A stretch of DNA of 45,314 bases from the IMG/VR virus record IMGVR_UViG_3300045988_037298; one strand, written 5' to 3'. Position numbers and translations under genes: made by a program. Below the pieces are notes generated by a model. The model had not been told where the DNA came from, did not search any database, and saw nothing but the letters and a program-made list of their open reading frames with translations. Origin of the DNA: a virus. Positions 1 to 45,314 of this stretch are shown one piece after another (the stretch's first letter is position 1; each line of letters starts with the position of its first letter).

Positions 1-55
1 GTTAGATTTATCCTGTATGCAGCAGATGGAACTACAAATCAGCTGGATATGCAAT
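1..55. repeat. 55-bp terminal sequence identical to 45260-45314 (circular-assembly overlap or terminal redundancy)
   Basis: GTTAGATTTATCCTGTATGCAGCAGATGGAACTACAAATCAGCTGGATATGCAAT is present at both ends in the same orientation. Confidence 0.95.
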
Positions 56-951
56 CTGTCCCTGTGGTGATAGATGTGGACGCACTTACCCATGAAGAGA
101 TATTTAATCTTCTTACAAATAATGGTTCCATGAAAGGAATTTATAAAGAGGGCAACCAGTTATATATTTCGTTTACTTATGCGAAGGGCGGAACGTTAAA
201 GCTTGGCGGTCCAAATAATGGATATGGCACCTTTGAGGTGTATGACGCGAATGGAAATATAATAACCCAAATAGATAACTCGGTTGGGTTTAAAAACTTC
301 AAGGGAAAAGAGTGGTTCCAGATAAATGAATCTGTAGCTACAGCTGGTTACGATTCCTCCCTTGTTCATGGACTTCTTGATTTATCCGCGCAATACTCTG
401 ATGGATATTGGACTGTTTTGGAGAGCAAACAAGCTGGTCTTCTTTTAAAAACAGTATCTAGGATGAAAGTTGAGACAACCGGAAGCAGTTCTCTGACTCT
501 CAATGTGCCAGAAATGCCTAAGCTTATAACCGGTAGTAACTTGGGGAAAAATAATAATGGAGATGTCGGAACAATTGCGTCATCCTCTATGCATTATAAA
601 GTACTCGGGAAAACCGTAAAAGAAGACGAACTGGAAGACCTCTATAAAGTCAAGGTAATCTGGGCGAAGTACAAAGACGGATACCTTATGGAACAAGACG
701 AACGGTGCGGTAAAGAAATGCCAATGTTCATCGCGGAGGATATTGACCGAAGATTTCCAATCGCTGTCGATCATAACGAAAAAGGACATGCTGAAAACTG
801 GAACTATCGTATTATGATTCCCTGTATGTTCGCAATGTTAAAAAATGAGCATGAAAAAGTTAAAAATCTACAATCCGAGCTTGATTCCGTGAGAGCGGAA
901 TTGAATGAATTAAAGCAACTTATCAAACAACATATTTCAATGGAGGTATAA
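1..951 (+). CDS. C-terminal part of the tail fibre / receptor-binding protein (continuation of 41807-45314 across the junction)
   Basis: The frame is open from nt 1 (VRFILYAADGTTNQLDMQ...) and is in the same phase as the open frame at the window end once the overlap is merged. Stop TAA at 949-951. The C-terminus (MPMFIAEDIDRRFPIAVDH..NWNYRIMIPCMFAMLKNEHEKVKNLQSEL) resembles intramolecular-chaperone (peptidase S74-like) fibre ends, followed by a coiled coil. Confidence 0.8.
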   Translation, partial: VRFILYAADGTTNQLDMQSVPVVIDVDALTHEEIFNLLTNNGSMKGIYKEGNQLYISFTYAKGGTLKLGGPNNGYGTFEVYDANGNIITQIDNSVGFKNFKGKEWFQINESVATAGYDSSLVHGLLDLSAQYSDGYWTVLESKQAGLLLKTVSRMKVETTGSSSLTLNVPEMPKLITGSNLGKNNNGDVGTIASSSMHYKVLGKTVKEDELEDLYKVKVIWAKYKDGYLMEQDERCGKEMPMFIAEDIDRRFPIAVDHNEKGHAENWNYRIMIPCMFAMLKNEHEKVKNLQSELDSVRAELNELKQLIKQHISMEV

Positions 952-955
952 GATT

Positions 956-1420
956 ATGGCTAATAATACTTGGAAAAATTACACACAGAAAAATACAGCT
1001 TTATCGGATAATGATGAAGTTATGCTGTTGGATTCCGCTGACGGAAAGAACAAACGCGGACTGATGAGCAAATTTTGGGATTATGTCGTTGATAAAATGT
1101 CAACGGCTGTTATCAGTAAATTGGAAACTGAAAACAAGACCGTTATTGGGGCACTTAACTATTTATATGGCAACTCATTATCGCAAAAGACAGAAAATAT
1201 TGCGCAATTGCCTGATGGAAATAAAGTTAAATTAATATCGATAGGTGGTTCCGGAATTGATGTTGGTAGTACAGGTGAAAAAATTCCATCATGGTCTTTT
1301 GGAATATTTTTACCAAGTAGTGGAGGGTCTGATGCTTGTTTACTTTGTGCTAATTCAACACAGATTACCTTAGCATACAAATCAAGTGGTGTTTGGGTTT
1401 CTTGTAAAAGAATCGGATAA
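956..1420 (+). CDS. small tail-fibre-associated protein (154 aa); constant N-terminus (aa 1-72) plus the currently expressed variable C-terminal domain
   Basis: ATG 956 lies 9 nt after GGAGG and immediately after the fibre gene. The beta-rich C-terminus is followed by a palindromic hairpin. Codons N68-Y-L-Y-G72 coincide with the inverted repeat. Confidence 0.65.
   Translation: MANNTWKNYTQKNTALSDNDEVMLLDSADGKNKRGLMSKFWDYVVDKMSTAVISKLETENKTVIGALNYLYGNSLSQKTENIAQLPDGNKVKLISIGGSGIDVGSTGEKIPSWSFGIFLPSSGGSDACLLCANSTQITLAYKSSGVWVSCKRIG
1156..1173 (+). repeat. left inverted repeat (IRL) of the putative invertible segment
   Basis: TAACTATTTATATGGCAA. The exact reverse complement is at 1744-1761. Confidence 0.95.
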
Positions 1421-1438
1421 GATGATCATCTTATCCGA
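1413..1438. terminator. 26-bp perfect palindrome between the two convergent cassettes (bidirectional hairpin)
   Basis: TCGGATAAGATGA/TCATCTTATCCGA. It overlaps the stop codon of the 956-1420 gene. Confidence 0.55.
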
Positions 1439-1466
1439 AAGTGGCAGAATAAATAAATCTTAAAAA

Positions 1467-1761
1467 TTATACTTTTGCAAGAGCGCATTGCATCCAAATA
1501 CTTGATGTAATATGTAAATGCAATGTAACACCATCTGTTAGGCTTACATAATTTTCAGCAGAATTTCCAACCCACAATATTTTTCCAGTTTTACTGGCAT
1601 TGTCACCGGTTGTTATTACGGCAAAAAAAGTATTCACAATTGAACCATCGCCAACAAACGACATAAAAAAAATATATGTAGACATTCCATTTAAAACATA
1701 GTCTCTCTGTAAACCAGTTCCCATGTAAGCATTTATTAATGTCTTGCCATATAAATAGTTA
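1467..1761 (-). other. silent, start-less alternative C-terminal cassette (92 aa after the shared NYLYG) for the 956 gene
   Basis: The minus-strand frame is open from IRR to stop 1467-1469. It has no ATG with an SD; the track start is a TTG just outside the repeat. It reads ..ANYLYGKTLINAY.., parallel to ..ALNYLYGNSLSQK.. in the plus gene. Confidence 0.6.
1744..1761 (-). repeat. right inverted repeat (IRR) of the putative invertible segment
   Basis: TTGCCATATAAATAGTTA is the reverse complement of 1156-1173. Similarity extends to 25 bp with 2 mismatches on the inner side. Confidence 0.95.
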
Positions 1762-1987
1762 GCGAAAAATAAATAAAATCGCAAAACTCTATTCGCAAAA
1801 GATAATACATGATATAATCAGTATATCACAACAGCAAAAAGAGAGCTGAGTTCCCGACTACCAATCAAAAAGTTCAGCTCCAAGCACCACAAAGGGTACG
1901 ACTATATTATAACATAGTACCTTCCCTTTGCGGCAACAACAGCCATGATTCCGTGAAATTTAATCATGGTAGGTATATTGTATAAAA

Positions 1988-2024
1988 ATGTGGGGCTGAA
2001 ATTCACAATTGCTCGTTGTATCAT
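1988..2024 (+). promoter_or_regulatory. putative late promoter, copy A (ATGTGGGG-N23-TATCAT)
   Basis: Same 8-mer and same spacing as the copies at 22334 and 31102. It lies 30 nt upstream of the endolysin start. Confidence 0.5.
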
Positions 2025-2053
2025 GTACTTATCAATATGAAAGGAATGATATA

Positions 2054-3058
2054 ATGAGCAAATTACAGGAATTTTTAAACCTTGGTGATTATTACGCATC
2101 AAACGGCGGGTACCTTGAAAAGAAAAGTAATGCCTATCTGGATGATTTTAAAAAGAATGCAGGATATAACAATTACACTAAATTTGCAAGAGATGTGAAT
2201 AGATGGGGGCAGCCAGGATGCCAGGGGCAGCCGTGGTGCGCGGAGTACCAGTTTTGGAAACTGGTGAATGTTTTGGGAATTACAAAAGCCTTGCAGATTA
2301 TGGGCGGCGGATTTTATAACTGTGTGTCTATCACTAATCATGCTAAAGCAAACGGAACTTGGCGCAGCACGCCAAAAGTCGGCGCACTTGTAATCTTCCG
2401 CAATGGCTCCCATATTGGAAGTGTGCAGAGTTTAACCAGTTCAAACATTAACACAAATGAGGGAAATACTTCCAGTGCACCGGGAGTTGTAGCCAACGGA
2501 GGAGCAGTCCGTAACAAAACTTATGCTATCAATGATCCATCTATTGATGGTTATGTATGGATTGATTGGGAATCCTACGAGGATACCACAACCTGGAAAA
2601 AAACAGGAACCAGAGTAGCAATTGTGAATGATCTGTATGTCCGTGAAACACCGAATGGATATGTAATGGGTTCCATTGATAAAGATACTGTTGTTGATAT
2701 TGATGGAAAAACAAGTGGAAAGTGGACGCATGTAAAAGTTTCCGGAATTGGAATTGGCTGGATCTGGACTGGATACTTGGAAAAGGAGGGTGGATCCACA
2801 TCCGCTGCCATTACAGGAAAACAGGATAAGACACAGGTGCTTTTCAAGGGAAATGTAACTGCCACTGTGCTTAATGTGCGTACTTGGGCTGGAACTGAGT
2901 ACCCGAACATCAAAAAATACCCAAAGCTCAACCAGGGAAATGAAGTGGAAGTAATGAATTTTACCCAGAAAGATAAAAACGGTAGTAAGTGGTATTATGT
3001 CCGTATTTCTGGAAAGTATTATGGCTTTGTATCTGCAAAATATATCAAAAAGCAGTAA
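2054..3058 (+). CDS. endolysin: N-terminal CHAP amidase/peptidase plus two SH3-type cell-wall-binding repeats
   Basis: GQPWCAEYQFW (Cys) and GALVIFRNGSHIGSV (His) are CHAP motifs. Two SH3_3-like repeats are present (..VNDLYVRETPNG.., ..LNVRTWAGTEYP..WYYVRISGKYYGFVSAKYI). ATG 2054 is in frame with track ORF 2009-3058. Confidence 0.85.
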   Translation: MSKLQEFLNLGDYYASNGGYLEKKSNAYLDDFKKNAGYNNYTKFARDVNRWGQPGCQGQPWCAEYQFWKLVNVLGITKALQIMGGGFYNCVSITNHAKANGTWRSTPKVGALVIFRNGSHIGSVQSLTSSNINTNEGNTSSAPGVVANGGAVRNKTYAINDPSIDGYVWIDWESYEDTTTWKKTGTRVAIVNDLYVRETPNGYVMGSIDKDTVVDIDGKTSGKWTHVKVSGIGIGWIWTGYLEKEGGSTSAAITGKQDKTQVLFKGNVTATVLNVRTWAGTEYPNIKKYPKLNQGNEVEVMNFTQKDKNGSKWYYVRISGKYYGFVSAKYIKKQ

Positions 3059-3064
3059 AAATTA

Positions 3065-3096
3065 TCCCGGGGTTAATTCCCCCGGGAATTTCTTTT
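3065..3096. terminator. rho-independent terminator shared by the endolysin (+) and the recombinase (-)
   Basis: Stem TCCCGGGG/CCCCGGGA, followed by a T-rich tract on the plus strand and preceded by an A-tract (a T-tract on the minus strand). Confidence 0.7.
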
Positions 3097-3154
3097 ATTT
3101 AATTACTGATAACATCAATGGGCTAGTTCGCCAGCACATAGAAGATATCATTAA

Positions 3155-4726
3155 TTATTTTTCTTGGATTTTCGGGAAAATGTCTAGCTGAAAACCAATC
3201 TCGTTGCCCTTCCCATAAGCGTTTTTAGTATCTTTTGAGTAGGCAACCTTTTCAATCAAACTCTTAAGCATTTTATTCTTCGATTCCGTGTCAAGGCTCC
3301 AATAGTTATCAAGTAGCTCTTCACAACGCGGGATAAAATCTGATTGTTGTTTTATAATGTTTTCGTCGTGTTTGATTTCTTCTTTTAATTTTTCTATAGT
3401 ATCGGAGCAAGACTGGATAGATGCGGATATTGTTTTGGCACGTTCAAGGAAAACCTCAGTGGTATAGATACCCTGTTCGAGTAGGTCATATTGTTTTGCT
3501 TTTTGGGCGTTTAAGCTTTCCAGCTCGTTTTCTTTTTCATGTATGAGATTTTGTTTAGAAATTATTGTTAAATCAATAGCCTGTGAAGATGTATTAATAT
3601 CATTGTTTAACTTATATTTCTCCACAATCTCCCTAATTCCATCAAGCACAGCTTTTTCAACCAGAGATAACTTGCTGCTCACTGTGGGGCAAGACGTATA
3701 TGGACACATGAGGGTATCTTCCTGCCCGCGCTTTTGATAAGGGCGGCGAACCATGGCGCGACCACATTTGCTGCAATAGACAATTCCGGAAAGCGGGTTG
3801 CGGATTGAGTTTTTTATACTGATTGGGCGAGGTGGGTTCTTTTTTCGTATTTCCTGTACAGAGTTAAATAGATCCTCTGATATAATAGCCGGATGTAATC
3901 CATCACAAATAAGAGTATCTTTTGATCGAGGACGTGTTTTAATTACCTGGCCATTTTGTATAGTTTTTACTGTTTTTCGGCCATTCCACCGGATTTTCCC
4001 GATGTATACCGGATTTGTTAGGATCCCCTGTATACTGGCAGGAGTCCAGTCGCCGCATAGTGCAGATTCTATTCCCATTTCATTTAATTTCCGTGCAATC
4101 TTCGCAACTCCAATTTGTTCGCAGCCATCACCGGCATACCAGGTGTAGATCATTTTTACAATCTCAGCTTGAGTCGGAACAGGTCGGAGAGTATAGCCTT
4201 TTTCTTTTTCGAGCTTAACTCTTTCGTATCCGTAAGGTGGTTTGTTGCCACAGTATTTCCCTTCTTTTACTGATGAGATCCTTCCGGCGTTCAGTCGGCG
4301 CTTGATGGTTTTATATTCTCTTCGGCTCATAAATAGTCCAAACTCAAAATACTCTTCATCAAATTCATTGTTCGGGTCGTATATTTTTGTTGGGGTAATA
4401 ATCTTCGTGTCGGAATATTGGAATGCTCTGGACACAACACCTTGGTCGATTGTGTCACCTCTGGCAAGACGTTCAACTTCCACAACCAGAACTCCATCCC
4501 ACATACCGGATTCTACCTCATGTAGAAGCTGCTGCATAACAGGACGGTCGGCGATAGTTTCTCCAGATACCACTTCACGGTAAATTGCACCCACAATGTA
4601 CTCTTTTTTCTTTGCGAGATCTAACAAGATCCGTTCATGTCTAGCAAGAGTTTCACCCTCTCCATGTGCTTCAGCTTCCCGATCAGCTCTGGATTTCCTT
4701 AGATAGATACATACCGATTCATTCAT
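3155..4726 (-). CDS. large serine recombinase (phage integrase candidate)
   Basis: 523 aa. The N-terminal resolvase domain has the catalytic Ser in YLRKSRADRE. It also has a recombinase domain, a zinc ribbon (CSKCGRAM..CPYTSCP) and a C-terminal coiled coil. Confidence 0.9.
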   Translation of the reverse strand: MNESVCIYLRKSRADREAEAHGEGETLARHERILLDLAKKKEYIVGAIYREVVSGETIADRPVMQQLLHEVESGMWDGVLVVEVERLARGDTIDQGVVSRAFQYSDTKIITPTKIYDPNNEFDEEYFEFGLFMSRREYKTIKRRLNAGRISSVKEGKYCGNKPPYGYERVKLEKEKGYTLRPVPTQAEIVKMIYTWYAGDGCEQIGVAKIARKLNEMGIESALCGDWTPASIQGILTNPVYIGKIRWNGRKTVKTIQNGQVIKTRPRSKDTLICDGLHPAIISEDLFNSVQEIRKKNPPRPISIKNSIRNPLSGIVYCSKCGRAMVRRPYQKRGQEDTLMCPYTSCPTVSSKLSLVEKAVLDGIREIVEKYKLNNDINTSSQAIDLTIISKQNLIHEKENELESLNAQKAKQYDLLEQGIYTTEVFLERAKTISASIQSCSDTIEKLKEEIKHDENIIKQQSDFIPRCEELLDNYWSLDTESKNKMLKSLIEKVAYSKDTKNAYGKGNEIGFQLDIFPKIQEK

Positions 4727-4748
4727 TTTATTATTCTCCTTTTTTAAC

Positions 4749-4777
4749 TTGTGTGATAATCCAGGAGATGGTATAAT
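4749..4777 (+). promoter_or_regulatory. sigma-A-type promoter (TTGTGT-N17-TATAAT with extended -10 TGg)
   Basis: Read directly. It points away from the recombinase start and has no ORF downstream. Confidence 0.5.
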
Positions 4778-4783
4778 TATGGT

Positions 4784-4855
4784 GTAGGTAAGATTTTCTC
4801 CGAGATTATCTTATTTATTAAACCGGTTCCTGTTGGTCGCAGGAGTCGGTTTTTT
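4784..4855 (+). ncRNA. candidate ~70-nt small RNA ending in an intrinsic terminator, antisense to the predicted recombinase leader
   Basis: The promoter at 4749-4777 is followed by the hairpin CCGGTTCCTG/CAGGAGTCGG (two G-U pairs) and then TTTTTT at 4850-4855. No ORF is present. Confidence 0.3.
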
Positions 4856-4857
4856 AA

Positions 4858-4866
4858 ATTATAGCA
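4858..4866 (-). promoter_or_regulatory. extended -10 element (TGcTATAAT) on the minus strand, candidate recombinase promoter
   Basis: The reverse complement of ATTATAGCA lies about 130 nt upstream of the recombinase ATG. The -35 is poor. Confidence 0.35.
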
Positions 4867-4939
4867 CAATATAAAAATAAATAAAGCATAATAATTTGGT
4901 ACAAATTACGTAAATTCACTATTATTATATAAAAATTGA

Positions 4940-4948
4940 TGGTATAAT
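4940..4948 (+). promoter_or_regulatory. extended -10 promoter element (TGgTATAAT) for the secreted-protein moron
   Basis: GATGGTATAAT, the same 11-mer as at 4767-4777, lies 25 nt upstream of the 4974 start. Confidence 0.45.
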
Positions 4949-4973
4949 CAAGAAAAAAAATGGGAGGTGCAAT

Positions 4974-5882
4974 ATGAAAAGAAACAAGAAAATTTTAACA
5001 GTTATCACAATCTTATTGCTCATTGTATGTATGGCGGTTCCGGTATCGGCAGCGGGCAAGATCAATAAGAAAAAAGCCACTTTGAAAGTCGGTCAAACAT
5101 TACAATTAAAAGTAACCGGTACAAAGGGAAAGGTAAAATGGAAAAGTAGTAAGAAATCTGTTGCAACGGTATCTTCTAAGGGACGCGTAAAAGCAAAGAA
5201 AAAAGGATCCGCAACGATTACTGCAAAGGTCGGAAAAAAGAAATACACTTGTAAAGTTACCGTTAAAAAGCCAGCTACTAACAGTAATGGTGGTTTTAGT
5301 GGAAATACAAATGCGAATACAAATGCTAATACCAGCGGTAAAAAGAACGTTGTAACCTATCATGCGGAATCGACACCGTATGGAGCAGTGGCAATTCTGG
5401 AAAACCATTATGACTATACAGTTGATTTAACTGTTGAATTTGTGTATTATCTGAATGGTTCTATGATCGGAACAAGCAAAGGATATAATTACGCTTTTGC
5501 GCCACACTCAAAATGTGCGCTTCAAGGTTGGAATCATGATAAGACCTGGGATTCCTTCAAAATAAATTTGAAAATAGAAAAAGCTTCAAATACTATAACG
5601 AATAATTCTGGCATTCGCTATTCTTCGAATTTTGGAGATAACAACGTAATGGTTGAGGTGAAAAATGTAGGTAGAAAAAACTATTCCACTCAGATAGGAG
5701 TTGTATTTTATCAGAATGGAAGAATTGTAGGTTATAATTATAATTACGCCCATGTGGAAAATCCTGGATCAACTGCTTATCTTCAATTTAATTTTCCGTA
5801 TGACAGGGATTACAATGATATTATCCCGGATAGATACGAGGTATATGTAAATAATTCGTACACGTACAGCTGGATGAATTAA
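4974..5882 (+). CDS. secreted protein: signal peptide, Big_2-like Ig domain, Asn/Thr linker, two beta-sandwich (FxLYD-like) repeats
   Basis: MKRNKKILTVITILLLIVCMAVPVSA is a signal peptide. ATLKVGQTLQLKV..ATVSSKGRVKAKKKGSATITAKV is Big_2-like. There is an internal duplication (..VEFVYYLNGSMIGTSKGYNYAF.. / ..IGVVFYQNGRIVGYNYNYAH..). The gene has its own promoter and terminator. Confidence 0.75.
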   Translation: MKRNKKILTVITILLLIVCMAVPVSAAGKINKKKATLKVGQTLQLKVTGTKGKVKWKSSKKSVATVSSKGRVKAKKKGSATITAKVGKKKYTCKVTVKKPATNSNGGFSGNTNANTNANTSGKKNVVTYHAESTPYGAVAILENHYDYTVDLTVEFVYYLNGSMIGTSKGYNYAFAPHSKCALQGWNHDKTWDSFKINLKIEKASNTITNNSGIRYSSNFGDNNVMVEVKNVGRKNYSTQIGVVFYQNGRIVGYNYNYAHVENPGSTAYLQFNFPYDRDYNDIIPDRYEVYVNNSYTYSWMN

Positions 5883-5889
5883 AAAAAAT

Positions 5890-5923
5890 AGAACTGGGGA
5901 TTTAACTCCTCAGTTCTTTTTTT
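5890..5923 (+). terminator. rho-independent terminator
   Basis: An 11-bp stem AGAACTGGGGA/TCCTCAGTTCT followed by TTTTTTT. Confidence 0.8.
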
Positions 5924-6052
5924 GTTGAGAAATGTAGAATTTTCTCGATTTTCGTCAAATACAGTATTAATGTAAGAAAATTTGTGCAAGATTGAGATAT
6001 TGTATAATTGTTATATTTAGAGTATAATATAAACTAATTTTGGAGGGATTTT

Positions 6053-6376
6053 ATGAAAGGAATAAAAAAGCTTGTTATATTTTTTCTGTTTGGGATAATG
6101 CTCACATTTTCTGTACGTGCGCCGCTATGCGAGAGCATCGACCCAACAGATTCCGAAGTGATTATTAAGGCAAGTGCCAATAATCAATACGTAATACATA
6201 ATTATACACAGGCGGTTGTATCTGAAGCAGAACAGCAGCCATTTGTTGTAAATAAAAGCAATAATACTTTTGCGGAGTGTACATGCCATTTCTTTTTCAA
6301 CCGTTCAAGGCAAAGGGAGGGCGCACTGTTCAAGCAGAGGGCGAGAAGTATGATCCAGTCCGTTCTATATCGCTGA
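6053..6376 (+). CDS. hypothetical small secreted protein (possibly frameshifted near 6277)
   Basis: GGAGGG lies 6 nt upstream and the N-terminus is a signal peptide (MKGIKKLVIFFLFGIMLTFSVRA). The Arg-rich tail looks out of frame, while overlapping frame 6277-6468 looks more protein-like. Confidence 0.4.
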   Translation: MKGIKKLVIFFLFGIMLTFSVRAPLCESIDPTDSEVIIKASANNQYVIHNYTQAVVSEAEQQPFVVNKSNNTFAECTCHFFFNRSRQREGALFKQRARSMIQSVLYR

Positions 6377-6442
6377 GAAGAGGGTATAATGAAATAAAGG
6401 AGAACAAATGTTCTTATTGTGCGATATTGGGAGGGACGGAAA

Positions 6443-6559
6443 ATGGATTACAAGAAGGAAATTATTGAAATGATAGAGAATACTGAAAATGAGGGAAAGT
6501 TAAAATTTGTCTATACGATTCTTATTAAATATCTGAAATCAAAGAAGCAAGGGGATTAA
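6443..6559 (+). CDS. hypothetical 38-aa protein
   Basis: GGGAGGG lies 7 nt upstream of ATG 6443. Sequence MDYKKEIIEMIENTENEGKLKFVYTILIKYLKSKKQGD. Its stop overlaps the stop of the convergent repressor gene inside the hairpin AGCAAGGG/CCCTTGCT. Confidence 0.4.
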   Translation: MDYKKEIIEMIENTENEGKLKFVYTILIKYLKSKKQGD

Positions 6560-6900
6560 CCCTTGCTCCTTTTGTTTAGCGATGAAACTATTTGTTTTAT
6601 TGCTTTCTTATCTTCTTTATCGAGTGCTTTGTATTCCTCGATAAAATCTAAGATGTCAGGTTCTGACATAAGATTTCCGATTATAACCGCATAATCATCA
6701 TCGCTTTTAGAACCCATGAGGTATGTCGGTGTTACTTCCAAAACGCCACATAGAAGCTCAATAGTGTCCATGTCTGGCTTGCACTTATCTTTTTCCCAGT
6801 CACTAATTGAATTGTGTTTTGCATTGATTTTTTCTGCAAGTTGTTTCTGGGTCAACTTCTTTGCCGTTCTGGCTTGCTTGATTTTCTCGCCAAATGTCAT
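6556..6900 (-). CDS. CI-like repressor (XRE-family HTH)
   Basis: FGEKIKQARTAKKLTQKQLAEKINAKHNSISDWEKDK is an HTH_3 motif. The gene is divergent from a Cro-like gene across an operator-rich region. Confidence 0.85.
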   Translation of the reverse strand: MTFGEKIKQARTAKKLTQKQLAEKINAKHNSISDWEKDKCKPDMDTIELLCGVLEVTPTYLMGSKSDDDYAVIIGNLMSEPDILDFIEEYKALDKEDKKAIKQIVSSLNKRSKG

Positions 6901-6924
6901 TATCGTTTCCTCCCTTCATAACTA

Positions 6925-6953
6925 ATAATAATATAAAAATTTCGGACTGTCAA
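6925..6953 (-). promoter_or_regulatory. repressor promoter (TTGACA-N17-TATTAT on the minus strand)
   Basis: Read from the reverse complement: -35 at 6948-6953 and -10 at 6925-6930. Confidence 0.55.
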
Positions 6954-6962
6954 TAAAATAAT

Positions 6963-6977
6963 TTCGATATCCTCGAA
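6963..6977. promoter_or_regulatory. operator O1 (TTCGA-tatcc-TCGAA)
   Basis: Perfect half-sites, extended to AATTTCGA/TCGAAATT. Confidence 0.6.
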
Positions 6978-6985
6978 ATTTCTTC

Positions 6986-7014
6986 TTGACATTCGAATAA
7001 ATCGAAGCTATACT
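6986..7014 (+). promoter_or_regulatory. early rightward promoter (TTGACA-N17-TATACT)
   Basis: Read directly; it drives the Cro-like gene. Confidence 0.65.
6992..7006. promoter_or_regulatory. operator O2 (TTCGA-ataaa-TCGAA) inside the spacer of the rightward promoter
   Basis: Perfect half-sites, centred 29 bp from O1. Confidence 0.6.
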
Positions 7015-7021
7015 GTAATTG

Positions 7022-7036
7022 TTCGATAGGAACGAA
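7022..7036. promoter_or_regulatory. operator O3 (TTCGA-tagga-ACGAA)
   Basis: One mismatch. It is centred 30 bp from O2, between the -10 and the cro-like start. Confidence 0.5.
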
Positions 7037-7061
7037 ATTAAATAGAAAGGAGAAATGAAGA

Positions 7062-7274
7062 ATGTGCGTTGGTAAAAAGATTAAGTCATACCTTGAAAAC
7101 AACGGCATAACGCAGACATTTGTTGCCAACAGAACTGGCATTCCTATTCAGAAGCTCAATCTTTCTCTCAATGGAAATCGCAGATTAGATTTCGATGAAT
7201 ATGAATTAATTTGTGGGGCGTTATCTGTTGGGACTGACAAGTTTCTTGAACCGAAGATTCCAGAAAGTAAGTAG
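7062..7274 (+). CDS. Cro-like XRE-family HTH regulator
   Basis: GKKIKSYLENNGITQTFVANRTGIPIQKLNLSLNGNRR is an HTH motif. AAGGAG lies upstream. Confidence 0.8.
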   Translation: MCVGKKIKSYLENNGITQTFVANRTGIPIQKLNLSLNGNRRLDFDEYELICGALSVGTDKFLEPKIPESK

Positions 7275-7324
7275 ACAGATTATAACCATCTACAAAATTC
7301 TTAACTAGAAAGAAGGTAAAAACA

Positions 7325-7684
7325 GTGAAGCGTAAGAAAAAAGAAATCGACAAAACAATTTCTGACCTGTGGAATCGTATCTGGGATTTACAAGACCAGA
7401 CAAACAAAATCAAGAAAGCAGTTCTGACAGGTGAAAAAGGTGATTTAAAGATGCCAGAAAGAAGGATTGTTCCTCCAGATGAGCCTATTCCTTTTGGCGG
7501 GGCAGTAGATATGGACTGTATCTTTGAAAAAGAACCATGTGAACAGGTAGACGTTGAATTTACAGTGAAAGAAACTTTGCAGATGTATTCGCATTATGTA
7601 GATTCATTATCTACCGATACACATGTATTAGGAGCTATTGCAATAGTTTCTCTAATAATTGCAATAGTGGCTCTGATTGTATAG
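7325..7684 (+). CDS. hypothetical tail-anchored membrane protein
   Basis: GTG start after GAAGG; N-terminal coiled coil; C-terminal TM segment LGAIAIVSLIIAIVALIV. Confidence 0.5.
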   Translation: MKRKKKEIDKTISDLWNRIWDLQDQTNKIKKAVLTGEKGDLKMPERRIVPPDEPIPFGGAVDMDCIFEKEPCEQVDVEFTVKETLQMYSHYVDSLSTDTHVLGAIAIVSLIIAIVALIV

Positions 7685-7946
7685 AGATTGAGAAAAGCCC
7701 AGTAATCAGCGCAATGATGGATAGAACAGTGGTTATCCAGAATCGAGAAATATCTTGGAAATACACTTTTATAGCAACTTCCCCCTCTTGGGTTATTTCA
7801 TATTCGTGTTTTCCATCTCTGGAACGCCTTAGATATTTTTTCTCGAAAAGATATCTTGCGGCATCTGCTTCACGCGGTCCATCAGTGCTAAAGCCTTTAT
7901 TCCGTAGAGCCTTTTTCAATATTTTACACTGAAATTTGGTAATCAC
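7635..7946 (-). CDS. hypothetical membrane-anchored protein on the opposite strand within the early region (103 aa)
   Basis: GTG 7946 lies 7 nt after GGAGG on the minus strand. A basic N-terminal domain is followed by the TM segment FWITTVLSIIALITGLFSISI. The longer track version (to 8138) overlaps a well-signalled plus-strand ORF. Confidence 0.5.
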   Translation of the reverse strand: MITKFQCKILKKALRNKGFSTDGPREADAARYLFEKKYLRRSRDGKHEYEITQEGEVAIKVYFQDISRFWITTVLSIIALITGLFSISIQSEPLLQLLEKLLQ

Positions 7947-8115
7947 ATCAACACCTCCCTCTACTGGGAGTATATCACAAGAAAGGAGTGAGTGCATGTC
8001 TGAAAAAGAAAAATGGCAAGACATTATTTGAGAAGAACTTATGATCTTGACCAGAGGCGAAAAGAAACAAACAACATATCTTAACATAGTGAATGCATAA
8101 AAGGGAGGTTTACTG

Positions 8116-8274
8116 ATGGCAGTAATCAAAACAATCAAAAAGGGATCTGGGGTAATCAGAATACATGATGATTACTGCAAGGATAACACACCGGAAGACA
8201 ATCAAAAAATCGTCGATGAATGCTCAAGAATTATCTTGGACTACTACAGAAGAAAAGAAGCAAATTTGGCATAA
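8116..8274 (+). CDS. hypothetical 52-aa protein
   Basis: AAGGGAGG lies 7 nt upstream of ATG 8116. Sequence starts MAVIKTIKKGSGVIRIHDDYCKDNTPEDNQKIVDECSRIILDYYRRKEANLA. It is below the track length cutoff. Confidence 0.5.
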   Translation: MAVIKTIKKGSGVIRIHDDYCKDNTPEDNQKIVDECSRIILDYYRRKEANLA

Positions 8275-8399
8275 GCGCCCCGGAGGGAGTCGACACCTCC
8301 ACCCCGGAGCAGTAAGCCACTAAACCAACCTTAGTGGATACAGGTAAATTATAATCCTCTATCCGCTAAAAAGTCAATATTAAGCGAGAGGAAAATAAC

Positions 8400-8585
8400 A
8401 TGGAAAATAAAAAAAATGCAACAAACAACGAAAAGATTACATGGAACGATTTGGAAACAATGCTGGCTACCGAAATCGTGAAAAAAGCAAAGAGAGAGAC
8501 TAAGAAGTGGTTCAGTGCATGGCTTTTGACTGCCGCGCTGTTAATCATTACTAATATCTTCTGGTATATTGCTTACAGTCTGTAA
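8400..8585 (+). CDS. hypothetical small membrane protein
   Basis: ORF track; C-terminal TM segment WLLTAALLIITNIFWYIAY. Confidence 0.55.
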   Translation: MENKKNATNNEKITWNDLETMLATEIVKKAKRETKKWFSAWLLTAALLIITNIFWYIAYSL

Positions 8586-8610
8586 TCTTTTTCTTTTTGG
8601 AGGGAAAAGA

Positions 8611-8766
8611 ATGAAATCACCTAGACAAAATAGAAAGGATATCGTAGTCAGTGCGATTATTGGGATTCTGCTTACTTTTCTTCCGGTGTGGATGTGGGAG
8701 AAGAGCTTGCAGCAGATCCTGGCAGGCATTGTATTCGCACTGTTTACGTATTTAGCACTGCTTTGA
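8611..8766 (+). CDS. hypothetical two-TM membrane protein (51 aa)
   Basis: GGAGGG lies 7 nt upstream of ATG 8611, in frame with track ORF 8569-8766. Confidence 0.55.
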   Translation: MKSPRQNRKDIVVSAIIGILLTFLPVWMWEKSLQQILAGIVFALFTYLALL

Positions 8767-8781
8767 GAAAGGAGAATGGAA

Positions 8782-9054
8782 ATGTTGTGGAAAATGATTA
8801 AGGAGATTATCGATCTCGGAGAACGTATTTATAATGAAACACCTGCTTATTTATCCATTGATATTAGCACTGGAACTGGATCTGTTAACATCTATATCAT
8901 GGATAGAGGTTTTGAAAATGATCATGGATATGATGGATTATACACGCTCTTATTAAGTGACGCGCAAGAAAAATTTAATCGTAGACAGTTTGAAAAAGCT
9001 AAAACTCACATGCTTAGACTTCTTGAAGAAGAGGTGAATGCTAATGATGTATGA
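8782..9054 (+). CDS. hypothetical protein
   Basis: Track ORF 8776-9054. The second ATG (8782) has better spacing from AAGGAG. Confidence 0.6.
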   Translation: MLWKMIKEIIDLGERIYNETPAYLSIDISTGTGSVNIYIMDRGFENDHGYDGLYTLLLSDAQEKFNRRQFEKAKTHMLRLLEEEVNANDV

Positions 9055-9280
9055 GACATCAATGCTCAGAATGCTACCTACACTCACCCTGGCCCAGGTA
9101 ATCAATGATCTTCTCCGGGAAATGCAGAGTCGAGGAGACAATATCCTTGATTATGAAAATGCGGACATGTACCTGGACAGAATCGAATATCACGCTGGAG
9201 ACCGAAAGGAAGATGGAAAGATTGTTCCAGGAGAGGGCGACAGATCAGACAACCTGTATTGCTTTTTTAAGGCGGTGTAA
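9044..9280 (+). CDS. hypothetical protein
   Basis: Track ORF 9038-9280. ATG 9044 lies 7 nt after GAGGTG. Confidence 0.55.
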   Translation: MMYETSMLRMLPTLTLAQVINDLLREMQSRGDNILDYENADMYLDRIEYHAGDRKEDGKIVPGEGDRSDNLYCFFKAV

Positions 9281-9282
9281 AC

Positions 9283-9456
9283 ATGGAAGAGCGCATTAAT
9301 GAGATTTTTAGATTGATTGACACCCAGCTTGCTATTGTGCCGGATAATCCGATAGAGGAATCATACAAGGCAAGAACATTGGCAAGCTACGTACAAGCCT
9401 TAAATGGGCTTTTAACGGCTCAGAAATCATATAAGGAGGAAAGTATTAGTGAGTGA
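9283..9456 (+). CDS. hypothetical 57-aa protein
   Basis: Fills the gap between the flanking ORFs. Sequence starts MEERINEIFRLIDTQLAIVPDNPIEESYKARTLASYVQALNGLL... It is below the track cutoff. Confidence 0.5.
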   Translation: MEERINEIFRLIDTQLAIVPDNPIEESYKARTLASYVQALNGLLTAQKSYKEESISE

Positions 9457-9649
9457 ATTTGAAATCCGTATTCCGGCAAGGAAGAAGCAGCCGGCAACCG
9501 ATAAGGATAACCCTGTCGTGAAAGTATCAACAGACGCTTACAACGCACTGGTTGAAATCTACAATGAATCAACCATATCAATGAAAGATATTGCAAGTTT
9601 GTTGATCGTTGAGGGAAGCAAACATGTGGTTTATGACAAGGAGGAATAG
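9449..9649 (+). CDS. hypothetical protein, possibly ribbon-helix-helix
   Basis: GTG start 8 nt after AAGGAGG. The pattern VVKVSTDAYNALVEIYNES..MKDIASLLIVEG fits strand-helix-helix. Confidence 0.5.
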   Translation: MSEFEIRIPARKKQPATDKDNPVVKVSTDAYNALVEIYNESTISMKDIASLLIVEGSKHVVYDKEE

Positions 9650-9651
9650 CA

Positions 9652-10302
9652 ATGGCAACACCAGTATTGATTATTGGAAAATCTGGATCCGGAAAAAGTA
9701 CTAGTCTTAGAAACTGTCAAAACAAAAACTGGAACCTTATCAGAGTATTAAACAAGCCACTCCCATTCAAGGGGAAAATTGACGGATGGTTTACAGATGA
9801 TTACCAGCAGGTTATGAAATGCCTAATTGCATCAAAAGCGGATTCTATTGTGATTGATGATGCTGGATATCTTATCACCAACCACTTTATGAGAGGACAT
9901 GCTTCTGCCGGAAAAGGTAATGCAGTATTTTCACTTTACAATGACATTGGTGATTATTTCTGGAATCTGATTCAGTTCATTGTGACAAAGGTTCCGGAAA
10001 GCAAAGTCGTATATCTTATGATGCACGAAGATAAGGATGATTCTGGAGACGTAAAACCAAAGACAATAGGAAAGCTTTTGGATGAAAAAGTTTGCGTAGA
10101 GGGCATGTTTACAATAGTTCTCCGCTGCATTGAAGAAAGTGGAAAACATTTATTTGTCACTCAGGCAAGTCAGGGAGCTGTCAGCAAATCACCAATTGGT
10201 ATGTTTGATTCACTGACCATAGACAATGATCTGGCAGCAGTAGACAAGATTATTAGAGATTATTACGAATTAGGAGGAGCAGACAATGCAGAAACCAAAT
10301 AG
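9652..10302 (+). CDS. Sak4-like / AAA_24 P-loop ATPase (recombination-associated)
   Basis: Walker A IIGKSGSGKST, Walker B SIVIDDAGY, and the usual pairing with a downstream DUF669 gene. Confidence 0.7.
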   Translation: MATPVLIIGKSGSGKSTSLRNCQNKNWNLIRVLNKPLPFKGKIDGWFTDDYQQVMKCLIASKADSIVIDDAGYLITNHFMRGHASAGKGNAVFSLYNDIGDYFWNLIQFIVTKVPESKVVYLMMHEDKDDSGDVKPKTIGKLLDEKVCVEGMFTIVLRCIEESGKHLFVTQASQGAVSKSPIGMFDSLTIDNDLAAVDKIIRDYYELGGADNAETK

Positions 10303-10894
10303 CTATGATACAACACAGGCAGCAGGAGAATTTGAACCTATTACACTCGGCGGACACAAGATGGTAATTAAGCAGGTATCAGAGAAAAAATCCCAGGGCG
10401 GACTTGATATGCTTGTTATCTTGTTTGATTTTGCCGACGGTGACGAACAGGCTGGATATTTTATGAAGCAGTTCGAAAATGATATCCGTCCAGACAAGAA
10501 ATATCCGAATGCCGGTACTAACTATATGATTATTGATGAAAACGTTGATTATGGCGTTCGCAATCTCAAGACTTTTATTACTTGCGTGGAAAAATCCAAC
10601 CCTGGATTTGCCGTTAAATGGGGTGACAATTTCGGGCAGCAGTTCAAGAGTAAACTGATCGGCGGTGTCTTTGGGGTTGAAAAAGACTGGTACGATAACA
10701 GAGAAATTAATCGTCACAAACTTGCCCGTTTTCGTAGTATTGAAGGAATAAATGATGCTGATATTCCAAAAGAGCGCACCACAAAAGCGTATGACGATCA
10801 TCTGAAAGAAGAAGCAATCATGGGAGCAAATCCAGCTGGTACGGACTTTATGAATATTCCAGACAGCGTACAGGAAGAACTTCCATTCAATTAA
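10286..10894 (+). CDS. DUF669-like protein (putative ssDNA-binding partner of Sak4)
   Basis: The FEPITLGGHKMVIKQV..GGLDMLVILFDFADG pattern, and an acidic C-terminal tip ..VQEELPFN as in SSB tails. Confidence 0.65.
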   Translation: MQKPNSYDTTQAAGEFEPITLGGHKMVIKQVSEKKSQGGLDMLVILFDFADGDEQAGYFMKQFENDIRPDKKYPNAGTNYMIIDENVDYGVRNLKTFITCVEKSNPGFAVKWGDNFGQQFKSKLIGGVFGVEKDWYDNREINRHKLARFRSIEGINDADIPKERTTKAYDDHLKEEAIMGANPAGTDFMNIPDSVQEELPFN

Positions 10895-10909
10895 AAGGAT
10901 GTGTTTTTA

Positions 10910-11407
10910 ATGGTTATACAAGTAGACACAAGGGAGCATAAATCAGAATGGGAGCGGATTCAAAAACAGTTTGACAGCCTTGAAGTACAATATTTCCGAT
11001 CGAAGTTATACTGCGGAGATTATCAGTCGTTGGATAATGCAAAGCTCTGTATTGACCGTAAAAAGGATTTACAGGAGCTATGTGGAAATGTCTGCCAGCA
11101 GCATGAAAGATTCAAAGCAGAGCTTATCAGAGCGCGTGAAGCAGGTATTCAGTTGATTATCCTATGTGAGCATGGACCAGATATTAAATCAGTTGGTGAT
11201 GTATATTTCTGGGAGAATCCCCGAAAACATAAAGTTATCTGGAGGACGGTAAATGGCAAAAAGGTAAAGACTGTGATATCTGACAAAGCTGTTGATGGCT
11301 GTCAACTATACAAATCTCTATGTACGATCAGAGATAAATACGGCGTCCGATTTGAATTCTGTACAAAAGAAGAGACTGGACGGCGAATCGTGGAGTTGTT
11401 GTCATGA
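10910..11407 (+). CDS. ERCC4-type nuclease (putative junction resolvase)
   Basis: VDTREH ... CGDYQS..LCIDRKKDLQEL resembles the ERCC4 GDY..ERK..DL signature. Confidence 0.55.
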   Translation: MVIQVDTREHKSEWERIQKQFDSLEVQYFRSKLYCGDYQSLDNAKLCIDRKKDLQELCGNVCQQHERFKAELIRAREAGIQLIILCEHGPDIKSVGDVYFWENPRKHKVIWRTVNGKKVKTVISDKAVDGCQLYKSLCTIRDKYGVRFEFCTKEETGRRIVELLS

Positions 11408-11901
11408 CAAAAGATGAAATCAAGCAATCAGTGAAAATGCCTGAGATTCTTTCTAGATATGGGCTTAAGCCAAATAGAGCCGGTTTTATATGTTGCCCTT
11501 TTCACAAGGAAAAGTCAGCGTCATGTAAGATTTACGATGATTCCTTTTACTGTTTTGGCTGCGGAATCGGCGGTGATGTGTTTGATTTCGTGATGCAATA
11601 TGAATCTGTTCCTTTTAGCACTGCATTCATTGAGCTAGGCGGTACTTATGTATCAAAAAAAGGTAAAAGCCGCAACCAGATTAGACATGAAATGCGAGAT
11701 ATCAAATCAAAAAAATGTAATCCCACTCAGGATCCTAATGAGCTTGAGCAGGTAGAAAAGAACATACTTATGTACGAAACAGCGCTAAAAACCTTTCCTC
11801 CTGGTTCAGAAGAGTGGTATATGTGCCAGTTCAACCTTGAAAAAGAAAGAAGCAGATATGAAATATTGTCAGCTAAGGCAGGAGGTGAGAAGCATTCTTG
11901 A
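11404..11901 (+). CDS. CHC2 (DnaG-type) zinc-finger protein without a recognisable TOPRIM domain
   Basis: CPFHKEKSASCKIYDDSFYCFGCGIGGDVFDFV. Confidence 0.75.
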   Translation: MTKDEIKQSVKMPEILSRYGLKPNRAGFICCPFHKEKSASCKIYDDSFYCFGCGIGGDVFDFVMQYESVPFSTAFIELGGTYVSKKGKSRNQIRHEMRDIKSKKCNPTQDPNELEQVEKNILMYETALKTFPPGSEEWYMCQFNLEKERSRYEILSAKAGGEKHS

Positions 11902-13816
11902 AAATATTGAAAATTTGCAAGCAAATGATTTTATGCAGAAGCAACTGTATGAAGAACTTTTTTCAATAAAAAGTAAAATCGACCGTTCGGAAGCTAAATT
12001 TAAGTTAATGGACAGGGCGAAGAGTGTAAGAGCAAAAAGCATAGCCGAGGAATTCATAAAAGAATTCCAGAAAGCAGAACAGGACAAGGAAAAAGAAGAA
12101 AAAGCAAATCGTTCTATGCAGTTAGTTGAAAATATCACAAACTTTTATGAGGATGATATTGGAAAAGAATATCCAAACATGGCTTGTGGCAGCTGGATAG
12201 CTACAGAAAACGGAATATTTTCTTCTGAAACATCCAAGGCGAGAGAACTTGTATGCCACCATCCAATCATGCCGATACGTCGACTGAAAAATATTGAGAC
12301 AGGCGAAGAACAGATCACAGTGGCTTTTAAAAGAGATGGATACTGGACAGAAATAACTGTTCCAAAAATCGACATTGTGACTTCCAGGGCGATAACTAAT
12401 CTTGCAAGGTTCGGTGTGCAGGTCAACTCGGAGAATGCAAGGCTTCTTGTGAAGTATCTGGCGGACGTTGAAATGTACAATGCCGATATGATCGACATAC
12501 AGCACTCTACGAGCAAGTTAGGGTGGCATGGCAATGTATTTGTACCTTACGACCTTTCAATCGTCTTTGACGGCGAATACCGCTTTAAAACACTATTTCA
12601 GAGTATACAGGAAAGTGGAGACTACTTCAAGTGGGTGACTCTGGCCAAACAGTTACGGTCGTGCGGACGATTAGAACCACGAATAGCACTGGCAGCATCT
12701 TTTGCAAGTGTGCTTGTGCAACCACTTGACGCGCTGCCATTCATTGTGGATTTCTACGGACAGACAGGCGGCGGCAAGACAGTAACGATCAACATAGCTG
12801 CATCTATCTGGGGAAACCCGTCGCCAGGATCCTACGTTTGGAATTTCCGGTCAACAGATACGTCATTGGAGACAAGGGCAGACATGCTTAATAACTTTCC
12901 GATGATCCTCGATGACTCTAAGAACGCTTCTCAATATATTCGGGACAACTACGAAACATTGATTTACAATCTCTGTTCCGGTAAAGGAAAAGGAAGATCA
13001 AATAAGGACCTCGGAGCAGCTAAGGAGAATACATGGAGTAATGTAACCATTTGCAACGGTGAGAATCCTATTTCAGAATTTGCAGATTCCGGTGGAGCAA
13101 TCAACAGAATTATTGAAATTGAGTGCTGCGAAGATATTTATGAGAATCCAGCAGAAATTAATAGCACTGTAATGAAAAATTATGGTTTTGCTGGAAGAGT
13201 ATTTGTTGGAAATCTTAAAAAATTTACACCGGATGAGCTAAAAGAAATGAAGTCTGAGATTGAAAAGGGTTTTGATGGATATAATTTTCCGGCAAAACAG
13301 GTAATGGCTATATCCACGCTCCTACTGGCTGACAAATTAGCTACAGATTTCATATTTAAGGATGGACGTGAGCTGACAGTCGAGGACGTCGTAGATATTC
13401 CTACACGCAAGAAAGACGTATCGGAAGGACAGAGATGCTATGAATTTATCATCGAAAGTCTTTCTGTGTACGGGCAGCACTTTGATGCACAATTCAGCTG
13501 TGATCAATGGGGATTCAAGGAAACTCCAGATGAGTATGGAGACGTATATGTATACTTTTATCCGAAACCTCTTGAAAATCTCCTAAAGAACAACGGATTC
13601 TCCAGAAAGGCCTTTTCAGCATGGGCGATTAATCGAGAATTAATTAAGCATACAGGAAAAAGGGATACGGTAATAAAAAGAGATGGGGGAAGTGTAATGA
13701 GACTTGTTGCTGTAAAGATTATTGATATAAAAGATCTTGAAGACGAACAGGAAAATGAGCATGTTGAAGCTGATTTTATACCTGCCAATACTGGAACAAG
13801 TGTTCCGTTTTCGTGA
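11858..13816 (+). CDS. DUF927-type P-loop replicative helicase
   Basis: Walker A FYGQTGGGKTVT, Walker B FPMILDDSK, and a DUF927-like central region (GSWIATENGIF..ITVAFKRDGYW..). The start is uncertain (ATG 11858 or TTG 11837), and the ORF overlaps the upstream ORF. Confidence 0.75.
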   Translation: MKYCQLRQEVRSILENIENLQANDFMQKQLYEELFSIKSKIDRSEAKFKLMDRAKSVRAKSIAEEFIKEFQKAEQDKEKEEKANRSMQLVENITNFYEDDIGKEYPNMACGSWIATENGIFSSETSKARELVCHHPIMPIRRLKNIETGEEQITVAFKRDGYWTEITVPKIDIVTSRAITNLARFGVQVNSENARLLVKYLADVEMYNADMIDIQHSTSKLGWHGNVFVPYDLSIVFDGEYRFKTLFQSIQESGDYFKWVTLAKQLRSCGRLEPRIALAASFASVLVQPLDALPFIVDFYGQTGGGKTVTINIAASIWGNPSPGSYVWNFRSTDTSLETRADMLNNFPMILDDSKNASQYIRDNYETLIYNLCSGKGKGRSNKDLGAAKENTWSNVTICNGENPISEFADSGGAINRIIEIECCEDIYENPAEINSTVMKNYGFAGRVFVGNLKKFTPDELKEMKSEIEKGFDGYNFPAKQVMAISTLLLADKLATDFIFKDGRELTVEDVVDIPTRKKDVSEGQRCYEFIIESLSVYGQHFDAQFSCDQWGFKETPDEYGDVYVYFYPKPLENLLKNNGFSRKAFSAWAINRELIKHTGKRDTVIKRDGGSVMRLVAVKIIDIKDLEDEQENEHVEADFIPANTGTSVPFS

Positions 13817-13819
13817 TTT

Positions 13820-14117
13820 GTAACCATGTAACCATGTAACCCGCGGAAAAGCATGTGTATAGGGAATAAAAAAATATATAAAAAAATCATATATACATTG
13901 CAATCTCCTATAGGAAAACCTTGGTTACATTGGTTACACGGTTACACACCTCTGAAACCCGCATAAAATAAGGGCTTGCGGTGTAACTAAGGTGGTTGAA
14001 AAGTTGGTTACACATTGGTTACAAAAATAAAATGGTTACACAAATTAAAAAATAAAATTAAATTGCATGAAAATTCAGATTGTTACAATTGGTTACTAAG
14101 GCATAAGGAGTGGTTAC
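13820..14117. repeat. putative replication origin: GGTTAC(A) iterons in both orientations flanking an AT-rich tract
   Basis: GTAACC x3 at 8-bp period (13820, 13828, 13836). AT-rich tract 13866-13897. GGTTAC at 13923, 13932, 13940, 14006, 14017, 14034, 14091 and 14112. GTTACA at 14082. GTGTAAC at 13981. Confidence 0.65.
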
Positions 14118-14121
14118 AAAA

Positions 14122-15522
14122 ATGGAAAAAGAGAAGCTTAATAAAAAACAGCGGTACGCATTGGACACAATGTTGTCTGGCAGTAATGTTTTCCTTACAG
14201 GAGATGCAGGAACAGGTAAAACAACGGTTATCCAAACGTTTATTGATGAGGCGGAAAAAGCTGGTAAAAGTGTTCTGGTATCTGCTACTACCGGAATAGC
14301 TGCGGACAATATCGGATATGGAGCGACTACCGTGCATCGTGCATTGAATATCTCAATCAAATTTGAGGATTACAAGAAAAAAGTGAAATCCAGAGCTGAA
14401 CTGTTGAAGGAAGCGGATATTCTTATTATTGACGAGATCAGCATGTGCCGGTTCGACCTGTTTAATATGATTGCGAAGACGATCATTACAGAAAATGAAG
14501 AGAGAGCGGTTGATAGACTTTTGAGCGGAGAGGATAAAGAAGACGTTCAACTGATCGTAATTGGGGATTTTTACCAGCTTCCACCGGTTATCACAACAGA
14601 TGACCGTAAAATTCTCTGCCGGATGTATGGATCTGATTATGGAAAGGGTGGAAAGTACGAACACGGATATGCTTTCATGTCTGAATACTGGAAAGAAATG
14701 GGGTTTGAATATATCAAACTTGATGAGGTATGCAGGCAGAATGATGAGGGATTTAAGTATGTGCTGAATGATATTAAATATGGCAACAATATTAGAAAAT
14801 CCATTGCATATCTGGAGAATAACGAATCAGACAAGGTTATACCAGAAGCACCATTCCTGGTTGGAACAAATGCTGAAGCTGATCGGATTAATAATACTTT
14901 CCTCGGGAAATTGGATAAAAAGACCGAAAAGATATTCCATGCAGCAGTTGACGGAGAATTAACGTCTGCTGATATTAAGAACATTGCATTTTCCAGAGAG
15001 GACTTAATTCTTAACATCGGTGCAAAAGTGATGATTACAGTCAATGATCTGTCTGGAAACTACGTCAATGGAACGATTGGCATTATTCAGAAAATTGTGG
15101 ATAACGGAGAATTTGAAGAATCTTATCTGGTCATCAAGACTGATAAGGGTAAAACAGTTAACTTGTACAGATACAGTAAAGACATTGAGAAACAGGTTAT
15201 TGAGGAATCCGAACAAGAAAAGGACGGTCAGAAGATCGTGAAAGAGAAGATTGTCCGTAAGAAAGTTGGATCATTCTCTCAGTTCCCGGTAAAACTTGCC
15301 TGGGCGATCAGTATTCATAAATCACAAGGACGTACATTTGAAAAAATCAACATTGATCCTTGCTGTTGGGATCCAGGACAGTTCTATGTAGCTGTTTCCC
15401 GGGCGAAATCCGCTAATGGCATACATTTTATCAGACCGATAAAACAGAGCTATATAAAGGCGTTTAGCAAAGATAACGAGCGACTTCTTGAACAGAGTTT
15501 TGAGACAGAAGAAGGTGTATAA
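14122..15522 (+). CDS. PIF1/RecD-like SF1 helicase
   Basis: Motifs FLTGDAGTGKTT, ILIIDEISM, IGDFYQLPPV and SIHKSQGRTFEKI. Confidence 0.8.
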   Translation: MEKEKLNKKQRYALDTMLSGSNVFLTGDAGTGKTTVIQTFIDEAEKAGKSVLVSATTGIAADNIGYGATTVHRALNISIKFEDYKKKVKSRAELLKEADILIIDEISMCRFDLFNMIAKTIITENEERAVDRLLSGEDKEDVQLIVIGDFYQLPPVITTDDRKILCRMYGSDYGKGGKYEHGYAFMSEYWKEMGFEYIKLDEVCRQNDEGFKYVLNDIKYGNNIRKSIAYLENNESDKVIPEAPFLVGTNAEADRINNTFLGKLDKKTEKIFHAAVDGELTSADIKNIAFSREDLILNIGAKVMITVNDLSGNYVNGTIGIIQKIVDNGEFEESYLVIKTDKGKTVNLYRYSKDIEKQVIEESEQEKDGQKIVKEKIVRKKVGSFSQFPVKLAWAISIHKSQGRTFEKINIDPCCWDPGQFYVAVSRAKSANGIHFIRPIKQSYIKAFSKDNERLLEQSFETEEGV

Positions 15523-15524
15523 GT

Positions 15525-15794
15525 ATGAGAGTGACGCATGAGCAGATACCGAACACCATAAAGTTTTTACAAATCGACTTTCCGGCACTGGTCCTTCAGA
15601 CCGCCGGAATAGAAGAAAAGGACGAATACTGGCAGCAGGTAGTTGAGCAGATACACGTTGTATCAGACAAATATAATAAAAACGGCTTTGTGGATCACAT
15701 GCTTACAGCCTATGCGGATTATCTGGACAAGATGCATAAGAAAGCTAAAAATCTGAACAAGGAGAAAACCAATGAACAAAATGAAGGAGTATGA
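15525..15794 (+). CDS. hypothetical protein
   Basis: ORF track; tightly packed in the operon. Confidence 0.55.
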   Translation: MRVTHEQIPNTIKFLQIDFPALVLQTAGIEEKDEYWQQVVEQIHVVSDKYNKNGFVDHMLTAYADYLDKMHKKAKNLNKEKTNEQNEGV

Positions 15795-15993
15795 GCGAGG
15801 GAGAGAGGATGGTCTTGATCTGGCACTCAGAATTGTTAGAGATGGCGGTATAGAAGCGCTTGAGAGGGAAATAAAATTTAGAGGCATTACAGGAGTGCAT
15901 ACCTCTTTAGCCAGTAAAGACCTGGATAAGGCAGCGCAGAAAATCAAAGAAATGACACTTGATACATTTACAATCTTTGAGATTCCGCATTAA
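15772..15993 (+). CDS. hypothetical protein
   Basis: ORF track; AAGGAG lies 7 nt upstream. Confidence 0.55.
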   Translation: MNKMKEYERGREDGLDLALRIVRDGGIEALEREIKFRGITGVHTSLASKDLDKAAQKIKEMTLDTFTIFEIPH

Positions 15994-16014
15994 CGATTAA
16001 GTGAGGTGTTATTG

Positions 16015-16275
16015 ATGGGAAAATACAATACAGAGCGCAAACACAAAGAGGGACAGGAGATGTATAAAGCGGTATATCACTTTATCTTGAAATATTACCG
16101 TAAACACCGCTATATGCCGTCCACAAGAAATATTGCAGATGGATTAGACATTTCAACGGCTACTGCCAGAAAACACTTTAATTTGCTCTTAGACAACGGA
16201 TTGCTTGTTAGCGAAGATCCGACAGAGCAGAGGGCGTATAGATTGAGTTATTCAAAGGTAGAAACTGGTGTATAA
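16015..16275 (+). CDS. winged-helix DNA-binding protein (LexA N-terminal-domain-like)
   Basis: YHFILKYYRKHRYMPSTRNIADGLDISTATARKHFNLLLDNGLL. ATG 16015 follows GTGAGGTG. Confidence 0.55.
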   Translation: MGKYNTERKHKEGQEMYKAVYHFILKYYRKHRYMPSTRNIADGLDISTATARKHFNLLLDNGLLVSEDPTEQRAYRLSYSKVETGV

Positions 16276-16308
16276 AGAATTGGTCAGAAGATTTGGAGTG
16301 TAAATATT

Positions 16309-17193
16309 ATGGATTTAGAACAAAAAGCAATTAAAAGAATACAATTTGCATCTGAATTATCTTTAAAACATTATAATAAGCCTCTTGTGTGTACATATTC
16401 CGGTGGGAAAGATTCAGACGTGATGTTAGAACTCTTTCGCAGGAGTGGCATACCATTTGAAGTACATAATAGCCATACTACAGCAGATGCACCGAAAACT
16501 GTACGACATATACGAAAAGTATTTAAAAGTTTGGAAGAAAAAGGAATTAAATGCGAAATAGAAATGCCGAAGTATAAAGGCGAACATATCACTATGTGGA
16601 AATTAATTCCATTAAAATTGATGCCACCAATAAGACAAGTCCGCTACTGCTGTCAAGTTCTTAAAGAAACAGGGTGTGTAAATAGATATATTGCTACTGG
16701 TGTGAGATGGGCTGAAAGCAGGCAGAGAAAAGAAAGAGAAGAATTTGAAAAAATTGGTGAAACAAAGGCAAATAAAGAAAAATTCACATCAATTATGCTA
16801 ATGAACGACAATGACGCCAATCGCAGAATGAATGAACTTTGTATGCAGAAAAACAAAATGGTTGTCAATCCCATCATTGACTGGAAAGATTCTGATATAT
16901 GGGAGTTTATTAATTCAGAACATATAGAAACATGTGAGCTGTACAAATGTGGATATGACAGAGTTGGCTGTATCGGATGTCCGCTTGCGTCAAAGAAATG
17001 GAGGGAAAAAGAAATGTATGATTTTCCAAAGTACAAGCAAGCCTATATACGTGCTTTTGACAGAATGATTGAGGAACGCAAGCGGCGCGGAAAAGATGTG
17101 AAGTGGAGTTGTGGCGAAGAAGTTTATCTATGGTGGATGCAAGACAATAATGTAGTTGGTCAGATGGAATTATCTGATTTTATTGAGTATTAG
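16309..17193 (+). CDS. PAPS-reductase-family (PP-loop ATP pyrophosphatase) protein with a C-terminal Cys cluster
   Basis: SGGKDS PP-loop in VCTYSGGKDSDVM. Cys cluster CELYKCGYDRVGCIGCP. Confidence 0.75.
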   Translation: MDLEQKAIKRIQFASELSLKHYNKPLVCTYSGGKDSDVMLELFRRSGIPFEVHNSHTTADAPKTVRHIRKVFKSLEEKGIKCEIEMPKYKGEHITMWKLIPLKLMPPIRQVRYCCQVLKETGCVNRYIATGVRWAESRQRKEREEFEKIGETKANKEKFTSIMLMNDNDANRRMNELCMQKNKMVVNPIIDWKDSDIWEFINSEHIETCELYKCGYDRVGCIGCPLASKKWREKEMYDFPKYKQAYIRAFDRMIEERKRRGKDVKWSCGEEVYLWWMQDNNVVGQMELSDFIEY

Positions 17194-17254
17194 AATCATG
17201 TACTAACTGCACAATAGCGTGTCAGTTGCTTACATGGAGAAAGTGAGGATGGAA

Positions 17255-17437
17255 ATGGATTATAGACACTGTAGATGTGGATGCGGTGGAATTATAGCGC
17301 AATACAGTAAATCGAGTGGATTTATCTGTGAGAAATGCAATAAAGAGTATCAATTATCAGAGTTAAATTTTGATTGGATTGCATCAAACAAAAAGACCGG
17401 ATGGTTGTTTCCGATGTTGAAAAAGGAGGGTAAATAA
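17255..17437 (+). CDS. small zinc-ribbon protein
   Basis: CRCGCGG...CEKC. The start is uncertain (track GTG 17219, ATG 17234, 17249 or 17255). Confidence 0.5.
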   Translation: MDYRHCRCGCGGIIAQYSKSSGFICEKCNKEYQLSELNFDWIASNKKTGWLFPMLKKEGK

Positions 17438-18000
17438 TGAGTGAAATTAAATTCAGCGACGGAATGCCAGAAAGAGAAAGACGTTCCAGAACAAGCATTT
17501 ATCCAGAAGAATTGTTGGATAAAAAATGTGGTGGCTGTGTGAGATGCCAGTCAAGAAAAAGAAAGGGTGAAACAGGCTATCATTGCACGACACAGCCGTA
17601 CACCAAAGACATTTCACCAGAAGATAAAGCTTGTGTCATTTACTGGGACAAAGAAGAGGAAAAGAAGTACCAAGCGTTAAAGACGCAGGACGAAGAAAAC
17701 CGAAGAAAAGAACTCTGGAACATCTATTCAAAGCGAGAACCAATCAAACTCCCTATCATAAATGATGGTTACGGAATAATTCCAGAATGTCCTATTTGTG
17801 GAGAAATGCCATATAGCACTAAGCAGTGCCACTGGTGCGGTCAGAGATTCATTCAAGATAAAGAAGTAGAAGAATACGAAAAGCCGCTGACAAAAGAGGT
17901 AACTTGCTTTTCATGTGGCAGAAAGGTGATAGCAAATGTAAGCAAGTATAACGGACATATTAGTTATCATTGTCAATGCGGAACAAATTTTATCGAATAA
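17437..18000 (+). CDS. Cys-rich protein with several CxxC zinc-ribbon pairs
   Basis: CGGCVRC, CPICG..CHWCG, CFSCG..CQCG. Confidence 0.6.
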   Translation: MSEIKFSDGMPERERRSRTSIYPEELLDKKCGGCVRCQSRKRKGETGYHCTTQPYTKDISPEDKACVIYWDKEEEKKYQALKTQDEENRRKELWNIYSKREPIKLPIINDGYGIIPECPICGEMPYSTKQCHWCGQRFIQDKEVEEYEKPLTKEVTCFSCGRKVIANVSKYNGHISYHCQCGTNFIE

Positions 18001-18012
18001 GGAGGGCGAAAA

Positions 18013-18177
18013 ATGAGCTACTGTGACGGGACCTGTAAGCATCTGAACGAAAGAAAACATAAACGCGAACTGACAGGAGAAAAACTCACATACATGAAAC
18101 AGAGTTGCGGAATCGAGTATTCAGTGCATGAACACAGAGGATTCTGCGAGAAAGATAAGGAGGACACAAAATGTTAA
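18013..18177 (+). CDS. hypothetical Cys/His-rich 54-aa protein
   Basis: AAGGAGGG lies 6 nt upstream. Sequence starts MSYCDGTCKHLNERKHKRELTGEKLTYMKQSCGIEYSVHEHRGFCEKDKEDTKC. The stop overlaps the next start (ATGTTAA). Confidence 0.5.
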   Translation: MSYCDGTCKHLNERKHKRELTGEKLTYMKQSCGIEYSVHEHRGFCEKDKEDTKC

Positions 18178-18530
18178 TCAGAAGTCAGGATAAAACAGCG
18201 CTGGTAAAGTTTGAAAACATTGTAGTTAATCTAAAACTCCCAGATTCATTGAATGTTATATGTTGGAGTTTGCAGGATGCACAGAGAAGTGGAGGATATT
18301 TTATTTTAGGAAAATATTCCACCAAAGAAAAAGCCATGAAAGTACTGGACATGATTCAGGAAGCCTATGGAGATTCGGAATACACAAAATATGTAATTCC
18401 AGAAGTATGTAGGATATTAAGTATGAAGCAAAAAACGGAAGAAAACAAAGCACATGCGGGAGAACTTGGAGAAATGCTCAAAAATGGAATGACGTTCCAG
18501 ATGCCAGAGGATAGCGAGGTGGAAGCATGA
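18171..18530 (+). CDS. hypothetical protein
   Basis: ORF track; AAGGAGG upstream. Confidence 0.6.
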   Translation: MLIRSQDKTALVKFENIVVNLKLPDSLNVICWSLQDAQRSGGYFILGKYSTKEKAMKVLDMIQEAYGDSEYTKYVIPEVCRILSMKQKTEENKAHAGELGEMLKNGMTFQMPEDSEVEA

Positions 18531-18745
18531 AGTATAAATGCGTGAAAGCGTTCACGTTAGATACATACGATGGTGATGGATTTTACGTTGACGGATACAT
18601 GGAAATTGAGGTTGGCGAAGTTTACGAAGTAGGAAATGAAAAAATTATTGATGGAGAAATCCATCTTGACGGAGTAAATGTTAACAGATGGATTGAGATA
18701 TCACAAGAAATACTAAATGAGCATTTTGAAGAGGTGGTTGTATGA
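18527..18745 (+). CDS. hypothetical protein
   Basis: ORF track; ATGA overlap with the upstream gene. Confidence 0.55.
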   Translation: MKYKCVKAFTLDTYDGDGFYVDGYMEIEVGEVYEVGNEKIIDGEIHLDGVNVNRWIEISQEILNEHFEEVVV

Positions 18746-19119
18746 GCAGAGTACGAACCAGATTAGAACAATACAAAGCTGAGATAGAAAAGAAATCACA
18801 GTATAAGCATGGGCTTCCAGGGAGTGCGCTGGATATTGTGAATACTCTTCTGAATGATTTGGAACAGGACGAGAAAGAAAACGGTTGGATTCCGGTCAGT
18901 GAGAGATTGCCAGAACGTGACTGGTGCCTTGCAGTGTTCAGAGAATTGGATACAGGATATCAATTAATACCAAGGGTTGCAGAGTTTATAAATAGACCGG
19001 ATGATGAACACGCAACGTCTGATGGTTGGCATATTATAGATTTTTTTGAAGGACCGAAAGAATATATAAAATTGTTAAAGTGCGTTGCATGGATGCCACT
19101 TCCAGAACCATATAAGTAG
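18742..19119 (+). CDS. DUF551-like protein
   Basis: GWIPVSERLPE ... CVAWMPLPEPYK, the typical DUF551 ends. Confidence 0.6.
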   Translation: MSRVRTRLEQYKAEIEKKSQYKHGLPGSALDIVNTLLNDLEQDEKENGWIPVSERLPERDWCLAVFRELDTGYQLIPRVAEFINRPDDEHATSDGWHIIDFFEGPKEYIKLLKCVAWMPLPEPYK

Positions 19120-19125
19120 AACTAA

Positions 19126-19290
19126 ATGGGATATTGTAAATTAGACTGCCCGGACGGTGAAACACAGTGCTGCATCTGCTGCACTAAACAGGATTCCTGC
19201 CAGTGCAGATGTGACGATATGGACAGTTATGAATATGTGGAGGAATGTCCGGATTATGTAAAACAGGAGGATGCTTATGAGATTAATTGA
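19126..19290 (+). CDS. hypothetical Cys-rich 54-aa protein
   Basis: MGYCKLDCPDGETQCCICCTKQDSCQCRCDD... It is below the track cutoff and fills the intergenic gap. Confidence 0.45.
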   Translation: MGYCKLDCPDGETQCCICCTKQDSCQCRCDDMDSYEYVEECPDYVKQEDAYEIN

Positions 19291-19525
19291 TGCTGATAAA
19301 TTAAAACACGTAATACATTGTGCATATTCTGATGATTTAGATATTCTTGAAAAGATTGACGAACAGCCGACAGTTTTTGATGTGGATAAGGCTGTGGAGC
19401 AGTTGGAAACAAGAAAGACAAGAGCTGCTGCATTACAGAAGGAAAATATATCAGAGTATTTCGAGGGTGAAACTGATGCGTTTGAATTTGCACTTAAAAT
19501 TGTGAAAGGTGGTGGAGTTGAATGA
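19277..19525 (+). CDS. hypothetical protein
   Basis: Track ORF 19271-19525. ATG 19277 lies 6 nt after GGAGG. Confidence 0.55.
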   Translation: MRLIDADKLKHVIHCAYSDDLDILEKIDEQPTVFDVDKAVEQLETRKTRAAALQKENISEYFEGETDAFEFALKIVKGGGVE

Positions 19526-20004
19526 GAGAGATTCTTTTTAAGGCAAAGCGGATTAATAATGGCGAGTGGGTCGAGGGATATTACCTAAGAGATCAATATC
19601 ACATAGGGGGAAAGGACATTATTTTTTATCGAAAGGATTCAGATCGGTTTACAGTATACACTGATAGAATTGATATAGAAACCCTCTGTCAGTTCACAGT
19701 ACTTTGTGATAAGAACGGAAACAAAATTTTTGAGAATGACATTTTGATGTGTCATGAAAACCCAGAAGATCTTGTAAAAGTGGCATTTGGAGAATTTGGC
19801 GTAAGAAATATTGAGACCGGGTCTATAACAGATAAAGCTATAGGATGGTATTACGAAGTTGTCCCAACAGATGCAATCAGCAGATGCGAACCTTTCTGCT
19901 GGCCAATGCCACTGACCAAATATTATATCGACAGGTGCGAAATGGAAGTAGTTGGCAACATTTTCGACAATCCAGAATTGTTACAGGAGGAATCAGATGA
20001 GTAA
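19522..20004 (+). CDS. YopX-family protein
   Basis: MREILFKAKRINNGEWVEGYY ... EVVGNIFDNPELL, the typical YopX termini. Confidence 0.7.
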   Translation: MREILFKAKRINNGEWVEGYYLRDQYHIGGKDIIFYRKDSDRFTVYTDRIDIETLCQFTVLCDKNGNKIFENDILMCHENPEDLVKVAFGEFGVRNIETGSITDKAIGWYYEVVPTDAISRCEPFCWPMPLTKYYIDRCEMEVVGNIFDNPELLQEESDE

Positions 20005-20275
20005 ATCAGTATTAGTGATGGACACACCAAAATATTGTGCTTCATGTGCTTTACGCAGCGGAATACTTCACCCATTCTGTAGAGCGAATAGAAGAGATAT
20101 TACAGATTTGAGCATTAGACCAGATTGGTGTCCATTGAAGCCATTGCCAGATAAAATGAAATTAACAGGAGTGTACGGAAGAGAGTATTTTAAAAGCAAT
20201 GGGAAGATGCCTAGTTACAAGATTGGTTGGAACGATTGCATTGATGCGATTACAGGAGGAAATTCTGATGATTAA
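19997..20275 (+). CDS. hypothetical Cys-containing protein
   Basis: ATG 19997 lies 6 nt after GGAGG, in frame with track ORF 19952-20275. Confidence 0.55.
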   Translation: MSKSVLVMDTPKYCASCALRSGILHPFCRANRRDITDLSIRPDWCPLKPLPDKMKLTGVYGREYFKSNGKMPSYKIGWNDCIDAITGGNSDD

Positions 20276-20630
20276 TTTAACAGGAAAAAGTGTATTTGTA
20301 AGAACACAGGAAGAATATTTGAGTGTTCTGAAAATAGCAAGGTTTCAGGGATTCAAATGGGCGAGAGAAAACCATTTAAACCATATCGAAATTCCATTTC
20401 CAAACATATTGAATTTTTGCGACAGTAAGATTGTTACTTACAGCTATGTTGAAAAGATAGTGTATGAAGCATCTGAAATCGTCGAAGATGAAGAAAAAAT
20501 CAAGGATGCAGTAAACCTTGTCAGATCATTCGCTAAATACCCAGACAGAACAGCATTGACGTATACATTAATTGGATCGTTGAAGCTACTTGCAGATACT
20601 GTAGAAAGCCAGATGGAAGAGGTGAAGTAG
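20268..20630 (+). CDS. hypothetical protein
   Basis: ATG 20268 follows GGAGG, in frame with track ORF 20199-20630. Confidence 0.55.
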   Translation: MINLTGKSVFVRTQEEYLSVLKIARFQGFKWARENHLNHIEIPFPNILNFCDSKIVTYSYVEKIVYEASEIVEDEEKIKDAVNLVRSFAKYPDRTALTYTLIGSLKLLADTVESQMEEVK

Positions 20631-21020
20631 ATGACTGATGAAATTTTCGGTCTTATGGAATGCTTCCCCGGGAGCTACATAAACAGATTTGGGGAAATAA
20701 TTCTTTCCGAAAAAGGAAACGTATATTTCACAGCAAAGAATTGTACCGATAAAGAAGATATTATCTGCAAGCTACTTGAATGGTGTTCAAGGCCAATGGC
20801 AAAAGGAGAGCCGTACAGTTCGCACAAAAGAAATAATGAATGGAGAGAACAACTGATATCAAGCCTTAACAGATATCTGGGTACAAACTTTGACCAAGGG
20901 GATATGTACTGGATTTACGATCAACTTGGAAATGCTGTAAATCATAAACTGACATTAAAGTTTATTAGAAGTGATTTCAATATGGCAATTATATATCAAG
21001 AAGTAAAAGAGGTGGAATGA
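20631..21020 (+). CDS. hypothetical protein
   Basis: ORF track; GAGGTG upstream. Confidence 0.55.
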   Translation: MTDEIFGLMECFPGSYINRFGEIILSEKGNVYFTAKNCTDKEDIICKLLEWCSRPMAKGEPYSSHKRNNEWREQLISSLNRYLGTNFDQGDMYWIYDQLGNAVNHKLTLKFIRSDFNMAIIYQEVKEVE

Positions 21021-21457
21021 TGGAGAGATTAACAGATTATTCAGACGATGAATGCACATATATCATTGGCGTTGGGAATAAAACTTGCGAAGAATTTTGT
21101 AAATACGTAGTAGATGGATGCAAGAATTGCTATATCCAACAAGTGTTTAAAAAACTTGCCGATTATGAAGACTTAGAAGAACAGGGCTTGCTTGTGAGAT
21201 TGCCAGCTGATAAGAATGCAGAAATATACCTCATATCTTCCAGATGGACGATTTGTTCGAAATGTGGATCGAGGTTTGATGAATACAATTGCAATGGTTG
21301 TGAATATGAATGTGATAGTAAAAAAGAATATTATGTGTATTCAATTTATCTTTCGTCTATAGATGTAAACACTTATGTTGACCGATTTGGTAAGACAATA
21401 TTCCTCACTCGCGAAGAAGCTGAGAAAAAAATGGAGGAGATGAAAGCTAATGATTAA
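21017..21457 (+). CDS. hypothetical Cys-rich protein
   Basis: ORF track; contains CxxC pairs and the KLADYEDLEEQG motif. Confidence 0.55.
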   Translation: MMERLTDYSDDECTYIIGVGNKTCEEFCKYVVDGCKNCYIQQVFKKLADYEDLEEQGLLVRLPADKNAEIYLISSRWTICSKCGSRFDEYNCNGCEYECDSKKEYYVYSIYLSSIDVNTYVDRFGKTIFLTREEAEKKMEEMKAND

Positions 21458-21635
21458 AATACTGAATACCATTAATACTAGACTGATTCCTATATCGGTT
21501 TTACAGGATGTAAAAAGTAGAATCTCTGATTGGCTTGCATCCGGCGGGAAAGAAACCGATCCTTACATTCAGCGGCAAATTGATTATCTGAAAGCTGTTG
21601 AAAAAGCAGCATTGGATGAGAAAAATATCGTATAA
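21450..21635 (+). CDS. hypothetical protein
   Basis: ORF track. Confidence 0.5.
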   Translation: MIKILNTINTRLIPISVLQDVKSRISDWLASGGKETDPYIQRQIDYLKAVEKAALDEKNIV

Positions 21636-21657
21636 GTGGAATTGGAGGAGATGAAGA

Positions 21658-21906
21658 ATGGCAAGTAAAACTATCAAAGCAATGGGTGTTAGTCCTATTA
21701 CAAATACAATCTACTATGGAAATGTAAACGAAGAAAAAGGTTTATGGGTAGGTGAAAAAAAAGACGTAACCGATATGGAAATCGCCTCTGTATTTGAATG
21801 GTTCATGAATCAAATGGATGGAAAAGAAGAGTTTGAGATCTCGTATCCAAATGTTTCAGAGTTTAAGTTGAAGATGGTAAGAGAGGAAATAAAAAAGAAT
21901 GATTGA
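21658..21906 (+). CDS. hypothetical protein
   Basis: ORF track; GGAGGAG lies 7 nt upstream. Confidence 0.55.
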   Translation: MASKTIKAMGVSPITNTIYYGNVNEEKGLWVGEKKDVTDMEIASVFEWFMNQMDGKEEFEISYPNVSEFKLKMVREEIKKND

Positions 21907-21994
21907 TAGTTTAATAGCATTTACATTCGGAATAATATTCGGGTCATTTGGCACTATTTACTTGATTACACATTTTGGTGGCAAGCGTAAATAG
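21899..21994 (+). CDS. hypothetical 31-aa single-TM peptide
   Basis: MIDSLIAFTFGIIFGSFGTIYLITHFGGKRK. ATGA-type overlap with the upstream stop. It is below the track cutoff. Confidence 0.35.
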   Translation: MIDSLIAFTFGIIFGSFGTIYLITHFGGKRK

Positions 21995-22014
21995 AAATAA
22001 AAAGGAGTGATGAT

Positions 22015-22314
22015 ATGCGAACCAGGCAAAAGTCACTTGTTGATTTTGGCGTATATCCGGAAGATATTAACCGTTTAAAGGATATATGCCAGAAAGCTAC
22101 ACCAGAGCAGAGACATGATATTTTACACTGCTGCATAAGTTCTTGCCCTCCGGGGATTGAACTTTTGGTGTACGAATCTATTGTAACAAACAAATCCTAT
22201 GACCGTATCATGAAGACAAAGTACATACCGGCAAAGCGAGACGATTTCTACGCATACAAGCGCAAGGCAATGGCTATGTTTTATGATACTCTAAGAAAAC
22301 TAAGAGAAATATAA
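22015..22314 (+). CDS. putative late-gene transcriptional activator (sigma region-4 / RinA-ArpU-like by position)
   Basis: It is the last gene before the terS promoter. The C-terminal segment ..SYDRIMKTKYIPAKRDDFYAYKRKAMAMF.. is HTH-like. Function is inferred mainly from position. Confidence 0.4.
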   Translation: MRTRQKSLVDFGVYPEDINRLKDICQKATPEQRHDILHCCISSCPPGIELLVYESIVTNKSYDRIMKTKYIPAKRDDFYAYKRKAMAMFYDTLRKLREI

Positions 22315-22333
22315 TACTACAATTAATATTAAA

Positions 22334-22370
22334 ATGTGGGGACAAATTTTTCTGCCATGTATGGTAATAT
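22334..22370 (+). promoter_or_regulatory. putative late promoter, copy B (ATGTGGGG-N23-TAATAT with TGg extended -10)
   Basis: Same motif and spacing as copies A and C; it lies upstream of terS. Confidence 0.55.
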
Positions 22371-22428
22371 AGTATATATCTATAGCTATGTACCGTATGT
22401 GGCAGAATTTTTGTTTGGAGGTGAGAAC

Positions 22429-22881
22429 GTGGGAAAACAGGTAGGAAGACCACCAATATATAAGACGGTGAACGAAATTGAAGAAAAAATTGACACATAT
22501 TTCAAAGAATGTGAAGGTGAAATATTAAAAGATGATAATGGAAAAACTGTATTGAATAAATTTGGAAATCCGGTGGTTATTAATCGAAAGCCTCCAACAG
22601 TAACTGGTTTAGCTCTTGCATTAGGATTTACAAGTAGATTGGATTTATTAAGATATCAAGGAAAAGAGGAATTTTGTAACACGATAACGCGCGCGAAGAG
22701 TATGGTAGAGCAGTACGCAGAGGAAAGATTGTTTGATCGTGACGGTTCCAATGGTGCTCAGTTTAGCCTTAGAAACAACTTCAAGGGCTGGGACGCTGAT
22801 AAGAAAAATGATGATTTCGGAGACGGAAAGATTACGATTGTGAACAATATTCCGAGACCGGAGAAACAGGATGGAAAGTAA
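22429..22881 (+). CDS. terS: terminase small subunit
   Basis: GTG 22429 lies 5 nt after GGAGGTG. Motifs GRPPIYKTVNEIEEKIDTYF, PTVTGLALALGF, FSLRNNFKGWDAD. Confidence 0.8.
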   Translation: MGKQVGRPPIYKTVNEIEEKIDTYFKECEGEILKDDNGKTVLNKFGNPVVINRKPPTVTGLALALGFTSRLDLLRYQGKEEFCNTITRAKSMVEQYAEERLFDRDGSNGAQFSLRNNFKGWDADKKNDDFGDGKITIVNNIPRPEKQDGK

Positions 22882-24127
22882 TGCTATCAAGCTGAATGAG
22901 ATTGTAGCACCGGCATTTTACAATGCGTTTTGGGATATTTTAGATGGCAAACACACTTACTATGATCTGTACGGTGGACGCGGATCCACAAAATCATCTT
23001 TTGTAGGCGTCATGATTCCGTTTCAGATGATGCAGGATGCAGAGAATGGCTTAATGTCAAATGCTGTAATCTTTCGGAAAGTCGGTAATACGCTCAGAGA
23101 ATCTGTGTATGAACAGATCGCATGGGGGATTGATGCACTTGGAGCAAGTGATTTATGGGCTGACAGTTTAAGTCCTATGCAATATGTGTATAAGCCAACA
23201 GGACAAAAGATCATATTCAGAGGACTGGATAAAGCTAAGAAAACAAAGTCCATAAAAGTAAAAAAAGGATATTTCAAGTACCTTTGGTTTGAGGAGCTTG
23301 ATGAGTTTGCCGGAATTGAAGAAATCCGTACAGTTCAACAGTCTGTACTTCGTGGTGGAAGCAAATTTGAAGTATTTAAGACATTCAATCCACCGATCAG
23401 CCGGAGCAACTGGGCGAACGTGTACGTAGAAGAGCCGAGAGCTGACAGCTACAGGCACAAGAGCGATTATAGATCAGTTCCTGTTGAATGGCTTGGACCG
23501 CAATTTATTGATGATGCGGAGCATTTGAGAAAGACAAATCAGAGAGCTTACGACCATGAATATTTAGGACTTCCGGTTGGACTTGGAACAAATATTTTTG
23601 AGCTGTTGGAGATTCGGACAATAACAGATGAAGAGATTCAGAAGTATCAAAGCATTTACCAGGGACAGGACTGGGGGTGGTATCCAGATCCTAAAGCATT
23701 TCTCCGTGTAGCTTATGTTCCTAATCAGGAAAAAGTTTTTTTATTAGACGAGCTTGGAGGATCCAAGATAAGAAATAAGGAAATGGCTAACCAGATAAAG
23801 AAAAAAGGATATGATGATTATTCAATATCTTGCGGAGTTGATGAAGAAGAAAGTATTATTGACTTCCGAGATGCAGGGCTTCCAGCACGTAGGGCCATTG
23901 TTACACCGGGAAGCCGCAAATATACTTTTGAGTGGTTACAGTGCCGAACATTAGTCATTGATCCGGCACGAACGCCTAGAGCATACAAGGAAATTATCAA
24001 TTATGAACATGAAGTAGATAGCAATGGAGAAGTGATTGCAGATTATCCAGATGGCAACGATCATTATATAGACGCCCTTAGATACGCCACAAGTCCATTG
24101 TCGATGAGAAGAGGACATAGTGCATAA
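22871..24127 (+). CDS. terL: terminase large subunit (PBSX-type)
   Basis: Walker A-like YGGRGSTKSS; 418 aa with a nuclease-type C-terminus (..DGNDHYIDALRYA..). Confidence 0.9.
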   Translation: MESNAIKLNEIVAPAFYNAFWDILDGKHTYYDLYGGRGSTKSSFVGVMIPFQMMQDAENGLMSNAVIFRKVGNTLRESVYEQIAWGIDALGASDLWADSLSPMQYVYKPTGQKIIFRGLDKAKKTKSIKVKKGYFKYLWFEELDEFAGIEEIRTVQQSVLRGGSKFEVFKTFNPPISRSNWANVYVEEPRADSYRHKSDYRSVPVEWLGPQFIDDAEHLRKTNQRAYDHEYLGLPVGLGTNIFELLEIRTITDEEIQKYQSIYQGQDWGWYPDPKAFLRVAYVPNQEKVFLLDELGGSKIRNKEMANQIKKKGYDDYSISCGVDEEESIIDFRDAGLPARRAIVTPGSRKYTFEWLQCRTLVIDPARTPRAYKEIINYEHEVDSNGEVIADYPDGNDHYIDALRYATSPLSMRRGHSA

Positions 24128-24318
24128 TGTGTAAATTTTGTGACGAATTAGCTTCTTGGAAAGAATGCCATGATAATCCAGAACGCAAGAAGAACAAATA
24201 TATATACGGCTGCATGTTGTACATGTACATGAAAGACCGAAAAGGAAGCATTACTTCCAGACCGTTTGACCTTAATTATTGTCCGATGTGCGGAAAGAAG
24301 ATAGCAGCAGGTGACTAA
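24127..24318 (+). CDS. small zinc-ribbon protein between terL and portal
   Basis: CKFC ... CPMCG. Confidence 0.55.
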   Translation: MCKFCDELASWKECHDNPERKKNKYIYGCMLYMYMKDRKGSITSRPFDLNYCPMCGKKIAAGD

Positions 24319-25770
24319 ATGGGACTTATAACAACACTAAAAAGGTGGTTTAACATGATATTCAAAAAACAAGCCGAAGAGGACTTTAACATCCAGGCAG
24401 CAGAGTTCCCAGAGATGGAATCGTTGATTAATAAATGTGCAAACATATATCGAGGCGTTCCATACTGGTTAGATGATAAAAATAACATCAAGACGATTAA
24501 TTTTGCTAAATCTGTTTGCTCAGAAACAGCACGGCTTGCAACATTGGCGATTGGCATTCAGATAGACGGCTCTGCAAGGGCGGCATGGTTACAGGAACAG
24601 ATAGATAAAGTATATTTCCAAATCCGGCACTGGGTAGAATATGGATGTGCTTACGGAACAGTTTTTATCAAGCCAAACGGTGAGAGCCTTGACATATTTA
24701 CTCCAGCAGACGTGATGATTGTAGATTACGACAATCAAGAGATTAAAGGGATTATATTCAAGGATTCTTACACTGTTGGACGGAAATACTACACAAGGCT
24801 CGAATATCATAGATTTGTCGAGACCACCGTGGACGGAGTGACAACCTATCCGTACTACGTTTCTAATAGAGCTTACGTATCAAAATCTCCTCAGAGCATC
24901 GGAGATAGAATCGACCTCAAACAGACCAAGTGGGCTGACCTAATGGCAGACACTCCGCCGATTCTCAAAGTAAACGGTGAGAAACTGGACGGACCATTGT
25001 ACGGAGTACTTCGGACACCACAGGCTAACAATGTGGATATTAGCACGCCACTGGGACTTCCGATATTTGCGGAAGCTATAGAAGAATTAAAAGACCTGGA
25101 CATTGCATACAGCCGAAATGCAAAAGAAATCCTTGATTCTAAGCGGACTGTTCTAGCAGATGACAGATTGTTGATGCCGAGTGGTTCACCTGTCTCCGCT
25201 ATGACACCACAGGCAATGGAACATAGATGTTCAGAAATGAGCTTGCCGAATTATGTAAAAAATGTATTCGGACAGGATGAAAAAGAGTTTTACCAGGAAA
25301 TCAATCCAATTCTCAACACAGATACCCGTATAAGCGGCATAAATGCCCTTTTAAGCCAGTTGGGATATAAGATTGGATTCTCTAACGGGTACTTTGTTTT
25401 TAACGAATCTAGCGGCATTCAGACAGCTACAGGAGTAGAAGCGGAACAGCAGAGGACAGTGCAGTTCATTAAAGATGTGCGTGACAAACTGGAATCCTGT
25501 CTGGACGAAGTTATTTACGCATTGAACGTTTACGCTGATCTGTACGGACTTGCACCTGTTGGAGCCTATAAAGTAAATTATGACTTTGGCGATATTCTGT
25601 ATGTGCGTGAAAACGACCGTGCAAAATGGTGGCAGTATGTGACCACTGGCAAGATTCCGTTCTGGTACTATCTGGTAAAATTTGAAGGATTTAGCGAAGA
25701 GGACGCGAAAGCTCTCGCAGAAGAAGCGAATAAGGAAAACAAAGCAAGTGGATTATTTGGGGATGAATAG
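24319..25770 (+). CDS. portal protein
   Basis: 483 aa, in the position after terL, with an acidic C-terminus. Confidence 0.8.
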   Translation: MGLITTLKRWFNMIFKKQAEEDFNIQAAEFPEMESLINKCANIYRGVPYWLDDKNNIKTINFAKSVCSETARLATLAIGIQIDGSARAAWLQEQIDKVYFQIRHWVEYGCAYGTVFIKPNGESLDIFTPADVMIVDYDNQEIKGIIFKDSYTVGRKYYTRLEYHRFVETTVDGVTTYPYYVSNRAYVSKSPQSIGDRIDLKQTKWADLMADTPPILKVNGEKLDGPLYGVLRTPQANNVDISTPLGLPIFAEAIEELKDLDIAYSRNAKEILDSKRTVLADDRLLMPSGSPVSAMTPQAMEHRCSEMSLPNYVKNVFGQDEKEFYQEINPILNTDTRISGINALLSQLGYKIGFSNGYFVFNESSGIQTATGVEAEQQRTVQFIKDVRDKLESCLDEVIYALNVYADLYGLAPVGAYKVNYDFGDILYVRENDRAKWWQYVTTGKIPFWYYLVKFEGFSEEDAKALAEEANKENKASGLFGDE

Positions 25771-25773
25771 CCT

Positions 25774-26205
25774 ATGAAGATTAATAATCATGTTGGAAAT
25801 GTACATATCAAATTCGATACAAAGCGGATTGATGGCAATTTGAAAGAAGCGCAAACGAAACTGAATATGCAGATTGTAGCGGACTGCGAGCCTTATGTAC
25901 CTTTCCAGCAAGGAGCATTGAGAAGTAGCGTAAGATACCCGCAGGGAATTGACGGTGGCGAGATTGAATATAATACTCCTTACGCTCATTATCTGTACAC
26001 GGGCGAGGTATATGGTCCGAATATTCCGCTCAAGGATGCACAATGCAATATTATCGGATGGACATCTCCACCTAAAAAATCACCCACAGGAAGAAGATTA
26101 CAATATCATACACCAGGGACGTCTGACCATTGGTTTGAGCGTGCTAAGCAGGAACATCTATCTGATTGGGTGAGGCTTGTAAAAGAAACGGCAGGTGGTA
26201 AATAA
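25774..26205 (+). CDS. putative minor capsid protein
   Basis: Position after the portal; motif ..IEYNTPYAHYLYTGE... Confidence 0.5.
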   Translation: MKINNHVGNVHIKFDTKRIDGNLKEAQTKLNMQIVADCEPYVPFQQGALRSSVRYPQGIDGGEIEYNTPYAHYLYTGEVYGPNIPLKDAQCNIIGWTSPPKKSPTGRRLQYHTPGTSDHWFERAKQEHLSDWVRLVKETAGGK

Positions 26206-27455
26206 TGCTTCCTCCAGAGTATTTCCACGGAAAAGAAAAAAAGATCCTTGCAATTTATCAAGAACTAGAAGATTTTATAATGACGGACATTTCCAGGCGT
26301 ATTCTCCAGACTGGCGGTATGACCGCCACAGCTGATCGGCTCATTTGGAAGCTCACGCAAATGGGAGAAAGCAGAGTTGCCATTGAACAGAAACTGCAGA
26401 AGCTTACAAAAATGACACAGCCAGAGCTTAGACGGATTCTGCGAAATGCCGTGATGACTTCCTGGGACAATGATAAAGATATCCTTTTAGGGATTGATGA
26501 GAATATAAGTCCACCATTGGAGAATCCAGAAGTGATAGCGGTGATGGATGCAGAGTTTAAAAAGACATTGGGAGAGCTTAGCAACCTGAGCAGGACAACC
26601 ATAAATCAATCTCAACGTGATCTAATTAATCTGCTGGACAAAGCCGAAATCCGTGTTGCTTCCGGTGTGCAATCCTACACCACTGCAATTTGTGATGTGT
26701 TGGACAATTATGCCAAAAAAGGAATTATGGTGGATTATCCAACAAGCGGTGCAAAAAGAACCCTTGAAGCAGCTGTGAGGTGCTGCGTGGTAACGTCAAT
26801 GAATCAGACAGCGGCGCAGATCACTAATCAGTATATTGTGCAGGCGAAGACAAATTATGTCCTTGTATCAGCCCATATGGGAGCCAGAACAGCACAGAAA
26901 GGACAGCCTCCTTGCGGAGATCATTCATCCTGGCAGGGAAAGCCTTACTCAATAGTTGGATCGGAACCAGGATATCCTAATCTTTTGGAAAACACTGGAT
27001 ATGATATAAGCCCGAAAACCGGACAGGGAACAGTTGTGGATCCGCACGGACTGCATGGGTGGAATTGCAAGCATAGTCACCAACCATGGGCGAAAGGCTT
27101 ACGGAATCCCTGGGCGGATGAACACAAGATGGATTCTGAAGAAAATAAAAAGATCTATGAAGATACCCAGAAGCAGCGAGCAATGGAGCGTTCTATTAGA
27201 GCGACTAAAAGAAAGCTGATAATGAAGAACGAAGAAATCAACTCAGATGATATACCGGATTCCGAAAAAGAAAAACTAAGATCGGAATATGATCGAATGG
27301 CGTTTCGGCTGACTGAACAGAATAAGGAGTATAATAAATTCTGTGAGGAAAACAACCTTGCAGCACAATATTACCGAAACAAGGTAGCAGACTTTGGATA
27401 TAAGCAGCATTCCAGGGCAAATGCAGGGGCAAAAAGATTTATGAGGGCAAAGTGA
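26205..27455 (+). CDS. minor capsid / head-morphogenesis protein (Phage_min_cap2 / MuF-like)
   Basis: 416 aa; ILAIYQELEDFIMTDISRRI..; position in the head module. Confidence 0.7.
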   Translation: MLPPEYFHGKEKKILAIYQELEDFIMTDISRRILQTGGMTATADRLIWKLTQMGESRVAIEQKLQKLTKMTQPELRRILRNAVMTSWDNDKDILLGIDENISPPLENPEVIAVMDAEFKKTLGELSNLSRTTINQSQRDLINLLDKAEIRVASGVQSYTTAICDVLDNYAKKGIMVDYPTSGAKRTLEAAVRCCVVTSMNQTAAQITNQYIVQAKTNYVLVSAHMGARTAQKGQPPCGDHSSWQGKPYSIVGSEPGYPNLLENTGYDISPKTGQGTVVDPHGLHGWNCKHSHQPWAKGLRNPWADEHKMDSEENKKIYEDTQKQRAMERSIRATKRKLIMKNEEINSDDIPDSEKEKLRSEYDRMAFRLTEQNKEYNKFCEENNLAAQYYRNKVADFGYKQHSRANAGAKRFMRAK

Positions 27456-27462
27456 GGTAGAT

Positions 27463-27843
27463 ATGGAAAGATGGGTATATTTTAATCCGAATCCAGCCGG
27501 GAATCGTGTAGGCGACTGTGCTGTCCGGGCGATATGCAAGGCGTTAGAACTGGATTGGGAAACGGTATTTACAGGATTAATGGTATATGCTTGCTCGCTA
27601 TCAGATATGCCAAGCGCTAATTATGTATGGGGATCATATTTGGCAAGGCATGGATATCACAGAAAGCTTGTGGAACAGTCAGAGAGGTATATTTATACAG
27701 TCAATGATTTCTGCGCAGATCATCCTACTGGTACATACATTCTTTGCATAGATGGCCATGTGGTGACGGTACAAGATGGCAAATATTACGATACATGGGA
27801 TTCCGGAAATGAAGTCCCGGTATACTACTGGGAAAAGGAGTAG
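27463..27843 (+). CDS. putative papain-like cysteine peptidase-fold protein
   Basis: NPNPAGNRVGDCAVRAI (Cys) ... IDGHVVTVQDGKYYDTWDSG (His, Asp). The catalytic-triad order is inferred. Confidence 0.4.
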   Translation: MERWVYFNPNPAGNRVGDCAVRAICKALELDWETVFTGLMVYACSLSDMPSANYVWGSYLARHGYHRKLVEQSERYIYTVNDFCADHPTGTYILCIDGHVVTVQDGKYYDTWDSGNEVPVYYWEKE

Positions 27844-27847
27844 CTAA

Positions 27848-28153
27848 ATGAGCATACAGGAATTTATTCAATTTTTTCTTTCAGTCTGCGGAGGGGTATC
27901 AATTGTTGGAGGGGCAGCAGCTGTAATCCTTAAGTGGATTGCTCCGGCATTCCGACTCAACAAGCGAGTTGAGACACTGGAAGAACATGATAAGCGAGAT
28001 TACGAGAGTCTTCAGAGGATTGCGGAACGTGATTCATTGATTCTGGAAGTGTTATCAACCATGCTGGATAGTCAGATCAGTGGGAATAATGTGGAAGAAT
28101 TAAAAAAAACAAAACAGAAGCTTACAAATTATCTTGCACAGAATCAGCGTTAA
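27848..28153 (+). CDS. N-terminal TM plus coiled-coil protein (BhlA/holin-like architecture)
   Basis: FIQFFLSVCGGVSIVGGAAAVILKWI followed by a charged helical tail. Confidence 0.45.
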   Translation: MSIQEFIQFFLSVCGGVSIVGGAAAVILKWIAPAFRLNKRVETLEEHDKRDYESLQRIAERDSLILEVLSTMLDSQISGNNVEELKKTKQKLTNYLAQNQR

Positions 28154-28176
28154 TTGCATTAATAAGAGGTATTCTC

Positions 28177-28377
28177 ATGAAATTATATGTGTTCACAAAG
28201 AAAGATATAGACAGATTCTTAGTAGAGTGTAATTTTACACCGGATGAAGAAAGATTGTTCCGGTTGAGATGTAAAGAATACACGCTTGAATACTGTGCTG
28301 AACAGATGAACGTGAGCATATCTACGGCGAAACGATTAAGCCGCCGAGTAAACAATAAAATAATCAAAGTGTGCTGA
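28177..28377 (+). CDS. small sigma-70 region-4-like HTH protein
   Basis: PDEERLFRLRCKEYTLEYCAEQMNVSISTAKRLSRRV. Confidence 0.5.
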   Translation: MKLYVFTKKDIDRFLVECNFTPDEERLFRLRCKEYTLEYCAEQMNVSISTAKRLSRRVNNKIIKVC

Positions 28378-28397
28378 TACTTTTTGGATACTAATTA

Positions 28398-28431
28398 GAG
28401 CCAGAAACGACCTGTTTCCGGTTCTTTTTTT
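28398..28431 (+). terminator. rho-independent terminator
   Basis: Stem GAGCCAGAAAC/GTTTCCGGTTC (one mismatch, one G-U pair) followed by TTTTTTT. Confidence 0.75.
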
Positions 28432-28465
28432 ATGTAAAAATATAATCAGAAAGGCGGTGTATAAG

Positions 28466-28936
28466 ATGGCATTATATAACAATCCTTATCAATATAGTTT
28501 TGGCGTTCCTGGGCAGATGAACCAGTTCCAGCAACAGCCTGTCCAGATGCCGGCTCAACCAGTACAGCAACCCCAACAGAATAATAGCGGTATCCTGTGG
28601 GTATCCGGCGAAGTCGGCGCAAAATCCTATCTGGTAGCGCCCGGAACAAGCGTTTTACTGATGGACAGTGAGAGCGAAAAGTTCTACATAAAATCTACAG
28701 ACGTTTCTGGTATGCCGCAGCCATTACGGACGTTTGAGTATCACGAGGTAGGCACTCAGATGCCACATAAACAGCCTGCTCAGAACATGGATAATAAATA
28801 TGTCACCAGACAGGAATACGATGATTTAAAAGCCAAATGTGACGCTATAGCAAGTCGATTAAATTCATTTTCTGAACCTGTTAGGGCTAATACCGTACAG
28901 GAATCAGCGACCAAGGGAGGAAATGCAGATGAGTAA
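28466..28936 (+). CDS. hypothetical protein with a Q/P-rich N-terminus
   Basis: ATG 28466 is in frame with the track ORF. N-terminus NQFQQQPVQMPAQPVQQPQQNN, then a globular segment ILWVSGEVGAKSYLVAPGTSVLLMD... Confidence 0.65.
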   Translation: MALYNNPYQYSFGVPGQMNQFQQQPVQMPAQPVQQPQQNNSGILWVSGEVGAKSYLVAPGTSVLLMDSESEKFYIKSTDVSGMPQPLRTFEYHEVGTQMPHKQPAQNMDNKYVTRQEYDDLKAKCDAIASRLNSFSEPVRANTVQESATKGGNADE

Positions 28937-29150
28937 TCCATTATTTAACGTACTTGGCGGCGGGATGCCGCAGGGAAACGGACCAATGCAGATGATACAG
29001 CAGTTTATGCAGTTTAGGCAGAATTTTAAGGGGGACCCGAAAGCAGAAGTTGAGAAGATGCTGCAGTCTGGACGGATTTCTCAGCAGCAACTTAATCAGG
29101 TCCAACAGATGGCAGGACAATTCCAGCACATGTTGAAAGGAATGAAATAG
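28929..29150 (+). CDS. hypothetical Q/M-rich small protein
   Basis: ATG 28929 lies 8 nt after GGAGG. Sequence MSNPLFNVLGGGMPQGNGPMQMIQQFMQFRQNF... Confidence 0.6.
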   Translation: MSNPLFNVLGGGMPQGNGPMQMIQQFMQFRQNFKGDPKAEVEKMLQSGRISQQQLNQVQQMAGQFQHMLKGMK

Positions 29151-29178
29151 TACATTACAATCTGGCCAGATTGATGTA
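29151..29178. promoter_or_regulatory. 16-bp perfect palindrome CAATCTGG/CCAGATTG with flanking TACAT/ATGTA (operator or hairpin)
   Basis: Read directly, between the 28929 and 29205 genes. No T-run follows. Confidence 0.4.
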
Positions 29179-29204
29179 AATACACAATAAAGGAGATTAT
29201 AACT

Positions 29205-29984
29205 ATGGATGGAAATTATAGCTTAGCAGATATTGCCGCTGCTACTGGAAACGGTAGAAATAATGACGGCATGTTTGGTGGAGATGGTAGCTGGTGGATT
29301 ATTGTTTTATTCATTTTTGCTTTCTTCGGATGGGGAAACAACGGCTGGGGCAACAATGGAAACGGCGGCGGATATACGGCCACGGCAGCTACTCAGGCAG
29401 ACATTCAGAGAGGATTTGACAATTCCGCAGTAATTAGCAAACTTGACGGAATCAATAACGGCCTGTGTGATGGATTCTATGCCATGAATAATGGTATGCT
29501 TACCGGATTTAATGGAATCAACACAAACATCATGCAGACCGGCTTTGGCATCCAGCAGGCTATTAACGCTGACACTGTAGCGAACATGCAGAATACCAAT
29601 GCACTCCAGGCACAGCTTGCAAACTGCTGCTGCGAAACTAGAGAAGCAATCCAGGGTGTGAATTACAACATGGCTCAGAATACCTGCGCACTCCAGAACA
29701 CCATGAACAACAACACTAGAGATATTATCGACAGCCAAAACGCCGGAACAAGGGCAATCCTTGATTACCTTTGCAATGAAAAGATTTCTAACCTGCAGGC
29801 TGAAAACAACGACCTCAGACGCGCCGCTTCTCAGGACCGCCAGAGCGCACTGCTTACAACTGCAATGGCTTCTCAGACACAGCAGCTCATTAATGCGATT
29901 AATCCAGCACCGATTCCGGCATATCAGGTTCCTAACCCGAACACATATTACGGATGCGGATGTAACACCGGATGCAATTGTTGA
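29205..29984 (+). CDS. membrane-anchored N/Q/G-rich protein with a Cys-rich C-terminal tail
   Basis: AAAGGAG upstream. N-terminus GDGSWWIIVLFIFAFFGWGNNGWGNNGNGGG, a long N/Q-rich helical region containing CCC, and the tail YYGCGCNTGCNC. Confidence 0.7.
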   Translation: MDGNYSLADIAAATGNGRNNDGMFGGDGSWWIIVLFIFAFFGWGNNGWGNNGNGGGYTATAATQADIQRGFDNSAVISKLDGINNGLCDGFYAMNNGMLTGFNGINTNIMQTGFGIQQAINADTVANMQNTNALQAQLANCCCETREAIQGVNYNMAQNTCALQNTMNNNTRDIIDSQNAGTRAILDYLCNEKISNLQAENNDLRRAASQDRQSALLTTAMASQTQQLINAINPAPIPAYQVPNPNTYYGCGCNTGCNC

Positions 29985-30046
29985 CAACTTCATATCGAGA
30001 GTATCTTTCGATCGATTCGGATGTCGGCTTATGCCGTATTACACAG

Positions 30047-30072
30047 AGGGGCAGGCTGAGACCTGTCCTTTT
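30047..30072 (+). terminator. intrinsic terminator or attenuator within the cassette
   Basis: Stem GGGCAGG/CCTGTCC followed by TTTT. Confidence 0.5.
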
Positions 30073-30094
30073 GTGATATGAAAGGAGTATTTTT

Positions 30095-30517
30095 ATGTCA
30101 GAATTTACAAATGTAGCTGCTCAGACTGTAGCAGCAAATGGAAACGTAGTATTTTCAAACACAGCAGTTAAAGGCTCTAACTGTATTCAGCACAGAGAGG
30201 GAAGCGGAATCATTACCCTGAGAGGACTGACCAACCAGTGTAAAGCAAGATTCTTCGTGGATTTCTCTGGTAACATCGCAATTCCAACAGGCGGTACTGT
30301 AGGAGCTATTTCTCTGGCTATTGCAATCTCTGGTGAGCCGGTTCTTTCTTCTCAAATGATTTCCACGCCGGCAGCAGTAGACCAGTACAACAATGTGTCC
30401 TCTGGCATCTATATTGATGTACCACGTGGATGTTGCGTTAATATTGCAGTAGAGAACACAAGCGATCAGGCTATTTCTGTTGCGAACGCAAATATTGTCG
30501 TGACTAGAGAAGCGTAG
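30095..30517 (+). CDS. C1q/TNF-like (BclA C-terminal-domain-like) beta-jelly-roll protein
   Basis: The pattern of alternating beta strands (NGNVVFSNTAV..GIITLRG..ARFFVDFSGNIA..ISLAIAISGEPV..GCCVNIAVENTS..ANIVVTREA) resembles exosporium BclA-C-type domains. This is pattern recognition only. Confidence 0.45.
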   Translation: MSEFTNVAAQTVAANGNVVFSNTAVKGSNCIQHREGSGIITLRGLTNQCKARFFVDFSGNIAIPTGGTVGAISLAIAISGEPVLSSQMISTPAAVDQYNNVSSGIYIDVPRGCCVNIAVENTSDQAISVANANIVVTREA

Positions 30518-30528
30518 GAGGTGCAGTT

Positions 30529-31092
30529 ATGAGAGATATCAAGGATTTATGCGCAAGGATAGAAGACGAGCTTGCAAAAATCGCAGATAGTGGGCTGACC
30601 ACTGGAAACTTGGAAATGACATACAAGTTGATTGATATGTACAAAGATATAAAAAATACGCAGTACTGGGACAAAAAGGTGGAGTATTACAACGCCGTCC
30701 TTGATGAAATGCGTAGCGGATACAATGACGATTACAGCGAGCGCGGAAGAAAACGTGGCGGCATGGGGAGATACAGCCGCAGTGATGGAAGAATGATGTA
30801 CCCAGATTATGATCGTGGCACCTCTTACGGTGATGAAAGTCGCGACTACGGAACCGGAAGAGGAAATTATAGCCGATCTGATGGAAGAGACACATATAAC
30901 GACTACATGACGCAGAAGCAGAGCTATCGCTCCGGAAAGTCTGAAGACTGCAAAAGAAAAATGCTTGCCGCACTGGAAGAACACTTGGATGAGCTTACCA
31001 CAGAATTGAGCGATGTGTCCAAGGACGCAGAGTGCAGGGAAGAGCGAGATCTTGTTAAGAGATACGTTGATAAGTTAAGAAATATGCTTTAA
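30529..31092 (+). CDS. helical protein with a central R/G/Y/D/S-rich disordered repeat region
   Basis: GGAGGTG upstream. Internal repeat YSRSDGRMMYPDY / YSRSDGRDTYNDY. Confidence 0.65.
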   Translation: MRDIKDLCARIEDELAKIADSGLTTGNLEMTYKLIDMYKDIKNTQYWDKKVEYYNAVLDEMRSGYNDDYSERGRKRGGMGRYSRSDGRMMYPDYDRGTSYGDESRDYGTGRGNYSRSDGRDTYNDYMTQKQSYRSGKSEDCKRKMLAALEEHLDELTTELSDVSKDAECREERDLVKRYVDKLRNML

Positions 31093-31101
31093 TTTGGTTA
31101 A

Positions 31102-31138
31102 ATGTGGGGACAACTTTTTTTACAGAATGTGATACTAT
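31102..31138 (+). promoter_or_regulatory. putative late promoter, copy C (ATGTGGGG-N23-TACTAT with TGa extended -10)
   Basis: Same motif and spacing as copies A and B. It lies upstream of the structured leader, the tRNA-like gene and the head-tail operon. Confidence 0.55.
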
Positions 31139-31417
31139 AATCTTGCAAGGCGTGGTGAACCTTGTAGGGCTTGCTGATTAGAAGTTTTTGCTTTCTTTTT
31201 CGTTTCATGTCCTCCTTTCTTTGTGAATATGTCCTTAATAGAAACAGATTTGAGCGGAATCTGGAGGTTGAAAAGCGGATGCAATTTCCGGCATATTCAT
31301 TAGTCAGTTCGACTGACTGGTAACACCTCCTTATAAATGAATCAACATTTCCGTGAAAGTCGGATAGTGGCAGGCATAACACGATAAATACCTTGCTAAC
31401 CCGGGAATCCGGGTTAA

Positions 31418-31491
31418 TGGAATGTAGCTCAGTTGGAAGAGCGGAGGACGCATAGTCCTTGACACCGCAGGTTCGAGTCCTGCCTTTCCAA
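31418..31491 (+). tRNA. tRNA-like gene, anticodon CAT (Met/Ile2-type), with non-canonical features
   Basis: Cloverleaf: acceptor TGGAATG/CTTTCCA (one U-U mismatch), D arm GCTC-AGTTGGAA-GAGC, anticodon arm GAGGA-CGCATAG-TCCTT, T arm GCAGG-TTCGAGT-CCTGC. It has G at position 33, a 6-nt variable loop and no encoded CCA. Confidence 0.55.
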
Positions 31492-31568
31492 TTACCTTGC
31501 CAGTGGTCTAACTGGCTTAATCCATTTACCTGCGGCGGCAGGTCAATAAACACGACCAGGAGGATATT

Positions 31569-32201
31569 ATGCAGAAACTTATTGACACATTAAAATCATT
31601 TGGAATTGAAATCCCGGAGGATAAGCAGGCAGATGTTAAAAAGGCACTCTCTGAGCATTATAAGAATGCTAAGGAAGTTGCAAAAACCCTGTCGAAAGTC
31701 GAGGGAGAACGTGATAACTGGAAAGAACGTGCTGAGACAGCAGAAGAAACCTTAAAAGGTTTTGACGGTATCGACCCGGCGAACATTCAGACAGAGCTTG
31801 CTGGATGGAAGAAGAAGGCTGAGGACGCAGAGAAGGAATTCAATGCGAAAATCTATGACCGCGATTTCTCAGACGCACTTAAAACAGCACTTGATGATGT
31901 TAAATTTTCCAGTGAGGCTGCAAAGAAGTCTGTTATGGCAGACATCAAGGAAGCAGGATTGAAGCTGAAAGACGGTAAAATCCTTGGACTGAATGATTTG
32001 ATTGAGCAGATGAAGCAGTCTGACGCATCCGCTTTTGTGGATGAATCTCAGCAGCAGGCTCAGCAGAACCAGGCAAGGTTTACTACTCATGTTGGACAGC
32101 AGCAGACACTGGGAAACATGACAAAGAAAGATATCGAAGCAATCAAAGACCCGTCCGAGAGACAGGCCGCAATCGCCCAGAATATCCAGTTATTCCAGTG
32201 A
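31569..32201 (+). CDS. scaffolding protein (GP20-like)
   Basis: Helical and acidic, 210 aa, directly upstream of the major capsid gene. Confidence 0.7.
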   Translation: MQKLIDTLKSFGIEIPEDKQADVKKALSEHYKNAKEVAKTLSKVEGERDNWKERAETAEETLKGFDGIDPANIQTELAGWKKKAEDAEKEFNAKIYDRDFSDALKTALDDVKFSSEAAKKSVMADIKEAGLKLKDGKILGLNDLIEQMKQSDASAFVDESQQQAQQNQARFTTHVGQQQTLGNMTKKDIEAIKDPSERQAAIAQNIQLFQ

Positions 32202-32279
32202 TTTTTTTACACCGACTATACACCAGAGTATAGTTGCTAACCCAATACCTTAACAATTATGGGTAGAAAGGATTTTTAT
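32202..32279 (+). promoter_or_regulatory. conserved leader element, copy 1 (TTACACC, hairpin, GCTAACC, CCTT..AGAAAGGA)
   Basis: Shares ordered blocks with 35767-35864. See the finding at 32202-32279. Confidence 0.45.
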
Positions 32280-33446
32280 ATGGCAGCAAAAGCTAATCTT
32301 ATTATGAGCAATGATATCCAGGTCACAGCACGTGAGATTGACTTTGTTACCAGATTCGAAAGAAACTGGGAACACTTACGTGAAATCCTTGGTATCATGC
32401 GTCCAATCAAAAAGACACCCGGAGCGGTTCTTAAATCAAAATATGCAGAAGGTACATTACAGGATGGAAATGTTGGTGAGGGTGAAGAAATCCCTTACAG
32501 CAAATTCACTGTAAAAGAAAAGCCTTATGCAGAAATGAGTATTGAGAAGTACGCAAAGGCTGTATCTATCGAAGCGATCAAGGATCACGGTTATGAGAAC
32601 GCTGTTCAAATGACCGATGATGAATTCCTCTTCCAGCTTCAGACCAATGTTACTGAAAGATTTTACAACTATCTGAAAACAGGTACTCTCTCATTCACGG
32701 AAACCACTTTCCAGATGGCTCTGGCAATGGCTAAAGGCCGTGTAGAAAACAAATTCAAACAGATGCACAGAAATGTAACTGGTGTTGTTGGGTTTGTAAA
32801 TATTCTGGACGTGTATGAGTATATCGGTGCAGCTGATATCACTATTCAGAACCAGTTCGGCTTCCAGTATATGAAAGACTTCCTGGGATTTAACACAATC
32901 TTCCTGTTATCTGACAGCGAGATTCCAAGAGGAACAGTAATCGCTACACCTGTAGAGAACATCGTTCTTTACTACGTGGATCCGAACGAATCTGATTTCG
33001 CAAGAGCAGGACTTGTATACACTGTATCCGGTGAGACGAATCTGATCGGATTCCATACACAGGGCAACTACCACACAGCAGTGTCTGAAGCATTCGCGAT
33101 CATGGGACTTACCCTCTTTGCAGAGTACATTGATGCTATTGCCGTAGGAACTATCAACACAACTCAGACGCTTGGAACTCTGACTGTAAATTCTGCGGCA
33201 GGAAGTAAGAGTGGAGACACAAAAGTGACTATTACTCCGAAAAAAGCAAGCGCAGGAAATGTGTACAAGTACAAAGTTGCATCATCTGAGACTACTGTAG
33301 ATTATGGCCAGAATGTGAAGAACTGGACTGCGTGGGATGGAGAAGCTGACATTACCGCAGCAACAGGGCAGGTAATCACAGTGGTTGAATGCGACAGCAC
33401 ATATAAGGCACTGAGCGCCGGACACGCGACTGTAACAGCAAAATGA
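32280..33446 (+). CDS. major capsid protein with a C-terminal Ig-like domain
   Basis: ATG 32280 is in frame with track ORF 32259. Size and position after the scaffold fit. C-terminal segment TLTVNSAAGSKSGDTKVTITPKK..ATVTAK is Big_2-like. Confidence 0.8.
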   Translation: MAAKANLIMSNDIQVTAREIDFVTRFERNWEHLREILGIMRPIKKTPGAVLKSKYAEGTLQDGNVGEGEEIPYSKFTVKEKPYAEMSIEKYAKAVSIEAIKDHGYENAVQMTDDEFLFQLQTNVTERFYNYLKTGTLSFTETTFQMALAMAKGRVENKFKQMHRNVTGVVGFVNILDVYEYIGAADITIQNQFGFQYMKDFLGFNTIFLLSDSEIPRGTVIATPVENIVLYYVDPNESDFARAGLVYTVSGETNLIGFHTQGNYHTAVSEAFAIMGLTLFAEYIDAIAVGTINTTQTLGTLTVNSAAGSKSGDTKVTITPKKASAGNVYKYKVASSETTVDYGQNVKNWTAWDGEADITAATGQVITVVECDSTYKALSAGHATVTAK

Positions 33447-33469
33447 TGATCAAGTAGGAGGTAACTGGC

Positions 33470-33967
33470 ATGGCTTATGCAGATTATGAATTTTACACAA
33501 CTTCATATTTCGGTTCAGTTGTGCCAGAAACCGAATTTCCACGATTAGCAGAAAGAGCCAGTGGTTTTGTGGACACAATGACATTTGACAGGTTGGTGGA
33601 CGGACTGCCAAAAAATGAACGCTCACAGAAGCGCATCAAAAAGGCGGTCTGCTCACTGGCTGAATTAATGTATCAGATTGAGCTTGCTGAAAAGAACGCT
33701 ACCAATGCCGCTGTAAGTGGTACGTCAACCGTAATCGGGTCCGGTGGTAGCACGACAGGCATTGTAACCTCTATATCATCCGGCAGCGAATCCATATCTT
33801 ACGCAACACCTCAGCAGATTGGAGCGAGTGCAAAGGAATGGAGTGCGGTGTATGCCGCCGCCGGAGATGTACAGAAAACGAACGACTTGCTCTTAAAGGC
33901 AGCGTTGCCGCTTCTGATGGGAGTGAGGACGGATGATGGGATACCAGTTTTGTATGCGGGAGTGTAA
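33470..33967 (+). CDS. head-tail connector/adaptor (gp6-like) with a Ser/Gly/Thr-rich insert
   Basis: N-terminus MAYADYEFYTTSYFG..FPRLAERASGFVD, in the position after the MCP. Confidence 0.5.
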   Translation: MAYADYEFYTTSYFGSVVPETEFPRLAERASGFVDTMTFDRLVDGLPKNERSQKRIKKAVCSLAELMYQIELAEKNATNAAVSGTSTVIGSGGSTTGIVTSISSGSESISYATPQQIGASAKEWSAVYAAAGDVQKTNDLLLKAALPLLMGVRTDDGIPVLYAGV

Positions 33968-33972
33968 TTAGT

Positions 33973-34164
33973 ATGAATAAAGTAATGTGCTTTTTAACTG
34001 GCGGGCATAAATTCAAAAGTCCTGCTGAATCAAAATGCAATGACAAAGAAAAGACTTGTACCATTACGGAAACTTGCTGTAAATGTGGAAAACAGTTTTC
34101 ATTTACAGGTACATACAAACAGTTTGGTATTCCAGATGTGACAAGAAGTGGGAAAAATTCGTAG
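33973..34164 (+). CDS. hypothetical Cys-rich small protein
   Basis: ORF track; CNDKEKTCTITETCCKCG. Confidence 0.5.
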   Translation: MNKVMCFLTGGHKFKSPAESKCNDKEKTCTITETCCKCGKQFSFTGTYKQFGIPDVTRSGKNS

Positions 34165-34186
34165 TTAAGTAGGAGGTATCTGAATA

Positions 34187-34444
34187 ATGGAATTAAAACA
34201 GACAGTTGAAATGATGAACAGTGCAGATTACAAGGAACGCTTTAAGGCAGAGTATATGCAGGTGGTTATTCGATATAAGAAACTTGCGAATATGCTTGGA
34301 AAGTGGGACAAAGGGGAACTCCCATTTACTCCTACTTGTCCGAGAAGCACTTACAATATGCAGGTAAGAGCAATGGCGGATTATATTGCTGTTCTGGAAG
34401 CAAGGGCAGTTATGGAAAAAGTTGATTTGGAGGTATCAGAGTAA
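34187..34444 (+). CDS. hypothetical protein
   Basis: ORF track; GGAGG upstream. Confidence 0.55.
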   Translation: MELKQTVEMMNSADYKERFKAEYMQVVIRYKKLANMLGKWDKGELPFTPTCPRSTYNMQVRAMADYIAVLEARAVMEKVDLEVSE

Positions 34445-34779
34445 TGGAAGCATTATTTGCAAATGTAACTCTGATTCTAGCAGTAATCAGTGTTTTGGCG
34501 TTTTGCGTGTCTGTGATTACACAGGTGATTAAAAATGTTGGATTCTTGTCTAAGATTCCAACAGATGCACTGGTACTTGTACTGTCCATTGGAATTACTG
34601 TAGCCGCTTTTGTAGCGTATATGCAGTATATCCACATGACAATCTTGTGGTATATGATTTTAGCAGCTATCATGGCTGGGTTTATTGTGGCGTTTATTTC
34701 AATGTTCGGGTGGGAAAAGATTACGGAATTATGGAAACGAACGTCCAAGGTTGACGTGGATAAGCTGAAAAATAAATGA
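34444..34779 (+). CDS. holin (three TM segments, charged C-terminus; holin_4_1-like)
   Basis: TM1 NVTLILAVISVLAFCVSVI; ..TQVIKNVGFLSKIPTDALVLVLSIGI..; TM3 WYMILAAIMAGFIVAFISMF; tail KRTSKVDVDKLKNK. Confidence 0.7.
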   Translation: MEALFANVTLILAVISVLAFCVSVITQVIKNVGFLSKIPTDALVLVLSIGITVAAFVAYMQYIHMTILWYMILAAIMAGFIVAFISMFGWEKITELWKRTSKVDVDKLKNK

Positions 34780-34795
34780 TTGAGGAGAGGGTATC

Positions 34796-35257
34796 ATGTA
34801 CGAAAAAACAGTGACGATTTTCAACTATTACGAATCAGCCACGACCGGAGATGCGTACTGGTATCCTCATGTTTTATCCGGTGTCGACCTCATTACAGAC
34901 AAAGGAGCAATCCTCAAGAAGTACGGACCAGATGCAACAGACAACGCGCAGTTGCACATCCATTATACTGTCCAGAATGGCGATATAACCATTGCTGATA
35001 AAGACGGCAAGATTCTCCCATGGGTGCCAGTTAAAGAGTGGAAACAGCAGATTAACAACGCTCTGGAGGATACTATTACATTCTCAGACGAATCGTTCTT
35101 CTGGGAGGGCGAGTGGACTGGTGGAATAGTAACTGATGGTGATTACAGAAATGGATTTTATCAATACATGAACCAGAACAAGGACAATGTCTTTAAAGTC
35201 ACCAGTGCGGGCGGTCCGTATACACTGATTCCACATTTTGAAATATTAGGAAAGTAG
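34796..35257 (+). CDS. putative head-closure / head-tail joining protein
   Basis: Position and size in the connector block. Confidence 0.45.
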   Translation: MYEKTVTIFNYYESATTGDAYWYPHVLSGVDLITDKGAILKKYGPDATDNAQLHIHYTVQNGDITIADKDGKILPWVPVKEWKQQINNALEDTITFSDESFFWEGEWTGGIVTDGDYRNGFYQYMNQNKDNVFKVTSAGGPYTLIPHFEILGK

Positions 35258-35265
35258 GATGCAAT

Positions 35266-35766
35266 ATGGCGGATAAACCGATCGGCAAGGACGCAGAGGG
35301 GTATGAGATTCTGACAGAAGCCATGAAAGCTTTGCTGAATCAGTATCCTGGACTGTATGAAAACGAAACAATCAAATACGAGGAACTGGGAACCGATAGC
35401 GGTATCTCATTCTTTGCGGATACAGGAGCATTAATCTATTCAGAAAAAGAGGATGTATGCGGAATAATGCACCAGGTGTGCCAGTATCCGTTTATCATGG
35501 TTTACCGTACAGCTTCCGAAAAGGAGCGCCAGAAGCTATCTGTTCAGAAGTTTCTGGACAACCTTGGCAAGTGGATTTGCCGGGAACCAGTCACAGTAGA
35601 TGGCACTGAGACGCGCTTATCCGCTTTTCCAGAGCTTTCCAGAGGACGAGTGATAAAACGCATCATTCGCGATAATTCCTACGGAACAGAGCCGCAGGAG
35701 AACGGCGTACAGGACTGGTTGCTTCCAATCACAGTAAAATACGAATATGACTGGGAAAAATGGTGA
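35266..35766 (+). CDS. putative tail terminator / minor capsid-type protein
   Basis: Positioned directly upstream of the major tail gene. Confidence 0.45.
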   Translation: MADKPIGKDAEGYEILTEAMKALLNQYPGLYENETIKYEELGTDSGISFFADTGALIYSEKEDVCGIMHQVCQYPFIMVYRTASEKERQKLSVQKFLDNLGKWICREPVTVDGTETRLSAFPELSRGRVIKRIIRDNSYGTEPQENGVQDWLLPITVKYEYDWEKW

Positions 35767-35864
35767 TTACACCACTTAAATATAACAACTAACCGGCTAT
35801 CAATCGGAGATAGTCGCTAACCTACACAGCCTTTTAAGAGTTATAGGCAGAAAGGACTTTTTTT
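35767..35864 (+). promoter_or_regulatory. conserved leader element, copy 2
   Basis: TTACACC 35767-35773, a hairpin at 35795-35815, GCTAACC 35816-35822, and CCTTT 35830-35834 complementary to AAAGG in the SD at 35851-35855. Confidence 0.45.
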
Positions 35865-36362
35865 ATGATTGAAAGAAAATATCTTGCACATTATCTTGAT
35901 TCTTCTTTTGGGAGTTTAACTCCTACATATGTAAAAATCGGTAAAAACCTCGAAGAGTACAACGAGGAACTGAACCCGGACGTTGAAGTTACTAAAAACA
36001 TTTGGGGAGAACAGTCCGTTCAGCATTCCGGTTATGAGGTGCAGGCAGACGTTGATCCGTATTATTACGAGAATTACGACGATGCGCTTTCCAACAAAAT
36101 CATGGAGCTGGCAAACACAAGGGCAACCGGAGATAAGTGTAAAACCACAATGGTTGATGTGCTTCTGAAGCCGGGCGACAGTGATGCAGCCCCAACAGTT
36201 GTATGGGCTTATCGTGAGGATGTATATGTTATTCCGAATAGCGTCGGCGGCGATACCTCCGGAATCCAGACACCGTTTACAATTTATAAAGCCGGAAATC
36301 GAGTAAAAGGAACCTGGGACGTATCAAAGAAAACCTTTACAGTAAGCGATAACACACTTTAA
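35865..36362 (+). CDS. major tail protein
   Basis: 165 aa, upstream of the chaperones and tape measure. Confidence 0.7.
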   Translation: MIERKYLAHYLDSSFGSLTPTYVKIGKNLEEYNEELNPDVEVTKNIWGEQSVQHSGYEVQADVDPYYYENYDDALSNKIMELANTRATGDKCKTTMVDVLLKPGDSDAAPTVVWAYREDVYVIPNSVGGDTSGIQTPFTIYKAGNRVKGTWDVSKKTFTVSDNTL

Positions 36363-36384
36363 TTGAATTTAGGAGGACATGGAA

Positions 36385-36804
36385 ATGGCAGCAAAACAGA
36401 TTAAAACCAATGTCAAGGCAGCTGAATATGAGTTTTTAGATGCGGATGGGAAGATTCTTTTTACAATTCGCTTCAATACGGATTTGGACATTGCCAGAAG
36501 ATACAACAGAACTGTTGAGTTTCTTAACCGGATGTTTTCAGACATTGAAAAAGATGATAAGAAATCGGACGCATTTTTTGGAAAATGTGACGAACTCAAA
36601 GAAAAATTGAACGAGCTGTTTAATAGCGATATTGCCACACCAATTTTTTCGATTATGAATCCGTTTTCGCCTCTGGAAAGCGGTAAATTATATATCGAAG
36701 AAATCATGGAGAAGCTTGGTGATATCGTGGAAGCGGAGTTTGATACACGAGTTAAAAGGGTACAGAGCCGTCAGAACAAATATACGGCAAAGTACCATAA
36801 ATAA
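36385..36804 (+). CDS. tail assembly chaperone
   Basis: Positioned between the major tail and tape measure genes. ATG 36385 lies 8 nt after AGGAGG (the track start is 36379). Confidence 0.6.
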   Translation: MAAKQIKTNVKAAEYEFLDADGKILFTIRFNTDLDIARRYNRTVEFLNRMFSDIEKDDKKSDAFFGKCDELKEKLNELFNSDIATPIFSIMNPFSPLESGKLYIEEIMEKLGDIVEAEFDTRVKRVQSRQNKYTAKYHK

Positions 36805-37388
36805 TGAACCCGTGGGAGCTTCCAACTTCAATTGATGTTGATGGAACCACATATGCAATAAGAACGGATTTCCGGGTCGTATTGGACGTATTAACGGCCA
36901 TGAACGATCCGGATTTATTTTTGCCAGATTCTTCAGAATTGGAAAAGTCGTTTGTGAGGATGGATACCATCTTGAAGATTATAGTGGAAGACTATGATGA
37001 TCTGCATCCGGATAAATGGGACGAAGCATGTAAGGCTGTAATTGATTTCATAGACTGCGGCATGAAAGACGATGGAAAGCGTAAGCCTCACACAATGGAC
37101 TGGCAGCAGGACGCACAGATCATTATTCCTGCAATAAACAGAGTGCAGGGGACTGAGATACGTGCGCTTCCGTATTTACATTGGTGGACTTTTCTAGGGG
37201 CCTATATGGAAATTGGCGAATGCCTTTTTGCGCAGGTGGTGCATATTAGGCAAAAAAAGCTGAAACATCAGAAGTTGGAAAAGTGGGAAAATGATTTTTA
37301 CAACCAAAACAAAGATATTATTGATCTAAAAAAGAAGATCAGTGAAGAACAAAAAATTGAAATGGAAAATCTTGAAAAATGGCTGTAG
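36804..37388 (+). CDS. Gp15-family tail assembly protein
   Basis: SIDVDGTTYAIRTDFRVVLDVLTAMNDPDL, the typical Gp15 N-terminus. Confidence 0.75.
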   Translation: MNPWELPTSIDVDGTTYAIRTDFRVVLDVLTAMNDPDLFLPDSSELEKSFVRMDTILKIIVEDYDDLHPDKWDEACKAVIDFIDCGMKDDGKRKPHTMDWQQDAQIIIPAINRVQGTEIRALPYLHWWTFLGAYMEIGECLFAQVVHIRQKKLKHQKLEKWENDFYNQNKDIIDLKKKISEEQKIEMENLEKWL

Positions 37389-37401
37389 GAGGTGATTTTG
37401 C

Positions 37402-40400
37402 ATGGCTGACGGAAGTGTAGTAATTGATACCAAAATAGACACAAGCGGCGCCGAAAAAGGCGCTGATGATATAGTGAAATCCCTGGAAAGTATTTTGGGG
37501 TATATGCAAAATATCTCTTCCAGTATAAATAAAATCGTAAGTAGCTTAACCGGTGGCTCGAATACAGCGAGCAACGCGGTATCTAATCTAACTGATAACC
37601 TTGAAGCCACTGCGGAAGCCGGGAAACGTGCGGTAAAAGCTGTTAGTAAATTTGATCCAAGTGATGTGTCTGGGCTTACAATTCATCGTTGGAATGATAA
37701 TAGTGATTTAATTGGAGATACAAGCGAGATTTCAGAAGAACAAAGACGGGAACTCGCCGAAAATGCTAAAGCCGCTAGGGAATCAGCACAAGAAGCGGCT
37801 GACGCGTTTAATGGCGAAAAAGAAAAGGTGAATGAGCTGTATGATTCTATCAGAAAGTTAAAAGCTGAATTGAAGTCTCTTGAAAAATCCGGGAAATGGT
37901 GGGGAGATGATGAGTATGACGAAGCCGCTATTAAGCTAAATGAACTCAATAAGCAGGCACAGGAATATAAGAAAACAACTCTTTCGCCGGAAATAGACAG
38001 CGCAGCGGATTCCGTGAGCAGGCTCGGTCAAAAGGTTGACAGTCTCTCAAAAAAACTGATGAATGCCGGAATTTCCGGATTAAAAAGCAAAATCAAAAGC
38101 ATAGGAAAGACTATTGATGGACTGGTATCTAAGCTTTTAAAACTTACATCAAGCGCAATCATAGGCGGCTTGCAGAGAATTTCCAGTGGTATATTTGGAA
38201 TTCATAAATCAGCAAATAAAAGCACACTGTCGTTAAAAAATTTATTGAAATATGCGTTTGGAATTCGTTCATTGTTTGTTCTGTTCAACAAATTACGTAA
38301 TGCGATTATAGCCGGATTTCAGAATCTTGCCAAGTATGATTTAGCAACGCAGACCGGAGATGCAAACAATAGTATTTCTTCTCTAATGTCCGCACTGACA
38401 CGATTAAAGAATAGCTTTGCGACAGCATTCGCGCCGATTCTGACAACTGTTGCACCGATTCTTGTTAGGTTTATAAATCTCATATCCGAAGCTGTAACGC
38501 GTGTAGGTATGTTGGTTGCAGCCTTAACAGGAAAAGATACGTTTACCAAAGCAATAGGCGTACAAGAGAATTATGCAGCCAGTCTGGATAAAAGCTCTAA
38601 AAGCGCAAATAAAGCCAAGAAAGCCACAAAGGGTTATCTTTCTTCATTAGATGAAATTAGCCGGTACGATGATGGGAAATCAGACAGTGAAGCAGGATCC
38701 GGAGGAGGTGGGTATACTGCTCCTTCAGCCAGTGAAATGTTTGAGACTGTTCCGATTGAAAGCTCTATCAAAGATATTGCTGATAAGATAAAAGGATATA
38801 TTCAAAGCCAAGATTGGGAAGGCCTTGGCTCGTACATGGCTGATGGTATCAACACGGGGCTCGAAAGGGTTTATGAAGTAATCAGTTGGGATAACGTAGG
38901 ACCGAAGATTGAACCTTTTATAAGCGGATTTACGACAACTTTTAATAGCTTAGTTGATAATATCAACTGGGAATTAATGGGACAGACTGTTGGAACCGGA
39001 ATAAATACCATTGTAAAAGCTTTACGCTTGGCAATCACAGGAACTGATTGGTACAACCTTGGAAAGAAATTTGCAAAAGGAATTAAGGGAATTGTCAAAA
39101 CAGTTAACTGGAAAGAACTTGGGCAGTTGATTGGAGATAAATTCATGATTTCGTGGAGAATATTTAGCGGATTCGTGAAAAATCTGCCTTATGCAAGCAT
39201 AGGGAATGCTGTGGCTACAGCATTAAACGGCGTATTTTCCACGATTTCTTTTTCAGAGATTGGAAATTCATTAGCCACTGCAATGAATGGGGCTTTTACT
39301 GCTCTTTACAATTTCGCGACTACTTTCGATTGGACACAGATGGTTAACAATATTGCCGGCGGAATTAATGAATTTGTATCAACGTTTGACTGGAAAGGCA
39401 ATGGAGAAAAATTAGAGGTTTTTCTTGATAATCTGTGCGATGCAATTGTAGATTTTACAGAAACAACAGACTGGGAAGCTGTTGGAAAAGGAATTGGAAC
39501 ATTCCTCTCACAGATTGACTGGTGGGGGCATCTATGGCAAGTTGTGCATGAAATAAAAGACACCATTGGAAGATTATTTGACGGGCTTGAAGCAAGTGGA
39601 ACAGCTGGAAAGATTGTCGCGTTTCTCGGAAAAGCATTTTTAGCTATTAAAGTGGCACAGATTTTGGGAATCGATGATCTTGTTGTTGCCATAGTTGGAT
39701 ATATCGGAAGGAAGCTGATAGGATCGCAAGCTGCATTATCTGGTGATTTGACTACTTTAATCGGAAACGCCGCCAGTGGAGCTGCCGGTAGTTTTTCAGA
39801 ATTTGCAACATCGTTAGCACCTTTGGTTGGTACAGCCGGTTTGATTGTCGGTGTAGGAGCTGCAGCAACTATAGCAACATCTGAATTAGCTGGATTGGTT
39901 GAGACAATGCAGGGTGGTAATGGGGTTGGAACCACATTCGGAAATACCATGAATAATTTTATCCAGACTTTACAGAGGAGAGGGGATATTCTTCCGGGAT
40001 CCGCCGAGGAAATTTGGCAATTAAAAGAAAGTCTGGAACAGGAAGGCATGACCGCCGAGGAGAAGGTAAGTGCCACTCAGAAGCTAATTGATAAGCTTGG
40101 AGAAATGGGAGTTACATCTGATCAAGCAGAACAAGCATTTTCTACTTTATATCAGCAAGGACTTATAACAGATGATATGTTTGATATATTGTCTGAGTCA
40201 ATCAAAACTCTTGGTGACAACACAACAAATATGGCAGGCTCCATTGATCTTGGCAAACAGTCTATTGACGATTTGTATAACAATGTTCTCCCGCAATTAC
40301 AGGTGCAACTAGGACTCAGCGCAGATGAAATGGTTCAGCTCGACACGGCATTAATGGAAACTGAAAATTCTGGTGGAACAGCACAAGACGCTTTCAACAA

Positions 40401-41406
40401 TATCATGGCACGCGCCAAAGAACTTGGAATTAATACAGAATCCGTAGCAAAGATTTTTGCGCAGGTATTTCCGGATGCTGTAAAAGAAACTGCAAACAGC
40501 GCTGAAATATCTATGAGTAGTACGCAAAGCTCGATTGAAACCGGTATGGGAGCAGCTGCAACAGCAGTTGGAACTGCCATGTCCGGGATTCAAACAGATA
40601 CTGAAAAAGCAATGTCAGCAGCTGAAAGAGCTGTATCTGATTCTACTGGAAATATCAATACCGATACTGTTACGAACTGGGGAAACTCAGCAGAAGAAGT
40701 GGATAAAAACCTTGACCGAATGAAACAACATGCAAATCTGAAGCTCGGAGAAATGCACAAGACAGTAGAAAGCCATTTTTCAAGCCAGTATAATACCATG
40801 ACGAAAAAATGGGAACGCGCGCAAGAACGTATTGAGCAGATTGTTTCGGAAATGATTAAGAATATAAACACAAGCCTTGAAGGTTTTTCCGAAGATATAA
40901 GCTCCGTTGGGAAAAGAATAGGAAATAACTTATTATCTGGAATTTCAAGCGGAATCAGAGGAATAACCGATATTCTGAATGATGTTATTGGAAAGGTAAA
41001 TAGTGCCGTTAGGAATATTAATGGTGCATTATCCGAAATTGAAAGAAGCTTTACATTTACCTATAAGTACACAAATCCGATTACGAAAAAAAATGGCACA
41101 TTTCGTTCGTGGATGAATCTTCCGAGGGTAAACACAATCCCATATCTTGCAAGTGGTGCCGTAATACCGCCGCGTAGTGAATTCCTGGCAGTACTTGGAG
41201 ATCAGAAAAACGGACGCAATCTGGAAGCACCGGAAGGTGTTATCCGAGAAATTATTGATGATGCATTTGCAAGGCATCAGCAGGGCAGCAGTGGTAACTT
41301 CCGATTTACAGCGCAGTTGAATCGCAGAACGATATTTGATGAGATGATTGACGAAGCAAAGTTAAGACGTGATGCAAGCGGTACGAATCCGTTTGAATTG
41401 GCGTAG
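37402..41406 (+). CDS. tape measure protein
   Basis: 1334 aa, helical and Ala/Gly/Ser-rich, in the position before Dit and Tal. Confidence 0.9.
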   Translation: MADGSVVIDTKIDTSGAEKGADDIVKSLESILGYMQNISSSINKIVSSLTGGSNTASNAVSNLTDNLEATAEAGKRAVKAVSKFDPSDVSGLTIHRWNDNSDLIGDTSEISEEQRRELAENAKAARESAQEAADAFNGEKEKVNELYDSIRKLKAELKSLEKSGKWWGDDEYDEAAIKLNELNKQAQEYKKTTLSPEIDSAADSVSRLGQKVDSLSKKLMNAGISGLKSKIKSIGKTIDGLVSKLLKLTSSAIIGGLQRISSGIFGIHKSANKSTLSLKNLLKYAFGIRSLFVLFNKLRNAIIAGFQNLAKYDLATQTGDANNSISSLMSALTRLKNSFATAFAPILTTVAPILVRFINLISEAVTRVGMLVAALTGKDTFTKAIGVQENYAASLDKSSKSANKAKKATKGYLSSLDEISRYDDGKSDSEAGSGGGGYTAPSASEMFETVPIESSIKDIADKIKGYIQSQDWEGLGSYMADGINTGLERVYEVISWDNVGPKIEPFISGFTTTFNSLVDNINWELMGQTVGTGINTIVKALRLAITGTDWYNLGKKFAKGIKGIVKTVNWKELGQLIGDKFMISWRIFSGFVKNLPYASIGNAVATALNGVFSTISFSEIGNSLATAMNGAFTALYNFATTFDWTQMVNNIAGGINEFVSTFDWKGNGEKLEVFLDNLCDAIVDFTETTDWEAVGKGIGTFLSQIDWWGHLWQVVHEIKDTIGRLFDGLEASGTAGKIVAFLGKAFLAIKVAQILGIDDLVVAIVGYIGRKLIGSQAALSGDLTTLIGNAASGAAGSFSEFATSLAPLVGTAGLIVGVGAAATIATSELAGLVETMQGGNGVGTTFGNTMNNFIQTLQRRGDILPGSAEEIWQLKESLEQEGMTAEEKVSATQKLIDKLGEMGVTSDQAEQAFSTLYQQGLITDDMFDILSESIKTLGDNTTNMAGSIDLGKQSIDDLYNNVLPQLQVQLGLSADEMVQLDTALMETENSGGTAQDAFNNIMARAKELGINTESVAKIFAQVFPDAVKETANSAEISMSSTQSSIETGMGAAATAVGTAMSGIQTDTEKAMSAAERAVSDSTGNINTDTVTNWGNSAEEVDKNLDRMKQHANLKLGEMHKTVESHFSSQYNTMTKKWERAQERIEQIVSEMIKNINTSLEGFSEDISSVGKRIGNNLLSGISSGIRGITDILNDVIGKVNSAVRNINGALSEIERSFTFTYKYTNPITKKNGTFRSWMNLPRVNTIPYLASGAVIPPRSEFLAVLGDQKNGRNLEAPEGVIREIIDDAFARHQQGSSGNFRFTAQLNRRTIFDEMIDEAKLRRDASGTNPFELA

Positions 41407-41418
41407 GGGGGTGAGAAT

Positions 41419-41814
41419 GTGGCATTTTCAATAAGTAAATCAATAACTGATAGATACAAGATAAATGGACTTCTCATCCCTCAGCCAGATGAGGATATGC
41501 AGTGTAATTTTGAAACCACCTATTCGGAGGGAAGTAATCGAACTCAAAAAGGAGTTGCACTAATAACTCCGCTTTTTACAGTTATGCAATATAGCTATAA
41601 AGCCACCAATGTGCCGGTTGATGAGAAATCAACTAATCTGGTAAATGCAATTATTAAAGGAAAGCCGTTCATTTTACATCACTGGTTAGCACACAAAAAT
41701 GAATGGCGTTCAGAAAAGTTTTACGTGGGAAAAATGAATTACAACATAAAACAAGTTGGGGAATACTATTCCGAAATATCATTTAATATGCAGGGGGTGA
41801 ATCCACTTGATTAA
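41419..41814 (+). CDS. putative distal tail protein (Dit)
   Basis: GTG start after GGGGGGTGAG, located between the tape measure and Tal genes. Confidence 0.5.
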   Translation: MAFSISKSITDRYKINGLLIPQPDEDMQCNFETTYSEGSNRTQKGVALITPLFTVMQYSYKATNVPVDEKSTNLVNAIIKGKPFILHHWLAHKNEWRSEKFYVGKMNYNIKQVGEYYSEISFNMQGVNPLD

Positions 41815-44800
41815 TGTATCAAATACTTTTAAAGAAAAATTGCAGGATGGTGAGCAAGTAATTGAAATCGTGGAGATCACCTTTGCCGACGGAACGACAA
41901 AGACACTTGAAAACGAGATTATGATCGGAAACAATGACTTTTCCGATTGTGCGGAGAGTAGCAGTTTCCCAGTCGGTGCTACAGTCTGCAAAACGATGAA
42001 GCTTGAACTGGACAATACAGAGGATCAGTGGAAAGATTATAATTTCTATCAAGCTAAAGTGCATGCATATTTGAAGCTCCAGACTTCCGTAGCGGAACCA
42101 GCCAGTGAATCAATTTGGATGAATGATTTTTATGAGCCGATTTTAGACACTGACGGAAACAGCATAGTCCTGTCCAGAGCCGCATCAAAAGACCGATACG
42201 AGACAATTGATAAGGGTGTCTATACAATTACCACGCCAGAACAATACGGCGAAATATTGAGCTTTACGGCGCTAGACGACATGTATAAAACCAATGCTAA
42301 ATATTATAGTGCTCTGACGCTTCCACAGCCGATTATGGCGCTGGTAAGAGACGCTTGCGAGAGTTTGAATATCCCTATGGGGTTTTCCTCTGTGGCACAT
42401 GGAAATGTAATTGTCACAGCGCTCCCAGATAATATGACATTCCGACAATTGATCGGATGGGCGGCAATGCTAGAGACAGCAAACGCCAGAATTGACAACA
42501 GAGGTTATTTGCAGTTTATAAAATGGAATTTTGGAGCTGTCGAAAACGGCTCCTTAGTTCCGTTTAAATTAGAGGATTACGTGAGTAGTCCTACACTTTC
42601 CAGTGATGATATTGTAATTACTGGTATCAGAGTAAAAAACAAAGAATCGGAATCCCTGTTTGGAACTGCTGGATATGTGTTGGAGTTAGAAAACAATCTT
42701 CTGTCTGACAGTGACCTCGGAACTGTAGCGGCATGGATTGGCGGTAATCTGGTCGGGGCCAGATTCCGAAATCTGCAAGGGGATCTGATTTATAATCCTC
42801 TGTTAGAATTTGGTGATATGGCACGCAGTTTTGATCGAAACGGCAATGGATATCTTACACCAATCACTGATGTATCATCTCCGTTAAATGGAATTACCAC
42901 TGTAAAAACGCAGGCAGATGATCCCATCCGAAATAGCAGCACATATATGTCGGAAGCTACAAAAGCACTGGTAGAAGCTAGACAACTTGTTAAGGATGAA
43001 CGCACAGAGCGCGAAAAAGCCGTTGAAAGGCTTAATAATACGCTTAAAACTTCTGGTGGTTTATACATGACTGTAGAGTCACAGGATGATGGTAGCAATA
43101 TCTATTATGCGCACAATAAGCCTACACTGGAAGAATCTGATATTGTATGGAAGTTTACGGCAGAAGCAATCGGCATTTCCATGGATGGAGGAAAGACATA
43201 TCCTTATGGATTAAATATTAATGGAGAGCTTATTGCAAGGCTTCTGTATGCAGAGGGAATCAATGCAAGTTATATTAATGCCGGCGCGTTAGTCGTTCGT
43301 GACACAAACGGAAAGATTATTTTCTCAGCCGATATTGATAATAACCAGATTGTAATTGACGGCGCATCCGTGCGAATTGGTGCATCACATTTGGACGGAC
43401 TGTTAAACAGTATGCAAGGTCAGATTGACGGAAATATCAATACCTGGACCGGGACTCCTGCACCTACACTTAGCAATTACCCGGCAAACGAGTGGCTAAC
43501 TGATACAGAAATGAGTAAGCATGTAGGTGATCTGTATTATGATGGAGACAGCCATGCTTACAGATTCCGCAATGATGGAAAAGGGTATTACTGGGAAAGA
43601 TTAAAAGATACGGACGTAACAAAAGCATTACAGGATTCCGAGGATGCTTTAGCGGCAGCTAAATCCGCGCAGGAAGCGGCAGCTCTTGCAAAGAATATGA
43701 CATTGCAGTTGAGCAACGAATACCAGGGCATTTCTGTTGATTCTGACGGAAATTACGGAACATTTCCCGGCAATGTGAGTACGCAGGCAGTCGTGATGTA
43801 CGGAACGCAGGATATTACATCTGATTGTAAATTTACAATTATCAAATCAGATAGCGTAACAGGATCCTGGAATAATGCGACCAAGACATACACAGTAACA
43901 GCATTATCCACTGACGATGGATGGGTAGACATCAAAGCAACATATATCAGTGTTTTATCAGTAGTTAAAAGATTTTCTCTGGCTAAAATTTATGCTGGGA
44001 AAAATGGTACAAATGGTGTTGACGGTCTCCAGGGACCAAAAGGAGACCAAGGCATACCGGGACCACAAGGAGAACAAGGTATTCAAGGCCCACAAGGACC
44101 GAGAGGAGAACAAGGAATTCCTGGAACTCCCGGGGCGGATGGTAAAACGCCGTATTTGCATATTAAATATGCTCCGGTAGAAAATCCAACATCCGGACAG
44201 ATGACAAAGACACCAGATATTTATATTGGTACTTACACAGATTATTTACAGGATGACAGCACAGATCCAGCTGCCTATACCTGGGCGAAATTTCGCGGGG
44301 ATGATGGACAGCCCGGAAAGAATGGATATACCTGGATTAAATACGCTTCTATGCCAAACGGCGAAGATATGTCAGATAACCCAGATACTGTTCCATGGAT
44401 TGATACAGATGGGAATACAATATGTGATACTGTAGGAAATCCAATCTATCTGGAGCCAGAATATGTTGCGTATATCGGAACTGCAAATAATAAGGAAACG
44501 CCAACGGAAAGTGATAATCCGGCTGATTATACATGGACTCGATACAAAGGCGCTGATGGAAAAAACGGTTCTGATGGCAAGGATGGAGCAGACGGAAAAG
44601 ATGGAAAAACAAGTTATACACACATTGCCTATGCGAATTCTGCGGATGGAAAAACAGATTTCTCTGTGTCGGACAGTAATCGTGAGTATATCGGTATGTA
44701 TGCGGATTTTACCGAGCAAGATAGTACTAATCCAGATGATTACGCGTGGACACTTGTAAAAGGCGCGAATGGCGCACAAGGTATCCCTGGAAAAGCAGGT

Positions 44801-45314
44801 GCGGACGGAAAGACGCCATATTTCCACATAGCTTATGCGAATAGTGCTGACGGAAAAACTGGCTTTGATGTAGTTGTCAGTGCCGGAAAGCAGTATATTG
44901 GCCAATATACTGATTACGACACGCCGGATGATTCCATTGACCCGACAAAATATAGCTGGACGAAGATAAAAGGTGAACAGGGTGATAAAGGAGAACAAGG
45001 TGTACCTGGCAGGACATATTTTATCGAGCTTTCATCTAATATCCTAAAACGAGGTCAGAATGACAAGGTTGTACCAAGTACAATTACGGCAAAAGCTTAT
45101 TATCGAGATGGTGACAGTGCTACAAGAACGGCATATTCCGGTAGATGGTATGTGCAGACTTCCATGGATGGCTCTACATTTACAAACGTATTGGTTTCAA
45201 CTGTAAATGAGCCGAGTAAAAGTTATACTGTTAGCTCACTGGATAGAAGCATTGTGTCTGTTAGATTTATCCTGTATGCAGCAGATGGAACTACAAATCA
45301 GCTGGATATGCAAT
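41807..45314 (+). CDS. tail-associated minor structural protein / tail fibre, N-terminal and central parts (continues at 1-951; about 1467 aa in total)
   Basis: The frame is open from the stop at 41798-41800 to the window end, and is absent from the track because there is no stop in the window. TTG 41807 follows GGGGGTGA. The N-terminus LINVSNTFKEKLQDGEQVIEIVEITFADGTT.. is typical of siphovirus Tal / minor structural proteins. Collagen-like Gly-X-Y runs begin at 43997. Confidence 0.8.
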   Translation, partial: MINVSNTFKEKLQDGEQVIEIVEITFADGTTKTLENEIMIGNNDFSDCAESSSFPVGATVCKTMKLELDNTEDQWKDYNFYQAKVHAYLKLQTSVAEPASESIWMNDFYEPILDTDGNSIVLSRAASKDRYETIDKGVYTITTPEQYGEILSFTALDDMYKTNAKYYSALTLPQPIMALVRDACESLNIPMGFSSVAHGNVIVTALPDNMTFRQLIGWAAMLETANARIDNRGYLQFIKWNFGAVENGSLVPFKLEDYVSSPTLSSDDIVITGIRVKNKESESLFGTAGYVLELENNLLSDSDLGTVAAWIGGNLVGARFRNLQGDLIYNPLLEFGDMARSFDRNGNGYLTPITDVSSPLNGITTVKTQADDPIRNSSTYMSEATKALVEARQLVKDERTEREKAVERLNNTLKTSGGLYMTVESQDDGSNIYYAHNKPTLEESDIVWKFTAEAIGISMDGGKTYPYGLNINGELIARLLYAEGINASYINAGALVVRDTNGKIIFSADIDNNQIVIDGASVRIGASHLDGLLNSMQGQIDGNINTWTGTPAPTLSNYPANEWLTDTEMSKHVGDLYYDGDSHAYRFRNDGKGYYWERLKDTDVTKALQDSEDALAAAKSAQEAAALAKNMTLQLSNEYQGISVDSDGNYGTFPGNVSTQAVVMYGTQDITSDCKFTIIKSDSVTGSWNNATKTYTVTALSTDDGWVDIKATYISVLSVVKRFSLAKIYAGKNGTNGVDGLQGPKGDQGIPGPQGEQGIQGPQGPRGEQGIPGTPGADGKTPYLHIKYAPVENPTSGQMTKTPDIYIGTYTDYLQDDSTDPAAYTWAKFRGDDGQPGKNGYTWIKYASMPNGEDMSDNPDTVPWIDTDGNTICDTVGNPIYLEPEYVAYIGTANNKETPTESDNPADYTWTRYKGADGKNGSDGKDGADGKDGKTSYTHIAYANSADGKTDFSVSDSNREYIGMYADFTEQDSTNPDDYAWTLVKGANGAQGIPGKAGADGKTPYFHIAYANSADGKTGFDVVVSAGKQYIGQYTDYDTPDDSIDPTKYSWTKIKGEQGDKGEQGVPGRTYFIELSSNILKRGQNDKVVPSTITAKAYYRDGDSATRTAYSGRWYVQTSMDGSTFTNVLVSTVNEPSKSYTVSSLDRSIVSVRFILYAADGTTNQLDMQ
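45260..45314. repeat. second copy of the 55-bp terminal sequence
   Basis: Identical to nt 1-55. Confidence 0.95.

Follow-up and report, generated by a model that had tools for sequence, protein, structure and literature searches.

The gene directly downstream of the tail-fibre gene in this phage genome carries an 18-bp sequence that recurs farther on in inverted orientation, which raises the question of whether the DNA between the two copies inverts to exchange the C-terminus of the encoded protein and, if so, by which enzyme. The window analysed here (the whole 45,314-nt stretch of DNA) is a complete circular genome with overlapping ends, for which identical 45.3-45.4-kb contigs exist, and the 1467-aa tail-fibre gene spans the ends of the circle. 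Overall, we consider it probable (roughly 80%) that positions 1156-1761 form an invertible module with two cassettes, the reduced version of a tyrosine-recombinase shufflon that has lost its own recombinase gene by deletion and is now orphaned. The features on which this reading draws are listed in Table 1.

Table 1. Coordinates of the switchable gene, its recombination sites and the neighbouring spacer.
Feature	Position	Strand	Basis
3' end of 1467-aa collagen-repeat tail-fibre gene	1..951	+	ORF list; PF01391 in identical contigs; PHROG tail-protein matches
154-aa gene, form A (constant N-terminus plus cassette A), present state	956..1420	+	ORF list; identical protein P0117
Constant region, codons 1-72, ending ...L-N-Y-L-Y-G	956..1171	+	Conservation across loci
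Proximal recombination site (left inverted repeat)	1156..1173	+	Repeat search, shuffles, partner-site comparison
Conserved arm of proximal site, constant-region side	1156-1166	+	
7-bp core ATGGCAA of proximal site	1167-1173	+	
Cassette A, 82-aa variable C-terminus (NSLSQKTEN...SCKRIG) plus stop codon	1172..1420	+	
570-bp invertible segment, two convergent cassettes	1174..1743	.	Found inverted in relatives
26-bp perfect palindrome (13+13) between convergent cassettes, overlapping cassette A stop	1413..1438	.	
Silent cassette B, 92 codons (KTLINAYMGTG...CALAKV) plus stop 1467-1469	1467..1745	-	Expressed as fusion in relatives
Distal recombination site (right inverted repeat), core TTGCCAT at 1744-1750	1744..1761	-	
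Spacer, former recombinase locus (deletion scar)	1762..2053	+	Match to both sides of L062 gene
Conserved spacer hairpin, 10-bp stem, 4 pairs with compensatory double changes	1843..1880	+	
3' remnant of deleted tyrosine recombinase gene, in frame ...S-HDSVKFNHGRYIV-stop	1940..1985	+	Identical to L062 C-terminus

The 45-kb window has no copy of the repeat TAACTATTTATATGGCAA beyond the one on the plus strand and its exact reverse complement, even with up to 2 mismatches allowed, and the pair lengthens to 25 nt at 92% identity (1156-1180 / 1737-1761). None of 100 dinucleotide-preserving shuffles contained a match. Both copies are read in one codon phase (T/AAC/TAT/TTA/TAT/GGC/AA), which corresponds to N68-Y-L-Y-G72 of the gene at 956-1420 and to the same N-Y-L-Y-G peptide in the minus-strand frame at the distal repeat, so that a flip predicts the 92-aa end encoded by cassette B in place of the present 82-aa end. 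Cassette B is intact and lacks a start codon and Shine-Dalgarno sequence of its own; the sole upstream start of its frame is a TTG (1784), by inspection again without a Shine-Dalgarno sequence. The window thus combines a constant N-terminal part with at least two promoter-less C-terminal cassettes, each preceded by a short in-frame repeat. Coordinates and frames agree with the earlier note, which had described an exact repeat in equal codon phase and a minus-strand frame offering only TTG as a start.

Both orientations of the segment occur in nature. The predicted fusion matched 2107 proteins (E<=0.001), each of our two full-length queries having more than 2,000 matches at this threshold, and 164-aa proteins 95-98% identical to it were present in independent assemblies (P0001, P0002 and P0003 at 98%, 96% and 95% identity, 100% coverage). 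The constant N-terminus joined to cassette B is expressed in P0001-P0053 and others, and a protein identical to the 154-aa form A (P0117) was found in 5 contigs. At the nucleotide level, the stretch 1156-1761 was precisely inverted between collinear flanks in L002, L009, L013 and L096, with breakpoints within the repeats and with 606/606 positions of the inverted L009 segment identical to the window. The invertible segment was also inverted in L003-L008, and over all of these contigs (L002, L003-L008, L009, L013, L096) identity was 95.6-100% with collinear flanks. An exact search of IMG/VR with the flipped-junction 38-mer gave no match because this pattern is too strain-specific. The in-frame fusion to a new C-terminus that had been predicted from the letters of the sequence was recovered at 95-98% identity, and the alignment of related phage contigs that had been suggested as a check returned the inverted form. 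These fusion proteins and inverted contigs support an invertible switch in this segment, by which the protein encoded downstream of the tail fibre changes its C-terminal domain.

A survey of related loci gave the same picture. The constant region was 74-100% conserved over loci bearing many different C-termini, cassettes A, B and others were found behind one and the same N-terminal allele, A-type as well as B-type ends were present on at least 12 constant-region alleles, and six cassette pairs were found in reciprocal arrangements. The cassette A family (F0) had 24 loci in the active state and as many in the silent state, and the cassette B family (F1) had 13 active and 6 silent loci, these counts being taken over loci that are not phylogenetically independent. 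Clustering of cassettes produced 54 families, some of them spurious, which we read as roughly 30-50 families among about 90 loci; silent-cassette families found with 2 mismatches (F2, F10, F13, F28-F35) probably represent other genes and were left out. An independent small gene on the minus strand, with the repeat as a chance or structural feature and no switching at all, would fit the 85-aa ORF that gene callers annotate in this frame. This explanation is effectively refuted by the existence of full-length fusions and by precise inversions in many contigs, and both the failure of any shuffle to reproduce the repeat and the lack of a Shine-Dalgarno sequence or proper start in the minus frame count against it as well.

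The palindrome between the two convergent cassettes was 100% conserved across all A/B loci. It had been proposed to terminate transcription in either orientation; the 26-bp perfect palindrome itself is real, but it scored as an intrinsic terminator leftward only (minus strand), where the hairpin is followed by TTCTTTT as would be used in the flipped, B-expressing state, and no T-run follows it in the present state.

Which enzyme inverts the segment was approached through Pfam scans of the 154-aa protein together with 35 other ORFs of the window, a set that takes in all sizeable ORFs except the tape-measure and tail-fibre genes. Neither a small serine invertase nor a tyrosine recombinase of the XerC/D type beside the cassettes was found in the scanned ORFs, in which the only recombinase, and the sole PF00239 protein, is a 523-aa large serine recombinase (3155-4726). 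The complete circular genome is thus without a dedicated invertase, as the earlier note had stated. A dual role of the large serine recombinase in both integration and inversion had been offered as one solution, and its status as the sole recombinase in the genome, 1.4 kb from the distal repeat, speaks for it. Large serine recombinases, however, normally act on non-identical attP and attB sites of about 40-50 bp and not on identical 18-bp sites. The attP of this enzyme lies at about 3118-3135, the point at which homology to prophage L094 breaks off in a truncated cotJC gene of the host, and the best match to the repeat around it has 6 mismatches in 18, so that the inverted sites do not resemble att sites. 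Moreover, the same large serine recombinase (95-97% identical) accompanies sites with the core ATGGCAA (17 loci) and sites with the core ATAGTGA (14 loci), and the locus that bears a tyrosine recombinase scar in the window has a dedicated gene for such an enzyme in relatives. On these grounds we reject the large serine recombinase as the invertase, a dual role being very improbable, and regard it as the integrase. The absence of a large serine recombinase near a locus was not used as evidence, because in integrated prophages this gene sits at the opposite end of the element.

In relatives, a 330-aa recombinase of family PF00589 lies next to or inside the invertible DNA and adjoins the distal site (L003-L007, L019, L020, L023, L062, L072-L077, L109, L113-L115). 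Its gene occupies 5876-6868 in L003 and 6039-7040 in L062. The best NCBIfam scores of these proteins were to XerA, XerC and XerD models, below the curated cut-offs, and none matched an Rci-specific model. Full versions of the module, such as that of L003, have four sites, four in-frame cassettes and an invertible recombinase segment. Near-identical genomes that bear the recombinase differ only by inversions of these segments: between L003 and L005, identity is 100% in the right flank and across the 1.2-kb recombinase segment, which is inverted, and 99.97% in the left flank, and L003 and L114 have flanks 99.96-100% identical, yet their A/B and C/D segments are both inverted. The crossover sites are short and asymmetric, consisting of an 11-nt conserved arm on the constant-region side (TAACTATTTAT), a 7-bp core (ATGGCAA in the window) and a variable arm on the cassette side. 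The 7-bp core agreed exactly between partner sites in 63 of 66 loci, compared with only 23 of 66 for the 4 nt beside it. The core also goes with the clade of the recombinase, ATGGCAA with clade a and ATAGTGA with clade b. From adjacency, site architecture and this correlation we infer that the XerC/D-like tyrosine recombinase of about 330 aa is the catalyst of the family.

The spacer downstream of the distal site records the loss of such a gene from the window's lineage. Positions 1764-1930 match the region upstream of the tyrosine recombinase gene of L062, and positions 1940-2060 match the 3' end of that gene and the region downstream of it. The remnant corresponds to the last 14 codons, is identical to the C-terminus of the 333-aa L062 recombinase and retains no catalytic residues. 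Its motif was present in 24 loci, 22 of which lacked a full-length gene. The scar junction is identical in L002, L013, L096, L048 and L058, and this one deletion junction is common to A-active and B-active genomes. At least three independent junction classes were found, in addition to replacement by a homing-endonuclease-like gene. The conserved spacer hairpin sits upstream of the recombinase gene in relatives. Since the recombinase gene was deleted from the window's lineage, the switch is orphaned; what had been viewed as a system akin to Gin, Cin and Pin that lacks an invertase by design is better described, given the PF00589 gene of relatives and the 14-codon remnant, as a reduced tyrosine-recombinase shufflon from which the gene was deleted. 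The scar derives from a clade-b recombinase, elsewhere paired with ATAGTGA, and the sites of the window bear the clade-a core, and the module is therefore a mosaic. 

The mechanism that we favour can be outlined as follows. The constant 72-codon N-terminus ends in a recombination site, an inverted copy of which precedes a cassette without promoter or start on the other strand. Strand exchange inside the 7-bp core would flip the 570-bp segment and join the constant part in frame to cassette B rather than A, with the XerC/D-like enzyme encoded beside or inside the invertible DNA as the putative catalyst in the family. Following the loss of this gene, the window's switch would flip only with a cognate recombinase provided in trans, for instance from a related prophage in the same host, and would otherwise be locked in state A.

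Genomes that have the same deletion junction occur in both orientations, and the orphan switch has inverted at least once inside the recombinase-less lineage. It is conceivable, though we hold it to be rather doubtful, that a related prophage in the same host, or the host itself, provides a cognate tyrosine recombinase that acts on the 18-bp sites in trans and keeps the population a mixture of A and B. In favour of this, the silent cassette B is intact and does not differ from expressed copies (100% identity), relatives bearing the recombinase integrate at the same host locus, next to cotJ, in the same kind of host, and the recombinase has been lost repeatedly while cassettes and sites were kept. 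A trans-supplied invertase has also been proposed for an analogous recombinase-less inversion in bifidophages (PMC6109161). Against continued activity, no near-isogenic pair of opposite orientation was found in the recombinase-less lineage, although such pairs were readily found for recombinase-bearing phages; the best pair, L009 and L098, had flanks 98.0% and 93.8% identical, and inversions in the window's own lineage were seen at flank identities of 92-98% only. The orientation differences could therefore be old or have spread by recombination in the flanks. Stable co-residence is also less straightforward, because the relatives use the same attachment site.

An alternative source of inversion in recombinase-less genomes is homology alone, with the perfect 18-25-bp repeats serving as substrates for RecA-dependent recombination or for template switching and no site-specific enzyme involved. 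Exact repeats are longer in recombinase-less loci (median 18 bp, up to 32) than in recombinase-bearing ones (9-12 bp), and L002 and L013 carry the same T-to-A variant on both arms, suggesting homogenisation between arms. This difference in repeat length is, however, confounded by shared ancestry, the breakpoints fit site-specific exchange equally well, and 18 bp of homology is very little for RecA-dependent recombination, so we consider this route unlikely. More generally, we raise only tentatively the idea that orphan two-cassette switches still flip without a recombinase encoded in cis, either by borrowing one from related prophages of the same host or by way of lengthened perfect repeats of 18-32 bp, in which case the repeated gene loss would be adaptive streamlining and not decay.

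The function of the switched protein was addressed by family, sequence and structure searches. The 154-aa and 164-aa proteins matched no family in Pfam, PHROGs or NCBIfam, profile searches against PDB sequences gave nothing meaningful, and tblastn against annotated phage records returned a single N-terminal match (48% identical) on an unannotated faecal contig. The structure model of form B was of moderate confidence (pLDDT 76), with the junction in a low-confidence hinge, and the model of form A failed (pLDDT 46). A comparison with known receptor-binding tips had been suggested and did not yield a counterpart: form B had no significant match in Foldseek, the best being phage tailspikes at an E-value of about 0.007 with low TM-scores, and the receptor-binding role is for this reason a presumed one. 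Gene position and the form-B model suggest that the switched C-terminal domain of about 80-110 residues may bind the host receptor, and the constant region is presumed to be an anchor domain followed by a hinge. Scans of GTDB representative genomes, by protein and by N-terminal alignment, found no relatives, and the host assignment was based instead on an NCBI isolate protein and contig of Ruminococcus sp. (GCA_040919205.1), which point to a gut phage with a Ruminococcus-type host.

Inversion systems of these kinds have precedents, and the novelty claimed in the earlier note was over-rated. The mechanism as such was already known, as tyrosine-invertase shufflons that act on receptor-binding proteins of phages were described in 2018 (Mavrich et al., PMC6109161). 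The closest in organisation is the Rin shufflon of dnaJ2-integrated Bifidobacterium prophages (PMC6109161), also found in Eggerthella lenta prophages (PMC8778435). It is likewise phage-encoded, joins alternative C-terminal cassettes by inversion to the invariant N-terminal portion of a receptor-binding or tail protein, has short asymmetric crossover sites before each cassette and an XerD-like tyrosine recombinase without arm-binding domain beside them, as in relatives L003 and L062, and its inversions were inferred by comparing near-identical genomes. Rin differs in having Actinobacteria hosts, in comparison to the Ruminococcus-type Firmicutes here, and an asymmetric 11-bp rix site (TTCCCTAACCC) in place of an 18-bp site with the core ATGGCAA. 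The family described here, unlike Rin, has convergent cassette pairs, and the recombinase gene itself lies within an invertible segment in relatives and is deleted in the window. A recombinase-less two-state inversion of about 500 bp was published in the same year for the tRNA-Met-integrated bifidophages 689b-1 and Bb423phi2 (PMC6109161). There too, a segment of some 500-600 bp comprises the 3' end of a structural gene and a small opposite-strand portion, the repeat is short, no recombinase flanks it and a trans-acting invertase was proposed (PMC6109161); their repeat is 8 bp in comparison to 18 bp here, and the origin of the window's module is traceable through the scar, the 14-codon remnant and intact multi-cassette relatives.

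Other systems resemble the window's module in part. In the sfx site of Rci, a 7-bp core is flanked by a conserved arm of 12 bp and a variable one (PMC11852207). The sites here have an analogous layout, the 7-bp core lying between 11 conserved nt and a variable arm on the cassette side, but are unrelated in sequence. The R64/IncI shufflon similarly uses a tyrosine recombinase for multiple inversion of a surface-adhesin C-terminus; its target, however, is the pilus tip adhesin PilV of a conjugative plasmid and not a phage tail-associated protein, and its enzyme is Rci, whereas those found here are XerC/D-like by NCBIfam and matched no Rci model. Gin (Mu G), Cin (P1 C), Pin (e14) and Min (p15B) also swap the C-terminus of a tail fibre through an in-frame repeat within the gene, and the biological logic of host-range change by inversion is the same. 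The resemblance to Mu G, P1 C and e14 drawn earlier therefore stands for the swap and not for the enzyme class, as those systems use small (about 190-aa) serine invertases with Fis-dependent enhancers and sites of about 26 bp, while the relatives here use tyrosine recombinases. A multi-cassette shufflon of BV01-like Phocaeicola phages, reported in a 2026 preprint, likewise belongs to gut temperate phages and overlaps a tail-fibre gene at its distal end; it has a flanking recombinase, directional motifs of about 10 bp and activity confirmed from reads (PMC13596623), and differs in its Bacteroidota host, unrelated sequences and retained recombinase.

In summary, the window belongs to a very abundant and apparently undescribed shufflon family of human-gut Ruminococcus-type phages, whose host range is probably programmable by DNA inversion. 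Silent cassettes of such modules are mis-annotated by gene callers as separate genes, and assemblies freeze one arbitrary state of the switch. The window illustrates the decay or simplification of a shufflon, in which the recombinase gene is repeatedly lost while cassettes and sites persist, and these loci provide a natural series for asking if orphan invertons remain switchable in trans.

The 18-mer TAACTATTTATATGGCAA and its exact reverse complement each occur once in the window, where no further copy was found with up to 2 mismatches allowed, and extend to an inverted repeat of 25 nt at 92%; no such match arose in dinucleotide-preserving shuffles (0/100). Both copies are read in the phase N-Y-L-Y-G, one in the 154-aa gene (956-1420) and the other in a minus-strand frame that has 92 more open codons past the distal repeat (stop at 1467-1469) and whose sole start is a TTG just beyond the repeat, lacking a Shine-Dalgarno sequence. 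These results bear out the earlier note on the exact, in-phase 18-bp repeat and on a minus-strand frame without an SD or ATG of its own. Gene callers report this silent cassette as a separate small gene, an 85-aa ORF. The 26-bp palindrome proposed to terminate transcription both ways was also confirmed but is terminator-like in the leftward reading only (a hairpin, then TTCTTTT), and would serve as terminator for the gene in the flipped state.

Features of the switch region and their counterparts in related loci (L numbers)
Feature	Window	Related loci
Constant region, codons 1-72	956-1171 (+)	
Proximal site	1156-1173	
Cassette A, expressed 82-aa C-terminus	1172-1420 (+)	
Invertible segment	1174-1743	
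Palindrome	1413-1438	
Cassette B, silent 92-codon C-terminus	1467-1745 (-)	
85-aa ORF called on cassette B	1467-1724 (-)	
Distal site	1744-1761	
Spacer, first match to L062	1764-1930	L062 5841-6013
Spacer hairpin	1843-1880	
Spacer, second match to L062 (97.5%)	1940-2060	L062 6995-7114
Recombinase C-terminal remnant	1940-1985	
CHAP/SH3 lysin gene	2054-3058	
Integration region	~3059-3154 (attP ~3118-3135)	L094 11967-12228; L106 7456-7572
RAGATH-21 RNA and tRNA gene	31224-31299 and 31418-31491	
Full shufflon layout		L003: constant region - R1(+) - cassette B (forward) / cassette A (reverse) - R2(-) - recombinase - R3(+) - cassette D (forward) / cassette C (reverse) - R4(-)
Recombinase gene within invertible segment		L003 5789-6985
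NUMOD1 ORF		L018 6046-7056
Unrelated 193-aa gene		L001 3877-4458

A hypothetical fusion of residues 1-72 to the alternative 92-residue end, used as query, matched the full-length 164-aa proteins P0001-P0003 at 98%, 96% and 95% identity together with many more distant proteins, so that the in-frame fusion predicted in the earlier note is encoded in related phages. The contig encoding P0002 (L002) is of the same phage type and has the gene order of the window (tail fibre, 164-aa gene, CHAP/SH3 lysin, large serine recombinase); it aligns on the plus strand over 1-1180, inverted at 98.8% over 1156-1761, and on the plus strand again over 1737-3985. L013 and L096 showed the same pattern, and in L009 the segment was identical (606/606 bp) yet inverted. 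Because the alignments of all four contigs switch strand within the repeats, the breakpoints of the flip lie there, and the expected occurrence of both orientations among related genomes was found; inversion of the segment has occurred in nature. The close relative L001 (MT835739.1; recombinase region 93% identical, tail-fibre end 76-83%) lacks the inverted repeat and has, at the switch position, a 193-aa gene of unrelated sequence and another lysin.

Of the 185 relatives present in IMG/VR, our survey examined 80 loci. The constant N-terminus was 74-100% conserved and joined to approximately 30-50 cassette families (clustering gave 54, some spurious). There were 24 loci with the cassette A family active and 24 with it silent; for cassette B the counts were 13 and 6. 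Six cassette pairs occurred in reciprocal arrangements, and at least 12 identical constant-region alleles were each fused to both A-type and B-type ends. Partner sites shared an identical 7-bp core in 63/66 loci (ATGGCAA following ...NYL[Y/N]G; ATAGTGA following ...NALNS), while the 4 nt next to the core matched in just 23/66 and the cassette-side arm was not conserved.

The more distant relatives L003-L007 carry an A/B segment >99% identical to that of the window, with a tail-fibre flank at only 87.6%, and directly adjoining it a 330-aa tyrosine recombinase (PF00589, XerA/C/D-like). Four sites with ATATGGCAA in common were present in L003, and all four of its cassettes are open and in frame right after the conserved Tyr-Gly. 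L003 and L005 differ solely by inversion of a 1.2-kb recombinase-bearing segment. Between L003 and L114 both the A/B and C/D segments are inverted, with flanks 99.96-100% identical, and in L008 the DNA from R2 to R4, two sites in direct orientation, is precisely deleted. By these comparisons the L003-type locus is an active multiple-inversion shufflon. The recombinase gene itself lies within an invertible segment and is found both ways round in otherwise identical contigs (L003, L005, L113-L115). Silent cassettes were also called as stand-alone genes in 31 contigs (102-aa MNSCFTKQYG... ORFs; P0091 and similar), which show cassette B at the fourth shufflon site, a further permutation. The recombinases fall into three clades that follow the core, ATGGCAA being paired with clade a (L003 type) and ATAGTGA with clade b (L062 type).

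Pfam scans of the 154-aa protein and 35 further window ORFs and tblastn with the clade-a recombinase found no recombinase besides the 523-aa large serine recombinase, in agreement with the earlier note. The 292-bp spacer that separates the distal repeat from the lysin gene matches L062 at either end of the latter's clade-b recombinase gene, and the remnant reads in frame ...SHDSVKFNHGRYIV-stop, identical to the L062 recombinase C-terminus; absent is the gene from its ribosome-binding site to approximately codon 318. The window lineage has therefore lost the recombinase gene by deletion. The window (A active) shares this junction with L002, L013 and L096 (B active) and with L048 and L058 (other cassette pairs), which points to a single ancestral deletion, with both orientations inside the recombinase-less lineage. 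Recombinase loss was recurrent, with at least three junction classes, and in another locus group a NUMOD1 homing-endonuclease-like ORF takes the recombinase position. In L018 this 336-aa ORF with NUMOD1 domains sits exactly where the tyrosine recombinase gene would, leaving a 25-codon 3' remnant; it also occurs in L022, L026, L027, L035, L042, L085 and L086. The spacer hairpin, right of the distal repeat, has a conserved 10-bp stem with compensatory double changes at 4 pairs (7 loci) and an A-tract upstream, hence would resemble a terminator for leftward transcription; in relatives its counterpart lies upstream of the tyrosine recombinase gene.

Near-isogenic pairs of opposite orientation were readily found in the recombinase-bearing lineage but not in the recombinase-less one, where the flanks of the best pair were 98.0% and 93.8% identical; although sampling is thin, the difference is compatible with flipping that became rare or stopped after loss of the recombinase. 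Exact inverted repeats had a median of 18 bp (maximum 32 bp, in L028) where no tyrosine recombinase lay nearby, longer than the 9-12 bp of loci that have one (loci L002-L093), although this comparison is confounded by ancestry and may simply reflect it. The window sites carry the clade-a core while its scar derives from a clade-b gene, and the A/B segment is 99-100% conserved in comparison to 88-98% for the tail-fibre and lysin flanks (window against L003-L007, L009 and L101-L105), which together argue that the module was swapped among phage backbones. The higher conservation suggests that the cassette module was recently exchanged horizontally or, alternatively, is under unusually strong constraint.

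The dual role in integration and inversion offered earlier for the large serine recombinase was not borne out. Homology between the window and L094, a prophage that in the genome of cultured Ruminococcus sp. GCA_040919205.1 terminates shortly after its lysin gene, next to a host cotJC gene that is truncated, ends at attP, to which the best alignment of the repeat has 6 mismatches in 18, no meaningful match. The same enzyme (95-97% identical) also lies beside both cores (17 loci with ATGGCAA, 14 with ATAGTGA). It was rejected as invertase on these two grounds and, by this evidence, is an integrase. Integration is into host cotJC, which encodes a Mn-catalase spore-coat protein: the prophage ends directly adjoin a truncated 37-68-aa Mn_catalase ORF, followed by cotJB and cotJA, an arrangement that recalls sporulation-gene intervening elements.

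With overlapping ends and identical counterparts among contigs of 45.3-45.4 kb, the window represents a whole circular phage genome. It encodes a RAGATH-21 RNA (93 bits; gathering score, 70) approximately 120 nt upstream of a tRNA gene in the head-morphogenesis region. No holin gene was recognisable beside the lysin gene (region 1762-3058); in relatives whose lysin is of the amidase type, a PF05105 holin is encoded in the corresponding place. The switchable gene directly follows the tail fibre. Of the two forms whose C-termini were proposed for structure prediction, form B (codons 1-72 with cassette B) gave a model (pLDDT 76) in which a low-confidence hinge at the junction separates an N-terminal domain from a C-terminal domain that is confidently all-beta; it had no significant structural match, and the form A model (with cassette A) failed. 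A receptor-binding role is inferred from gene position and the form-B model.

The likeness to Mu Gin, P1 Cin and e14 Pin drawn in the earlier note holds for functional logic but not for family membership, because the window switch lacks a serine invertase and its sites are of another type. Its place is among the tyrosine-recombinase shufflons. The asymmetric layout of the surveyed partner sites is that of the sfx sites of Rci, made up of a 7-bp core plus two arms, of which one is conserved and the other variable (PMC11852207); a similar one is seen in the bifidophage Rin shufflon, whose asymmetric rix sites measure 11 bp (PMC6109161). The closest published cases are Rin, with the recombinase-less inversion of approximately 500 bp described in the same 2018 paper (PMC6109161), and the shufflon of a BV01-like Phocaeicola phage (PMC13596623); no report of a tyrosine-recombinase shufflon in Firmicutes phages was found in the literature. 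That the window carries a real invertible switch, orphaned and two-state but of a known kind, is well supported, and the history of the switch is legible from the deletion scar in the window genome.

Follow-up and report, generated by a model that had tools for sequence, protein, structure and literature searches.

The window, a 45,314-nt stretch of DNA from the IMG/VR virus record IMGVR_UViG_3300045988_037298, carries at 27463-31092 what we show to be a copy of a self-contained accessory module that is widespread among the tailed viruses of the gut. An initial annotation, made from the sequence alone, had described a block of five genes in its larger part, and five co-oriented ORFs of the described compositions are indeed located on the plus strand between 28466 and 31092. 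These are g1 (28466-28936, 156 aa, phrog_21718), g2 (28929-29150, 73 aa, phrog_22984), g3 (29205-29984, 259 aa, phrog_16490), g4 (30095-30517, 140 aa) and g5 (30529-31092, 187 aa, phrog_28802), none of which matches a Pfam or NCBIfam family. Ribosome-binding sites described as strong in all five are so for g2 to g5 (GGGAGG, AAGGAG, AAAGGAG and AGGAGG), g1 having the weaker AAAGGCGG. Three further plus-strand genes lie upstream: A126 (27463-27843, 126 aa, phrog_3754), B101 (27848-28153, 101 aa) and C66 (28177-28377, 66 aa).

The natural unit differs from the five-gene block first delimited. Gene order is kept across the inspected loci (L001-L011, L092-L097, L099 and L102-L107) and across 80 diverse IMG/VR loci. 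The near-constant core is the pair g1 and g3, which flank g2 wherever it is detectable. In the 80 diverse loci, g1 is found upstream of g3 in 74, and g4 accompanies g3 in only 35. The genes g4, g5, A126 and a small helix-turn-helix (HTH) gene of the C66 type are frequent optional add-ons.

The ATG at 28466 is backed as the g1 start by homologue N-termini. The protein consists of a Q/P-rich N-terminus (12 Q and 6 P in residues 1-45), a conserved central domain and a C-terminal helix. For g2, the second ATG has proper Shine-Dalgarno spacing, and homologues start with MNPLF or MANPLF; the resulting product is a helical protein with 21% Q and 12% M, encoded between g1 and g3 in L001-L011 and XP41-N3. 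The g5 product has helical ends and a central region (residues 63-140) composed to 74% of R/G/Y/D/S, with an internal repeat that appears in the DNA as a 34-nt direct repeat at 30759 and 30855. The gene is found in L002, L008, L009 and L092-L096, and is absent or very divergent in Butyrivibrio phage Ceridwen. No signal peptide and no second hydrophobic segment were seen in g1, g2 or g5.

The signature protein of the module is g3. A hydrophobic stretch flanked by Gly and Trp (residues 23-41, KD19 1.68, borderline for a transmembrane segment) is followed by a helical region with 26% N+Q (residues 60-235). Among its 10 Cys are the CCC at 141-143 and those of the C-terminal CGCNTGCNC. The hydrophobic anchor, the invariant CCC, a PxPVPAY motif and the GCGC..GC tail are conserved in the family, which comprises 2106 clusters at 50% identity (E<=1e-3), all of about 230-300 aa. 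Homologues occur in Crassvirales, in a Bacteroides uniformis phage and in viruses with Methanomassiliicoccales as the recorded host. The match to a protein of the crAss-like phage cr116_1 is close to certain (hhalign probability 99.9, E 2e-31). Some crAss homologues carry the depositor labels "outer capsid protein/viral fiber" or "spike protein", which probably reflect coiled-coil similarity only.

Among the upstream genes, A126 encodes a putative minimal papain-like Cys-His-Asp peptidase. Across 44-47 homologues, the residues C19, H99 and D110 never vary, and in the AF2 model (pLDDT 93.6) C19 lies at a helix N-terminus and H99 where a strand begins. Foldseek matches to Josephin-2 (6pgv, E 0.1, probability 0.8) and to a tegument deubiquitinase (8adc) are weak, and the fold match is not significant. 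A126 lies directly 5' of g1 in L001, L007 and L011, and accompanies g1-g4 in Ceridwen, L007 and L011. B101 has a hydrophobic N-terminal segment (residues 10-28, KD19 2.15) and a helical tail, with no family match in PHROGs, Pfam or NCBIfam. It is linked to A126 and C66 within the present lineage, being present in 64/64 close relatives at a mean identity of 93%, compared with 39% in the Enterocloster loci. C66 is a stand-alone HTH protein of the sigma-70 region 4 or LuxR-GerE type, matching phrog_1190, "RNA polymerase sigma factor" (1.9e-6), and Sigma70_r4 (0.007); a match to TIGR02937 (6e-5) fell below the cut-off. The gene at the C66 position in L106 has a precomputed Pfam GerE match. C66 homologues lie 5' of the module in L002, L005, L008, L009 and L092-L097, small HTH-like genes were noted by eye from the ORF lists at the same place in L007 and L011, and genes of this type precede the module in most hand-inspected loci of Firmicutes phages. 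C66 is a candidate regulator of the module.

The g4 product had been read as a C1q/BclA-C-like jelly-roll, and structure prediction bears this out at the fold level. The AF2 model (pLDDT 95.5, pTM 0.88) is a C1q/TNF-type jelly-roll, all-beta and soluble, in which the hydrophobic stretch (KD19 1.68) forms a beta-strand. Its best Foldseek matches in the PDB are BclA, F-BclA and ExsF/BxpB (9h38, E 1e-7, TM 0.72-0.77; 8d02, 7r1m and 9h3d, TM 0.76-0.78; 1wck and 3twi, about 0.7). Further matches are knobs at the distal ends of fibres, namely in the fibre of cyanophage A-1(L) (8ke9), the spike knob of phi812 (9eul), C1q and EDA. In BFVD, the matches are gut-phage proteins of 135-145 aa (TM 0.82-0.89). 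There are at least 7970 homologues, with G112-C113-C114 invariant. In XP41-N3, an unrelated Cys-rich beta protein takes the place of g4, and in Enterocloster phages g4 is only 29% identical against 79-89% for the capsid protein. The g4 allele thus does not track the capsid allele, as is typical of exchangeable distal domains. By fold, g4 is a stand-alone jelly-roll of the BclA-CTD or ExsF-BxpB type, and within the module it is an optional and exchangeable component.

In the Bacillus exosporium, BclA-CTD, the F-BclA tip and ExsFA/BxpB form C1q/TNF-like jelly-roll trimers. The g4 product shares their fold over its full length (TM 0.70-0.78, E 1e-7 to 1e-5) and consists, like ExsFA/BxpB, of one free-standing domain of about 140 aa that lacks a signal peptide. 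However, sequence identity is just 11-14%, there is no Pfam or PDB sequence match, and g4 has neither a collagen-like stalk nor an exosporium-targeting N-terminus. It is also phage-encoded, including by a Butyrivibrio phage. The initial annotation had considered, besides an undescribed capsid-decoration or ejection system, a lysogenic-conversion module acting on the spore coat, exosporium or cell surface. A conversion module would combine a BclA/ExsF-like g4 with a Cys-rich g3, Q-rich substrates cross-linked or cut by A126 and a GerE-like regulator. Beyond the structural matches of g4, the GerE/LuxR-type HTH of C66 and the lack of signal peptides, which fits assembly in the mother cell, agree with this idea. 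The named Firmicutes hosts (Eubacterium ramulus, Enterocloster and Clostridium perfringens) also belong to groups with spore-formers among them. In the late spore-coat circuit of Bacillus subtilis, a 74-aa GerE regulator acts alongside the Q-rich GerQ and the transglutaminase Tgl, which has a papain-like core. The small GerE/sigma-r4-type HTH, the Q-rich proteins and the small Cys-His-Asp protein of the module are reminiscent of this set, but Pfam and NCBIfam gave no family-level match to GerQ, Tgl or coat proteins, and the hosts of the module include non-sporulating organisms. Indeed, spore proteins were not matched in these databases even at E 0.1, collagen-like repeats are missing, and the module runs in the direction of the late lytic genes. 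Ceridwen carries A126 and g1-g4, and only a lytic cycle has been observed for this phage on Butyrivibrio fibrisolvens (PMC7372960). Because of Ceridwen and the g3 homologues in crAss-like, Bacteroides and methanogen-assigned viruses, a role in spores is unlikely as a general function, and we consider it quite improbable overall. B. fibrisolvens is not known to sporulate.

The 5' boundary of the g1-g5 block is marked by a composite element on the plus strand (28397-28441), consisting of a hairpin, a T-run and ATGTAAAAAT. The hairpin (28397-28425, dG -12.6 kcal/mol, z -4.1) has UUCUUUUUUU after it and can credibly be taken for an intrinsic terminator, as had been proposed. A search for the boundary motif T5+ATG[CTG]N1-2A2-4T across 1.37 Mb of loci returned 22 occurrences, 18 of which lie no more than 260 nt upstream of g1 or A126, with about 0.8 expected by chance. 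A hairpin precedes the motif at 8/8 inspected sites, each with a different hairpin sequence, and the arrangement of hairpin and T-run-ATGYN-AAAAT recurs at the 5' edge of the module in several lineages. Two internal elements fared less well: the palindrome at 29151-29178 is marginal (dG -7, z -1.95), and the presumed internal terminator between g3 and g4 (30042-30075, plus strand) is a very stable stem-loop (dG -22.6, z -6.4) but not a canonical terminator, since its U run lies within the stem and no U-tract follows. In other loci, an ORF of 63-76 aa occupies this position.

The right boundary is set by the 14-mer AAATGTGGGGACAA (31100-31113, plus strand), labelled late-promoter copy C in the initial annotation, which lies outside the module at the start of the scaffold-capsid unit. 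It recurs exactly at 22332, just 5' of terS, and once more with 2 mismatches, with a chance expectation of 0.57. A RAGATH-21 element (31224-31299) and a tRNA-Met gene (31418-31491) follow the copy at 31100, and RAGATH-21 is also found ahead of the scaffold gene in L095 and L097, two deletion variants described below. Terminators lie 3' of g5 in five lineages, and most loci have hairpin terminators on both sides of the module. A promoter of the module's own was not identified.

Purifying selection is strong on all five genes, with dN/dS of 0.03-0.09 (dS 0.34-1.4), like the capsid gene. Individual values are 0.09 for g1, 0.046 for g2 and 0.033 for g4, and C66 reaches 0.017. The spacers of the block retain 94-98% identity among relatives (95.5% between g3 and g4), and the spacer that holds the 28397-28441 element retains 97.7% among close relatives. 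The block had also appeared richer in G+C than its surroundings. A small excess exists (0.452 against 0.415-0.417 in the flanking late genes), but at about 1 SD, and equal to the scaffold and connector genes, it is negligible as evidence for a foreign island. Codon usage falls inside the control range and does not set the block apart.

The initial annotation had set an inserted island against conservation of the block in relatives, and within its own lineage conservation is what was found: the whole block is present in 64/64 close relatives whose sequence spans both the MuF and the scaffold gene. The module lies between the same genes in the more distant relatives L002, L009 and L092 (capsid identity 79-82%). 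In the present lineage, the module is thus fixed in place, with the MuF transcription unit on one side and the scaffold-capsid unit, which has its own leader, on the other. This invariable placement, together with conservation as strong as that of the capsid protein, would suit ordinary essential head-morphogenesis genes encoding decoration, scaffold-like or assembly proteins. Yet two related Enterocloster loci retain the same MuF, scaffold and capsid genes after natural deletions, with g2-g5 or g3-g5 missing: L095 has a g1::g5 fusion and L097 is left with g1 and a g2 fragment. The alleles of g4 and the capsid gene do not track each other, PHROGs and Pfam reveal no similarity to known head proteins, and most other phages carry the same genes outside their head modules, so that an essential head function is very improbable. 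Elsewhere, the module follows lysis genes, sits beside integrases or lies in early regions, and it has changed position among thousands of gut phage genomes. The occurrence in at least four types of position identifies accessory cargo rather than canonical morphogenesis machinery, in line with the initial view that none of the five proteins resembles a standard virion or morphogenesis component.

Mobility of this kind recalls morons, the autonomous accessory transcription units found between conserved genes of HK97- and lambda-like phages. As in morons, the module fills the space between two conserved late units, has terminator hairpins on either side, is missing from some relatives and is placed elsewhere in unrelated phages, with other cargo at the same junctions. 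The module differs in having 5-8 genes rather than one, no compositional contrast, fixation in 64/64 close relatives and a constant late orientation. It is possible, though doubtful, that the module acts on the cell, with g3 as a membrane anchor and g1, g2, g4 and g5 forming a platform at the inner face of the membrane. The platform might serve superinfection exclusion, other defense or counter-defense, or the tuning of lysis, in the lysogen or the infected cell. Typical positions at a prophage end, beside host genes or the integrase, point this way (an integrase is adjacent in 8 loci, and 30/79 g3 genes are no more than 3 kb from a contig end), as do the terminators on either side and the varied cargo of the MuF-scaffold gap (a Cas7-like gene, AntA and opposite-strand HTH_3 triads). 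The cytoplasmic membrane is the one structure common to Firmicutes, Bacteroidota and methanogens, which would account for both the host breadth of g3 and the portability of the module. PADLOC matched g3 weakly to the tail of ZorA (E 0.004) but gave no significant match, and an effector enzyme is not recognizable. The hydrophobic stretch of g3 is short, with no positive charges beside it. In every inspected gene table, the module shares the orientation of the MuF, scaffold and lysin genes, unlike adjacent cargo on the opposite strand, and a five- to seven-gene set of low-complexity proteins is unlike known exclusion factors, which are single proteins.

The position in the present lineage, directly 3' of the MuF/minor-capsid-2 gene and 5' of the scaffold gene, raises the idea of cargo packaged inside the capsid with MuF and injected with the DNA. 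In crAss-like cr116_1, the gene lies between terS and capsid genes. In such a system, g3 would be a pilot-type protein with a hydrophobic Gly-rich N-terminus and a long tube-forming helix, with g2 acting as chaperone for the hydrophobic segment, and processing of the cargo would fall to A126. Peptidase genes do occur alongside, including A126 itself, SprT-like ORFs (L005, L006 and L106) and a PolyVal metallopeptidase gene in the Bacteroides phage. Among ejected, membrane-active virion proteins, the style of the g3 sequence presumably recalls the phiX174 DNA pilot protein H, with its Gly-rich hydrophobic N-terminus and long Q/N/A-rich helical region, and in the present lineage the gene lies next to the MuF gene. 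In contrast to protein H, the genome position of g3 varies, its invariant Cys motifs have no counterpart, and no sequence or profile similarity between the two was detected. Most loci are far from head genes, and head modules are intact in the deletion variants. A compact and presumably trimeric jelly-roll like g4 is unlikely to pass through a tail channel, and the need for phage-specific packaging signals conflicts with the portability of the module. Ejection is therefore an unlikely explanation.

As a tentative best guess, we suggest a late, dispensable assembly of anchor, stalk and knob. The module would be expressed late, together with the co-oriented late genes, through a dedicated control region comprising the HTH gene, the hairpin and the T-run/ATGYNAAAAT element. 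As the products lack signal peptides, the structure would assemble in the cytoplasm. The g3 protein might provide a hydrophobic anchor at its N-terminus, a helical stalk that is oligomeric and held together by a ring of the invariant CCC, and a Cys-rich C-terminal tip, and g4 could be the knob at the distal end, C1q-like, trimeric and exchangeable. The Met/Gln-rich g2 and Q-rich g1 might keep g3 soluble or aid its assembly, g5 could be an accessory matrix or assembly factor, and A126 may process one of the module proteins. The assembly would be carried by progeny virions or released with them as an accessory adhesin or surface structure, which capsid construction would not need. Anchored coiled-coil fibres with a distal knob include reovirus sigma-1, the adenovirus fibre, phi29 head fibres and C1q-like tail-fibre tips. 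The module resembles these in the N-terminal hydrophobic anchor and long helical region of g3 and the adjacent jelly-roll knob gene, but its proposed knob and stalk are separate polypeptides.

Several observations sit uneasily with an anchor-stalk-knob assembly. Docking to a capsid or tail is awkward to reconcile with the occurrence of the module in unrelated virion types, comprising several siphovirus lineages and, for g3, also crAss-like and archaeal viruses. The commonest position, at the prophage end by the integrase and flanked by terminators, is a classic site for lysogen-expressed genes. The g3 hydrophobic segment could be a true membrane anchor, in which case the assembly would sit on the cytoplasmic side of the cell membrane. 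Clustered Cys residues, when found in cytoplasmic proteins of strict anaerobes, suggest metal binding and not cross-linking. A function in the lytic cycle, rather than in lysogens only, is nevertheless favored by the lytic-only observation of Ceridwen and the presence of g3 in Crassvirales.

The five genes g1-g5 are part of an accessory module that is portable, under selection and equipped with its own control region. The module is absent from some relatives carrying the same head genes. The window is the genome of a temperate siphovirus-type phage, which codes for a large serine recombinase on the minus strand (3155-4726) and, at 2009-3058, for a CHAP/SH3 lysin. Its late genes follow the order GP3-type terS, terL, portal, Minor_capsid_2, MuF/minor capsid 2 (26205-27455), scaffold (31569-32201) and capsid (32259-33446). 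Eight co-oriented ORFs occupy the interval between MuF and scaffold: A126 (27463-27843), B101 (27848-28153), C66 (28177-28377), g1 (28466-28936), g2 (28929-29150), g3 (29205-29984), g4 (30095-30517) and g5 (30529-31092). The numbers given for g1-g5 by the initial annotation were correct on recomputation, and its start codons are those backed by homologues. Every module component is annotated as hypothetical or falls into a PHROG of unknown function, the latter being the assignment of g1-g5 and A126, and neither g1-g5 nor A126 have a meaningful match in Pfam, NCBIfam or PADLOC. These three databases were also uninformative when searched with the full set of eight proteins and with partner proteins of other loci, and PDB sequence and profile searches with g1, g3, g4 and A126 were equally so. 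The best scores of the module against PADLOC defence models were only those of g3 to a ZorA tail (E 0.004, 13.9 bits) and of g5 to Cas11a (E 0.033). Elsewhere in the genome, a Big_2 Ig-like domain is carried by a 302-aa protein (4974-5882) whose gene adjoins the serine recombinase, a position typical of lysogeny-associated cargo.

The module genes recur in the same order in other genomes, as mapped by tblastn and profiles. Dulem virus 35, Agathobacter and Faecalimonas MAG contigs and Enterocloster prophages (L002, L008, L009, L092-L096) share the head position of the window, with A126, C66 and g1-g5 flanked by MuF and scaffold. The module follows lysis genes in Butyrivibrio phage Ceridwen (as A126-g1-g2-g3-g4), in a Subdoligranulum contig, in bajarodcaudo virus 5 and in a Clostridia prophage ending against host genes (L011, L103-L105). 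It follows an integrase in Dulem virus 39 and an antirepressor in Clostridium perfringens phage XP41-N3, and it sits at the element edge beside rplT in Eubacterium ramulus. In a broad sample of 80 loci retrieved with a divergent g3 profile, g1 was upstream of g3 in 74 and g4 downstream in 35. An integrase was adjacent in 8 of the 80, and a contig end lay at most 3 kb away for 30 of 79 g3 genes. The natural unit has g1 and g3 as near-constant members with g2 between them wherever detectable, and g4, g5, A126 and the small HTH gene as frequent options. The boundary of the five-gene cassette originally proposed mirrors the local terminator rather than an evolutionary unit. The constant linkage to capsid genes expected of head decoration or morphogenesis proteins was not observed, as window-type MuF, scaffold or MCP genes adjoin g3 in none of the 80 diverse loci. 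The portability and the positions at prophage ends are best explained by an inner-membrane platform acting on the cell through exclusion, defence or lysis tuning, a reading that we consider possible but not probable. The position beside MuF in the window fits packaged or ejected cargo, which we regard as unlikely.

Selection on the module was assessed against up to 80 IMG/VR relatives sharing at least 94% capsid-protein identity with the window. The dN/dS of g1-g5 ranges from 0.033 to 0.090 at dS of 0.34-1.4, next to 0.049 for the capsid gene and 0.044 for the scaffold gene. Both g3 and g4 are as conserved as capsid proteins, and the g4 protein is the most conserved of the region with 97.6% mean identity among close relatives. 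Non-coding spacers are 94-98% identical among the relatives despite synonymous divergence, and therefore carry function. All eight genes, from A126 to g5, were found in 64/64 close relatives covering both flanks, and the block was kept although MuF, terL and Minor_capsid_2 alleles were swapped (33% vs 96% identity). Mosaicism among these phages with at least 94% identical capsids (L012-L091) is sharp, with a breakpoint near the MuF/A126 junction and two unrelated alleles each of MuF (~96% vs ~33%), Minor_capsid_2 (97% vs 27%) and terL (98% vs 50%). The richer G+C content noticed by eye is real (0.452 in the g1-g5 block vs ~0.416 in flanking late DNA, with late genes at 0.419 +/- 0.032), but the excess is small and equals that of scaffold and connector. 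The RSCU distance of the block (0.344 vs a control of 0.290 +/- 0.047) is within the range of random late-gene sets. A foreign island by composition was rejected.

Enterocloster loci with an identical A126 differ in module content. One locus (L095) carries a single ORF in which g1 residues 1-54 are fused to g5 residues 130-187, and another (L097) retains g1 and a g2 fragment. With C66 and scaffold genes conserved on either side, L095 is without g2-g5 and L097 without g3-g5, a presence-absence pattern as in morons. The block is nevertheless carried by 64 of 64 of the closest relatives. The deletion variants count against an essential role in morphogenesis, which appears very improbable. The Enterocloster loci also differ in additional cargo. 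A Cas7-like cassette or an AntA gene is inserted between C66 and g1 in L093 (9016-10483, minus strand) and L096 (8970-10397). The one insertion comprises a gene with a Cas7 Pfam match and two small ORFs, the other an AntA/ORF6C antirepressor. Opposite-strand HTH_3 triads and a Cys_rich_KTR gene lie between g5 and scaffold in Enterocloster prophages, with the minus-strand three-gene HTH_3 cassettes preceding the scaffold gene in L092, L093, L096 and L097. Because varied cargo and deletions occur in the MuF-scaffold gap of the Enterocloster loci, the gap constitutes a cargo hot spot. Cargo is tolerated there because the scaffold-capsid unit has its own leader. The leader contains a RAGATH-21 RNA in every lineage with this head module, L095 and L097 included; Enterocloster adds GP20-b, and the window adds a tRNA.

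In the window, RAGATH-21 (31224-31299, 93 bits) and tRNA-Met (31418-31491) lie within the 476-nt gap before scaffold. Both were ruled out as cassette parts, as RAGATH-21 stays with the scaffold gene in cassette-less loci. The RAGATH-21 leader was compared in L002, L009, L013, L092, L095 and L097. Both the window and L002 have a conserved CCTCCTTTCTTTG just 5' of RAGATH-21, and the GP20-b motif is directly 3' of RAGATH-21 in Enterocloster phages. The tRNA slot before scaffold is variable, with 76% median identity and two tRNAs in L013. Other RNA elements include a RAGATH-18 in Butyrivibrio phage Ceridwen (L001 1702-1774) and a borderline skipping-rope RNA in the g5-scaffold gap of the Agathobacter contig (L008 6071-6148).

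The 5' end of the module is marked by a boundary element. At eight representative loci of ~6-7 independent lineages, a hairpin of unrelated sequence is followed by a near-invariant T-run-ATG(C/T)N-AAAAT motif 5' of the first module gene. The gene behind the element is g1 or A126, with a short ORF preceding g1 in L005, L006 and L106. In 1.37 Mb of fetched loci the motif was counted 22 times, and 18 of these copies sit no more than 260 nt ahead of g1 or A126, compared with an expectation of ~0.8. A small sigma-region-4/GerE-type HTH gene is usually found just upstream. The boundary element may combine a terminator with a site for an activator or antiterminator, or it may be a boundary of recombination. 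Hairpin terminators are present upstream in the eight representative loci and after g5 in five lineages, with none after g5 in the window. The upstream hairpin described by the initial annotation is a credible intrinsic terminator (dG -12.6, z -4.1, with a U-run after it), and the internal palindrome at 29151-78 forms a hairpin that is only marginal. The supposed internal terminator at 30047-72 is a very stable stem-loop, and was rejected for having no U-tract behind the stem.

No convincing sigma-A promoter was found before g1 in the window. A candidate between the upstream hairpin and g1 contains TATAAT, but transcription would begin within the SD, and a -35 could not be made out. The tandem GATACT repeats downstream of C66 were dismissed as a binding site, as neither L002 nor L009 keeps them and the window shows no enrichment of GATACT. 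An exact 14-mer, AAATGTGGGGACAA, is shared by positions 22332-22345 and 31100-31113, ahead of terS and of the scaffold leader, respectively. The 14-mer fits a shared late control element, possibly a promoter or an activator site for late genes that is specific to the phage. At the corresponding position of Dulem virus 35, no copy was seen. Both copies in the window are followed by a T-run and a -10-like box.

The module may bring its own enzyme and regulator. The structural model of A126 (pLDDT 93.6) places the invariant residues C19, H99 and D110 at the start of helix 19-28, at the start of strand 99-104 and at the close of strand 107-110, respectively. Such a layout corresponds to a papain-like arrangement in the model, and A126 is a putative papain-like cysteine peptidase. 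The best Foldseek match was Josephin-2 (E 0.1, prob 0.80, TM 0.48), with none at E <= 0.001, and A126 has no Pfam, NCBIfam or PDB sequence match. Eubacterium ramulus-type elements carry a 106-107-aa ORF with an HExxH-like motif directly 3' of g5 (L005 11130-11450, L006 11361-11684, L102 10130-10450 and L106 6045-6368), which has a weak SprT-like match (E 0.04). In these elements, a candidate metallopeptidase takes the place that the papain-like A126 has in other lineages. C66, a putative HTH protein of the sigma-70 region 4 / LuxR-GerE type, scores below the profile thresholds of Sigma70_r4 (16.3 vs 24.1 bits) and TIGR02937 (22.7 vs 42.9), matches phrog_1190 at 1.9e-6, and the gene at the same position in L106 carries a recorded GerE match.

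The clearest structural signal comes from g4. The monomeric AF2 model is all-beta (pLDDT 95.5) and Foldseek matched it with prob 1.00 and TM 0.70-0.78 to 9h38, 8d02, 7r1m, 9h3d, 1wck and 1rj7. The matching folds include F-BclA, BclA, BxpB/ExsFA/ExsF, EDA and C1q, as well as phage fibre knobs, and by its modelled fold g4 is a member of the C1q/TNF-like jelly-roll superfamily. The earlier description as a 140-aa C1q/BclA-C-like jelly-roll is borne out at the level of the fold, but sequence identity is 11-14% and a collagen-like region is missing. BclA-type exosporium glycoproteins have an N-terminal targeting motif and collagen-like GXX repeats, whereas g4 (140 aa) is the globular domain only, and neither g4 nor its neighbours contain a GXX repeat region. 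Searches with g4 yielded no Pfam or NCBIfam match at E <= 0.1 and no relevant PDB sequence or profile match. A relation to F-ENA/DUF4183 was discarded, as no Pfam match links g4 to DUF4183. There are at least 7970 g4 relatives at 90% clustering, and many proteins of this fold, 135-145 aa long and from gut phages, are present in BFVD. Among Enterocloster phages, identity drops to 29% for g4 against 79-89% for MCP, and an unrelated beta protein (MTCNRRCNCC...) stands in the g4 slot of XP41-N3. The XP41-N3 protein (L003 7670-8047) has 125 aa, is beta-rich with a Cys-rich N-terminus (MTCNRRCNCCNRR) and has no Pfam or NCBIfam match. Its N-terminus is reminiscent of the N-terminal connectors of Ena (endospore-appendage) subunits.

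We tentatively favor an anchor-stalk-knob assembly that virions would carry or that would be released along with them, a reading with only a narrow lead over its rivals. The g3 layout would fit an anchor and a stalk, and the Met/Gln-rich g2 could plausibly shield the hydrophobic segment of g3. As an optional protein that is swapped for unrelated beta proteins and uncoupled from the capsid allele, g4 might be an exchangeable distal binding domain, because such behaviour is typical of these domains and its structural relatives are fibre tips. The products of g1-g5 likely assemble in the cytoplasm late in infection, because they are without signal peptides and co-oriented with late genes.

The g3 family comprises 2106 clusters at 50% identity, with stand-alone members of ~230-300 aa. 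Members have an invariant CCC and a PxPVPAY motif in common, besides a Gly/Trp-flanked hydrophobic segment and a Cys-rich end. Profile comparison links g3 to the "spike protein/glycoprotein" of crAss-like phage cr116_1 with 99.9% probability. Tblastn recovered the family in many Crassvirales, in a cultured phage of Bacteroides uniformis (C3_41T2LP) and in two viruses with Methanomassiliicoccales recorded as host, and a contig binned as Methanobrevibacter bears both g3 and g4. Homologues of g1, g4 and g5 were not detected among the genes beside g3 in crAss-like and Bacteroides phages, and only g3 is demonstrably common to these and the Firmicutes-phage loci. Restriction to spore-forming hosts, as implied by a lysogenic-conversion role at the spore surface or exosporium, fails given the module in Ceridwen and the presence of g3 in Crassvirales, a Bacteroides phage and Methanomassiliicoccales-assigned viruses. 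Butyrivibrio fibrisolvens, the host of Ceridwen, is not known to sporulate. Only a lytic cycle was observed for Ceridwen on this species (PMC7372960). The host spread of g3 and the lytic cycle of Ceridwen make a spore- or exosporium-specific or purely lysogenic role unlikely as a general function, and conversion of the spore or cell surface is quite improbable as a reading of the module.

Morons, C1q-like knobs and cargo hot spots are known concepts. In the literature searched, no description was found of the module, the boundary element or the cross-domain spread of g3, and publications on RAGATH-21, BclA-like phage proteins and the crAss "spike protein" label contained nothing on the module. 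There is a modest chance that the module is a new kind of viral structure. More speculatively, and with considerable doubt, the g1-g2-g3 core with exchangeable knob, peptidase and HTH may be a portable, self-assembling, cysteine/metal-clamped anchor-stalk-knob or matrix structure of gut viruses, independent of virion type and host envelope. Such a system would explain why g3 is common to phages of Clostridia and Bacteroidales (crAss-like included) and to gut methanogen viruses. If true, the module would be an adaptation to the gut habitat instead of one host, for example through mucus or particle adhesion or the protection of released virions. The sharing of g3 among viruses with recorded Gram-positive, Gram-negative and archaeal gut hosts is unusual for an accessory gene. 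The spread points to a role linked either to the habitat or to a cell structure that is universal, and either would matter for gut phage ecology. Our analysis delimits the natural module unit, gives a 5' boundary marker, assigns a fold to one component and proposes a candidate enzyme and a candidate regulator. Deletion variants found in nature can serve as controls, and cultured carriers exist with Ceridwen for the module and C3_41T2LP for a g3 homologue.

A syntenic gene set follows g3 in a crAss-like locus (L098 4414-7389) and in C3_41T2LP (L100 5962-8234). The set encodes a beta-rich Cys protein, a phrog_28898 protein, a charged R/D/Y/E-rich protein of 74-77 aa and an HExxH protein of 131-154 aa. 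A 77-aa R/D/Y-rich protein near the crAss/Bacteroides g3 was rejected as a g5 homologue, the resemblance being compositional only. In C3_41T2LP, the tail of the phrog_28898 protein matches phrog_473 ("virion structural protein", 1.4e-8), and the HExxH protein is annotated as a PolyVal metallopeptidase.
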